This document shows positions 1 through 64,000 of a stretch of 64,000 nucleotides of DNA, piece after piece. The position numbers were made by a program, and so were the translations under genes. The first letter of the stretch is position 1, and each line of letters opens with the position of its first letter. Location: contig NKIB01012851.1 in the NCBI GenBank assembly GCA_002256025.1, positions 1-64,000 of the forward strand. The letters are read 5' to 3'. The notes under the pieces were generated by a model. It did no database searches. It was given only the letters and a program-made list of their open reading frames with translations, and was not told the origin of the DNA. Source of the stretch: Asterionella formosa. Its lineage: Eukaryota.

Positions 1-225
1 AAGATATCAAGTTCAAGAAGATCAATGCAGACAGAGATATGACGTGATGCTGGCTAAGGCAGTTGATGCTCTGATAAGGGAACGAATTCAGAAACACAAA
101 ATTGAATCTTTTTCCAAATCATACATGGAAGAAAAAGAATTTCTTTATAAAATCATCGAAAACAATCCAGAAGGTAGCTAGCTACTTTTTTGAAGAGTCG
201 GCATGTGAAATGTGTAGAGTTATTA

Positions 226-1026
226 CCGTAAAACCTGGTGTCTCGTATCCCCCCAGATACCTGTACCCCCCTTCGTACATCTGGCACAACACCCCCAAAT
301 ATTTTATGTCTACAGAAAAAATAACAGCATATTATTGTATTCTAGCTATTTATTAATGAATTTACTATAATTGTATTCTTACCGGTCACCATCATGAAAC
401 AACAATCAACAACAACACGAGCGATGCCAATGACATTTGCGATGGCGATATCCTTGTCCTGAGATCTATTTCAAAAGTCGAAGCTGCAACTTGCATGCTT
501 GTTGTGGAGCGATTATCAAGCTGAATGCTAAAGGCTCAGGCAGTTCTGGCCTTGATGTTGTCGGCTTGCCGGAAGTGTTCACAGAATCATTTCGTCTGCT
601 GCCTCATGATGCAGAAATATTTCGTGCATGTCATGATTCTGGTCGAATAATCATATAAGTGATGTGGTTGGCTTATATTAATTTCCATCACGATCCAAGT
701 CGTAGAGTCTACACAAGTTAATACCGTTGTAGGATTAGGTACAAATGGGTACACACACTTGGAATTACTATTGATGCCATCACAAAACTCGGGCGCACCG
801 GTGCACCAAAAACAGAAATTGTATTGATCATAGAAACTGTTTGAACCTACAACTAAATATCTTTTAATATTGCTATTTACGTTTTAGACTACGGAGAAAA
901 CGGTGGTGAAGTTGGTTTGCTCGCAGTGTTGGATTATCAAAAAAGGTCCGATGTCTTGTACTCCCCTCTAAGTAAAATCAGTCGTGGCTGTGTACATTGA
1001 GGGGTACGAGACACCAGGTTTTACGG
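226..1026. mobile_element. Non-autonomous TIR DNA transposon (MITE), Tc1/mariner/pogo-like
   Basis: Perfect 22-bp TIR CCGTAAAACCTGGTGTCTCGTA (226-247) and its reverse complement (1005-1026); TA on the left flank, GTA on the right; no long ORF inside. Confidence 0.8.
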
Positions 1027-1776
1027 GTATATGCAAATGTATAGCCCTTTTTCAACAAGGCAACCATTATGTAATAAATACCCGTTGCTGGCTAAGTAAC
1101 TACCAGTATTACAAGTACGAGGCTGTACCAGGCGCTGATTTACCAGTTCCTTCCTGCGGCAACCGCTACATGAGTGGATTGTAAGATCCATGGTAAATAC
1201 AAAGTACCCGAGGTTGTCAAATCATAGAAACAGAAACCACGACAAATCATCAAGGAGTGAGGCAAGAAGAGGAGCGAATCAAAATCGTTGGTTCAGGTCC
1301 ACGTAGACTGCGTCATTCGTTGAAAACCAAGCAATTAACTGTGGGTGTGTGGCTCCCGCCTCTTTAATATGGTTCTCCGGGTCATCTGCATAGGCCATCA
1401 CACGAGGAAGATTCAACCAAGATGACGTTCAAGAAGTGCATGTCTGCGTGATACGACACAGTGCTGCTAAATGCGTGTGTGTGGAGGAATAATACGTATG
1501 TACTGAGTGAGCAGGATATCGTAGCCTCCACCTGTTTTCCTGTCGTTCATATTATATTCCATTTTTAGTCCTCCAACAACAAGGAATTACAGGTCGTCTA
1601 TTTTTGTTGGAAAATAAAGAAAGGATGAGGTTTACGACTACTGCTGCGCTATGTCTGCTGACTGCTCCAACGGTATGTGCTTTATCGAAGTGATCTTCTT
1701 TCCAATCCATAATGCGCCTTTATCGGATGGAAATCGCTCAAACCCATCACAAGAAGACTCAACGGCGAACAACCAA

Positions 1777-4359
1777 ATGTGGATCGCGTGTGTGTGTTTC
1801 ATGACTATCTTGGCGAGCAGAGAGGTTGGAGCGTTCCATGCAATAGATCGCTTTGCATTCCTGCTGCTCTTGCCAATCTCTGGCGATGTAAACACGCACC
1901 CCACCAGCAATGTCTCGTGACGCTGTAATTCTAGATCATGGTCTTTCTGGATTTCCCTCGACTCCTTCGATTCTCACACTGGTTTCTCCCTTAAATTAAC
2001 TTCAACAACCGGGTTTTACTTGGATATGCAGGCCTTGTGTTTTACCCCTTCACTCCATGCATTCGCTCGAACAAGAACGGCCCTCCATGTCGATGGAGCG
2101 AACAACATTCCAGGACCTCCCTATTCGGGTCCTGCTGTCAAGCCTATTTTGGATTCGATCCAAACACCAGCAGATATGAAGCGCTTGGATATGCGACAAC
2201 TGAAGCAGGTACGTTTCTTTGTCTCTTTTTGAAGATCATTAGGCTGTTTGGCACTGAAATAATGCAACCACACGCACACTCACAACTCACTCCATCCCCA
2301 AACCAAAAACACGTACAGCTTGCCAATGAATTGCGATGGGAAACCCTGGAGTCAGTGTCTAAAACCGGAGGTCACCTTTCATCCTCACTCGGAGTCAATG
2401 AACTCACTGTAGCCCTTCACTACGTATTCGACATGCCAGAAGACGATATCATTTGGGATGTATCTCATCAATGCTACCCCCACAAGATTTTGACTGGAAG
2501 ACGAGAGGCCATGACTGGCCTTCGCCAATTGGGAGGAATATCGGGATTCTGCAAGCGTAGCGAGAGCATCTATGATTCATTTGGAGCTGGCCATTCCTCC
2601 ACTTCCATTTCTGTAGCCCAGGGAATGAGTATCGCGAAATCAATGCTAAATAAAAGGCGCAACAACTGCATTGCTGTGATTGGTGATGGAGCCATTACTG
2701 GAGGAATGGCATACGAAGCCATGAACAGTGCTGGATACTTGAATTCACGTATGATTGTTGTCTTGAATGACAATGGTCAAGTCAGCCTTCCCACCGGAAC
2801 TCCCAGTGCTGGAGGAACTGTCCCTGCATCCCAGCTTTCGACCTATACGTCCAACTTGTTGGTGTCGAAGCCATTTCAAGACTTCCGGTCCTTTGCCAAG
2901 GAGTTTAACAAACTCCTTCCTACGGAGCTTCAGGGCCTCAACAAGCGTATTGATGAATACGCTCGTGGAATCGTTTCAGGTGGTACCTTGTTTGAAGAGC
3001 TTGGCTTTTATTACGTTGGCCCTGTTGATGGACATGATTTGGACAATCTCATTCCTATTCTAGAGAAACTTCGGGACAGTCCAAACAACAAGCCTGTTCT
3101 TCTTCATTTGAAGACAACCAAGGGATATGGATACCCTCCTGCGTTGGCAGCAAGTGATAGAATGCATGGCGTGGGCAAGTTTAATCTCGGAACCGGTGCT
3201 CAGCTCAAATCCAAGCCAACGGCGCCAAGTTTGACTTCAATCTTCGCCAATTCCCTAATTGACTGTTCCACTGAAGACAGAACCATTGTTGGAATTACTG
3301 CTGCCATGCCAGGTGGTACAGGAATGGATATTTATGGTCGTCGATTCCCCAAGCGAACGTTTGATGTTGGTATTGCCGAGCAGCACGCTGTTACCATGGC
3401 AGCTGGTATGGCATGCGAGGGACTCAAACCTTTTGTTTGCATTTATTCCACCTTTATGCAACGTGGATATGATCAAGTTGTTCACGATGTTGCCATTCAG
3501 AATCTTCCTGTTCGTATGATTCTAGATCGAGCAGGTCTTGTTGGTAACGATGGACCTACGCATCATGGATGTTATGATTTGGCCTATTTAGGATGCATCC
3601 CTAATTTAGTCATTATGTCTCCCAGTGATGAAATTGAATTGAGGAACATGGTGTCCACTTGTGCTGCCTGTGATACTTCCCCCACAGTACTTCGTTATCC
3701 TCGTGGAACTGGCTATGGTGCAGAGAAACTCAAGAGTTTATTTGGGTACAAATTGGTAAATGACGAGATCCCAACCAAGGGTAAGTTGGCGTTTTGTAGG
3801 AGTTCCATTGGTCATGTTTAATTTGTTTCTTCAGTGACTCGTGTATACTCAAAATTTAATGTTCATTTCTTCAGGTGAAGTCCTTCCTATTGGAAAGGGG
3901 CGCATTGTGCGCCAACCAGACAATTCTCGTGGAAAGTCCAAAAAGGATCGTGTCGCCATTTTGTCGTTTGGTACTCGCCTCCATGAATCCCTCGTTGCTG
4001 CGAAGGAAGTGGAAGATACAGACCCAACACTTGGGGTTACTGTTGCCGATGCCCGGTTTATGAAGCCTCTTGATGTAGATCTGGTTCGTCAACTTGCCGA
4101 AAACCACTCTGTCTTGATCACTATTGAAGAAGGTAGCATTGGTGGATTCGGTTCACACGTTCTTCATTTCTTATCCTTGGATGGTTTAATGGACGATGGT
4201 GATTTGAAATTTAGATCCATGGTCATTCCTGATACATTATTTGAAGCTGCTAGTCAATATGAGCAATATGAGCAAGCTGGATTGAACTCGGAGCACATTC
4301 GTGGTACCATCCTTCGACTGACAAAACGATTGAAGGTTCCAATTCTGGAAGAAGCATAA
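1777..4359 (+). CDS. DXS: 1-deoxy-D-xylulose-5-phosphate synthase, plastid-targeted; proposed exons 1777-1824, 2032-2208, 2319-3780, 3875-4359
   Basis: Motifs [62 protein letters not shown] introns restore the frame. The inferred first exon gives a signal peptide followed by ALC-FTPSL (ASAFAP-like); this exon is less certain than the rest. Confidence 0.93.
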
Positions 4360-4958
4360 ACCAGGAAAAATGATACATAAAGCGCTGTATAAATAAACTA
4401 TTTCATGTTTCCTTTCTATTTTGAGCAGTATTCATGTTTCATGAATCATTAGCTTTCAGGAATGAAATAGCTATTATTACTCTTTTAGATGTGGAAATGA
4501 AGTGTGATTTTTAAGTTATATGGGTTTTGTGTGACTAACACAAAAAGGAAGCTTGTTGATACAAAGCCCAAATATTATCATACTACCGGTACTTCTCTTC
4601 AAACGTGAAATATTGCAATCGAGACTTCATTTCCCATCCTCTGAGGACACCCAAGTAATGTGTATAGCTATTTCCCTGTAGACACAGAAAATGTTATGAT
4701 ACTTTTGTTGAATGAATCACGAGACTTTCATTCCCTGGTCACATTTTCACGAAAAGTACCCGGGATTTTCATATTCGACGTCCAGTCAACACGAGGAAAA
4801 CATCGGAATCAATGACGTTTGCTTGTTGGAATATGATGCATGAATTCAGACTGAATATTTCATGCCCAGAAACGATCCTCTTGACTACATGTCGGCAACA
4901 GGCTACATTAAGTTTCTAATTTCTTGTAAGCAACCCTAAATTCGAAAGATTTACTTCA

Positions 4959-6218
4959 TTAGTGATACTTAATGTCAAGGACCTGTTGATTGAATGCTCG
5001 GCCATCTTGTCGAGTGATGTCGTAGATGGCACCAAAGTGTTGATAGGAAACATACATGTGCTTGCCGTCTGGAGAAAACGCAAGACCTGTTGTCTCCTCG
5101 TAGGTCAATGTTACTGGAACACCATTTGATATCGTACCATTGAAGAGTCCACTGATGATTGTAAAGAAATAACCGCTGCTGTTCCGAGCGTGCACACCAG
5201 GGAACGAATCTCCGTCCTCGCAAAAATAAAGAAGACTGTTGGTATCGTTAGTGAGTAACCGTGCTAGCTGGTCAGGTTGATCATTGAACGCTCCATTCTT
5301 GGTGGAACTGTAGGTATAGGTCTTCCTTCTGAGGTCAAGGATGATCAATCTCTTTAGTGCCTTGGAGACAAAGAATAATGTACCATTTACAACATCAATG
5401 CCTTCATTGTTCAAATAGTACTTTTTCGCATTGGCGGCAGCGGTCTTTAAATTTGTTGTCCAACTAAACGTCCCATTTGCGCCACCCGACAGAACCAGAT
5501 AATCACGAGTGCCGCTATCAAGTGTACACCATCGGTCGCTGTCTATTGTCTTTCGATAGCACGCCATTCCTGCCGCGTCGGGAGTAAATCTCGTCAAAAC
5601 ACCATCCGAGGAATCACGTGTCACATAAAAGGTTGGAATGGCCTTTCCAATATCGAAAGCGAAGCTCTCGTAAAATCCTAGAGTACCCATGGCCGATACC
5701 TTCTGAGGCTTTACTCCCGTTGGATCGACTTGCCAGACCTTGCCTCCATTGAATTCTTCGCAGCTCATCCACGAGTTCCAAGGTGTCCTTCCGCCGCTAC
5801 AAGTCCATTTAAGGGAACTAGCAATTCTTTGGTAACCAATGACATTTCCTTGATTATCGAATTCAATGGCCCCCACGCCGCTGCTATTCCAGGTAGTTCC
5901 AACAGTACCAGTTTCGGAGTTGCTAACATAGTACCAGCCACCAAGCGGCTTGGAAAAAGTGGCAGCTCCATCAGGGTTAATATGAAAGCGAATACCTGAG
6001 AGACCACCAGTAGTGTAATTTACAAAATTTCCGGCTAGGGCAATTCGTTTAGCAGCGAGGCCATTGGAGAGAAGAATCAGATTATCAAGAGAGCGCAGCT
6101 TCTCAGAGAAATTGCCTGGATCAAATGAAATTGGCGGATCAGGTGGCACTGTCGCCACTGACACAATGGGTGTGATCGAAATCATTGAGAGAATCAAAAG
6201 ACAGAAGAGGTACGACAT
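4959..6218 (-). CDS. phoX: Secreted PhoX/DUF839-type alkaline phosphatase
   Basis: Signal peptide; motifs PDGAATF, YVSNSE, CSGGRTPWNSWMSCEE, PDQL, CEDG, ETTGLAFSPDG; intronless. Confidence 0.82.
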   Translation of the reverse strand: MSYLFCLLILSMISITPIVSVATVPPDPPISFDPGNFSEKLRSLDNLILLSNGLAAKRIALAGNFVNYTTGGLSGIRFHINPDGAATFSKPLGGWYYVSNSETGTVGTTWNSSGVGAIEFDNQGNVIGYQRIASSLKWTCSGGRTPWNSWMSCEEFNGGKVWQVDPTGVKPQKVSAMGTLGFYESFAFDIGKAIPTFYVTRDSSDGVLTRFTPDAAGMACYRKTIDSDRWCTLDSGTRDYLVLSGGANGTFSWTTNLKTAAANAKKYYLNNEGIDVVNGTLFFVSKALKRLIILDLRRKTYTYSSTKNGAFNDQPDQLARLLTNDTNSLLYFCEDGDSFPGVHARNSSGYFFTIISGLFNGTISNGVPVTLTYEETTGLAFSPDGKHMYVSYQHFGAIYDITRQDGRAFNQQVLDIKYH

Positions 6219-6479
6219 GTTTGCTTATTGTCAATTCAAAGGATCTCAGCAACAAGATTGTGAGCCGGCAAGCAAAATTCAATGCAAGGCGGAACAAGGT
6301 GACCGGGTTGGCAGCGCGACATGTGCACCGGCAGGCATCAGTTCACTTTCTACCTTAGCTACAAAGTACCGGTACCAGTACTCTGCCACCATGATTCTAC
6401 GTAGCTCCAGCAGACAATCACAATCATCGGTATTTGACAAATGATCGAACTGCCGATAATCAAGACGAACACGATGAAG

Positions 6480-6507
6480 CTACGGTACCTGGTACCAGGT
6501 ACCGTAG
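6480..6507. repeat. Perfect 28-bp palindrome CTACGGTACCTGGTACCAGGTACCGTAG
   Basis: The sequence equals its own reverse complement and is built from TA-delimited CGG/CCTGG/CCAGG/CCG units. Confidence 0.9.
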
Positions 6508-6743
6508 TTATTTTCGTTTGAAGTTATCACCCTGGTAACCAAGATTGAACGATCACCTTGACAGCGTACCGGTATTCCCTGACGATTGTCCGTCAGCTGC
6601 TTGGTACAAGATAATCCTGTACTGTGTACATGAATAATTTTTCTTGAGTTCAAGTGTGTTTGAAAGAAATTTGAAACATGCATCATCACGTGATTGCCCC
6701 ATCATTTCATTGCTGCATCATGACTTGATGGCTGCTCCCTTAA

Positions 6744-7261
6744 GATTCCTGCATTTGAACCCCTAGATCGAGGTTGAGTCAGACTAGTCAAACACGTACT
6801 TTTCATTTATAAAATAAATATGTATAATGCTCAATGGAGCTTTGACCATCAAGCACCCTTTCCATCTGCTTACATAGTACAGTCTTCGGATAAAGTAGGG
6901 GTGTAACTCCACTCTATATATTGTCAGGATATAGATCCGGCAAGAAACTGTAGAAATGAGCTTCTTTTTCTACTATTTTAAAAAATTTGGGGGAAATCCA
7001 TTTATTTGGTATAGTAAGAAAACCGAAGTGCAGCCTTTGTGCACTTTGATGCTATTTGAAGGTTACCTATGTATTGAAATCGCCTTCGCTCAGACCCAGT
7101 CAACGTTGAGCCATTGTCGCCCAAAAATTTCCACTGACTTGAATATATCAAACGGAATCATCAATATTCAAAATTGGGGTGTAAAAGTTCTTAGTTCCAG
7201 GGAGTTTTGGCAAACCTAAGCAATATTTTAATTTTTGCCTAGGGGTTCAAATGCAGGAACC
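6744..7261 (-). mobile_element. Non-autonomous TIR element, 518-bp internally deleted and inverted relative of 47542-48738
   Basis: TIR G(A/G)TTCCTGCATTTGAACCCCTAG at both ends; TTAA left, TTTA right; subterminal sequences align with both ends of the 47.5-48.7 kb copy. Confidence 0.85.
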
Positions 7262-9089
7262 TTTATCATCCTCTTGGTAAATGATTTTTGCACCTTGCAG
7301 GCCTTGCACAAAGTCATTGAGTGGTTGATATAGGACTAAATGCACAATCTAAACAAGTTGAGTAGTACCGAATTTTTCCAAGATTTGCTATTTATTTATT
7401 ACCCTTCTCTTCTTCGAACAAAACTCTTCAAGCTCAACGAAATTGGAATTTGATTTATAATAATCTGTCGCTCAGCAAACCGAAGTATAACTTTGCTTTA
7501 CACATGAGTTACTATTCTTTGTTATGTTTATGAATCCTTTTGTTATCATTATTGATTCATCCAACAACACAATAATATGTGGTGCTCGTTTTAACAAGTT
7601 AATGCTAATCAAATCGTATTACATTTTTCGAATGGAACTGGCCGTCAGTGGACCGAATTTCGAATACAACATGAAGTAATAAACTTCGTCATGATGATGG
7701 AATTTCCCAACCAATCAAAATAGTATATTTTTATTTTTTGAATTATTTTATGTAAATGGAATTGTTTGATTGATATGACCTCTCAGCAGACTGACACAAA
7801 TTCTAGCTTTCAATAGGAATTACTTAGATCATCCAACTCTACAAAGCCGTTTACGATCTAGTAGACTCAAATCAAATTAGTTTTTTGGTTCAAATCTTAG
7901 CGGAACCAAATCATTTTTCGGTTTCCTTACTTCATCTTATGCTGATGATAGATTATTCCGCAAAACAAGCTGTACGTAGTATGCACTTGATGAGTTAGCT
8001 ACAAGTCAACGCAAACCTGACCGAATTGTTTGGTTTCGGATCTTTAATGCTGAGGGGGCGGATCCTAATCGAGTTTTTACACTTCTGTGAATTATTCTTC
8101 GTTGTTATGACAATACGGTACTTCTTCGAAAAATCATGATTCACATACTAGAATTCACTTTTTACCTGATCAATCAGTGATCTCCTTATAAATTGTCGCT
8201 TTGCTTCCAAATGAATTCTTCTTGCTCATTGTTAAGATAGATTTATTCAACAACTAAAAACACAGCAGTGCTGGTCCTTTTTCATACAAGTCGGTGCAAA
8301 TCATAGTAATTTTCGAGTTGAACTGGTAGCAGCCAGACTCAAACCGACTTTTGTTTTGCGTTTAAATTAATGGGCGAGCTCTGATATTAAAAAATTATTT
8401 TTTCATGTGTTTTATAACAAAAATCATTGTACCCATAACCCTAAAATTTTTGTTAGTGTTGACCAAATTTTGACAGTTATAAAAACAGTGTATAATATAA
8501 GTAGATATTTAGAGATGAATGACTACATATAATTTCCTGCAACATTTCAAGGCCTGCTTGCTCATACTACCCAAAATGATTTGCTCTTACCAAAAAAGAA
8601 GTCGCTGTGCATATACATATACACATCAATCATCCTAAAGGTACTACCGGTATCATCAATCGTCTGCTTACAGTTTTGATATGCTCATGACTTCTTGCTC
8701 ACAATCTAGATCCTGAAATACAAGCTTAGTGGTTGCAGCCACTATCGATTCATGTGCATGTCTGCACTGATTGATGACTAGTATAAGGCGAAATGAAGAC
8801 ACTGAGCGCATTATATCATTCTATACATTTGTTTGTTAGCTTTAATGTCACTACATTCTTGTCAACACTGCAATAAACTATAAGACATTTGCTGTGCTTG
8901 TAAATGAAGATATCGTGTCCACTAGAGACCTTTGTTATTGTAGCATCCTTTGTACAATGATGGCATCCGCATGGAACTTATTTTCCGGACAAAACACAGT
9001 CCTCTGAATTTCTCTGTTGGTAACTCATCGCTCGTCTCCATCTACAAGCTGCAATATATTTGGATTTGCTGCCAATTTCTCTCGCAGCT

Positions 9090-9325
9090 ATTGAAATTGA
9101 TTTTCAATTTCATCAAAACTGGATTGATTTCACCTCCGTCCCCATGGGAATTGAAACAATCTTGTCGTTGAAAGTCGGGAATAAGGTGGCTGGGCTTGCT
9201 GCCAATCGATCTCGCCTTTGATGAAATTGATTTTTAATATCTTCGAAAACTTGATTGATTTCACCTCCACTCCTATGGGGATTGATAATAACTTGCCTTT
9301 GAAAAGCGGGAATAGGTTGGGCTCA
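9090..9325. repeat. Degenerate tandem duplication, unit about 130 bp
   Basis: TGAAATTGATTTT...GATTGATTTCACCTCC...GGGAATA occurs twice. Confidence 0.6.
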
Positions 9326-9529
9326 GTCCATAGCATGGGCAAACAAAAACAAGTTCCTCTGACTGTCGACATTTTGGAGTGAATAGTCACTCTTGAAGGG
9401 CAATAACTCGTTGTGAAAATTCTGCTGGCTTGATTTGAGGATCAAAGGCTTGCTTCTTGAGAATGGCATAATCCTTGTCATCAGGAGATGAGAGGTAAGC
9501 CGACATGCTGGTCGGTGACTGGCACTGAT

Positions 9530-10670
9530 GAAATTATGAAACTCATGTGGAAAATGAACAAGAGGCCGCATAAGACGAAAAAGTACTTTGCTTGGCGGCT
9601 ATGAAACAATAACTGTTATAAATTAAAGTTAAATTGATATTAAATGTCAGATAACTAATCTAAAATATCTTGATTATCAGAGCGCGACGACGTTAAAATG
9701 TAGCAAATCGCCAAAATAATTTGTGTTATAGCACACACATGATATAATAATTTTGTATTATCAGCAGAAAGCGCCCATTTAGCGGCAGTCTTGTCATGAT
9801 GATTGAATTACTACCTAGTAAATCAAAACACAAGTTAAATCTTAGCATGACCAAACTGAATTTGATTTCGATCTGCATTGCTTGCTATTCCTGGTCATGA
9901 TGGGAGATCATATCCAACACCTCGGAAAAGCATCATGTTGGTACCTACCAGTTGCAACTACTAGCTCAAAAGTCAAGACTGAAGTAACATAGTCGTGCAT
10001 TGAGTACTATGTATACCGGTTGAACCTTGGACAACTATGTACGATTTCATACATGCATTACTTACTGGTATGTTGTTATGTTATCCTCAATTCAAACATC
10101 AAGTGAGTCATACAAGAAATGGATTCTGGATTTCGGCTTGTGGTTTACTGGTCTGTTGAATTCATCTTAGTGAAAAGATTTGGAGGGCAATACCAACTTG
10201 TGAAAGTTCTTTCAAGTCCAGCATGTATCCAGCTTCCCTGATTTGATCAATGACTTGTTCAGTGAATCTGAAATTTTATATGTATCTCTGTAATGCTTTG
10301 CGTTCACTAATGGAATCATTGTCATCATCAGGAGAGCCAATGTGGTCAGTGACTGACAATTGTGAAATTTTGGAATTCATGTATACGCTCACAGTGAACA
10401 AGAGGCGGCATAACACACATGAGGATGCATAGTTATGAAACTATAACTGTTGATTGTCAGAATGAAATGCTTGCCTAGAAATAGGGGAGTACAAATGGGC
10501 TATAAAACATACTATCTTTTAAATATATCTTTTTTATATATATTTAATGTCAGATAAGCAATCTAAAGTATCTCAATTGTCAAAACGCAATGACGATATT
10601 ATGCATCAAATCGCCTAAATAATTTGTGTTAAAATACACACATGGTATAATATTGTTTTATTATGGCATC
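9530..10670. repeat. Diverged direct repeat pair (about 9530-9770 and 10365-10670); the second copy is interrupted by a SINE tail
   Basis: Shared blocks GAACAAGAGGC, TATGAAAC.ATAACTGTT, AATGTCAGATAA, CAAATCGCC.AAATAATTTGTGTTA. Confidence 0.7.
10455..10520 (+). mobile_element. 5'-truncated SINE 3' end
   Basis: AATGAAATGCTTGCC...GGGGAGTACAAATGGGCTATAAAACA matches the 3' end of the four minus-strand SINE copies. Confidence 0.7.
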
Positions 10671-10674
10671 AGAG

Positions 10675-10997
10675 TACTCCCCTATTTATAGGCAAATATT
10701 TCATTGTGCTACCTGCCAACAAGACCTGTGCTTCCCTTGTTTTGTTATTGTAGGTGAGTCCCCAACCACCTTCTGCAAAAGGTGATCATTTTAGCCGCAG
10801 CATTAGGGAAACACTGACCTCCTAGGAAGGCGGCACAAGCTACTTGTAGGGGGGCAACCAACTATAGCAGGCAAGACTGCGCAGCACGGTAAGGAGTGTG
10901 GGATTCAAACCCAACAATTGCTTCTCAAAAAATCGCGGGAATCGAACCTTACAACCTCAGATCGAAGGCAACGTGCTAAACCACTAAGCCATTCCCT
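10675..10997 (-). mobile_element. tRNA-derived SINE, copy A
   Basis: Minus-strand head with A box TGGCTTAGTGG (10981-10991) and B box GGTTCGATTCC (10938-10948); body shared with three other copies. Confidence 0.8.
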
Positions 10998-11884
10998 TTT
11001 AAATATTCATGGCAATGCATCCTCTTGCAATTTCTCACCTAATGACGAAATTCGTTGCTCATATTTCAATGCACCTGGTGTTGTCCATGACTCCACCATG
11101 GCAATTTGGTCATCGATCTATGAACAGATTGAAACAGTTTACAGGGATGCATGTAAAAAAGTAGAGTAGTTTGGATTCAGCATTTGCATCTAAGAAATCA
11201 AATGCAATGCTGAAATTGCATCAAAATAACGTTGATACAAATGGTTTTCATCCTCAATAAAGATTTTATGTGAATTGTGAAGTCACCTCAATCTGGCAGC
11301 TGTCGGAATGGGGAGTGCGATGTCTTCAGGGATCATTTCCGAAAATCAAAGACAAATTTCTTTACAAAGAAAAAGGTAAGATAAAATTAATAATTAATAC
11401 TCCAAAGGATTGAATTGCTCTACAACTTTTGGGCAAGCAACGTTGGTCAGAACCAAATTGCTTCAGTGTACATGCCCTATTTGATAGGAATGCTAATAGA
11501 TATAACATGTAATTCATAGAATTTAGTTATTCATGATAATAACCATCACTTCTTTCATAATTATATTAGAATGAATTATTTTGAGGTTATTCACTGTCAC
11601 TGCTACTATCACAGCACAGTTTTATTTTTTGGTGTTTGACATTCAGTTGAGGCAGATGATATTTGTTGTGAATTGAAACCTGCTGTTGAGGTTTGATTTT
11701 GGCTTTGCTTTGTTTGCTTTGTTGACATCATGTTCGCCTGATTGGTGGGTTTAGTACTGGCAGTTGAGGTGGTTGTTTGAGATACCCAACAATTCAACAT
11801 GGATGACGTGATCTTAGATTGCTTCTGGAGCAAAAAGATCTGCTTCCATATCCAGTCTGGATATGGAAGCAGTTCCTGTTAGGA

Positions 11885-12450
11885 GGTAGCTCAGTTTGTT
11901 TGCCACATGAGGGACAACAGGAACAATTCTCTCACCTCCAAGCTGGTACATAAACCCAACAATCAACCAGTCTGATTTTGTGAGACATCAAAGAATACAA
12001 ACAAGATGATGACAACAAGGCTTATCTTGCATTGTTCCCTGTGGATATGTACTAACCAGCTTTACCGTGTTGTTCTCAGAAGAGGGTAAGTCAAGAACTA
12101 AGGTTTCTATATGAGAATATGAGTGATGAATCTCCAAAATTATGAAATTGCTGCGATTTGCAATTTTCGACGTCTACATCTCTTGGAGAATCTCGGCAGC
12201 ATTCCAGACTTAATGATGAGAAAATTTAAGTCTGGAATGCTGCCAAGATTCTCCAAGAGATGTGAAGATGTTGAAAATCGAAATGACAGCAATTGACCTC
12301 TTATTTCAATTTGGTTGATTGGGAATAATGAAAACTATTTTAATTCAGCTAGGAATACACAGGACTAAATAGGATTCTTTTTACAATGGTTTTAATTGCC
12401 GAGTTTAGCAACGCATGTTGGAAGCACAAATGGCTGCATGTGATACCATG
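11885..12450. repeat. Dispersed repeat homologous to about 51105-51710, containing a long hairpin at 12176-12263
   Basis: Shared TGTTTGCCACATGAGGGACAA, AGGTTTCTATATGAGAATAT, GATGAATCTCC.AAATTATGAAATTGC, GAAGATGTTGAAA. Confidence 0.8.
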
Positions 12451-12555
12451 AATTAATAATGTTTCATTGGATATGACCCAGGATATAACTCATGATCCAT
12501 CAGAACTAAAATTTCTTTTGCTATATAAGAGGATATGTACTATTTCATCTGTCTA

Positions 12556-14067
12556 TCAATAGATACAAAGAAACGAGAGAGCCATGGCCATAAATGGAAT
12601 CAAGAAGTAAACTGTTGCAGCGCTTGAGGTGATGGCATCAGTACCCGTAACAGTGGCTGTAAAGCGAACACCAAGTTGACATGTGATAGGAATATTGTCG
12701 GCATTTATGGTTGATGAGCCAATGTAGTATTTACCAGGTTTGTCCAAGGTCAGAGTAAAGGGACTTGCGAAGCGGTCACCAACAACATTGACGCTGGATA
12801 CATTACAGTTTTCAAGGGCGTCCTTTGAAGGAAAAAGAGCAACATTGTGAAAACCAACATATTTGAACACAAGAGTCGAGCCAACTTCTGTCTGGAGATC
12901 TGCAAACCCAGTAGCACCAGGCGGTGGATTGTTCCAGCCGTACGAACCTCCGACGAGAAAATCGTTGCTCCCTTCGCCCATTTCCACATGCTGAAGTAAG
13001 CCATCTACAACTGTCCCAAATGTCGAGTTCTGGCTAGCAGAGTCTAAAATGAGCTCGGCATTGAAGTGATTGCTGTCGCCATGGTATTTGTACCCAAGAA
13101 CAGTTTGAATCGTGTCCTGCTGTGGTAAGTCAGTTGGAGCTGTGGCATAACGAACACGGACGGTAGACCCATCGAAGGGAGCATAGCGGCTACGGCGCCA
13201 AATGAACGTATAAAACACGCCATCATTAGTAGTGCTGATCATCTCAAAGTCTCTGGTGGAAATGTTTTGAGGACGCATTCCCAAAGTTACCCCGGAAGTA
13301 CCAACCATAAAGTCTCCCCTTCCAAGTTCTGCATTGTAAGTACAGATCGTGCCGTTGCTCACGGCTTCGGCTTCTGCGGTACACTCCCAGACAGGATCAG
13401 TTATGCCAAGACTAAGAATATCATCTGTTGGTCCAAAATAGTTCAAGTAAAAGACTTCGGCAGTAATTGTCTCATTTCCAGAATTGACCATGAAACTGTA
13501 GCCAAGTGCTGCGTCTGGATCACCCGGCTGCACTTCAAAGTTGAAAAAGTGATAACCAAACCAGGTTGTGGAGATTGGAATTCGAGTCGTGATCTCAACG
13601 GAGTTTTGGGTGATGTTGAAGTCCGTGTATTCACCACTTGCTAACATGGGATCCACTCGAATCAAAAGAACGTCACCCTCCTCATTGGCAGTCTCACCGA
13701 TCGTCGGAGTTTGCGTGGATATGGTGACAGGTGCAGTAGTAGGGGTTGTGTTGTTTGTGGTGGAATTGTTGGTACTTCCACCATTTGTGCACAATCCACA
13801 GGACTTGGCGCAATACGTATTGATCGGCATCCCAAATGCAGTCGTACCGCAAGGGTACGAGGAGATCAATACAGCGCAATCCTGAATGGGGGATGGTGTC
13901 GAAGCGAGGGTGTCTTCACAGACTGTCGACGCGATGCGTCGAGGAGGCATTTTTAACACGTCTGCCAAAGGACAGGGCTGTATAGTGCTGCTTCGAACAG
14001 CCAGCACAACAACGTTAGAACACAAAAGGGTCAGTACAATTGTGGACAGGTCATGATTGAGACGCAT
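12556..14067 (-). CDS. Secreted, probably GPI-anchored protein with a ShK-like Cys domain, Thr-rich linker, DOMON-like domain and phytocyanin/cupredoxin-like domain
   Basis: Hydrophobic N- and C-termini; C...CAKSCGLC; WFGYHF...FIWRR...YHG; VGGSYGW...VGSTLVFKY..FHNV...C...TLDKPGKYY...CQLG. Confidence 0.65.
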   Translation of the reverse strand: MRLNHDLSTIVLTLLCSNVVVLAVRSSTIQPCPLADVLKMPPRRIASTVCEDTLASTPSPIQDCAVLISSYPCGTTAFGMPINTYCAKSCGLCTNGGSTNNSTTNNTTPTTAPVTISTQTPTIGETANEEGDVLLIRVDPMLASGEYTDFNITQNSVEITTRIPISTTWFGYHFFNFEVQPGDPDAALGYSFMVNSGNETITAEVFYLNYFGPTDDILSLGITDPVWECTAEAEAVSNGTICTYNAELGRGDFMVGTSGVTLGMRPQNISTRDFEMISTTNDGVFYTFIWRRSRYAPFDGSTVRVRYATAPTDLPQQDTIQTVLGYKYHGDSNHFNAELILDSASQNSTFGTVVDGLLQHVEMGEGSNDFLVGGSYGWNNPPPGATGFADLQTEVGSTLVFKYVGFHNVALFPSKDALENCNVSSVNVVGDRFASPFTLTLDKPGKYYIGSSTINADNIPITCQLGVRFTATVTGTDAITSSAATVYFLIPFMAMALSFLCIY

Positions 14068-14687
14068 GATGGACGGGAAAATAGAAGGACAAATACGAAA
14101 TGTGCTGCAGAATTAGGATTTATGTGGAATATAATAGAAAAGGGGAAAACTATGATGTATCCTGAACTGATTAATCTTGTGAAATGTGAGAATGTCGAAA
14201 GCGAGAATTCTTTAGCAAGAGCAAAGAGCAAAACGATGAATAAAACGACACGACCAGATGATACTGGTATGTCATTTCAGTCGTTCGTCGTCGTCATCCT
14301 TTCATATGATCATACGTAATCATACGAGTACATACGCATGATTCTGACCATCAACGTTGGTCCTTTATAAATATATACCGGTATGAATAATTGCTGTACA
14401 TATGTACCACTGCCAATACCACCATCGGTGACGCAATTAAATACACCACTACCGGTACGTCATGTTATGCTCATCACATGCATCAGGCGGAGGATTGTAC
14501 GTATGTTTTGGTGGAGGTGGACCATACATGTAACTCCGCACCAGGACACGACGAGCATGAGATTCGCTCGACTTTCAGTCCATCGTCAATTTGCAATAAA
14601 TTGTGAGCCGTTATACTACCAGTGCCATTAGCAGACGAGTTGATGCTCCAATGCATGCTAATGATAACTTAACAAATGTATGAGTAT

Positions 14688-15711
14688 TCATCCTCGTCCT
14701 CTTGTAATTAGTTTTCTAGTCATGATCATCCCTGCTCCAGATAATCCAAACCAGGTTGCCGCATATCCAGCATGAATGATGGGAGTTGTTTTGAATTCTC
14801 CAACAGTTTCTAAAGCAGGCTTGACTGGCCAACGAATCGTGTCTGATTCTGTTGTTCGTACCTCCGTTAAAAATAAACCTGTTCCTTCCTCAATTCCAGA
14901 AACATGTTCCATGCTAGCTTGGTCTATCCAAAACATTTGCATCGGTTGTTTATCTAACTCATGATCTGCCTTTATGAAACGTGGCTCTGTGTTTGTGTAT
15001 TGTCTTGGAGTCAGAATCTTTGATCATTAGAGATTTTTCTTCATCTTTTCAAAAGTGAAACTTACGTTCTCCCTTGCTGGGAATACCAACCACATCAACA
15101 TAGCCAGTTGGTTTCTCCCAAGATTGCTGCTTCTCATTCTTTAAAAAGTGTCTTGGTATCCATCCCCGGTTGACAAACACTTTGGTACCCAAAGTTGTTT
15201 CTAAAGGCGTAATAATGTAATATCCCTGTCATTGCAGACATGATATTGATTGAAATTTGTGAGAAAAATATCAAAAGGCACAACCACTATTCAACCTGGA
15301 ACATTCATGTGCGTTCCCAATACTGCTAATGACAAACTTGAGCACACATATATATCTACACACACTCACCTGTGGACTGCTTGACATTCCTCCACCACTC
15401 CTACCAGATGATGGTCCCGTTGATGCCATGGCGCCTGGTGGCGGCCCTCGTGGCCCTACCAAAATTTCCTTGTCGTGCTGATACACTCCGTGAACAAGCT
15501 GTCGTCGAAGTCCACGATCATCAGGACTCCTGCCTGTTGTAGAGGAGAATGGAATTGGTTCCAGTTCCAAGTCCTCCTTTCGTTGTTTGATCATGGTTTC
15601 CTTTTCGAAAAACCGTTGCGTTTGCCAACATCCCAAACCAAAAGTACCAACACAAAGACCTCCAAAGAACAGTTTCCCTCCAAGGTTTAATCCAGTTGTT
15701 GTTGCTGCCAT
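14688..15711 (-). CDS. SURF1: SURF1/Shy1 cytochrome c oxidase assembly protein; exons 15711-15370, 15225-15066, 14986-14688
   Basis: TFGLGCWQTQR, GYYIITPL, VNRGWIP, HAGYAATWFGLS; two GT-AG introns. Confidence 0.9.
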
Positions 15712-16502
15712 TGCAATGCTTTGGGCTCTCTGTCCCTACCGGTAGTATTGCACTATGTACTTCCACGAATGATTGGACCGGAGTTAAGGATCACGATACA
15801 GGTATCATCAATCAAATGTCCCGGTAGAGCGTAAATGAGTCAGCAATATTATCATACAATGACAAATCTCATGCACAAACTGGACGCCTCGAAGTGTGCG
15901 TATTAAAAGTGAGCATACGGTACACTGGTACATCGCATTATATCGTTCAATATTTATGGATTCGTAGAGAGAAAATATTACGTACCACACTCCCTCGTTG
16001 CAAATGATCGCTATAATCCATAAACGGATAGAAGAATACGGTAGATTGTTATCCATGCTCTATCTCTATACCGGAATATGTTATCATGTACCGTACACGT
16101 GAAGGGATGACTACTTCTGATATAGAAAATACTAACCTATATAATAAGAAATCACACATCAATTAGGAATATGACAAAGAATTATACAAAGGGACAAAAT
16201 AGTGAGGAAATTTTGGGTCCGTATTCAGGTACAGTATTCTATTAACTAGAAATTCATGAAACAATACCGGTAATCATGCAAGGAGGGAAAAAAAACCATT
16301 ATAAAACCAAATAGTATTATACATTCGATCTTTTAATGCATTGCTTTCCAATACAAACACACTATTCATTTCTCACAGGACAGCGGAGCAAAGCAACTAT
16401 AACTTGTATCGAAACCTGTTTAATATTCACGTGTTTTGTTGAGCAAGACCATAGAGTCACGTAAGGAGCAGTCCCTCAATCGTGGTGACCACCTCTCGTC
16501 TT

Positions 16503-17727
16503 CTAACTGCCTTTCGATTTACTCTTTTGGGCAGCGGAAGGTCCAATGATATCAGGCAGGGCATCATAGAACAATTCAATGAACGCTGTGGATGAAAGCT
16601 TGGAACTGACTGGATTCAGTTTCGAACCCCTCACTTTCTTTGTCGACTTGAAAGTTGTGGCTTTTTTGGTTCCAAACATAGCTGCACGTTCGCGTTGATT
16701 GGGCGTTCCGTGAGAGCCAGTATTCTCAGTTGCGTTGAAAAAAACAATCACCAATGACGAATGCGTCTTGCAATAATTCATGTACCATGCTTGTATTGAA
16801 ATTTCCTCCTTTGGGATGAGCCAGAAAGTAACCAGCGAAGGCATCTGCCATAAGTTCCATCTCACGAACATCAAAAGGATTGCTTTCAATTAAGGTAGCA
16901 TTGATTCCCAAAAGGTCGCGTTCGAATTGAATATGATGACCAAATTCATGAGCATAGACATATCCTGGTGTGGTTTCCCCGTATCCAAGAATGTCAAAGA
17001 CTTCCAAAATACCTTCACCAATGACAATGCGATCCAGAAGTTCCTCACATTTGCCGAGACCTTGGTCATCAATTGAGTCATCATCGAATTGATATTCCTT
17101 CGGTGATGCGGCAAACGCGTTAAAGGTCAACAAAGGATGATCGAAACCGATGGTAGTGTTGATGAGGCTATGAACAAATAAAACCGAATCCTGCGGTGAT
17201 TCAAACTCAAGGTCTGAGTAGATTTCAGTGAGTACATCAAGGTCATCAAGTTGTCGTCCGTGCATTCCCAAAAGTAGGATATCAGAAGAAGGAATGTCCC
17301 AGAAGGCCTTTGCGTCACGATGTAGGGTTTAAAATTCATTGGTACGACTCCCATCACGGTAGAAATACTCATCCAGATCACTTGTCTTTCGAAAATGGAC
17401 TCCATAGTAAGTTGCCAATTCAAAGACTTGGTAATCGTCGAACAAGGAAAGTGTTTCATTACCAATGACTTCAAGCTCTCGCATAAACCAGTCGTCTAAA
17501 GGTGTGGAAGGGCATGGCTCATCTTCCTTTCGAGCGGGCGAGAGAAATTGAGCTTTACGTTCTTTGAATCGTTCATTGTATTCATCAGGGGAGATTTTCC
17601 AATGCTCGTTTAGGAGATTGTTCATTGTATCTGCATGATTGTTGAGCAGCTGTGATGGAGTACCATGAACCAACATAGAAGGAAAAAGTATAGAGCCAAT
17701 CGCTGGAAGAATGATATAAATCTTCAT
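16503..17727 (-). pseudogene. Secreted neutral zinc metallopeptidase of bacterial type, disrupted
   Basis: Signal peptide, AHEFGHHIQ (HExxH), ELMADAFAGY, SHGTPNQR; in-frame TAA at 17329-17331 and a +1 frameshift in the homopolymer at 16738-16744. Confidence 0.75.
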
Positions 17728-18299
17728 CTTTCTTGTTATATTTTACTTTTTACAATCTCACTTTTTGTGAGGAGCACATCGAAAAAGAAAAAAATTCCAA
17801 GGATCCTTCTATTAGCGCGACAGTTAAAACTGGTACCTGGTACCAGTACTCTCCCTTGTACCAGGTACCAAGAGTCAAGTGAAAACTCATTCTTACAAGG
17901 CACAATTTCTTAAACGTCGTGGGTGTGAAATGCTGGGTATCTAATACTCTGAGCATTTCACATACAACTCATGACTGAAATCCTCGATGTGGCATTATCT
18001 GATTTTCTGGCTCCTTCTCCATCAGCCGCTTGATGGCTGGAATCATGCTCAGAGTGAGAACATCCAGCCATGTCAAAGTGGTACTACGGTAGTCTTTCTG
18101 GAACATACTCCTAGTACCAGGGTACCTGGTACCAGGGACATCCGGAAAACGTGCTTGAAACCTTTAACGGCAATCATTTTGGGGGTTAAATATTATTAGC
18201 TAATTATTCAGAACTAAATATATACATATTAAAAGCGCGTCGTGCAAGAGCTGGCATGCTTCCGCGGAGCTTGGCTTGTGCTCGTGACCTTGGCTCCTC

Positions 18300-18456
18300 A
18301 AGTTAAAAGTAAATGAGCATTTGGTGCCTAAGATTAAAAGTAAATAAGCATTTGGTGCTTCAGTTAAAAGTAAATAAGCGTTTGGTGCTTAAGTTGAAAG
18401 TAAATAAGCGTTTGGTGGTTACGTTGAAAGTAAATACCAGTAAGCGTTTGGTGCTT
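18300..18456 (+). repeat. Minisatellite, five units of about 30 bp
   Basis: Consensus AAGTT(A/G)AAAGTAAATAAGCGTTTGGTGCTT; the fifth unit has a CCAGTA insertion. Confidence 0.9.
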
Positions 18457-18502
18457 TGCTTTTTGAGTTAATTAAAAGTAAATTATTAGACCACCGAATT
18501 AA

Positions 18503-19347
18503 GGTTGCGGCCCTGCAGTTACACATTGCGAGGAGGTCCGTCTTTTCCCAAAATAATTATATGATGTACCTTAATCCATACATTACGTAGAAGTAAATAA
18601 AATAGTTAAAGGTAAAATTAGCTTTCACCAATACGACCACTTTGCACATGCTTAGATACAGTCATGGGTCGACTTAGAGGTATGTTCTATCTTCGGATAT
18701 TGTAAGGACCTGATTTCTGGAAAGAAACTGCAGTTATGTATCGTAGAATCGTAACTATCGCAAAAATAGTCCAAAAAAGGGCTACGAAGCTATTCTAAAA
18801 ATCTCCAATATATAACTGCAGTTTCTCTCCAGAAGTCAACTCCTGACGTTATAGGGTACACGGCTATCTACTTTAATCTTGATGAAACCCCGCAGATGTA
18901 GAGCAATCCTCCTCCAAAAAGTCGACCCAATCGGCTTTTTCAACAGTCGCCAAACTGCTTAAGTTTAAGCAAGATTGACGTACCAGGTACCAGGTAGCAG
19001 GATGGAGGGGTTAGGGTTAGGGTTAGCCAACGATGGTGTACCACCGAAATACTCCTGGAATCCTAAATGGTCTTGTCAGCCAATCAACTGTGACATAGGA
19101 CGACAAAAATATAGTAATTAAAAATGCAAAATAATTTTATAGTTTTATTAGACTACCGGGACTTTTCTCAAAACGGGATGAAACAGGAAAAACTTTTTGT
19201 AAATTCAACTGCCCATTGGCATTTGCACCACGATACTTAGAGTAGCCTGAATTGCACCAGACTATATCTAATCCGTGCTACTAGTCTATATTAATATTCA
19301 TAACTATGTAGGAATACATGTGATCTTCAAAATTACAGCCCGCCACT
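18503..19347. mobile_element. Decayed TIR element related to the 47542-48738 family
   Basis: TTAA|GGTTGCGG left end; possible degenerate right end near 19330-19347; internal inverted repeat GAAACTGCAG...CTGCAGTTTC followed by TCCTGACG...CTACTTT as at 48.5 kb. Confidence 0.5.
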
Positions 19348-19359
19348 ATTTGTTGAATA

Positions 19360-20470
19360 ATTTGTTAACTTAACTTGCCAATTTCGCATCTATATACTTA
19401 AAATTGTCAGAATGAGTAAGAAGAACACGCAGTGAGAATAAAACAAAGCTTGCCAATCTACCTCGGGATGTCTTGTATGCCAAGGATATACCAGCAGATG
19501 TTGAAGATAAGAATGCTTTGGACAAACTGAAAAAGACATCTGTTGACTGACGTTTGGCTAGTATGCCACTCATCAACCAGGGCTCCAGTGATACCTTGGC
19601 TCAAGTTTGGTACGGATGGGGGAAACAGGCGGGTTGGTTGTTGTTTGCTTCTGTGTGCAGATTCGTGGTATTTGTCATTTGAATTTCCCGATGGAGCAAC
19701 AAGCTGTATTTCAATGGACCCCAACCTTGTTCAGCAACCGCATGATCTTTTACAACCCTGTATTGCTATGAAGCCTCAGCGATTGCTCGTGCAATACGTT
19801 GTTGATTATCTTGCTTTGGTGTTGCCCTTTGGAAGCCCGTAAAGGGTGGCATAATTGTTGTCAGTTTCACGAACATTCACCACATCTTCACAGGTATTCT
19901 CGTTCTTTCTCTTCATTATTTCTCACCCTTCTGTCTTCATTATTTGCTTCTTGATTTTTCTTCTTCATTATTTCTCACCCTTGCAACGCATACTTGCACC
20001 ATCAATACTAATGAGTGGAATGTATCAACTGGTACTTGGATATTAAGACTTGAATTTGCAGTCAGGGTAGAAATTTTTGATAAGGTATGTCCTGCCAGCG
20101 ACTGTGAATCATTTACTATCATAGTAGCAAGTACTTGAACTAGTGAATTAGTTGACTTTCCCGCATAATAAAGCTTCTGCAAATGGTACTGGACCATAGC
20201 TTCTCTTATCCAAGTCAGTGTAGCCACCTTAGATGCAACAATATTCGAAATTGCACCATATGGTAGTTTGCCATTGGTTTTTGCATTTAAAGTTTCTAAT
20301 TCCATAACAACATTGTTTTAAATAAGCAGCAATACAGTCTTGGCCAAAGAAGTAGTTATCAACTTGAACTTTTTGGATGGTTGAGGCTATTTTCTTGCTG
20401 CAGGTTTCATCGTTGTTGATGAGATGATTGAAAATTGCTTCGCTCATTTTGTGGTGTGTCGAAAGCAATT
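19360..20470 (-). pseudogene. Heavily degraded transposase-like N-terminal region (pogo/DDE-1-like, tentative)
   Basis: Fragments NGKLPYGAISNIV and GLPKGNT broken by stops and frameshifts; CpG-poor. Confidence 0.35.
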
Positions 20471-20618
20471 TCTGATGTAAAGTACGGTCTCTGACGTATA
20501 AATATGGACCGATTTTTTGGCACTTAAGTTTTTTTAATCATTTACTAAGAGTGACTAATTCATTCATTTATTGCTACTATAGTAGATTGTCCGTGGCGGT
20601 TAAATGCAACAAAAAGTT

Positions 20619-20977
20619 AGTATGTTTTATAACCCATTCGTACTCCCGTCTTTCAAGGCAAATATTTCATTGTGCTACCTACCGACAAGACCTGCTGTGC
20701 TTCCCTAGTTTTTTTAGCGTAGGTGAGTCCCCAACCACCTTTCGCGAAAGTTGATCGTCTCAGCCGCAGCATTAGGGAAAACTCCGACCGCCTAGGAAGC
20801 CGGCACAAGCTGCTTGTAGGGGGGCAACCCACTATTTCTTGCACACCAGGCAAGACCGTGCGGGACGGTAAGGAGTGTGGGAGTCGAACCCAACAATTGC
20901 TTCTCAAAAAAATTGCGGGAATCGAACCTCACACCTCAGATCAAAGGCAACGTGCTTACCCAAAAAAGCCATTCTCT
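20619..20977 (-). mobile_element. tRNA-derived SINE, copy B
   Basis: B box GGTTCGATTCC, second B box GGTTCGACTCC (20880-20890), shared body and tail; A box degenerate. Confidence 0.8.
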
Positions 20978-21389
20978 GGTGGTTAAACGCAATTAAATAT
21001 ATATTAGATATCAAGTTTTCTTCAGAAATGAATGTGTATTTCCGGGAGATGCCAGCTCAATGTTATAATATTGTTTTGCCACTTTGGGCCGATCGCTAAT
21101 TTCCGCCACATTTATCTGATTATCTAAAACACAAGACCTAGTCGACAACAATATCTGTTGTATCCGGCGCAAGATCAGAAACAATTCTGTTGTAGCCAAA
21201 AATAGTCATAACTGGAAAATTAGAAAAAATCTATGTATACACAGCTAATAATATATCCTTTAGTGGCTCAAAACCATTTTAAACTGGAAGGTCAGGTAAA
21301 ACACGTTTTTTACTTCGGGAAAGATTAAACTAAATATATCGATTACCGGATCTTCCTGGTACACAAGGTAGCCCTCACTAGCGCAAACT

Positions 21390-21620
21390 TCTAATTATTT
21401 TTCCCATAAGTAATGTGATTCTTTTCTACAGCGCCCTTTTTAAACACCACAGCGTTGAGTCATTGTGATTGGCTGGAGATTCCTGCATCATGTTGTTTCA
21501 GCCTTGACCTTGGAGAAAATAGCGGAAATCTGTACAAAAATTAGTTTAGAATGATGATGCTTTCCTGAATGATACGTATATCAAGCACCTTATAAAAAGT
21601 AAAGTCGTAAAAGAATAATT
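21390..21620. repeat. Dispersed repeat homologous to about 49650-49870
   Basis: GTC.TTGTGAT.GGCTGGAG..TCCTGCATCATGT.G..TCAGCCT.GACC...AAATAG.GGAAATCT is shared. Confidence 0.7.
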
Positions 21621-21644
21621 TAAAAAACTTATATTGGCTACAAA

Positions 21645-22028
21645 ATATAATCTGTTTTATAGCCCATTCCTACTCCCCCTTTTCAAGGCAAGTATTCATT
21701 ATGCTACCTGCCAACAAGACCTGTGCTTCCCTAGTTTTGTTAGCGTAAGTGAGTCCCCAACCACCTTTCGCGAAAGGTGACCGTCTTAGCCGCATCGTTA
21801 CTAGGGGAAATTCCAACCGCCTAGCAAGGTGGCACAAGCTGATTGTAGGGGGGGGGGGGCAAACCCACTATTTCTTGCACACCAGGCATGACCATGCGGG
21901 ACAGTACGGAGCGTGCGAGTTGAAACCAAAAAATTGATTCTTAAAAAAATTGCAAGTATCAAAGTATACAACTTAGATCAAAGGCAACGTGCTAAAGCAA
22001 CTACCCCTGGTACAGTAAGCCACTCCCT
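21645..22028 (-). mobile_element. tRNA-derived SINE, copy C (degenerate head)
   Basis: Same body and tail as copies A, B and D; 14-bp insertion within the A-box region. Confidence 0.8.
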
Positions 22029-22900
22029 TCTACTATTGACAACAAAAATTTGAAGTTGCCAATGGTGCTTTTTTCATGCAGTAATGTAGAAATGCACAAT
22101 TCAAGATGACGAATTTTCGAACAGATCTGATACTTTCACAATAGCTGGAAAACGAATAAAATATAACAACAATAACAAGAAAATGATTAAATGATGAAGC
22201 AAATAGGTGAAAAAGTCGAATATCAACTTAGATTTGATTCTTAATGGTTTTGGCAATTTGTGTAGTCGTGAATGCAGGTATCCGCACTTACAAATGTGAA
22301 GTATGTCAGAACCAGCGACTTTGATTGCGACTGCTCCTTCTCTTTGACGTTTCTACTCATCATCGCAATAATGAGGACATCAGTAGTCGAAGAAACAGAT
22401 GAACGGAAGAACTACAAGACGAGAAAAGCAAGAATTAATTAGTGCCGTGGTGATTGGCATTAGCAAGGCAAATATTGCGCAAAAAGGAGAGTTCATATAG
22501 TTATAGGAAATGGCTAAGAAATTTTTCATTAAGAAAAACTTGAACAGAGGGCATAAAAACCGCCTGTTCTGAGAGCCAATGTGGTAAAGAGTGGACTGCA
22601 GAGTTCTGAAGACATCAGCAGTGCGTAGGTTCAGGGTCGGCTATGAGAAGGAGCTCCAAACACTTTTGAGCACTTTCTGAACATGATGCGTCCCCTCTAA
22701 GATGTTGCGAAGCCACTGCCAAGACACACAACAAATTTGTCTGTTCCAATTGCTGTGATTGTTTTCAAAATTTCATGAGCATTTGGTGTTGTGGTTTGTG
22801 GTGAACCATACTTTTCTATGCACAGCTCAGGTGAACAGGAACAGATTAGGCAACATAAATAACCATGAATATATTTTACTTTATAGTTACTTAATAAATA

Positions 22901-23900
22901 TTAAGAGATCTTGTGAGCAAACTTACTGGTTTTACGAAATTCGTCATGATTATCTTCAAGAACAAGTAGTTGAACTCGATTCCACCATTTGCTTTGTTTA
23001 CCAGCAGTTTTTTCATTCAAGTTATTGTGTGTTGTAGGAACATGCAATTCCAGGCAGTCACCTTGCACTGTATGAGCAACATGATGCTTTGTGTCAGAAC
23101 CTACAAATTCAAAGTCACGATCACTGTCTAATAGTATATTGTGGAGCATACAGCATGATGTTAACACATTTTCGATGTGATCTGATCGATTCAGATTGTT
23201 CCAGTTTTTAAGGAAGAGCCATTGCCCTTTTAATATGCCGAAATTATATTCAATAACTTTTCTAACAGATCCACCGCCCATCATACCCCATGCGCATTCT
23301 TTTCCATCATGTTCATTGCCATATTTTGTTGGACAAATCAACACTGGCCATTGCAGGTACCCTCCATCACATATGAAATAGTAGCTTTTACATGTAAAAG
23401 ATGAATCTGCAGTGAGCACATTCCACTCTTGCCTGCCCAAAAATAATTCCTATCATGTAGATTGGAAAAAGCAGGATCAAACTTGACTATGTGTTTGTTG
23501 TTCCTTGTTCCTGGGTGTAGGTAGCTGATGGCATGATCAATCATATTCTTTTTAATTCATGAAAGCAAATGTATCTTCTAGCTAAAAGCTTGTCATTGCA
23601 AATTGGAAATGCTATGCTAATGCAGCCATGTATGGCTGTTGAGTTAGCATTGATGTTTAAGGGAATGAAATAATGTGCAGTATGGTTGTGATCCAGCATG
23701 TGCCTCATGCAGCAAGTGACTCCTGTATATAGCCTCTCTACCATATGAGTACCTAACAGCAAAATTGTAGCTCTTGCCTGCCTAATGGGAATGTCATTTC
23801 ATAGTTTCTGGCACTTCATCATAGAAGCCAGATTAGCACCAGCATCCAGCAGTAGCCAATGTTGTTTCATTGATCCATTATGCAACTGTGTAGTTGCAAA
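22901..23900 (-). pseudogene. PIF/Harbinger (DDE_Tnp_4-type) transposase pseudogene
   Basis: HPGTRNNK, CDGGYLQWPVLICP, SVRKVIEYNFGILKGQW, CCMLHNILL; frameshifts and stops. Confidence 0.85.
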
Positions 23901-24238
23901 CAATCAACGAACTAGAATTTAAAATAGATTAGCATTGATCCAAATGGACGATGCATTAAAGGACCTTGAATACTCAACGTGAACAATAACCAGTAATTGT
24001 GAGGTGCTTTTGCTCCTGTCCTTCACTTTCTGGACACCCGAAAATGTACATAATATATGTTATTCATTGTTCTAGAAAATCATGAATTGGGGCAGGATGT
24101 TGAAAACAGTGATTATGGGATCAATGTCTTGTTTTCAGCTTCGAATTTAAGACCAAACTTCTGATCTATAATTTCTAATTTCGGCACATGAACATGAACA
24201 GCATGTTCATTGGAGTTGATACAGTCAGGAAAAAGTTA

Positions 24239-24704
24239 TTACATGATTGAACATGCGCTATTCCCTGAACCTCCTCGTCGTTCAGAAATCTTGGCTTTTA
24301 GCTCTTGTATTATAGAGTCGAAGGATTTTGCAAACTTCGTTCTGTTTTCCAGTTTGTTGTAGTTCTGATCATGAACAAGTTTGTTACGGACTGTTGGCGT
24401 GCATTGGTGGCAAAATGAGAAAGTATTAATAGGTGGTGCTCGTAAGGACACCCCAATATATTTATATAATGGTGATTGTAGTCTACTCACCAGTCACTAA
24501 ATACCTCATTTGCTGGACAGCAGATGGACTCAGTCCAAATCTTTGTTCCGCATGTGAGATCTTGTCGTGCAATCCAACAGTTTTTCCTGATGGTGCTCCA
24601 AATTCACTCTCTAACAAAAATTCCAAATCCTTTGTAGCCCGAATGACCAATTCAAAGTCGTTGTCGTATATGCTATAGGATGTAGTAGAGTGAGAGGATC
24701 CCAT
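24239..24704 (-). CDS. 121-aa HEPN/DUF4145-like protein with N-myristoylation motif and C-terminal CaaX; exons 24704-24491 and 24390-24239
   Basis: A GTGAG...CAG intron joins two ORFs in frame (366 nt); MGSSHS start, RNKLVH (Rx4H), CSIM-stop end. Confidence 0.75.
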
Positions 24705-25483
24705 AGTATCCGTGTGATGACATGCCGTTCAAATGAAACGAAGTGGCTGACGCCGGATCGTGCATGGAAGAAATCGTAGATTATAACCATGAAAACAATA
24801 AAATTCACGATGTAGGGTCAGCATCAGTGGCATGTGAATAACGGTATACAACATACATATGATGCATGATACTCCGGAGTAGCTTTCATACAGATATACC
24901 GGTACCAGGGTACCTGTACCAGCAGCTGTTTTGGTGCATAAAAACCTAACATCGGTATCATTTTTTGAAATGTATCATTACCAGCAGGGTCTACCGGTAC
25001 CCACCCAACAACGTTCTTACCCATTCGAAGGTCCAGCAAAACACATTCTTACTTATCGGTATCTCATTCGATCACCGGACCTTCCTTCGTACCGGTACCT
25101 GATACATTGTCTATGTGGACCTGTGGACCCACAGAAGTCGGTACTGCTAACACGTCAATGTCTCGTGTCTCGTATGTACTGTACTATATGAGGAGCATAT
25201 TTATGCCAGTATATAAACTAAAACCAATACACATAGACTACCGAACCGGTATATGTATCAGGGAAAATTAAAATATGATGCGAAAGTGACGTTGCGTTAT
25301 TGAAGCACGTCAGTGATCAGACAAGTGTTCAAGTCGCTTCGCTCTGATATTTTTGTAGTACATACCACACCTACAACGACGGTGGGTCTATCTCATATCT
25401 TCATTTCGCTCACATCATTTTAGCACATCATTGTTTTCTCCCGCATCAACTAGTAATATACACCAATAGACAGCACAATAGCC

Positions 25484-26893
25484 ATGTCAGCTGTCGCTAC
25501 TGCCAACGTTATTCGCCGTGTCGCTGTCCGTTGTCAGACAACGAGAGCCTTCGGCTCTCACGAGAATCTCGTCAAGACTGCATTAAATGAGATGCATAAG
25601 GAGTTGGGCGGTGATATGGTCCCTTTTGCTGGATACGAACTCCCCGTCTTGTTCAAGGGCGAGAATGGTGGAGTCATGAAGGAGCACTTGTGGTGCCGAT
25701 CGGAGGGCAAGGCCTCCCTCTTCGATGTCTCCCACATGGGTCAGGTATGTTTTGTCATTTTGAATTGACCAATTGTTGTGGGTTCCATTTGCTGATGATA
25801 CCTTTTGCTATTCGTTCACGTAATTCTAATCGCTTGCTTTCGACACTACTAGATCAAATGGCACGGAAAGGACCGCGTGGCATTTTTGGAAAAGATTGTT
25901 GTCGGGGACATTGCTGGTTTGGCTCCAGGTACTGGATGCCTTTCCCTTGTCACCAACGAGAATGGAGGTATCCTCGATGATACCGTCATTACCAATGCTG
26001 GAGATTACGTGTACATGGTCGTGAATGGTGCCACCAAATTTGGTGACATGGCGCATTTCAATGAACAGTTGGCATCCTTTGGTGGTGAAGTCTCCATGGA
26101 GTATTTGGAAGAATCGATGCAGCTCTTGGCCCTTCAGGGACCTGGTGCTGCAGCGGCAGTGAAGAAGCTTCTTCCCGCTGGTTTTGATTTGGTGAACATG
26201 GCCTTTATGACTGGGACAGAAGTTACCTTGGATGGAATTGATGGATGTCGCATCACTCGGTACGTCTAGTTTGAACCAGCGTTGAAGTTTTATATTTTAC
26301 CAATCTCATGCATTCATGTATTACCATTTTCCAGTTGCGGGTACACTGGGGAGGATGGTTTTGAAATTGCCATGCCTTATGAACACGCTGTCTCCATCGC
26401 TTCCAAGCTCTTGTCAGACCCTACGGTCAATCCAACTGGATTGGGGGCTCGCGATTCGCTCCGCCTCGAAGCTGGACTCTGCCTTTATGGCAATGACCTG
26501 AACGAGACCACCACACCGACCGAAGGTGTTTTAGGTTGGACTATTGGTAGTCGCCGTCGGACAGAAGGTGGATTTTTAGGAGCTGATAAAATTTTGACTC
26601 CTGAAGGCAAGTTTGCACCGGTATCTCGCAAGCGTGTTGGCATTATGGGCATGAAGGCCCCGGCTCGGGATCATACAGAAATCTTTGATGCGACGGGAGA
26701 ACGCAAGATTGGAGAAATCACTTCAGGAACGTTTGGTCCTACCTTGAAAGCCCCTATCGCGATGGGATATGTGGAAAGCAAGAGTGCCAAGGCTGGTACT
26801 GAGATCATGCTCAACATTCGTGGCAAGATGACCAAGGCGCAAGTGACCAAGATGCCATTTGTGGAGTCTCGTTACTACCGTGTTCCTGAGTAA
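25484..26893 (+). CDS. GCVT: Glycine cleavage system T protein (aminomethyltransferase), mitochondrial; exons 25484-25744, 25853-26259, 26335-26893
   Basis: MVPFAGYELP, LFDVSHMGQ, TRCGYTGEDGFEI, GLGARDSLRLEAGLCLYG. Confidence 0.96.
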
Positions 26894-27183
26894 TGTACAG
26901 GGAGATCAGCTCACACAGCAACTTTGGCATTGGTATAGTACCATTTTGACTGAGATTTTTATTCAATGCAAAATAATTTCATTGTACACAAGCAACAGAC
27001 ACCATGACATTCTAAGAAAATGTGGTTTATGTACATCCATCATTAAGCTAGATTAGCAACATATTTAATACCTCCGTTACGTATCTCAATTGTGTAATCC
27101 AAATATGGTTCTCATGAACAGACCTTTTATATCAACAGATGAGAAAGCCAAAACTTACTAGCACCATCAAGTTTAGCAACCAA

Positions 27184-28266
27184 TTACTTTGCCTTTCCCC
27201 CGTTGTTGACTTGTCCACCATGTATAGTATAGGTATCATAAGTCTTTGTTGGATCATACAATTCCCACCGACTGGCAGGGAAAATGTGCTTGTTCCGATC
27301 GTACCACTGCCTTGCAATGACTTTTCCTGGATGGGATTCATCCTTTTCAACTCGACTGTCCAATAGTCCTACTCGTATATCTTCATGTACATCAAAGTGA
27401 AAGAGTGGACCAGATTTGCCCCTCGCTTTTGTCACGATCAAGTCATAAAAGGTCAAGTCTGAAGGCAGCATCAAATCTTCCTTGACATAGACAAGCGCGT
27501 CGCTTCCAATGGATTTCATTTCTGTAAACTCCTTGGACAAGTCCTTGCGAACCAATTCTAAAAACGTGCCAATGGTATCGCCCTTTTGTACAATGACACT
27601 ACGTCGATGTCCAGATCCGTCCCAATATGAGTAAGTGATTTCCAAAGATTCTTTACGAATACGGTTTTGGGTGTCTTGCCATTCGCTTTGCAATCGACGC
27701 CGTTCGATTTGGATGCCGCGATCCCGTTCCTTGTCTGGAAGAAAGGATGTGTCAACTGTAGGGTCCTTGAGCGATGACGTTTGCTTTACCACCTCGTCCA
27801 TTGTAACTTCCTCGTCATTTGCGAAACTCAAAGTCGACCAGACTTTCTTCTGCTGCATCCTTTTTTGTTTCCGTTGCCGTTTATTTTGCTTCGTCGTTGC
27901 TGCTGTTTCATTGTCCTTCCCCGTTCCCTCCCCCGCTTCACTCACTCCTTCAGTTTGTTGTTCAGCTTGTTGTTGCTGTTGTGTCAGACGCACAAATTCA
28001 TCTGCAGTAACAAGCCCTACTGTTTGAATACGAAATGTATGTTCACTGGCAGTGATTGCTTCATTGGCTTCCGCAAATTGCATTCTCTCATTCTTATTAA
28101 TACCATTACTCTTGTTGTGATGAACTTTTATTTTCTTGGCAAGAAACTCTTCTTGTTCTTGTTGTCGTTTCTTGGCCAATTGAGCAGCTCGCGGTCCAGC
28201 AACATTACCTTCAACTGTATGTATCCCAGAGTCTGGACGATGAAAGTTGGAGTGATGATGAGACAT
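27184..28266 (-). CDS. XAP5: XAP5/FAM50 family nuclear protein
   Basis: KDPTVDTSFLPD, ITYSYWDGSGHRR, KARGKSGPLFHFDVH, NKHIFPASRWE. Confidence 0.95.
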   Translation of the reverse strand: MSHHHSNFHRPDSGIHTVEGNVAGPRAAQLAKKRQQEQEEFLAKKIKVHHNKSNGINKNERMQFAEANEAITASEHTFRIQTVGLVTADEFVRLTQQQQQAEQQTEGVSEAGEGTGKDNETAATTKQNKRQRKQKRMQQKKVWSTLSFANDEEVTMDEVVKQTSSLKDPTVDTSFLPDKERDRGIQIERRRLQSEWQDTQNRIRKESLEITYSYWDGSGHRRSVIVQKGDTIGTFLELVRKDLSKEFTEMKSIGSDALVYVKEDLMLPSDLTFYDLIVTKARGKSGPLFHFDVHEDIRVGLLDSRVEKDESHPGKVIARQWYDRNKHIFPASRWELYDPTKTYDTYTIHGGQVNNGGKAK

Positions 28267-28734
28267 GATGCTTTAATGTTAGAGCTCAGCGCAAAATGGA
28301 ATGTTACTACAGGAGAAATGGTCGATTTGTTGAAAATGGGCCACTGTCTGAACCGTGTCATCAGTTTCCTGGTGTGGCGGGAAACCAGAAATTGGGTATA
28401 TTGTATGCTACCAGGTAGGATCTAGTATACGTGTACAGGTATCTGTACTCGAGTCTACCGTATAGGTATCGGTACCAGGTCAGGTTCAGCCATATTCATA
28501 GCAACTACCGGTAGACACTCTCCCACTTTCCATTTAAAAAACTCCACCTGCTTGTTATAAAATATATTACAGCTTTATTTTTTATGTGAAAGACTTTCAA
28601 AATAGACTACCGTAGATCCTTCAGCCACCCATTTGTATGGTTGACTGTGAAGAGTTGTACCTAGTAGTGTGCTCTCAATAAGTAGTTATTGGAACATGAA
28701 TAACATTCTAATTAACTCCGGACAAAAGACGCAT

Positions 28735-29196
28735 TTATTCGTCCTCGTCGTCGTCCTCCTCTGCTTCCTCCTCTTCGTCGTCATCATCATCTTCACCTGG
28801 ACGCGTGCTCTTGTCATAAAACTTATCATACGCAGCATAATTGGCCTCATCGCCTAGGTTGTAGTGTGTCCCAAACTGAAACTTGAAATCCGGATCCTTG
28901 GCCAAAATAGCCAATCGCGCTTGCGCTTCATCTCTGGCCCACCCTTGAATGGACGTATCCGGTGCTAAATTGACAAACAAGATCATGATCGTCGCCAACC
29001 CGTATGTGACGTACAGGATGGTCTCCCAGCCTTCTGGTTCTTTGGAATGTCCTCCCCACAGTTCCGCATCCATCGATCGAGGTCGAGGCATGTCCATGCC
29101 ACCATGACCACCATGATGACCACCAGCAAATCGGCGGCGTGTGATGAGAGGGGCAGCTCGACGGAGCAGAGATCGCGACAGCAGTGACGATATCAT
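28735..29196 (-). CDS. Complex I ESSS (NDUFB11-like) subunit
   Basis: Mitochondrial presequence, EGWE followed by a single TM helix, PDTSIQGWARDEA. Confidence 0.75.
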   Translation of the reverse strand: MISSLLSRSLLRRAAPLITRRRFAGGHHGGHGGMDMPRPRSMDAELWGGHSKEPEGWETILYVTYGLATIMILFVNLAPDTSIQGWARDEAQARLAILAKDPDFKFQFGTHYNLGDEANYAAYDKFYDKSTRPGEDDDDDEEEEAEEDDDEDE

Positions 29197-30011
29197 GGTG
29201 AATCGAAACTGAAACTACAATGGGACCTGTGTCATATATACTATGTAGCTGCACACACATTTACAGGGGTGTCCATATTGGAATGACAATACGTAGAATA
29301 TCATACTGCCAACGTCCCCATGGTACCGGTAGTGTCTACCTCTACTACCATGGTACCTGGTACTGTTGAACTACGGAACCAGTACCGGGAGTATGTATCA
29401 AAACGGTGTGTCGTACATATTGCTCAAACTACGTGGAACCGAGGTACCGGCACCAGGTACCTGGTACCTGGTACTCCGTACCAGCAAGTTACGGTACCGG
29501 TAATTGTGCTGAAACCAAAACTTTAGCTATCTTTATCCCATATTAATTTATTTATTTAAGCAAAATGACCGCAACTTGCTGGTACCAGTACTCCTACTCA
29601 GGAGCACCTGGTACACCACTCACAGTTACCGGTAGTACGGTGAGTACCATACCGGTGCTGCTACTTATAAACAGCGTCCTGCTATCAGCACGGCTGTTGC
29701 ACCTCGTACCCTGTTATCACTTTTACGAAACAAAGGCAGATTTTTGTCATATGTATGTACTGGCTCGACCTGGTGATGATGCACGTTAAGTCCTCCTCTC
29801 CATCTTCTCGCTTGCTCTTGACGACAGTAGCATCTTTTGTTTCCATGCAGTGCTTAGTTCATCCCTTTGAGTGTGAGAAGACGATTTCCGTCTTTATTTG
29901 ACGTTGCTTTCTGCCGACGGCTAACAGAAGCAAACAACCGGCACTAATTCCGCGCGAGCTACGAGGGAGAATACACCTTTGAGACCTCGCGTTTGTCAGC
30001 TCGCAATCAAA

Positions 30012-32354
30012 ATGTCTCAAGCGGCAACAAAGTCATCCGACTATCTCAAGAAGAAGCATGCCCACGCCTCTCAGCTTGAAGACGAGCTGGCCATGCTCCC
30101 TCCCAAGACGTCGGAATCCAAGAAGGCAGCTCTTCGTGTTAAATTGTGCGAGCTGTATTCCGACATGTTACTCCACGATCCTCACTACGCATCCAGGAAG
30201 GACTGCCTGAACCGGCTGTGGCGGAATTGTTTCTATGGGCACATTAGTGAATTGAGGAGTCGCCTCAGCAAGGAACAAAAGCGAAAGGGTTCCAAAGTGG
30301 CTGAGATTTCGCGGAGCTACACTTCATTTCTGGCGGAAGCCATCACTCTATATGACTACCTCGTCAGGGAGTACACAGAAAAACTAACGTCTGAAGTGGC
30401 GAGCTCCCAGTCCACTCTTTCGGGAGCGCACGTATCGTCCCAAGACTCAGAGGCACCACCAACTCCCACCACATCCACCCTTGGTGTTGTCAACAATCTA
30501 TTTCGCATGTACATTCACATGGGCGATTTGCATCGCTATTCCAAAGACAACGATGCAGCGGACAAGGCATACCTCAAGGCAAGCAAGCTGGCTCCAGGAA
30601 AGGGCAATCCTTACAACCAAATGGCTGTCGTGGCAGCCTTGCGGGAAACAGGTGCTCCGTTGTCCTGTGTGGCATTTTACTACTATTCACGGTCCTTGTT
30701 GGCGGTTGACGACCCCTTTGAAACATCGCGAACCAATCTTTTGAAGCTCTTGGAGCAAAATCGAGTTTGGTTGAAACAAAATCCAATAGATATGATTCCG
30801 ACCGGAAATTCTTCCAAGAAAGCAGCCCTCGAGTTACAGCGTCTCAAAAAGTCGGCATCCTCGAAACGGTGTTTGGCAAATTTTGTGGACTTGCATTACG
30901 ATTTTGTCGATACAATGGATCTTTCAGAACTGGAAGTGATTCAAAAGTTTTCCAAACTCTTGGATACCTTTCAAGAACTCGTGGCCATATCGGCATTTGG
31001 AGATGCATTATTGATGAAAATGGTGGCAATCAATGCCTATTCTATCACTAGTGGCAAAGAATTCTTAGCCAGGACGTTTACGTTGAGATTTGGAACAGTG
31101 CTTGGTGAAAAACTAGTGATGGCATTGGCCAAGACAACGGAATCTCAAAAGACAAAGGAGCCATCGCTTCGTCTCTTGTCGCCCTTTATGCTTTTGGCGG
31201 ACTATTGCCTTTCCTTTTCGTGGAATGACATTGACGAGATCAGCGAGCTTGTCGCGACCGAATCTCAGGAAGCGGAGAATGCCTTTTGGACACAAGTTGC
31301 TGCTGTCGCAAATTCGGTCCAACTCTTTTCGAAAGCTGACCACGACCCTGTCATGCCCAGAGAGTATGAAAGTTTTCGTGGCTACAAGCCCTTTCAAGGC
31401 TTTATTGACTCACCCGAAGATGTGTACGTGACAGCACAAGGTGCTTTTTCTGCGTTGGGATTGAATCAGTCGCAGGCAACAGCGTCCACCTCCCCGGACG
31501 ATACTCGTGCAAAGTTGGCATATTTCTTATCAATCCTTGCAAGAGGGGAGGGCACCAAAGTGATGAGAAATGCCGTAGGAGGTTACGTGCTTTATTCCCA
31601 AACCTTGGTGGAGGAGGAGGACGCACCGGTCGTCATGGACGAGCCCATATCAGTGCCCGAGCCAGTCTTATCGAGTCCAGTACCCTCTGATGAGGAATTG
31701 GATGAAGCTGGCGATGTCGTCATGTACAAACCTTCCGGAAAAGATGGTAGTGGACCGGCTTTGTTAGTTCCGGGTGCATTTTTCTTTAGCCAGGGAGACA
31801 GCTTCGGTCCACAAGCACAAATGGCACGACCCGCAGAGGAACTTCAAAGTGAAACTGGTGTAGACATTGTTAGTCTGTTGCGACAACAAGCGACTCCGGG
31901 TCATCCGGATATCACTGGCGAGCATCTTGCTGATCCCATGGAGGAGGATCAACCAATCGCACCACCACGTCAACCTCCTGGCCTCTCCCTTCCTCCTGGA
32001 CAACCCAAAGCTCAGAAACCACCACCTGGTTTTGCCCCTTCAATGTCCCATGAGCAACATGGTATCCCTAGAGAGCTTTATGTCCTATCAACAGGGCACT
32101 ATCAAGAACCCGTCATACCACCGGGATTTTCTCGATCTGTTCAACCCACCATGTATAGTTCCCTCTTCGACTACCCAATCCAGACAACCAACCCATTCTA
32201 CAGCTCACCTCAGTCGGATCTTCGTCACGCCTACATCCAAACTACCGATTTTTTGAACGACGCGGATGGTGCCACCTTTTTGGATAAGTCCTTGCTTGAT
32301 CAGCTGTGGAACGACGATAGTCCGAAGGTTTCCAAGAATCCATTCCTTACATAG
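30012..32354 (+). CDS. EST1/SMG5-7 family TPR-like protein (nonsense-mediated decay factor)
   Basis: LWRNCFY, MGDLHRY, APGKGNPYNQMAVVA, FYYYSRSL...PF..SRTNL; Pro-rich C-terminus and no obvious PIN domain (SMG7-like). Confidence 0.85.
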   Translation: MSQAATKSSDYLKKKHAHASQLEDELAMLPPKTSESKKAALRVKLCELYSDMLLHDPHYASRKDCLNRLWRNCFYGHISELRSRLSKEQKRKGSKVAEISRSYTSFLAEAITLYDYLVREYTEKLTSEVASSQSTLSGAHVSSQDSEAPPTPTTSTLGVVNNLFRMYIHMGDLHRYSKDNDAADKAYLKASKLAPGKGNPYNQMAVVAALRETGAPLSCVAFYYYSRSLLAVDDPFETSRTNLLKLLEQNRVWLKQNPIDMIPTGNSSKKAALELQRLKKSASSKRCLANFVDLHYDFVDTMDLSELEVIQKFSKLLDTFQELVAISAFGDALLMKMVAINAYSITSGKEFLARTFTLRFGTVLGEKLVMALAKTTESQKTKEPSLRLLSPFMLLADYCLSFSWNDIDEISELVATESQEAENAFWTQVAAVANSVQLFSKADHDPVMPREYESFRGYKPFQGFIDSPEDVYVTAQGAFSALGLNQSQATASTSPDDTRAKLAYFLSILARGEGTKVMRNAVGGYVLYSQTLVEEEDAPVVMDEPISVPEPVLSSPVPSDEELDEAGDVVMYKPSGKDGSGPALLVPGAFFFSQGDSFGPQAQMARPAEELQSETGVDIVSLLRQQATPGHPDITGEHLADPMEEDQPIAPPRQPPGLSLPPGQPKAQKPPPGFAPSMSHEQHGIPRELYVLSTGHYQEPVIPPGFSRSVQPTMYSSLFDYPIQTTNPFYSSPQSDLRHAYIQTTDFLNDADGATFLDKSLLDQLWNDDSPKVSKNPFLT

Positions 32355-32694
32355 TACCAAGAATATGTTCCTCATTTGTGACAATTTGTGCTCGATTGCG
32401 ATGCCATTTCGCTCTGTTTTATCTGTTATGCTTGATTCATCCCAGAAGATGTCTCCCAACGCCATCATTTGCACAGCGTTACTGTGTAGGTGAGATTGTT
32501 GCGTGATGATGTTGGAACGGAGCTCACAATTCCATGATTTCCTTCTTCGCATGCATGCACCGGGATGGATGGGAACTGTCCGGGGTTTGTCATTTGGTTG
32601 AGAAATAGTTCTCTGGTTCGACTAACAATAGCTTTATCATTCGTCGGGGGGAATTTTTGTTTGTCAGCCATAGTTTCTAGATGAACAACCAACG

Positions 32695-32893
32695 ACCTTG
32701 GCTGAAGGTTGCGGTAAAGACGGTTCGTACTATAAATAAAGCGAAGCTAAATCTCTCATTTACCGCAACTTGCTATGGTATTCTCAATGAGTCACCTTGG
32801 CTGAAGGTTGTGGTAAAGACGGTTCGTACTATAAATAAAGCGAAGCTAAATCTCTCATTTTCCGCAACTTGCTATGGCATTCTCAATGAGTCA
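32695..32893 (+). repeat. Near-perfect 99-bp tandem duplication, each unit with an internal inverted repeat
   Basis: Units start at 32695 and 32794; GTTGCGGTAAA...TTTACCGCAAC. Confidence 0.92.
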
Positions 32894-32989
32894 AGGCAGT
32901 TTTCCTGGGACTACTTGTATCACACGAGGTACCGGTACCTGGATGGGGGTAAGTACGACCGGTGTTGTTCCAGGTTCGATCACCGGTAA

Positions 32990-33190
32990 GGTTCCTGCAT
33001 TTGAACCCCGACAGGTATATATTTAGGCAAAATAAAAATAGTACCGGTACTTGTGTTGCCGAAATTCCCTGGAACTGAATTCTTAATGACATGATTCCAT
33101 TTGAAAAATTAAAAGTAGTGGACGAAATTTGCGTGTACTTACAGAGATTCCTTTTCGTATTCGCTGAAGATGGATCATACAAATGTATCA
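32990..33190 (+). mobile_element. Solo left end of the 47542-48738 element family
   Basis: GGTTCCTGCATTTGAACCCC followed by GTTGCCGAAATTCCCTGGAACT...GAAATTTGCG.GTAC. Confidence 0.8.
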
Positions 33191-33272
33191 TTTATCTGGT
33201 TGTTCACATTGCAATGATTCTTACAATCGTGATCCATCACGGCCTAGAGTCCATCAACAGAAGGCTATCGCC

Positions 33273-34097
33273 ATGATGGAGAGCCAATCTACATTGATTC
33301 CTATAGTAATTGCTTCCCTTGTTCACCACGTGTCCATTTCATGTCCAGAGAAAATCAACAAGTTTGTTTGGTCGGTTAGTCAGGTACTGCTTCCGGCCTT
33401 GCTATGGGCAACACCGCCTCATTCGGTTCTGTCACTGTGGCGCTTGGCAATGGCGGTCACAAAACAATGGCCACTTCTTTTCCCATCTTTCCCGTATTCC
33501 CGTATCATCCATGGTGGTCCCTTGGGACATGGATGCTTCAAGATTGTGGAAGTAGTCACAGCTGCGGCGCTTTGGAGGATAGCATATCCAAGTGAAGCGT
33601 TGCCACTCCGTCTCGGACCACCGCCATCTCTCCTTTCCTGTGGTATGGTTTTGATCTTGTCGCTTGGGACAAATTTTGTCTTGAGCGTTTGGTCTAGGTC
33701 TCGCGGAAAGCAGCATACTGAACACAACGGCGTCACTGACATGGTAAAATCTACCATGGGACGGACACTCTCTACCAAAGAACATGTCCAGCTGGCAATC
33801 ATGGCTTTCTTAAATGCATCAGCCGAAGAAATGACGAGTCGGGGATTTTGGCTGAATGAGTTCATAACGAGAGGGAATGCCATGTCCTTCCATCAAGCCA
33901 ATCTTTGTCAAGCCGTCAGTTTTGGGGTGTGGCATTATCATGGTATACCATCGGGAATTACGGGAGTCGCATTGACGACACTGTATGGATACATTATGGG
34001 AACATTATATCAACACGGCCATGGACTATTTCTTCCCATTGTTTGTCACTCCATTGCTGACTACTTTATATTTGCTGTGATTGCGCGACGAAAATAG
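33273..34097 (+). CDS. CPBP/Abi (type II CAAX, Rce1-like) intramembrane glutamic protease
   Basis: EEMTSRG, FGVWH and HSIAD motifs with several TM segments. Confidence 0.85.
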   Translation: MMESQSTLIPIVIASLVHHVSISCPEKINKFVWSVSQVLLPALLWATPPHSVLSLWRLAMAVTKQWPLLFPSFPYSRIIHGGPLGHGCFKIVEVVTAAALWRIAYPSEALPLRLGPPPSLLSCGMVLILSLGTNFVLSVWSRSRGKQHTEHNGVTDMVKSTMGRTLSTKEHVQLAIMAFLNASAEEMTSRGFWLNEFITRGNAMSFHQANLCQAVSFGVWHYHGIPSGITGVALTTLYGYIMGTLYQHGHGLFLPIVCHSIADYFIFAVIARRK

Positions 34098-34622
34098 GAC
34101 TTGGCGAAGGACATGCGATAAAATGATTCGGCATGTTCATCATGTCTGTCGGTCATTGTGATAACGGGGCGATGATGATTGAGAAGATCATGTTCTTGCA
34201 TTTCAGCATCACAGGAACGATATTAATATGGTGTATGATGATGGGGGTAGGCTTATTGGTATAATTCATCGTCACTTTGTGAAAATAACACATGCAGTTG
34301 GAAGACAATAGAAATGCTAAATAAAAATAATATATGAAATTAACTAAAATAAGCAGGTACACAGTAGCTGCATGATGCATGTACAAGATAATCTTTAATC
34401 TCAATCGACAAGTACATGCCTTTGGGAACCTCCTCCATTGCTATTCACAGAATCTGCCCTCGTACCATCAATTGCAGAATGTCAAACTGGCCAGCAACAC
34501 CTCTCCGTTAGATTTGCAAGATCATCGGAGGAGACAAAATCATCGAAAACTTCCATTCATCTTAGGGAACGCTGTGTTATGTGGTGTAGACTGATCTGGT
34601 TAAATCATCAGCCGTATCATCA

Positions 34623-37600
34623 CTATTCGATTGTAGGAAGAAGAGCTGTTGAACTGAAAGACAAACGAGGCTTCTCACGTAATCGGGTATCTTCGACGGA
34701 AAAGGATTGGCCTGAATCCTCCGGTTTCAATCCTTCGTCTTCAACTTCAAACAGTGACGAGATCGAATCTAATCCAGCAAAGTGAACGTCAGTGATCGTC
34801 CCCGAGAAGCGCTGACGGGCGCGGAAGCTGCGATTAGAACCTGCATTTATCGACCTGTCGGATAGGTAACGAAATGAGTTCTTCATTTGCTCGACTTTTG
34901 CTGTCGCGTTCCATTGGACATATAAATCAAACGATTGCTTCTGATAATGTTCTGCCCAATCCGCATCAAGGTGTTCCATGGCGAAATTCGCAGCTCTTTC
35001 GTTAGCGAGAGCGTTGTCTTGAAGGAAGCCGCTCCTTGCACAAGCAGAAATTGCAAAGTCGTATGCTGCCTTTATTTCTTCCACTGATTTCTTTCCTGCA
35101 ACACGATCCTTCTCCGCATATATTATCAACAATTTGTGTTGACAATTCAATACCTTGTCCACTTTAACCCACCTTTCAAGCAGCTTGATGGTTTTCAAAC
35201 CCCGACGTCGCCAATGGCGCCTCGCGACAGATCCATTAGCCTTCCTTTGTGACTCAAGACATGTCATAGCAGTAAGAAACCACATCGGAGGGCCCCAAGC
35301 TGCACTCCCATCCGCATTTGCGGGTCGTTTCCACAATACTTTCGCACATTTCAGTGCGAGTTCGTAGTCCTGAAAGATGTAAGCAGCCCACATTTTCAGG
35401 AAATAAAAACTCAAAATATGTAGCTCGTCCCTTTTCCCTTGCAATTGAACTAAATATTCTTCTTCTGAGAAGGCCAGCCCTGTACCGGTGAATATTAATG
35501 GGTTTGGGGTATTTCCCATCATGCCACGAATAAATCGATGGTACCCCTCTATTCCAGCTTGTGCAATGCACTGGTTATATTTTGTCAGTTGATCCAAAAA
35601 TGACTGCATATCCACAGAAAGTGGAGCGAGGGGCAAACCTGTAAAAGTGTAGAGTAAACAATCTGAAATGAGATAGGAAGAGAGTTTTGTGCGGTGAGTG
35701 TTTGAAAAGGCAGGCTAAAACTGTTGGATCGCGAAAGTGGGTCTTGATTGACACGTACAATTCAAAGCATTGAAACCGGCATAAGTGATGTCGCCAACCT
35801 GCATCCCGACATTGTACGATTTTAAGCATGAATCCAGACTTTCAACGATTGGACGTCGAATGTGATTGATAAAGCTTTGCATCACCATCGCAACTCGAGC
35901 TTCAATTTTCTTTGATTTGTGTCGCTTGGCCAATTCCAGGGCCATACACCCAGTCCTGTGCGCCGCAGCTAGGTCCCCAGTCTTTCCTAGGATGAACGAG
36001 TAAAGTACGAATGCAAAGGCGCTGTATTCTGTCGAGCCATGGAGTAGAGTCAGCTTGGTCATTCGAAGACATATCATACCGTGTAAGTTGTGATTCTGGG
36101 TGAAGAAAGCCAAATCATTAAGGATATTCAGAATCTTGGCAGCCATGAAATTGTCATTGTCTGCCATCATCTCTTGATCCAGCAAGGCCTCAAAGGAAAA
36201 CTTATTAAACATACTTCGCACTTTTAGGAATTCAAGAACAACCGCTACCGGCGAAGGATTCTTTGAAATGCGTATCTTTAACTGCTTCAATGCTCGCAGC
36301 CCAACTTTAATTCCTTCCAGAGAATCTCCCTTAGAAGAGAGTGCATCCAGTTTCGCCACTGTTACTCTTTGGGTATCCTTAACTGACCTAGCGAAACGGA
36401 GAACTTGATCAACTGTTTCAAAGCACCTTGTAAAATCTCCCAGATTGAATTGCATCTCCGCAAGCGTCGAGTGCAGGTCCAAAGCAAGGTCATAATGCCG
36501 ACTCCACATTTCTTGGCCTGAGCTCAACAAAGCAATTCCTGTTATCAAAAAATTTGATGAGTACAAAAAAGCAGATTTTTCAATAAGAAGTTTAGCTGCC
36601 GTCAGGTTCAGTGTTGCAAGCATCAACCTTGTTTCAGGATTTTCAATCGCGCCTATTCCACGATTGAGTTGGCGAACCGCAATCGGCGTGGACGAAGGCA
36701 TCCGTTTCTGGGTGGGTACCTTCATCATCGCAGTTCCCAAGCTCCAATGCACCTTCCTCCTTTCGTTGTCGTTCGCAAAAAGAGAATAAGCGCCTTCGCA
36801 AATCTTGTCGTGTGAGAATCGATACAGAGTATCATCACACGGTATGATCAGCCCTTCTTTAACCGCAGGTTGCAAGATATCAGAGACATTTTCACTCACG
36901 CCGCTTTCGTTGTCTTCGGATGTGTAGTCCTCCTTCAAGCACAGGAACACTGTCCAAACAGTGGAGACATCGAAGCGAGTGCCAAGACAACTAGCAAACA
37001 TAAGAAAGTTCTGAGTCTTGAGGGGGAGCATGCGAAGGGAGTTCACAATTAGATCGACAACATTGTCGGTAATAGAGGTTTCCGACTGTATGGATTCAGT
37101 ATCCCAAGTCCATTTAAAAGTGTCTCCCGAGAAATAAAGAAAACGGTCTTTCTGCAACATTTGAAGGAACTGAACAGCAAAAAAAGGGTTGCCTGAAGAA
37201 CGAAAGTTAGAAGGAGGGGCTGGGCGAAGTAGTAAATAAAATAAACTTACCATTCGTTTTGGCGAAAACTATATTGGCAAGCTCCATGCAGTCATCTCGA
37301 CTCCTGGAAGTTAATTTCATAATTAATTCGTTCAAATGATTGAGGCTCAGATTGCCGAGTTCAATGCTATTGAAAGCGTCAGGGTTCTTGTGTTTAGCAA
37401 CAACTTGCTTCATCTGCACCATCAAAGGGTATTTCTCTTTGGAATTTTCTGAGCGGTAGGTTCCAACAATTAGCAAGCCAGAGATGTCGTCGTCTATCGC
37501 TAGACTGGTGATCAGGGCCATCGACTCCGAATCAGCCCAGTGAAGATCATCGATCGCAAAAACAACTGGCGCTGCAAACTTGCACACTGCTCTAAGAAAT

Positions 37601-38148
37601 TGTCTGAATGATACTTTGAGCTGCTCGAATGTAGAGTTTAGTTCGGCGCTCCTTTCAACCAGTGAACCGGAATCGCCGGCATCGCCCAAGATACGACGCT
37701 GGAATTCAGGCACTAAGTTAGCCAAGTGCAACAATATGGTGGGATCTTGCGCGCCTTCATTCATTTCCTGCCGTATTCCCTCTATCTGGCTTTCCTCGAT
37801 CGAATGGCACAGCTCCGTGCAGGCATTAGCAATGGCCGAAAAGGGCAGCGCTTCGGCCCGCTGTTCGAACTTTCCAGATACGTAGTGACCAGCATCTGGA
37901 ACCAATTCTTGCAGCTTTGCGATCAGCGATGACTTGCCCACCCCAGATGGACCGTTCACAAATACAATGAAAGGTCCTTTGGAGTGGAGACAATAATCCA
38001 AGGCATTTTGAAGAACTTGGATCTCATGTGTTCGTCCATGCAACTCGCGATTGGCAAAGTTGAGTTGAACCGCGCTGGAACGTTTCACGTTCTTGGGGAG
38101 AAATCCGCGGCCCTGCCCTTCCTTGCTGATCCTTCTTGAAGCCTCCAT
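34623..38148 (-). CDS. STAND-class P-loop ATPase (AAA_16) with winged helix and TPR-like superhelix; exons 38148-37251, 37192-35759, 35662-34623
   Basis: LHGR..EI, GPSGVGKS, SGKFEQ, AIDDLHWAD, TNGNPFF, YRFSHDKI, ALANERAA, WNATAKV; resembles the core of cyanobacterial HstK-type kinases. Confidence 0.85.
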
Positions 38149-40539
38149 GACACACACGAATTAGTGGATGGCTAGGTCTCGTCGATGCATTGCTCACTGG
38201 TGAATGTGGTTGGGAGGTCTGCTCTGCGGGTTAGAAAAAAATCGTAAAAGAGCGGTGAATTTTCGCGATTTGCGTCTTGCTTTTGTGCCTACCCACCAAT
38301 CGTGCTAAATACAGTCTAAAATTCCACATCATATTTCATGCTGACTTGCTGTGTTTGAGGCATTTTCTTCGTTCCTCAATTTCGTCGCTTACTACGGTAT
38401 TCCGACAGCCAATAGAAATAAATCCCTTCGAGCGTCCAGAATAGACGGTACATGGGGTACCTGGTATGCATAGTAAATATATTTCAGTGTTTGCAAAGAG
38501 ACTATTGGATATATACTCCAGTGGCATAATATCCATAGCATGTCTTGATGGAAGACAGAACATGCATGGCTTCTCGATGGATACCAGATATATATAAGGG
38601 GTACAAGGGTACCAGCAGATGGTGCCAGTCCTGGGCACCACCTGTGCTCGCTGTGGTTCTAGAGATGACAAACCGCACACACTATTTAAAATCCAGATGA
38701 AATAAGTAAGTACCAGGTTGCATGGGTGAAAATTACTTGGAGGAGTTCATACATGCCATTGTACGTAACAGATACATAAAGCTACATAGAGACCGAACAG
38801 GACAATCATGGGGTCATCAGGAGAGAGGCCCTTTCAACAATCTGGGCAATTACTTACAGCTCTTCCCTGCAGAACGGAATGGAGCATTAGAATGTCATTT
38901 CGTGAGACTTCTGTTGTGCCAGTACTTAAAGGCTATTTGTTGTATGAAGGCAATAATCTTCCAGATTAATTATTGGTGAAGTACCCGTACCTGGTACTAT
39001 CTTCCCACTTTCGAACAAACAGTTGCATCGATAAAATAAAGGGACATTCTGAATCCTACGATTCTCTACGCACGTCACTTACCATATTGTGCTCCTTGCT
39101 CTGACCTTTTTACAAGCGATCCATGAAAACAAAATTATTGATTGGATGACCGACATTATAGGACATTGAAAGTCTTTTTGTTTGCTTAGCCCCGACCTTG
39201 GTGCCCATAAAAAGACGATTGTGTCGGACGGATACCTGTTGGGCGTTGAACCTTCGTATTTTTCTTTCTTTTCCCCGATTACGAAGATTATTCTTTGTTC
39301 GCCTGAAGATTTCGGGGGTCAACCCCGATACTGACCCTCCTATGTGCGTACGGTAGTATCTTCGTATTTTGATGAACAATCTTAGTTTCCAGGATTAGAA
39401 ATCTTTGGGCAAACGAAGATTGTCTCCACCAATCAGAATGGCGGAGACTATATAAATTAATATACTGATGATATATCGGTACCGTAGTAATAATTATCAT
39501 GATTTTAAATATTTTTTAAGGATAATAATTTGCAACATGACGACTCTGCCAACACTTTCGTCAACCTTCCTGGTGCAATATCAACAGTGGGTGCAGCCAT
39601 GGAAGCAACAATGTCATGGCATGTATCAGCAGCCTTGCCAGCTGCATTGCGAAATGAGTTTGTTTCTTAGTTCAATTTGCAAGCTCAATCTGAGAAAGGG
39701 AATCAGTGATTGCCATCCAACAGTAATTGCCATCGAACAACATCTGCTAAGCAAACAAGCCATGTTAGTGGAAGAAGTTCCTAACAAACCAAAAGTGCAT
39801 GTTACAATTGGAAATGAACCCATGGGACAAAGCAAGCCTCTTTCGCAAAATTTCAATTGGTTAGAATGATCCATCAAGGAAAGAGATAGGCTGATGTGAA
39901 GGCTGATCACCTTACAACAATAGGAACAAAGATGATGGCAATGTTGAGTGGCAATTATTTTTATTAATATTAACTACATTAATATTCCTACACATCAGAC
40001 TACCAGTTTTCATTTAGGAAATAAGTATCAATTTATGAGTTTGGGTCATTTGACATATGGATTGACACATTTGAAAGTTCCCAAATTCGAAGATCAAAGA
40101 GTTTGCCATCATGATAGCTTCATACCAATATTCGATCTTCGTATTTCGGGCACGGTAAGTTTCTGCCTTTGGCCGTGCTAAATGTGGACCGAAACTAAAA
40201 CCCCAAAAAGAGAAATTTAGGTATGGTTTTGGCTTTGGTCAGACAGACGAAAAAGAGATGCTAACGGTTTTTAGGGAAGCCTAAACGTTGTCAGCCACCC
40301 ATGGAATGTGACTTGTTAGGACAACAAGAATATAACTTCTTATTTTTCTACTTTTTCAAATCAAATAGCATGATTACTATTAGGAAATTATTTATTTTCC
40401 ACTGCAATTTAATGCTTTGGCTGGTGATTGTCACATGTATAAACCATTCATGAAAGGGAGTCATGAGTCGTAGGCAAAGTAATCAAACTTATAATTATTA
40501 ATATTTTTATTATATATATATACTATATATATGTACGAG

Positions 40540-41650
40540 TTTCTAAACAGCCACAGCAACCACATCAACATTACAACATTACCAATCTTCACTAACCATG
40601 GCTCCAGCTCCCCTCCCAGCAAAGAAAACTCTTGCTCCAGCCATCTGCATGGCAGAAGGAGCTGCAATGAAATGTTGCCGTTGCCATTATTGACAAGATT
40701 GTGTAGAGCCTACAATGGCAATAAAAAATCTTCAAGCGAAAAATATATATGCTTTATCATGGCGATCCCACTGTTCAAGGAAGCATCGGATATTTTGAGT
40801 CACTGCCGAGGGGAATGTGCCAGTTCGAAGATCTTTGGAGTAGAGAGGAGCTGAATACCAACCTTCTCCAAGGAAACGCAGATAGAGATTCTGCTTTTGA
40901 TTTGGTGTTTAAAGACTACTACTCACATGATTATCAAAATAAATATATTGCTGGCTCTCAACTAACAACAATATCTCTTTCTGGCATCGAAATGAAGAAT
41001 ATGTCTACCTTAAATACTGGTCGAACTCTCTTGAAAATGACTCAGCTTGCTCTAATGAATTGGAAGAAGGCCTTTTCATTTGTCTCGCAATTTCTACGTC
41101 CTGATGAAAGTTCGCCTTCTGGTAACAATGTTAAACACTATGACAGTCCAGTCATGTCTTAAAGCGGATGTTTCAATACCTGAAGGGTCAAAAACTGTTG
41201 GCGATCCTCGCGACCCAGTTAATGTTGATGAGTATGAGGACGAGGACAAGGACAAGGACAAGGACAAAGACAAGGACAAAGACAAGGACAAAGACAAGGA
41301 CAAAGACAAGGACAAAGACAAGGACAAAGACAAGGACAAAGACAAGGACAAGGACAAGGGCAAGGGCAAGGACAAGGACAAGGACAAGGACAAGGACAAG
41401 GACAAGGAATTATAAGTGCAAAGGCATTAACTGATGATGATGGAATGCCTGCTGATTATTTTTTCCATGGCTGGATTGGATTCAAATTATTTGGACCATT
41501 TGCTAGAGATTAATTCAAATCAATTCTTTTGTTCTTGCTAACAAATATTGTGTGTTTGCTCATGAAAAAAGAGGGAGCAGGCCGTGCATCAGCCAATAAA
41601 ATGGATGCATAGGAGTGAAGAAGAAGTGTCAGTCGCTCATCCGATGTGAA
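40540..41650 (+). pseudogene. Degraded ORF, probably the accessory gene of a Harbinger element
   Basis: Frameshifted fragments (NWKKAFSF, PSGNN, MFQYLKG, acidic tract, YFFHGWIGFKLFGP) convergent with a Harbinger transposase remnant. Confidence 0.4.
41245..41406 (+). repeat. (GACAAR)27 hexamer microsatellite
   Basis: GACAAG/GACAAA units with two GGCAAG variants. Confidence 0.95.
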
Positions 41651-42249
41651 AGTTGACTATTCCATTGGCAGCAGAGGACAGTTGAAAGTTGACTCATTGG
41701 TCGAAGCTTTAAGACTAGCTTTGTCTGAGTATTTGTTGAAAAATGCAATTGTGGGAAATGCATGAATTGGTCTCAGTCAATCTGCTGCATGGTGTACTTG
41801 TGATTGGATGAAATTTTTCTTTTGCAACAACAGGCCAGATGCCCATTGGATCATATAATGTCGGCAAATATCCAGAACAACAAGCTTGACATATTAGATG
41901 AAAAACCTGAATCGATTACAAATGAGATATACAGTTTGTTGTCTCACCAGGCAGACAACAAGGAATTGGGAGAATGTTGTTGATGAGTAGCTATTACTCA
42001 AAGAAAATTAAGTCTCTCCACGCTCAATCCCTTTGTCAAATGACTACAGCTCACCTGTAAATGTGTTGAGTATAACAGCAATGGCTTCTGTGACTCAGGC
42101 ACAATGTGAAGTTATATCACCTGTTGCAAGGCTACCACCAACAAGGTCAACTACAGTGAATAGTACATAGGCTGATTTTGTCACCACTCCAAGTGGAAAT
42201 TGGGAAGACCCAGTAGCCTATTTAGTTTAAATTGATACTATAGTTCTTT

Positions 42250-42720
42250 CTATATCACTATCAACTGTATTTTTGCTTTCCAGGGACAATTATTTACATC
42301 ACGGCGTGATGGCCAAATATTCTTATTGGGTTTCCATAAAACATCAAAATGTTCAATCAGTTTACTTCTGAAGAAATGTAAACTTAGATGCCGGACCACT
42401 CGAATATTATCAGTGGTCATTGTCAACATGTGAATATTGCAGTTTTCCTTGGGATCAGGAAATAAATTGCGAATTGAATCAGGAATTTGTCCACCACCAT
42501 CATTATCTGGAACCATCCCAGAGGTATCAATCATTCTCACAAGATGGCTAATCCAAGTACTGGTGATACAACTCTATTCAGTCACTGAATAGCCAAAGGT
42601 GCCTCATTTTTATTTAACTGGCCTAGGTGGCCTTCCCAGCCGCTTGGAACACCATCCCCCATTGCATGTCTAAACCATCAATATGAAGTAACATATTGTA
42701 TTTTCACTCCCATTAGCATC
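42250..42720 (-). pseudogene. C-terminal remnant of a Harbinger-type transposase
   Basis: YNMLLHIDGLDMQW, GVPSGWEG and FRSKLIEHF...IWP fragments. Confidence 0.6.
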
Positions 42721-44163
42721 ACCAAACCACTGTTTGGTTTTTGGTTTTGTTTTGGTCCATGCTGGTTAGCACCAGCCTTATTTGAACAAATCACGTTCAC
42801 TGCAACTGTTATGGACCTTTTAATGTTCAGTTATTCCCACATTGACCATCCAAACCTGCAGCATCAGCAATTAAGAAAATCAGAAATTTATTTATAAAGG
42901 TGAATTTTTTCGGTTGAAATCGAACATGCACATAACTCCTTCAGCTTGATAAACAACTCTCGTGCTTTCATCAACAATCATCCTAGCTAGCTAATACAAC
43001 AGCATTATAATCGGTTTCGTATTGATCATAGTATGTCAGAGTGAGTCAGGGTATAAATTTCAGATAGGCTTGACAAAGTCAGCTTGAGCATCAATCCAAT
43101 TCACTGCCATGTATGTCATGTATTTCTTACTTTGGTTTGTGATGAAGAACCATAGTTATATTACAAGGATAGGCTTCATTGCGTAGGTTTCCTTTGAATC
43201 TTGTTTGTGGGTCCTATCAATAAAGAACTAAAAACATAGGAACTTTAACTTGGACCAGGTGAAGAGGTATCCAAGAGAATTGATCCACCAGCTACCCATG
43301 TGAAATTCCCACTTAGCTACGTTACTACTAGGCTGTGATGTCTTGCATGCATCTTGGATTGACAATGACAAATGATACATTTCCTCCTTTTATTTGTAAG
43401 ACTTGGTTCAGTCAATATCTAGTCAATTAATCCAGTCAATAACTAGTCAATTAATCTACAACACAATCCATATTTCCCATATTTCTATTCAATACAGGGT
43501 TTGAATAAGGCTTCCAAAGGATGAAAGCACTACATGAGTCAAGATTCTGTTCAATCTTTGGCAGTGAACAAGCCTGGGCTAGACCGATGAACCCATCTAC
43601 ATGTGAGTTACCAAAAGAAAAGACTCAGCTGCAATGGACGATCATATGCAGATGAGGAGGAGGCAGAATTCAAGGTATATGAAGGATCTAAAAGAAACCA
43701 ATGACAGCAGAAAAGTCTCCATTTGATGTTTTGTTAGAGTTTGTCAAAAATTGGAAGGACACAGGAGCCATGATAACACATCATTCATATGACCAAAGTT
43801 GACTCAAACTCAAATTTGATTTTGTCTTTCTATTTAATTTCATTACTGGTAGATGGGCTCAACCCATGGCAAGAATTGAGGGTGACAACAAATATTTCAT
43901 TCCAACTAGTAGTAGTCAGATTTTTCTATTGGCAGCTATCATAAGTAGCAACAAAACTCAAGGCGATCAAGGAAAAACAACAATACTCAAGGCAATCAAG
44001 GAAAGTGAGTGCTTACAGCTGAACAACATCAACTGTTGATACCAAAGAAATGTTATGCTTTGCTTCTACTCTAACTGTTTTGCCATAACCTTGATTATAA
44101 TCCATTTGTTTGAGAGTAAATCAAATTCACTAATTACCAAATTGAGTCAGTGCAATCCTCTGC

Positions 44164-46633
44164 TCATCGCTTCGCATTCGCTTGATCATTGTATGCTCCT
44201 TCTAATTCCATCAGCTTCCGCTTCAAGGCCGATGATGGGTCCCCAAATCCAGCCAAGGCAGCTCGTGCTTGTTGCTGGGCTTGATGTTGTTGTAGCAAGG
44301 AAGCAGCGCTTCCATTTCCATTTGAAAACAAGGACGCCGCTGACATGTCCCTGCCAAAGGATCCTGATCCTGATCGAGCCAAGGCATTGGCCAAGGCCGA
44401 ATTGGATCCTGCTTGGGCTTGTAGTATTTGATGTTGCAACAAGGACGCTGCTGAGTGGCTGCCATGTTGTTGCTGTTGTTGTTGTTGCTGCTGCTGTTGC
44501 TGCATCAATGACATATTCAAGAGAGATGGGTCTTGGTGAGGAATATCACCAGCTGCTACTAGGCTGAGAAAGTCATCCACACTTGTATTACGTTGATTGA
44601 GCCCATCTTGCATCCTTAGCGCTGTCAACCCTGTTGACGAGTCATTCCGAAACAGATTGGCCAGAGACAGAGCACTCGCATTGTTGTTATTATTCATAGC
44701 ATTGTTTCCAAATAGTGAATTGGCGCTACCCCCTGGCTGGCCTAGATTATTTTGCATGTTTTGAAGCAAGTTGTTAAAATTGGCATTGGAGCCGCCGCCC
44801 CCACCTCCAGTCTTGTTGACGTTTTGAGAACTCAACGACCGAAGTAATGATTCCATCCTTCCAATACTTGCCAACCGGCGCGCATTGGCCAAATCGGCGA
44901 AGGCCCCGTTGGATTCTCTCTGACCTGCCAATGCTGCTGCCAAATTGGAATCGGAAAAGTTATTATTTGACAAATGACGTCCACCAAGATTGAAGTCAGC
45001 ATTCTTCATTCCATTTTGTGGAATACTGCCTGGCAAGGCTGAGCCACTCTGAATAAGGTTCGCCAAGTTATCAATGGACTGCAGAGATTGCAAGTCCAGC
45101 GACATGAGTGCGTCAAAGGAACTTTGTCGGTCCATCATATTGGACAGTGATGCCGATGACATGCCTCCTTCTCGTGCCAATTGTGAGAGTTGATCTCTGG
45201 ACAAGCCGGATTTAAGTAGTAAATTGTTCATGGACGAACCAGCAGCTGTTAGACCCGCCAAGCGTGCCGCAGATGCATTGTGGGCAATTTGAGCCATGGC
45301 AGATCCAGAAAGGCCCGTACTGTTTCCAGTATGTGTCCCATTGCCAAACATGGCCGACGAAGAGGAGCCGCCCCCGCTTAACGCATGGAGAATGTTATTG
45401 GCAGAGTCACTACCAAAGGAATGGAACAAGGACGATCTTGAATTGGCCAAGTCAGCCATTGCAAGCAATCCCGCTGAACCTCGCGAGGAAGCTGACGACA
45501 GGGAAGGATTTGAATTGAGGCTGGAGGTACCTCCCAATAGGGCCCGTCCTGCTGCGGCGGCGCGTTGATTGGCAGTCGTTCCAGACAGGGCCGCGGCTGC
45601 CATGGCAGCCCCGGTGCCCTGTTGGTATCCCATGGGAGGTTGTAGCCATGGAGGGGAAGGTGGAGACGACTTTTTCTCGTGATCATCCGCTGAGGATGGA
45701 GCCCCCGTGGAATTGGTTGGGCCTCCTCCTCCCGACGTAACCCCCGAAGACTTGACTCGATTTGTCTGTGCAACGCGTTCCAGAAAGCGTCGTTCCAGTT
45801 CTGATAATTCTACTCTCGACTGTTGAATTTGTTCCGGTGTGAGTCGATTGATATCTGCCGTTCTTCGTCTAAAGACTTGCTTTCCGATACAATTGCTTCC
45901 AACGAATTTCTTCGAAATGCGCATGGGGTCGCAATTGAGCAGCTTCGACAAAAAGGTCCGGAGGGTTGTTCCGTCTGTGAGGGGGAGGAGTCCAGCCTTA
46001 AATTCTTGAATGAGCCGATTGGCGTATCCTTCTTCTTCAGTGGTCCACTTCCCACGACGCATGGGAGGTCCTTTCTTCTTGTTGCCTCCGGGGGAAAGTG
46101 GCGACGACGAAGTGGGGACTTGAGAGGGAGGAGGCGCCTTGCGCAAGACAGCCATGGCAGAGGGTGCGGGGTAGGGTTGTTTGACAGCGTTGCTACTGTT
46201 ATTGTTGCTATTGCTGCTGTTCATTTGAGAATGAAGTGCAAGGGCGTTCCTGGCCCGTTCCATGGCTGTATTGGCAGCAGCATTTGCAGATGTTGCCTTG
46301 TCCTGTTGTTGTTTCTGACTCTCTTGAACCAACTTGGCGAGAGCGGCAACCAGCACTGTACCGCTGCCGTCATCGTTGCTTTTGGATTCCGCTGCCTGCT
46401 CGCTGGAAGGCGGTGACGCCGACGGGGGAGGAGTCGAGGTAGCCTCTAGAGGAGGAGGCGCTAGACCGTCTGCTTCCGCAGCACTCTTTGCAGCTTGGAC
46501 TAGCAGCGAGGGCAGGCTGTTGTGAGTTGGATTAGGGATTCATTGTGTGTTAGGTTAGATCGAGTCATTCCATAGATCGGATTGATGCAAGCTGACAAGC
46601 AACAGTTGCCCTCGCTTACTTTGAAGTGTCCAT
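44164..46633 (-). CDS. Stramenopile-type Myb-like putative transcription factor; 14-nt first exon 46633-46620, exon 2 46516-44164
   Basis: RRGKWTTEEE.YANRLI.EF..GLLPL..GTTLR.FLSKLLNCDPMRISKKF domain; long S/N/G/Q low-complexity tail; a GTAAG...CAG intron gives in-frame MDTSNLPSLL. Confidence 0.8.
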
Positions 46634-47541
46634 CAAGTGAAGTCAGTGGTAACAAGGTCGGAGTAGCTGATACCAGGTAACAAGAAACAAAGAGCAACGT
46701 TGCAGATGAAGAAGAACGTGAGGTATAGATGTTCCGTATTTATATATTGAAGGAGAGGTATTGCTCTTCGTACTATGCGTGTGGGGAAAACATTCCTACT
46801 GTAACGTTGAAGGCAAAACTTCCCTTTTCTCCCACGATTTTACCGTTGTATTGTTACTCGTACAAAGGTAACCAGACGGTGCAGTAGAACTCTACAGGCA
46901 CTGGACAGAGGTGCACCGGCATAGACGGAGAAAACTGACTTGAAAGTCATAATGCAACAGCGATAATGACCGCATTCTGTGATAAGAAATGCTTCAGACA
47001 TTTTCATACACTTTTGATTGGTTGACTTTGAGAACTACGACCTCAGACAAAGAGGCACAATCGATTCTTGTCGACATTGAATTCATGACTACCTGTGGTA
47101 GCAATGTTTATACTGACGTCACCTATCGTAGAATCACTGACGCACGTAGGATATAATATGTACTTGATGTTCCAACTTCATTTTGAAGTTCGATCGAACT
47201 ACATACAGTACATGAAAAGTAAAACTCTGTACCAGGTACCAGGGTACCAGAAAAATGCTGCATTGACCCACTGTTTTATCCAATTTGTTTGATTAATTCG
47301 ACTAACACTTAGCGCGCCTCTGCTCTCTGACATTGTTCGGAAGTATTGATGTCATAAGGCGTCAGTACATTAGCATCCTGTTCCTAGTTAAATTGCACAT
47401 CTGGTTCAGAAAATATTAACATTCATGAAGTGAAAAAAGAAATTGAAACGAAGTGCTAAACTTGAAGTTCAGTTGGTGACAATTTATACTACTTTTCCTT
47501 CCACACTGCTTCCATTTCATCAGCTCTTGACTATTGATTAA

Positions 47542-48738
47542 GGTTCCTGCATTTGAACCCCTAGGCAAAAATTGAAATATTGCTTAGGGTTGCCGAAATT
47601 CCCTGGAACTAAGAACTTTTATGTGCTAATTTGAATATCAATGATTCAGTTTGAAATATTCAAATGAGTGGAAATTTGCGCGTACGTGTATAGATTCCAT
47701 TTCAAATGCACTAAATATGTATAAATAGATTCCTCATCGCTGAATGTTTTATATTGCTTTTCTACCGATAGTAACACCTACTCGTGTCAACAAATATGTT
47801 TCACATTCACGACCCGGCGGCTCCGAAAAATATTTGAATGTGCATACTGAAGGTAGTAACGTACTGGTAAGCGTGCACTACCTCGTACTATGACCAATGA
47901 TGATCAGCTACCTGGTACCGGTAGGTCTACCCGGATCTCGGTATTCCTACCGGTACTCCGTACGGATATCTCATGGTTTTCGGATAGGTCTACCCGGTAC
48001 TCGGTATTCCTACTCCGTACGGATACCGGTATACGGGTAGGATCGGCCAACACCCAAGAAAATGCTTCATGTGTATCCAGTGTGGCCGGCGTGGGATTGC
48101 ACGACCTCGCAAACCGTGCCAATCGAACGGATATAAGGATAACCAATTAGAATATGATTAATACAGCGGGCAATTACATTGGAACTTTTTGTACATGAGA
48201 TTTTACGACTACAAATTTTAGCACAAGACTACCATTCCGATGATGACGTTTCGGCGATTAGTGATTCTGATTCCGACTTTTTGGTGACCGTTGAAAAGGC
48301 CGATATCGTCGAATTTTGGGACGACGATAGCTCAACGTTGGCAGGGTTTGAGGAAGAGTTAAGTACATAGGTAATCTTCATATTGCCCCAGAAGTTAACT
48401 TTCGGCGAGAAACTGCAGAAAGGAACTTCGGTTTTTTTACTAGGCCAAATAAACGAGTTAGCCCGGTAAAATCCACTATTTTCAGCATAGTTAAAAAACC
48501 GAAGTTCCTTTCTGCAGTTTCTCGCCAGATCCTATATCCTGACGATATATAGCCTTGACCTATACCCCTACTTTGATAAATGACTGTATTTTAGCATGTG
48601 GAAAGGGTGTGTATTGGTGAAAGCTCCGTTTAGCGATTTACATTTACATTTTACTTGTAAGAAGTCTATGTTTGACTACTCTGACTTAATATTATTTTTT
48701 TAACCCTACCTCGAGCTAGGGGTTCAAATGCAGGAACC
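47542..48738 (+). mobile_element. 1197-bp non-autonomous TIR element flanked by TTAA (Kolobok-like signature, or a TA target)
   Basis: Perfect 23-bp TIR GGTTCCTGCATTTGAACCCCTAG; TTAA on both sides; internal 34-bp inverted repeat. Confidence 0.9.
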
Positions 48739-49649
48739 TTAAAAATAGAAATACAACTAAGAAGTAAGCAAATAATTGATTTGATGTGGTTGTATCTGAG
48801 AAAATCAAGATTTGAGAATAAAAGAGAGATAGTTTTGCTTTACAGATTATGAATCTAGTACCACCATATCTGAATCAACATTACATCCATGATTTGTACC
48901 TTGCTTCATTTACTTATTTGTCAACAATGTACTGCTAGTAGATTCATCACTGAATGGAATTAAGAAAGAGAAGTATTTTTGTTAGTGAATCGAATGAAAA
49001 AAGGCAAATAAAGACAAAGCAACATCCCCCAAAAGTTCCAACAAGGAAGGCTTGGAAATGACCCACACTTTTGTTTGAATCTTGAATATGCATTTAAAAA
49101 TGGCTATAGTTTAGGAAAGAGGTAGAAGTTTGAGAAATTGCTGCTCAGAAAGTGGAACAAAGGCAAAAAGAGACAAAAACATCATACCGAAAAAGCATCG
49201 AGAATAAAGGCATTGCAATGACCCCCATTCTTAATTGAATCTTGAAAATTCAGTCACAAGAGGCAATAGATTAGAAAGAATGTAGGGATGTGAGAATAAT
49301 AAGCTCAGAAATAAGTGCAATTGGTTCAATCTTACCACATAGAAGCCATCATTGTCATTGTCAATTTTCCTTTATTTTTCTATCATGTGGTGCAAGGATG
49401 GTGGATAGAATGTGTAACTTGCGGACCACAATTTTGCTCATTTGCTAATATGATGTACCCGATTAAAGTAAAATTAACAAAAGAACAATGTCGCGTTATA
49501 CAGTGCTGTTGAACAAGTTTACCATGAGGACCACCAATTTAACCACCCGTCAACTATCAGTAGCAATAGATACATACTAAGGAAAATAAGTATGGCTGGA
49601 TTCATGCTCAGGGTATCCGAGGTATCACACATAAGCGCTAGTGTTTTAT

Positions 49650-49870
49650 TATTTACCAGCTGAGATATTGCAATTCTTTTGTATTTTCTATTCAAATAAT
49701 ACAGTATAGTCGTTGTGATCGGCTGGAGCATCCTGCATCATGTCGCCTCAGCCTCGACCAAGCAAAGACGTAAATAGTGGAAATCTTTATGGAAGTTGAG
49801 AGCAACGCTTTCCTATTTTATATAACAAGCACGACAAAGAAAATACAATAGAAAAAGAGTTATTTTAATG
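49650..49870. repeat. Second copy of the 21390-21620 dispersed repeat
   Basis: Shared blocks as listed for 21390-21620. Confidence 0.7.
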
Positions 49871-50217
49871 ATTCCCCAATATACCATGCAACCTTTGCTG
49901 TAGTCAAACGTTTGTATTTTCTGGGTTGTTTAAGCCTTTTTTCCTATAGTCAAAACTTCTTCTTTGAGTTTCACTGAAAATTTAGTCGAGCCTCTCAACA
50001 AAATGATTTCTATTGTACTTTATGTTACTCGTTTCTTATTTTGTAAAAAACGGCCATTGAGATAGTACCCCTTGAGCACAATGTAGCACAAGAATACCAT
50101 CAGAGATGTTAAATCTACCAGCTGATTGACAATGGAGGTGCTTTTGGTTGCATTGGTGAAGTATTGAACAGGTGTAATCATTAAAAATATATATAGGAAT
50201 TAATGATTATATACTAA

Positions 50218-50598
50218 AATGATAATCTGTTTTTTAGCCCATTCCTAATCCCTTGTTCAAGAAGGCAAGTACTCGTTGTGCTGCCGCTGCCTGATAACAA
50301 GACCTGTGCTTCCCTAGTTTTGTTAGTGTAGTAGGTGAGTCCCCAACAAACCTTCGTGAAAGGTGATCCTCTTAGCCGCCGCGTTAGGGAACTCCTACCA
50401 TCTAGGAAGGCGGCACACGCTACTTGTAGGCGGGGGGCAAACCCACTATTTCTTGCACACCAGGCAAGACCGCGCAGGACGGTAAGGAGAGTGGGAGTCG
50501 AACCCGACAAATTTCTTCTCAAAAAAATTGCAGGAATCGAACTACTTAACTTCAGATCAAAGGCAATGTGCTAAACAAACTACCATAAGCCATTCCCT
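50218..50598 (-). mobile_element. tRNA-derived SINE, copy D
   Basis: B boxes AGTTCGATTCC and GGTTCGACTCC; shared body and tail. Confidence 0.8.
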
Positions 50599-50886
50599 AA
50601 TAATGATTATAAACTATAATATGTTTTTAGGCACTGTGACGATTTGATGGATCTGTAGGCCATTTGCTGGGCGATTATCATGCAATGGCATTTCCAAAAT
50701 TGATCTCCCAACAATCTATCTGTGAATCGCAATTTGTCACTCCTTCATCACTACACCTGTCCATCTAGCTACCCATTTGTTGCTTCTGCCTCCCCTATCC
50801 CTGCTGCTCAGTCGATTACAGCATTGTTTGAAATCTTCACCAATTGGTTCTTCCTTGCCCCCTGATTGCCGATGTCCGCCTTGCAG

Positions 50887-50946
50887 GATGTTTCTTGGAA
50901 TTTCATGACTTCAGTTGATGTTTCTTGGAATTTCATGACTTCAGTT
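50887..50946 (+). repeat. Perfect 30-bp tandem duplication
   Basis: GATGTTTCTTGGAATTTCATGACTTCAGTT x2. Confidence 0.9.
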
Positions 50947-51104
50947 TTCTTGCAAATCAACCCATTCCTCGTATTATCTTTATAGCTGCTTCCGCAAGAA
51001 AGAGGAGGTAAGAAATGGAAAACTGGAGTGAGACTCTGGTGGAAAAAATGTGCTTCATTATCCGGTCTGCTGGTTATCACTTACTGTTTGGGGGGGTGGG
51101 GGGG

Positions 51105-51710
51105 GGTACCTCGGTTGTTTGCCACATGAGGGACAATGGGAACAATTCCCTTAACTCCAAGCTGATACCTAAACCCAATAATCAACCGGTCTGATGTTGT
51201 GATACAGCATCAAACAATACAAACAAGACGATGACAAGGAGGTTGACAAGGACAACAAGGACAATGATTCAGGTGATGTGTGATGATGGGATATTTAAGG
51301 TGCATGATCTTGCATTGATCCCTGTGCATATGTGCTAACTATCTTTACCGCGTTTTTCTTAGAGGAGACTAAGTCTATGAAGGTTTCTATATGAGAATAT
51401 ACAAGTGATGAATCTCCGAAATTATGAAATTGCCACGATTTTCGATTTTCGACTTCTTCATCTCTTATCAAATCTTGGTAGCATTCCAGACTCAAGCTTT
51501 GTTGTAATATGAGATTTGCAGAATGATGAAGATGTTGAAATCGAAATGACAGGCAGCATTCAACCCATTATTTCACTTTGGTTGATCAGCATCATGAAAA
51601 CAATACTAATTTAGCTGAAAAAACACTAGACTGATTAGGATTCTTTTTACAATGACTTTCAACTGCCCATTTAATCAACAAACATTTGAGGCAGAAAAGG
51701 TTGCTTGTGA
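51105..51710. repeat. Second copy of the 11885-12450 dispersed repeat
   Basis: Collinear shared blocks; the right hairpin arm is largely absent. Confidence 0.8.
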
Positions 51711-51975
51711 ATTAATCAAACTCTCAAAATTGGGAGAGGAGTTAGGGATTACCAGTAGCAGCCTTACAAATATAAAAAATAAAGGCCAATCTGCTTACTG
51801 TTTTTTCATGAGAAACTAAGTTAAATGTGATGAGTATTACCGGTACCTGGTACCTACTACTCATTACTCGCCCATCATCAAAATGTTACGATAAGTATGC
51901 ATGGCATCTCCGATGAGCACCACATTTTCAACCATAATGGTGTTTTTGTCATCATGAACACCACCTCGCAACAGC

Positions 51976-53865
51976 ATGTCTCGTCCAAATGGCCTCCATC
52001 AGCGACGATCATTACGTTGCAATGATAATAATGATGTTTCTCTCGAAAGCCACACGAAGCACTGCGACAAGGAATCACAATCCCTGATAGAAGGACCGCC
52101 CAAACGAGTCCATCCATTGTCACTTCTTCGTTCATCGGTAGCAGCACTCTGTCACATCGCATCCATTGCTACGATTCTCTTGGGCTTGTACCATCGAGCT
52201 CAACTCCATAATGGATCTGATTGTGAAATGACGTACTCGCAGCGGCGCTTTATTCTTGTGCCAACACTCAGTCGTCACCCGCTCTACCAACTATACCAGT
52301 TCCAAGACGAGCGACTTCTGAACAGCAACAATATCCGATCCACCTATTCAAATCATACAAATGTCTTGTACATACCCGGGCACTGGGGCAGTTACACTCA
52401 ATGCCGATCGTTAGGGGCCCATGGAGTGCACCTCACTCGGAATACGAACTATAATTTCCGATCACGAGAAAATGGTGCACCACTTCCATTATTTAACACC
52501 TATGCCATTGATTGGAAGGATCAAGGAAGTGGATGGCATGGGAGCTTGCTGATGGCACAACGAGAATATCTTCAAACGATTCTTGCAGAACTTAATGTTT
52601 CAGTCATTGTTGGACACAGTTTGGGAGGATTGGTGGCTGCTCGAACACACTCCTCGTCGGACATTATTACCTTGGCAACGCCTCATAAGGGCATCCCATA
52701 CACATTTGAAAAATCAGTACATACGTTTTACCAACAGCCAACTTCAAATAACAGACTGCTCCTTTCCATATCTGGAGGGTGGAAAGATGAAATGATACCA
52801 CCAGCCTTGTGTGAGGTTGAGTCAACGCCCATAACAGGGACCGTTCAAGCAAGTGTCATTATGACAACACAAATGCGAAACAAAGATGGCCTTGGTATGG
52901 ATCACAAAGCAATTGTTTGGTGTCACAATCTATTATCCGTGGTTACAAGGACTATTACTCAACTCGCTCAAGAGAAGACCAACGGAATGCCATTGCAAGA
53001 TCGACTGAGGAATCTCAAGCTGATACCTACAAACCAGTCCTACTTTTCTACGGTGACACAACAAAAGAAAAATTACAGTCAACAGCATGGTAATTGGAAA
53101 TTATTTATAGTGGAGTCCGCAATGATATATCATGCGGAATTATTACTAGGACTCTTGGCCATGAATTCTGGCTTCCGACACGGGCTACACCACAATGACG
53201 GCTCAAAACGTCCATTTGTTCCCATAATCGCCGCCATTTTGGCGTTCGGTTGTACCAATCATGATATATCCTTTGGAGCAATCTTGGTATTATCGTTTGC
53301 CGCAAGTACTGTCCTTTCCATGACTTTAAGTCTATTGCAATGGCTGAAAAACAAAAGGATGGTGGTTGTAGTATTGGCTAGCATCCCAACATTGGCAATT
53401 TTGGGATATCGAATATCTTTCTTTAGGGTGCCATCATCCATCGTTTGTGAAGCTGGTTTGACTCTTTCTTATATTGTATGGATGGCATCCATCATGAGTC
53501 GCTGTACATGTTTGGATGCTTTGATTATCATTAGTCTCCCATGTTTGGTCATTGGAAAGGGTGTAGCCTATTATTATTGGTTCGTTCAACACCAAGAATT
53601 ACAAGGCCTACCAGAAGACATGATTCAATTTGTTGGTATTGTAATAATTCCAATCGGAATTCGTCAACTGATATTTACCATCAGAAACAATGACAGCACC
53701 TTTTATGGGATAATGGGTATTGTTGCATTTGGTGTGATTGTAGTGGCATTTGCCATGCTTGGTGAATTGCTTCACGTGGGAGGTGGATTTCACGTTGGAT
53801 ACTTGACAAGCGCCCTTGCTCTCGTGGATATTTTCGTTTCTATCAGAGGAGGTATCACAAAGTAA
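51976..53865 (+). CDS. PGAP1: GPI inositol-deacylase (PGAP1/Bst1-like)
   Basis: N-terminal TM, CEMTY, LYIPGHWGSYTQCRS, GHSLGG, ITLATPH, DHKAIVWC, C-terminal TM helices. Confidence 0.88.
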   Translation: MSRPNGLHQRRSLRCNDNNDVSLESHTKHCDKESQSLIEGPPKRVHPLSLLRSSVAALCHIASIATILLGLYHRAQLHNGSDCEMTYSQRRFILVPTLSRHPLYQLYQFQDERLLNSNNIRSTYSNHTNVLYIPGHWGSYTQCRSLGAHGVHLTRNTNYNFRSRENGAPLPLFNTYAIDWKDQGSGWHGSLLMAQREYLQTILAELNVSVIVGHSLGGLVAARTHSSSDIITLATPHKGIPYTFEKSVHTFYQQPTSNNRLLLSISGGWKDEMIPPALCEVESTPITGTVQASVIMTTQMRNKDGLGMDHKAIVWCHNLLSVVTRTITQLAQEKTNGMPLQDRLRNLKLIPTNQSYFSTVTQQKKNYSQQHGNWKLFIVESAMIYHAELLLGLLAMNSGFRHGLHHNDGSKRPFVPIIAAILAFGCTNHDISFGAILVLSFAASTVLSMTLSLLQWLKNKRMVVVVLASIPTLAILGYRISFFRVPSSIVCEAGLTLSYIVWMASIMSRCTCLDALIIISLPCLVIGKGVAYYYWFVQHQELQGLPEDMIQFVGIVIIPIGIRQLIFTIRNNDSTFYGIMGIVAFGVIVVAFAMLGELLHVGGGFHVGYLTSALALVDIFVSIRGGITK

Positions 53866-54001
53866 ATTGTGATTCTATAAGTCCCATTGTAGTCGATAGT
53901 AGCTATAGTCATATACATCGATCATGTGCAGTTTATAAACCGTACGCAACAAATAATTTTTTTCGATGTACATGCTCGATTCTGTCGCCATGTGTTTTGC
54001 G

Positions 54002-55108
54002 CTATGACATATTAGTATTCGTGGCTGTAATGGTTGGAGTCACGGTCACTATGTGATTAGGGTGCAAGGGGTCGTCAATCCCTTTCATCATTGAGTTTTG
54101 ACCTACGACATTACATCCCATGTTAAGCATATCTCCCACTTCCTTATCTGTCCCCAATCGAAAAGCGCCCCATAACTCTTGTTCTTCTAAACGTTTTCGC
54201 CGAATGGTGGCGGTTGTCATGAGTATAACAAGTATCGACAACGTTCCACAAAACAATCCAACTCCAGCCCATTTTCGTGATGTTGCTTCAGTGTCAATTT
54301 GGTCAAAGAAAGCAGTGGATACTACATCTGTTGATAATGATCCAGAATTGACATCAATGGCATAGATTTCAGGTGCTTCGGAATGTACTAAAAGGAAAAA
54401 GTCTCCCGATGTCACGACATTGTCAATCGTCAGCATCAAAGTTTTCTGCACACTAGTAGATGTTTCTGAAATTGTTTCAAATGCAGTTTGAACCAGCCAC
54501 CAATCCACTTGGAGTTGATGTTGCAGCAAGCGCATCATGGATCGGTGTGGAGTGAACCGTAGGAATATTAATTCTTGTTGGAGCGCTCGCCCATGGAGTG
54601 TAAACGATTCGTTGACAATGGCGTACATAGTCGTCGAAATGAGATCACGATAAAAATTCGGATTGTCTCGATCTGGTAAAATAAGAGGAAGAGCCATTTG
54701 GATGGAACAATAAATGGTACGCAGTGAAAGTGGATCTCGTCCAACTATTTCCGTTCCGTTCTGCTTGACTGCCGCATCTCCCTGTGGACCATATTCCTCT
54801 TCGCAATCATCATGCTCGAAGTCATCATTCGGCAGGTGCTGCCCCGTTAAATCTCCATTAGAAGGTGGCGTCCATTCGGGTCCAGTATAATTCCATTGGA
54901 CTGCGTTGGCGGTTCGACGATTGCACGGTGATGATGATGCATTGTAGGAGGATATCCATGACGTTGTTCCATTGCTGGTTGTTGTTCGCCTTCTCCTTCT
55001 TAGTGCGACGTGGTTGCTGCTGATAGATAATGTTGCATGCAGCGACAGAAAGCAACCAATTACCAGCAGTCGGAAATGTATTACTTGGCTTGATGAAGGT
55101 GGCAGCAT
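54002..55108 (-). CDS. Hypothetical single-pass membrane protein
   Basis: 368-aa ORF with a signal-like N-terminus and one TM helix followed by RRKR; no recognised domain. Confidence 0.6.
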   Translation of the reverse strand: MLPPSSSQVIHFRLLVIGCFLSLHATLSISSNHVALRRRRRTTTSNGTTSWISSYNASSSPCNRRTANAVQWNYTGPEWTPPSNGDLTGQHLPNDDFEHDDCEEEYGPQGDAAVKQNGTEIVGRDPLSLRTIYCSIQMALPLILPDRDNPNFYRDLISTTMYAIVNESFTLHGRALQQELIFLRFTPHRSMMRLLQHQLQVDWWLVQTAFETISETSTSVQKTLMLTIDNVVTSGDFFLLVHSEAPEIYAIDVNSGSLSTDVVSTAFFDQIDTEATSRKWAGVGLFCGTLSILVILMTTATIRRKRLEEQELWGAFRLGTDKEVGDMLNMGCNVVGQNSMMKGIDDPLHPNHIVTVTPTITATNTNMS

Positions 55109-55699
55109 TATAAAACGTACTCCGTAAAATGCAATTTTGTCCCAAAATAAAGCCTGCAGTATAGCAGTATCACCGACCTATTCTTATGGTTTCAAGTACT
55201 TTACTGTACACCGCCAGTACCTAGTAGTTTTCCATCCTACTTCATATATATGATCAAAGCATGCATCCTCGTCAACTTTTGTTGTGACATTCAGCTGAGC
55301 GACAAATCTGTATTTGTGCTACATACTTAGAGCTTATGTAATAGTCTTCCCGCATGCACAAAATAGTGGTTGACGATTTGTATCAGCATTTGCATGCCTA
55401 GACTACTAATCCCTTGTGCTGCATCCTCTGCATGGGCGGTGATCATTGCTGCGAAGCAAATTTCCCACTGCCTTGCTTTAACAAGCAAAAGGAGTACCAA
55501 AACACAATGAAACCTCTTTGTTTACGATAGAAGTGGTTGAGTATATCACAAAGAAGAAGCAAAATTTTTGCAGTATTAAACATGAATTGTCTCCTCAGTT
55601 GCTTTATATTTTCTCTGGTAATAATCCATTTCTTTCAAGCAAGTGTTGCTTTCCCTATATGCGAAATTTTGTAGTCATGGTGCTTCACTGCCTAATTAT

Positions 55700-56520
55700 T
55701 CTCTCCTTGAGAATTTTTGAATAGTTGGAAAAGAACAATTCAATTTCATTGGTTCAAAAGATTGATAGGCAGCATGAAATGCCTACACCGAACTATCCAT
55801 ATCATGATTATCATTCTTCACTGAATCCCAAAGTGCTTGAAAGAAACTGAGATTGTTTACATTCATGTCTGGTGAGTGAGTTTGCTGGTTGTCCTGTTAT
55901 CTTGAAATCTCATCCATCCAGTGCATCTACAACGGCAGGGGCTATAAGCAATTGCTTCCGAAATGATTCTTTGTGTTGTCATGTTGTATGTTTACTGTCT
56001 TGTTGCCATCAGTTTCGACCGCCCACTTCTCCTGAAGAGCTGGTAATATTGGTTAATTAGTTTGTCTGTGTACATCTGCTTTGTACTGCTAAATTCATTG
56101 TAATCAGTCTCCCTGGTGACCTCCTCCTGTTTATCGAATTCCTAGCTACGAGCCAGCGTTTTCTGAACAAAGGGGGCCGGATAACGATTTTACAATCGAA
56201 ATTATTTACACAATTTTCGTCAAACCTCAGACGCCCAACAGCTGATAGAAACATTAATTTCTCCATATGATCCTTGTGCTTCATCCTACAAAAGGATCCC
56301 CTCTCCTCCTGTGCCAAATAAACTCTCTGTTTAACAACCTGTACATGAAACCAATCATTTTCGTCCGCATGATGTTGATTGTAAAATCCATCATAAACCC
56401 AAACTTACCTTGGTCAAAAGGCAGCACTTCAGGTGAAGGATGAATTTGATCTGGGTGATTCAATTTTAGATAGCTAATTAATACAATATAAAAGCCCACT
56501 ATTCTTGCATTCCTGTCAAC
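55700..56520 (-). pseudogene. Mariner (plant/oomycete DD39D-like) transposase pseudogene
   Basis: KLMFLSAVGRLRFD...FDCKI, ARNSINR..G.L.T, QQD and QPANS..PDMNVNNLSFFQ fragments with frameshifts. Confidence 0.8.
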
Positions 56521-57309
56521 TTTGGAATATCAAAAGAAAAATATATATATATATGAGGTTTTCTTGGGGAATACTAGCTTAGTTGGCTAGCTCACCTTAC
56601 GAGATGGCGGGTTCGTCTCCACCTGCTTTGTTTATGTAGTGAGGCAGACAACAAGCAGGTCTAAGGCCCTCTGGCCCTCTAGGGGGCCAAGTGCGACTTC
56701 ACAACCTCCACAATTGTCGAGTTCTTCAACAATAGCGTACTTTAAAATTTGCTTAATAATTTTATATGAGGTTTTATCTTATCCCCCTGTCGATTGCCTT
56801 TTGTAATTGAATATTCTGTAATTGCGAGCTTTAGATACATGGTGCACTTGCAAGGAATTTCGTTTTTACCGGAAATTACCTCCCCAGAATTTTATTTCTT
56901 CTGCTGCTGGTCAGTCCTGGTACATTTGCAAGCAAATTTGTCACTATCATCCTCCTAATAGTACGAGGCGAGCAAATGATTCAATGTACATTGTGCAGTA
57001 GTAGTCTTATTCATGATATCTAACCTCTGTGAAAAGAAGAATTTAAGTGTTCCTGAATGAGCCGACCATCCCTCTCTATTTCGTCACTGCCAACAGGTCC
57101 GCATCTGCAAAACATAATAGAGAAAAATTTGATGCCTTCTACTGACAAAATACTCTTGCTATGCTTGTTAAGAGTGCTGAGTGGTGGCATTATAGGAGCA
57201 GGGGGGGGGGGGGGGGTTTGTTTTGTTTTTTGCGAACCTGACGATGAAAAAGACCTGTCATCATCCACTGATTCTTCCGAAGATTTCAAGAAACTCTTGA
57301 AATCTTTGT

Positions 57310-57319
57310 NNNNNNNNNN
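57310..57319. other. Assembly gap (10 N)
   Basis: Run of N with poly-G tracts nearby. Confidence 1.
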
Positions 57320-59848
57320 GGGGGGGGTTCATGCATCTACAATCGAAAAAGCCCAAAATTATTATCTTTGAAACATAGTCGTCGATTTTGAATCTACTTC
57401 ATATTTATATGCATATATTTAATGCATTGATCGGTAGCTTTTCGGATGGTGCACACTAGGGCAATTGATCCGGAGAAATTCGTAGAAGTCAACCTGGGAA
57501 ATTTTAAGAGTCATGGCAGTTGCTTTTTCAAGTAAGCTGATCCTCACTTAGAGATATAGTATGTTTACTACAGAATCCATCCTAAATACCAGTTGTTTGG
57601 CACTTGAGTCACTGCAAATTGCAAAAGACTACTTTCTCCCAGAGAGAGTACCAGGGAGTATCTGTTATTTAAAAATAGATTACATCTAGTACTACTATGT
57701 ACCAATACTTCCTCTTTGTTCCATATGATTGTTGCCTACAAGTCCAGCCACTTTATTTTTGATGGTACAAAAAGAACCCCCTGTAGTTTGGTATGCGAAA
57801 GAAACATATGAACAGATGAATGTCCTGTTTCAAGCATGACTGCTGTCCAGCCAAGCAATGGGCATCCAAAAACTTGTTTATGATCATGATCATTTAAGTC
57901 ATTGTTGGGTAGATTCTCCATGGTGCATCAGAATAGTAACTAGACATTGTTCATGCGAAAACAATTTATTGTTTAGTTTAATGTAAGTTTTTCCATTTCC
58001 TTATTTGAGAGCTTTCCCCCCTTACCACCAAGAAGAATTCTTGTGACACGTACTCAAAAAGAACCATTTCCCACCATTTGTCTTGGATCTTTGAACAAGC
58101 CACAAGACACCAAGGTTCAACTAATTCTACACGACTTGGTACTTAGAACATTTATTATGCACACCTTTCGGTTCAGAATAATTTTAAAATAGGAAGGGTT
58201 GTTAGCCGGATAATTATTGGAGGTTTCCTAATGCATATTCGGCATCAATTACTGGTACTACATACACTTTGTATGATTTCTACTATGGGGCCAAACAAAT
58301 CTATTTGCGATCTAAATAAATATATGATAATAATAAGGTTTACGTAATTCATGAATGCGTACATATGCCTGTATACTCCGAGGTCGTCGTAAACCGCTAT
58401 TTTGTCCAAAAAGGTCGATCTGTTCGACACTTTCACATATAAATATTGATTACACAAATGTTCAGTGTACCTGGTACCTGGTACTGTAGCTCTTTCATTC
58501 ATAGAGAAGCGCTACGTGCTCAGCTACAGATTGATCGTTTCAGATTTGTAAACTATCAGAAATTCGTGACTAAAAGAGTTATTCTACGTATGGAGGTTCA
58601 AAGCGGTAATAATAATTTCGATGGAGGTTCAAAGCAGTTTTTATTAGGAGGTATATGGTCCCATGGCACCTGGTACCTGGTAACCTCTTCCATTCTACAT
58701 AGAGTCGACATAAATCTGTCGATTTCTATTGGCCCACATGATCATCATGCTGCTACTGAAGTACTCCTACAAATGATCCAGACAACCATTGATTCCATCC
58801 ACAAAAGAACGTGACTAGGTACCGGTACACGCACTTTTGTAGTTAGCAAGTACCAGTACTGGTAGACCACTTACAAGCATACTGCCCTTCGTTGAGTGCC
58901 TGGTACTGGTACCAGCGCAACTGTATGTAGGCGCACACACATAAAATCTAGCAGAAGGAGTTTGCTTTGCTTGACTAATACCGGTACCGGTATACCAGAA
59001 CCTGGTACCTGGTACTCCTGCCAGGTATCCTACCAGCCGGTAATCATACCGGTCAGAGCAGCTGCTAGACTGACTGCCTATCACCGGCACTAAAATTATC
59101 AAATGGTGTTGTGTTTTCTTGTTATTTCTATCATAGAGGTGATGTGGCAGAAATGAGAACTTGGGATGTGCGTGGCATCCAATATCACAAATATTGGACA
59201 ACTATACATCAGATACGCAGACATGTACTCCGTACAACAGTTCCACTACCTGGAACCAGGTATCATGTAGAGTACAAGTTCAGGTACTTGTAGGTAGCGG
59301 AGTCGTGATCCTGCATGTTCAAATTAGTATGGTGGAAACGTGTTGATCATACGCTACCCGGTAGGTACAGGGGTACCTGTTACATAAAAAGACGACTACC
59401 GGTATGTTACATTTAGCTTCAGATATCAGACCAACTGCATAGTACGTGTATATATATATACATGCATAGCAGCATGTAAGAATACACGCAGTGGTGGTCT
59501 GCGTGACGGAGGAGTATCTGTGATCTGTGCGCTAAATTTTATACATTCACGTACAAACTCGAGTAGAGTGTACATAACCGTGGCTACGACCGGTTTAGGC
59601 AGTGAATGACTTTTCAGGCGGTTCTCACGAGGGCATTCTTCGAAACTCAATCAAGGCAGTCGCAATTCTCTATAGGTAGTATTACGATCTCGACAACAGT
59701 GTCAGCTCAGCTTCTGACGGAACCATTGTGCAAGAAGGGTCTGGATCAGGAAGTGATACCTAAACAGCGTCACTGACTGAGGAGTGTGGAGAATCAGCAA
59801 CTCCAGCATTACTTCATCGGGAAAAGCAAAATCATTATCATCATCCTC

Positions 59849-62800
59849 ATGTCATCGTCTATCAGTTCAGGGCATACAATAAGCGACGATGGGAGTAGTT
59901 CTCTCAGGTCGTCGTCGCTGTCGATGAATGAAGCCTACCGACGTTTGGGTCATAAGTTGAGTCAACGCGCTTGTGGTGTCAAAGGCAGTAACCAAGTACG
60001 GAGATCTCAATGGTTATCGATAGCACCCACCTCGGCCTTTTCTCGATATTCGGCGTTTGCTGCGACGTTGAATGCGGAGGTGAGTTTGGCCCTATGTGTG
60101 TTTGTGTGTGTCGATCTTGTTCCAGGCTCCGATCTACTTCTAACTATTATGCAAACCCCGATGCAATCCAAACATCCCAGTCCTTCGATCGCAACACAAA
60201 GGTTGCCAAGACAAAGTACACGGATCACGGTGAGCATCAAAAGAAATCAACGTCGATTCTTAGTAGATTGACATATCTCGGAAAGCAAACCTTTTCGCGC
60301 CTCGAACAACAACACAAGGCAAGTCAGCCTCTGCATACGATTTCACCACAAAAGGCGGGCATGAAGCGCCTCTCTCCCACCCCACCACCTCACCGAAGCG
60401 GCGGATATGATGCAACCACCAAACCAGAATCCGGGGAAACCAGCCGAGGTCTGTTGGGATCCTTAATGGAACACTCATTAACATCGCCAACTTGCAAGAA
60501 ATGTCTCACTGCTCCTGCAGATCCAGTATCAGAAAACAGCGGACGTGACAATGTCGAAGGCAACCTCATTGTCTTTGAAGGCGATATCATTACAGCAACC
60601 AGCACCCTACAGACACTTCAGGGGACACCGAAGCAATCACTCCGTGTCATTTCATTGCTGGGTCAAGGAACATTTGCTCAAGTCTTTTTATGTCAATGTC
60701 TAGATTCCGGGGATAAGATTGCTCTCAAGGTGGTCAAGAACAAGCAAGCCTATACTCAACAAGCTGCAGTAGAAATTGATGTCTTTCGGGCGTTATCAGA
60801 TTCACCGAAGAAGGAAAACATGGTACAACTCATGTGCTACTTTATGTATCATTCACATTTATGCCTTGTCTTTGAACTATTGGGGCTGAACCTATATGAA
60901 ATTCTCAAGCGACGGCAATTTAGAGGTCTTGGCTTAACGACGGTCAGAACTTTGTTGGGTCAGGCCATGGAGGGTATTCAACATTTATCACAAAAACAAA
61001 TTGTTCATTGTGATTTGAAGCCAGAGAATATATTAATTGCCAGTGATGTAGAAGCAATTGTAGGTGATGGCGCACCAACGAAACAGCCAGACAACAAGGC
61101 CAGTCAGCGGGCATGTGCTCCAAAAATTAAATTGATTGACTTTGGATCAGCATGCTTTGAAGGTCACACATCACATACGTATATACAATCCAGGTTCTAT
61201 CGCTCTCCAGAAGTCTTAGTCGGACTTCCTTATGATTCTGCCATTGACATGTGGTCCCTGGGATGTGTTGCTGCGGAACTATTTTTGGGACTTCCTATAT
61301 TACCAGGCGTTCATGAACATGATCAATTAGGACGAATTCTGGAAATGATTGGCGATCTGCCGGATTGGATGATGGATCAAGGTTCAAAGGCACCAAAGTA
61401 TTTTGTTAAGAGATTTGCACCCGAGACTGGGATCCCCTCGAGGTCGCCGTCACTGACCAACGGGAGTTCCCCACCTCCGGCTCGATCGATATGGCGAATC
61501 AAGACACAGGCGGAATACATTCAATCGCTGTCGGCAAGTGAAATAAGGAAGAAAGGTGGACTGGCAAAGTTTGAAAAGCAACATGCGAATCGGTATTTTA
61601 AAAGGAAAAAGTTGGCAGATATTGTCATGCTCCATGGTGGACCGAAGGAAGACCAAGAACAGTTGAGTCTCTTCGTTCACTTTCTTAAAGGAATTCTTGA
61701 TCCTGATCCTTGGAAGCGGTGGACTGCGTTTCAAGCAATTCAACATCCATTTATTACGGGGGTACAGCCGACGCGGAAATCAGATAATGCCAATGCCATT
61801 TTTTGGGACCCTCCATGGGATCCATCAATTTGCGGTCGCAAATTATTGAAGGTTCAAAAAATGAGAGAAAGGCAACCGGCACTGCGGCGATCTTTGGGCA
61901 ACGCTAGAAACTCGCCACAACAACTGGGTTTGGACAATAGTGAGGAGGTCGGACACGATAATATGGCATTTCATCGAATGGAACCGGCGAGTCCCTGTAT
62001 AAGTGGGTACGTGATCTTGCCGGGAGACATGCGAGCAGGGCGTCATTCTAGTGCACTTACCTTTCTTTGTTGTCTTCTTGTATAAAAATACTAGTACGTC
62101 GCGAGTCACAGCCATGACGGATGCCATGTCGTTAAGTCGGCAGTCCAACTCTTTGACAGTAACCGATCGAACTTCTTCCCCCTCGTATCTTGGTTTTTCG
62201 ACATCATCCAACTTGACATCACAATCACAACAATTATATCCGAATCCACCAAAAACATTGGATGGAGGTTTGCATGAAAGTTTGGGAAGCGCCGGTCACG
62301 TGAATGGTAGCGCACAGTATATGACTGCGTCAAGTTTGGGTGACTATTCGCCTCAACACTCCATGCCTAACATGGCAATGATGTCAATGCATGGCATGAG
62401 TTACGGAGAAACAGCTAATCATCAAGCGCAGTTGCAAATGCATATGTTGGCGTCGGCTCGGTCCTATGGAGGTGGGATGAGTTACGATGGACTTGCAGTT
62501 CCAGTTGACGCTGACTTTGCGTATGCCTTACAACGTCCAGGAGTTGTACCGGGTGCCGAGTTGTCTGGTTCTTATTCCAGTATTAACCAGCAGTTGGCAG
62601 CCTATACTCCGCACCATAATTCGCAACAGCAGCAAGGTATCGGACTTCGACCAGGAAGTTACGGTAGACCCGGAAGCTATTTAGGAATCAGCGGTAATAG
62701 TCTTGGACGAAATTCGTCCGGAAGGAGTAGATATAACCCACAAGGGATGCCGGAATCACCCCATAGTCTCCACCGTGGAATTCAACCGAACTACCTACAC

Positions 62801-63373
62801 AACGCCCCCACATCAATTCGAGAAGATGGGTCGGACTATCAACTCGGTCAAAGTTTGAGGAGTGGTGGATCGTCTGTCGCATCTGGTAGTAGCTTGCTAT
62901 CACAGCAGTTGGAAGCTCAACATCAACATCAGCAGCAACTACATCAGCAACAGCAAGAGTCCAATATGCGAGATGCCATTTACGCATCACAAAGCCGGTT
63001 GCAAGTCGACGTTGGTCGTCAACACCATGCTCAGCAAGTCTCTTCCATACATAAAATGTACGGCGGGGCTCAGCAGGGAACCATGTATCCTCCACAAAAT
63101 GTATATTATGGAGGTGCCTATGTTTCTGGTGCGCCACTTCAACATGTGATGGCTCCTGCCAGCTTGTCGCATATATCCTACAGCACACCCGGCTATGAGA
63201 ACCATACGACGTATGGAGCTCCGTCCCAGATTCAAGGAGGTCCTATATATAGTGGCGCTCCGGCCTTTCTTGCACCACCCACGTTCGAAGAATTGGAACG
63301 AGCTCAAAAGATGAAACAGCAACTATATCAAGGCCATTTGCAAAATGCTGCCTATGGTGGTCTAAGTATGTAA
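59849..63373 (+). CDS. YAK1: YAK1/HIPK-like DYRK-family dual-specificity kinase; exons 59849-60079, 60181-62006, 62095-63373
   Basis: LGQGTFAQV, HCDLKPENIL, IDFGSA, TYIQSRFYRSPEV, AELFLGLP; long S/Q/G-rich tail; two GT-AG introns restore the frame. Confidence 0.88.
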
Positions 63374-63537
63374 AGCGTCATATATACTAGGTTTGCTATC
63401 AGCGACGACAAGAAAACAGAATTATTAATAATGACAGTATTACAGGATATCGGCTATGCAAATGTCGAATTAGCAGCGTCTGAAGCTTTTAGTCAATTAA
63501 TTTTGTTCACCCACTATTACGTCCCAATATCACACAA

Positions 63538-64000
63538 CTAAACCGGTAACATGTCATGGACACACGAAGGAATTTCTGTTGTTGGTGATGGTTCTAACCA
63601 AGGGAGATCTTTAGGTCGAGTGTTTTCCATCAGTTGTTGTTCTCTCGCCAACCGTTGTGGAATCGAGTACCCCACGACTCGATCGTAATTTGCAAAGATT
63701 GGGTCAATAGGAAATATCCAAGTATGGTACCCCCCAATCCCAAAGACATCGATAAGAGGAATGGGTTCTTCGTCTGAACTCGACATTGTATTAGTAGCTT
63801 TTTTCTTGAGGCGGTCAATCGTGCCAATGCCAGTCATGATACCATACGTGACATTCATTAACATGCTGGATGTAAATAGAAATGCACCTACACATAAAAT
63901 TGTCATGATTCTCACAAGATGTACAACAATAGGGTGAAAAATACAGAGTTCATTTGAACACAAGAAGTAATTCCAACCAAACAGACACAACGAATAGGCG
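63538..64000 (-). CDS. 3' part of a DHHC-type protein S-acyltransferase (continues beyond the window)
   Basis: TM helices followed by GIGTIDRLKK (TTxE-like) and VFG....WIFP (PaCCT-like); the DHHC motif itself lies outside the window. Confidence 0.65.
   Translation of the reverse strand, partial: AYSLCLFGWNYFLCSNELCIFHPIVVHLVRIMTILCVGAFLFTSSMLMNVTYGIMTGIGTIDRLKKKATNTMSSSDEEPIPLIDVFGIGGYHTWIFPIDPIFANYDRVVGYSIPQRLAREQQLMENTRPKDLPWLEPSPTTEIPSCVHDMLPV

Follow-up and report, generated by a model that had tools for sequence, protein, structure and literature searches.

A two-exon gene on the minus strand of the 64,000-nucleotide stretch of Asterionella formosa DNA analyzed here (the window) is real and expressed, and its spliced product is a protein of 121 aa that starts with MGSSHS, carries RNKLVH at residues 73-78 and ends with CSIM. 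With medium confidence, we favor the reading that this protein is a membrane-tethered homodimeric HEPN endoribonuclease, narrow or latent in its activity, which would act during upkeep or stress on RNA located at a membrane.

Forty-five GT-AG joins leave the reading frame open, and one of them matches RNA: contigs from all four RNA runs, which belong to four studies, contain the exact joint 24390/24491 at 99% identity or above and with no other differences. The four runs were picked among 14 listed freshwater and algal runs, and one of them is presumed to be RNA. The remaining GT-AG joins were ruled out by the RNA contigs. The 100-nt intron, the 121-aa product and the MGSSHS and CSIM-stop ends had all been proposed in the first-pass annotation, made from the letters alone, and all of them proved correct. 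RNA contigs cover the gene region from 24774 down to 23902, and the start codon of MGSSHS is the first in-frame ATG after a stop within this RNA-covered sequence (Table 1). The two ATGs of the leader open a 30-aa or a 16-aa frame that overlaps the main start and could damp translation.

Table 1. The gene, its predicted protein features and a neighboring element, with positions in the window.
Feature	Positions	Strand	Description	Evidence
Gene	24239..24704	-	ATG at 24704, TAA at 24241-24239	
5' leader	24705..24774	-	two out-of-frame ATGs (24765, 24723)	RNA contig coverage
Exon 1	24491..24704	-	214 nt, codons 1-71 plus one base; putative myristoylation motif, linker, HEPN helix 2, insert carrying the GLH histidine, first part of helix 3	sequence, RNA contigs
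MGSSHS	24687..24704	-	predicted N-myristoylation consensus	sequence; 81/85 and 99/120 relatives
N15-E28	24621..24660	-	start of helix 2, predicted dimer interface	alignment, P0025 dimer model
GLH	24567..24575	-	second conserved histidine (H46), helix 2-3 insert	alignment of relatives
Intron	24391..24490	-	100 nt, phase 1, GT-AG (GTGAGT...CAACAG)	RNA contigs
Exon 2	24239..24390	-	152 nt; RNKLVH motif, putative helix 4, basic/Gly-Ser linker, CSIM, stop	
R73-N74-x3-H78	24371..24388	-	predicted HEPN Rx4H at the end of helix 3	sequence, orthologue model
CSIM	24242..24253	-	predicted CaaX farnesylation signal	Cys at -4 in 82/85 and 119/120 relatives
3' untranslated region	23902..24238	-	RNA contigs end at 23902-23965; true end not fixed by contigs	RNA contigs
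Harbinger-type DDE transposase remnant	22904..23449	-	~800 bases downstream of the gene	Plant_tran, E 1.3e-8

The gene is present as a single copy within the window, where its neighbors are unrelated to it: the transposase remnant, the glycine-cleavage T protein (GCV-T) and XAP5. A degraded look-alike of exon 1 (P0087) was observed in a metagenome, with 71% identity over 49 aa and the same intron point; it is possibly a pseudogene copy and is absent from the window.

Both ends of the protein carry putative lipidation signals. Farnesylation takes a C-terminal CaaX in which X is M, S, C, A or Q, and CSIM conforms to this. The available text of PMC4990929 gives MGxxxS/T as a myristoylation motif, while CSIM is the CaaX of prelamin A, which human FTase fully modifies in yeast according to the available part of PMC11152559, where prenylated proteins are put at ~1-2% of proteins. 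From the known enzymology, Gly2 is probably myristoylated and Cys118 farnesylated. The N-terminal linker of the relatives measures 8-34 residues (medians 13 and 11 in two sets) and lies roughly where a helix 1 would be expected. A polybasic stretch as a second membrane signal was considered and rejected, as it is not conserved; the mean net charge over the 15 residues before the Cys is +0.5 and +1.9.

A search with exon 1 alone, a query that contains no RxxxxH and no CaaX, returned 112 relatives, 85 of which extend to the RNxxxH motif and share 36-64% identity with the spliced protein. Eighty-two of these 85 start with MG, 81 have Ser6 (81 MGxxxS) and 82 have a Cys at -4; the last residue of the CaaX in the latter is C in 40, S in 35 and M in 7. 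R, N and H were kept in 85/85 full-length relatives and in 120/120 profile matches, both sets favoring motif carriers. The joint conservation of Gly2/Ser6, Rx4H and CaaX anticipated in the first-pass annotation is therefore borne out (81/85, 85/85 and 82/85, respectively). Among the 27 motif-less relatives, 17 end their match right after LVT, which corresponds to the intron position in the window, as would be expected of unspliced gene calls; the position is common to many relatives.

A profile built from divergent members matched 560 proteins, and since it was built largely from anchored proteins it favors this form. The best 120 of the 560 comprise 120 with RNxxxH, 119 with a Cys at -4 and 100 that start with MG as called (99 MGxxx[ST]), with 15 more having an internal MG before the domain. 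In an unbiased library-wide scan, 931 clusters were found at E <= 0.001; the motif is covered by 129 of the best 150, with R and H both kept in 123/129 and one or the other missing in 6/129. The GLH histidine is present in 84/85, 117/120 and 118/120 relatives in three sets. In the alignment of helix 2, N15, E18 and K25 are invariant, E28 is near-invariant and E18-x3-R22 is conserved.

Members of the family are labeled hypothetical or 'DUF4145 domain-containing' in the databases. Those that could be named come from genera which we take to be diatoms (Cylindrotheca, Fragilaria, Cyclophora, Skeletonema, Ditylum, Thalassiosira, Nitzschia, Seminavis), a haptophyte (Chrysotila), oomycetes (Aphanomyces, Achlya, Saprolegnia, Bremia), green algae (Micractinium, Parachlorella, Tetraselmis), a cryptophyte (Rhodomonas), a chytrid (Globomyces), an ichthyosporean (Amoebidium) and a bryozoan (Bugula), in addition to Chromera. 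The doubly anchored form is thus named from five eukaryotic supergroups, which contradicts the earlier proposal of a domestication in a diatom: because the relatives run from diatoms to oomycetes, algae, a chytrid and a bryozoan, the family is no diatom novelty.

Several variants of the family were observed. About 14 long forms lack the lipid motifs (P0143, P0148, P0151, P0158, P0159, P0168, P0173, P0176, P0179, P0187, P0189, P0211, P0215 and P0222); they measure 281-358 aa and have a signal-peptide-like start, a long leader and an intact RNxxxH, with no MG start, and are possibly plastid- or organelle-targeted. Two members, P0195 from a 137-kb contig of Bugula neritina (bryozoan according to the assembly label) and P0147 from Amoebidium, group together (95) and keep MG, RNKLxH and CaaX while the GLH histidine is missing. 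In P0126 the domain is fused to a multi-pass membrane region and in P0237 to an unassigned C-terminal domain; a Pfam search of these two fusions gave no match.

According to the available part of PMC3710099, HEPN domains are defined by an Rx4-6H motif that terminates helix 3, with a polar residue (N, D or H) following the R, and by a conserved helix-2 acidic residue close to the motif (Ex3[KR]). The window protein has RNKLVH with the polar N after the R at the predicted end of helix 3, and E18-x3-R22 and E28 in helix 2. Folding was done on the orthologue P0025 as a stand-in for the spliced protein and on a Vibrio member, and both models display an up-down helical bundle with a helix 2-3 insert and without helix 1. 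The AlphaFold2 model of P0025 (pLDDT 79.4) has disordered ends and helices at 17-34, 46-57, 61-79 and 89-112, the third of which ends on the Rx4H motif. In a VIA-align search with this model, the first 11 rows were all HEPN-fold proteins (class taken mostly from PMC3710099 Table 1, seen in its available part, or from entry titles), with Z values of 8.2-9.2, a range that is not decisive for helical bundles and may be generic. The top matches were 2hsb (Z 9.2, rmsd 3.0, 103 aligned) and HepS (Z 9.1, rmsd 3.8, 112 aligned). Further matches were YggD, Roquin (which we count as a HEPN-fold protein), DrrA, HepT 5yep (Z 8.7), YutE, MtlR and the HEPN domain of sacsin. The Vibrio model (pLDDT 84.8) returned the same list of HEPN fold matches, with one at Z 8.8, rmsd 2.2 and 87 aligned. 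Its residue 1 aligns to residue 25 of 2hsb and residue 37 of 5yep, in helix 2 of 2hsb, 1wwp and 5yep; helix 1 thus appears to be absent, because the model aligns from its first residue to HEPN helix 2. At Z ~9, the likeness to HEPN structures is no more than suggestive.

It is highly improbable that the protein is an unrelated small helical bundle with a chance RNxxxH, or that its lipid motifs go unused. Such a reading would be consistent with several null results. Pfam matched 0 families on each exon frame of the window, a PDB sequence search with either alignment gave nothing useful, and Foldseek against PDB and viral structures gave no match at E <= 0.001, the best viral row being an Agrobacterium phage protein at E 0.05. 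De novo three-helix bundles also reached Z 6.7-6.8 against the Vibrio model. However, HEPN entries top two independent fold searches, the motif closes helix 3, in agreement with the definition of the superfamily, and the lipid motifs persist from supergroup to supergroup, with a hydrophobic tail in their place in bacteria. The HEPN-like fold and the placement of Rx4H suggested in the first-pass annotation are thus supported by the models. Foldseek, which it had called for, found no match at the above threshold; the VIA-align rows agreed with HEPN.

Profile matches to named families were weak. HepT_toxin was matched by 37/68 eukaryotic members (best E 0.0021), Cas13b by 8/68 (best E 1.5e-4) and DUF4145 by 19/34 bacterial members (best E 6e-4) and 7/68 eukaryotic ones; no family model passed its curated cut-off, where scores were shown. 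In the ESM Atlas, the clusters found were unnamed ones from diatoms, haptophytes, oomycetes and Pseudomonadota. The nearest named cluster there was DUF6548 (PF20185, Bacillota) at 0.89-0.90, which was also matched weakly by 15/68 and 6/34 members and may be a further HEPN-like sister family.

A homodimer, assumed in the first-pass annotation, was also predicted for P0025. The two-copy prediction scored 0.67 versus 0.02 for the best control, a value that may reflect likeness to solved HEPN dimers and was obtained without a membrane; the runs agree on at least 95% of contacts with pLDDT of at least 84. The mark for a dimer was reached by 21/30 solved pairs and 0/23 single chains, and for eukaryotes by 17/29 and 0/30, respectively. 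The predicted interface comprises residues 16-30 and 77-84 and places H79 against K26 and E29 of the partner, which would account for the invariant residues in the alignment. By analogy, each H78 of the window protein would pack against K25/E28 of its partner, so that the two subunits would share a single composite site like other HEPN RNases.

To trace the family in bacteria, GTDB genomes were searched with patterns of the conserved core only, yielding 255 stretches, the best 80 of which come mainly from Planctomycetota and Vibrionaceae. The eukaryotic and bacterial profiles match each other with an E of 1.7e-33 over 96 columns at 30% profile identity, supporting the bacterial kinship that had been proposed. 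The bacterial proteins have the conserved helix at their very start and a single hydrophobic helix at their end; this tail was found in 74/78 proteins read from the core-pattern loci, one of these being a false call in an FtsK fusion. Of 1,093 matches to the bacterial profile, the best 120 include 117 with a predicted C-terminal transmembrane tail, 0 with MGxxx[ST] and 0 with a Cys at -4. The predicted anchor is therefore of one type in bacteria and of another in eukaryotes, but both groups retain an anchor.

Among Vibrionaceae, 148/151 genomes have the gene, nearly always as a single copy, and the three genomes without it measure 2.1-2.6 Mb. All 41 Vibrionaceae loci compared are syntenic near rsmD-ftsY, with gap/epd, MFS, DUF2500, yhhN, marC, rsmD and ftsY as neighbors. 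In Planctomycetota it was present in 1/201 genomes, namely the centre genome itself, with varying neighbors; this sporadic distribution is not a housekeeping pattern. A search of six bacterial loci with Rfam revealed no RNA antitoxin and no riboswitch, and tRNAs in one locus (L002) only. In a Moraxellaceae locus (L046:4716-7082), an FtsK translocase carries the domain, its RNKVVH intact, as an in-frame insertion within its linker. A contig labeled Kordiimonas (L040) carries a near-identical Vibrio-type gene with a DUF2500 neighbor and is probably a bin contamination.

Twenty-five Vibrionaceae orthologues have much lower scores, and 16 of them were examined. The locus, first helix and tail are common to all 16, yet 15 have no complete Rx4H, 14 having lost the His and one the Arg, while the sixteenth has RQKVVH. 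Therefore, part of the family appears to be retained without catalysis, and counts based on the pattern overstate how well the motif is conserved. The same sequences (L086-L101, from the Vibrionaceae genomes G041, G130, G096 and others) also lost the GLH histidine and look like syntenic natural pseudo-enzymes.

The retention of interface helix, tail and locus in these 15 motif-less orthologues speaks for an alternative that we regard as unlikely, namely that the window protein is a non- or weakly catalytic HEPN-fold adaptor. Such a tethered dimer would bind a protein, an RNA or a small nucleotide as MtlR does, with Rx4H serving in binding or structure. MtlR/YggD shares the top places of the fold search with other entries (Z 8.4-8.9), and this family keeps the Rx4H motif 60% of the time, as stated in the available part of PMC3710099; a solved MtlR-HPr complex is among the fold-search entries, judged by its title. 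However, R, N and H are present in all members of the two motif-favoring sets, and R and H in the 123/129 rows of the library-wide scan. In the models, a common site is faced by a second His and by the Lys/Glu of helix 2, which seems more than a scaffold would need.

The first-pass annotation had considered a role in antiviral defense or cell death. In this form, the protein would be a latent RNase, a membrane dimer or tetramer triggered by a viral protein or by membrane damage, which cuts tRNA or rRNA like HepS; we judge this to be unlikely as well. HepS, the second structural match, is an abortive-infection tRNase of the Salmonella Gifsy-1 prophage that combines sensing and killing in one HEPN protein and has no antitoxin (PMC13043305, available part), and the DUF4145-type HEPN of RAZR is a defense RNase (PMC13017515, available part). 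The sporadic occurrence in Planctomycetota, the presence on 9/72,556 plasmids and a distant copy in a phage contig would also fit. The latter copy (L081:4989-5414; 33% identity, RNRLVH, no evident anchor) lies between the antiterminator Q and the terminase in this one viral contig. On the other hand, the protein evolves slowly, as seen in the identities to the 85 relatives and to bacteria given above, it has one copy in the window and has no sensor domain. No antitoxin and no known defense family was found among 79 proteins from 16 bacterial loci, tblastn against 50,697 phage records gave no match, and PADLOC defense models gave short weak matches only, none of them for P0025. A classic defense role is argued against by the single-copy core status of the gene in Vibrionaceae, its one housekeeping locus there and the lack of an antitoxin. 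Together with the rarity on phages and plasmids, this weakly contradicts the defense proposal.

A quick tree of 87 rows and 90 columns (SH-aLRT support only, unrooted) was used to analyze the relationship between the eukaryotic and bacterial members. The window gene falls in a diatom clade (99) inside a group with Chrysotila (90), and a second diatom set groups with oomycetes and Rhodomonas. Fifty-two of 53 eukaryote-labeled rows lie on one side of a branch (81), and 51 of them do so at 94; 30 of these rows were labeled from architecture only. The tree is compatible with one entry into eukaryotes. Because it has 90 columns and is unrooted, we do not claim the direction of transfer or a single origin as shown. 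As a tentative and rather speculative extension, a bacterial tail-anchored HEPN dimer could have entered eukaryotes once and early, with myristoyl and farnesyl groups replacing the tail. It would have persisted in lineages ranging from diatoms to fungi and some animals, where a single gene would supply a sensor-effector cutting RNA at a membrane, possibly as a switch for innate antiviral or stress responses of microbial eukaryotes, with organelle-targeted offshoots.

Taken together, we favor a minimal stand-alone HEPN endoribonuclease that would form a homodimer and work at the cytosolic side of a membrane. Since Gly2 and Cys118 of each subunit are probably lipidated, the dimer would have four lipid anchors, compared with two transmembrane tails in the bacterial relatives. 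As there is neither an antitoxin nor a sensor domain, its specificity may be narrow, or its activity may stay latent until it meets a binding partner. The RNA cut could be one that arrives at the membrane, such as tRNA, or mRNA or rRNA of membrane-bound ribosomes, and the role could be upkeep or stress rather than that of a fast-evolving immune effector; activity control, substrate and role are the least certain parts of this proposal.

A full-text search of the literature outside subscription journals found no paper describing the family and none joining HEPN, myristoylation and CaaX, although the alignment file of PMC3710099 could still list members. The eukaryotic HEPN families in the available part of this 2013 survey (KEN/Ire1, Las1, C6orf70, Swt1, sacsin and some expansions) include no lipid-anchored stand-alone form. 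The retention of a 120-residue member in five supergroups, together with a bacterial twin whose way to the membrane is a different one, suggests that membrane position is essential to function. The protein offers a small testable handle on RNA turnover at membranes in algae and protists and on antiviral effectors of diatoms and other microbial eukaryotes, and the motif-less Vibrionaceae orthologues at the same locus serve as a natural control by which catalytic and non-catalytic roles can be told apart.

Among known systems, the HepT/HEPN-MNT type VII toxins (PF01934, NF047751; 5yep, 7ae2, 8xdj) are likewise small stand-alone HEPN proteins with RN-x3-H where helix 3 ends, and they share the predicted composite dimer site, weak profile matches and a fold match at Z 7.3-8.7. 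However, P0025 scores 14.2 bits against a cut-off of 60 for NF047751 and 12.7 against 23.5 for PF01934, and there is no MNT antitoxin neighbor, neither in the 16 bacterial loci nor in the window (DDE remnant, GCV-T, XAP5). In addition, the present family appears to lack helix 1 and carries predicted membrane anchors. DUF4145 (PF13643, including the HEPN of RAZR) is linked to the family by the public record labels and by the best Pfam E of 6e-4 among bacterial members. The V. nereis member, however, reaches 13 bits versus a cut-off of 23, and the present domain is not fused to a sensor, a restriction enzyme or a zinc finger. The group of membrane DUF4145 proteins described in the available part of PMC3710099 has an N-terminal WP-type TM helix, whereas the present bacterial relatives have a C-terminal tail. 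HepS resembles the family as a single-gene HEPN protein without antitoxin and as a tied top fold match, but it measures ~218 aa, is tetrameric and prophage-borne and has a trigger-binding sheet (PMC13043305, available part), whereas the present family is conserved, ~120 aa long and predicted to be anchored. AF0298 (2hsb) has an alternative His in the helix 2-3 insert (PMC3710099, available part), where the present family also carries a conserved His. The KEN domain of Ire1 and C6orf70 are eukaryotic HEPN RNases proposed or shown at a membrane (same source and part); they use transmembrane helices, in Ire1 with a kinase, whereas the present protein consists only of a HEPN core with two predicted lipidation signals, and close relatives of it are found in bacteria. 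MtlR/YggD shares tied fold matches and a mixture of motif-bearing and motif-less members, but has no sequence match to the present family, which lies outside mannitol operons and is predicted to be membrane anchored. The protein of the window has the sequence and predicted fold features of the HEPN superfamily, while it is not a HepT toxin and not clearly a DUF4145 protein.
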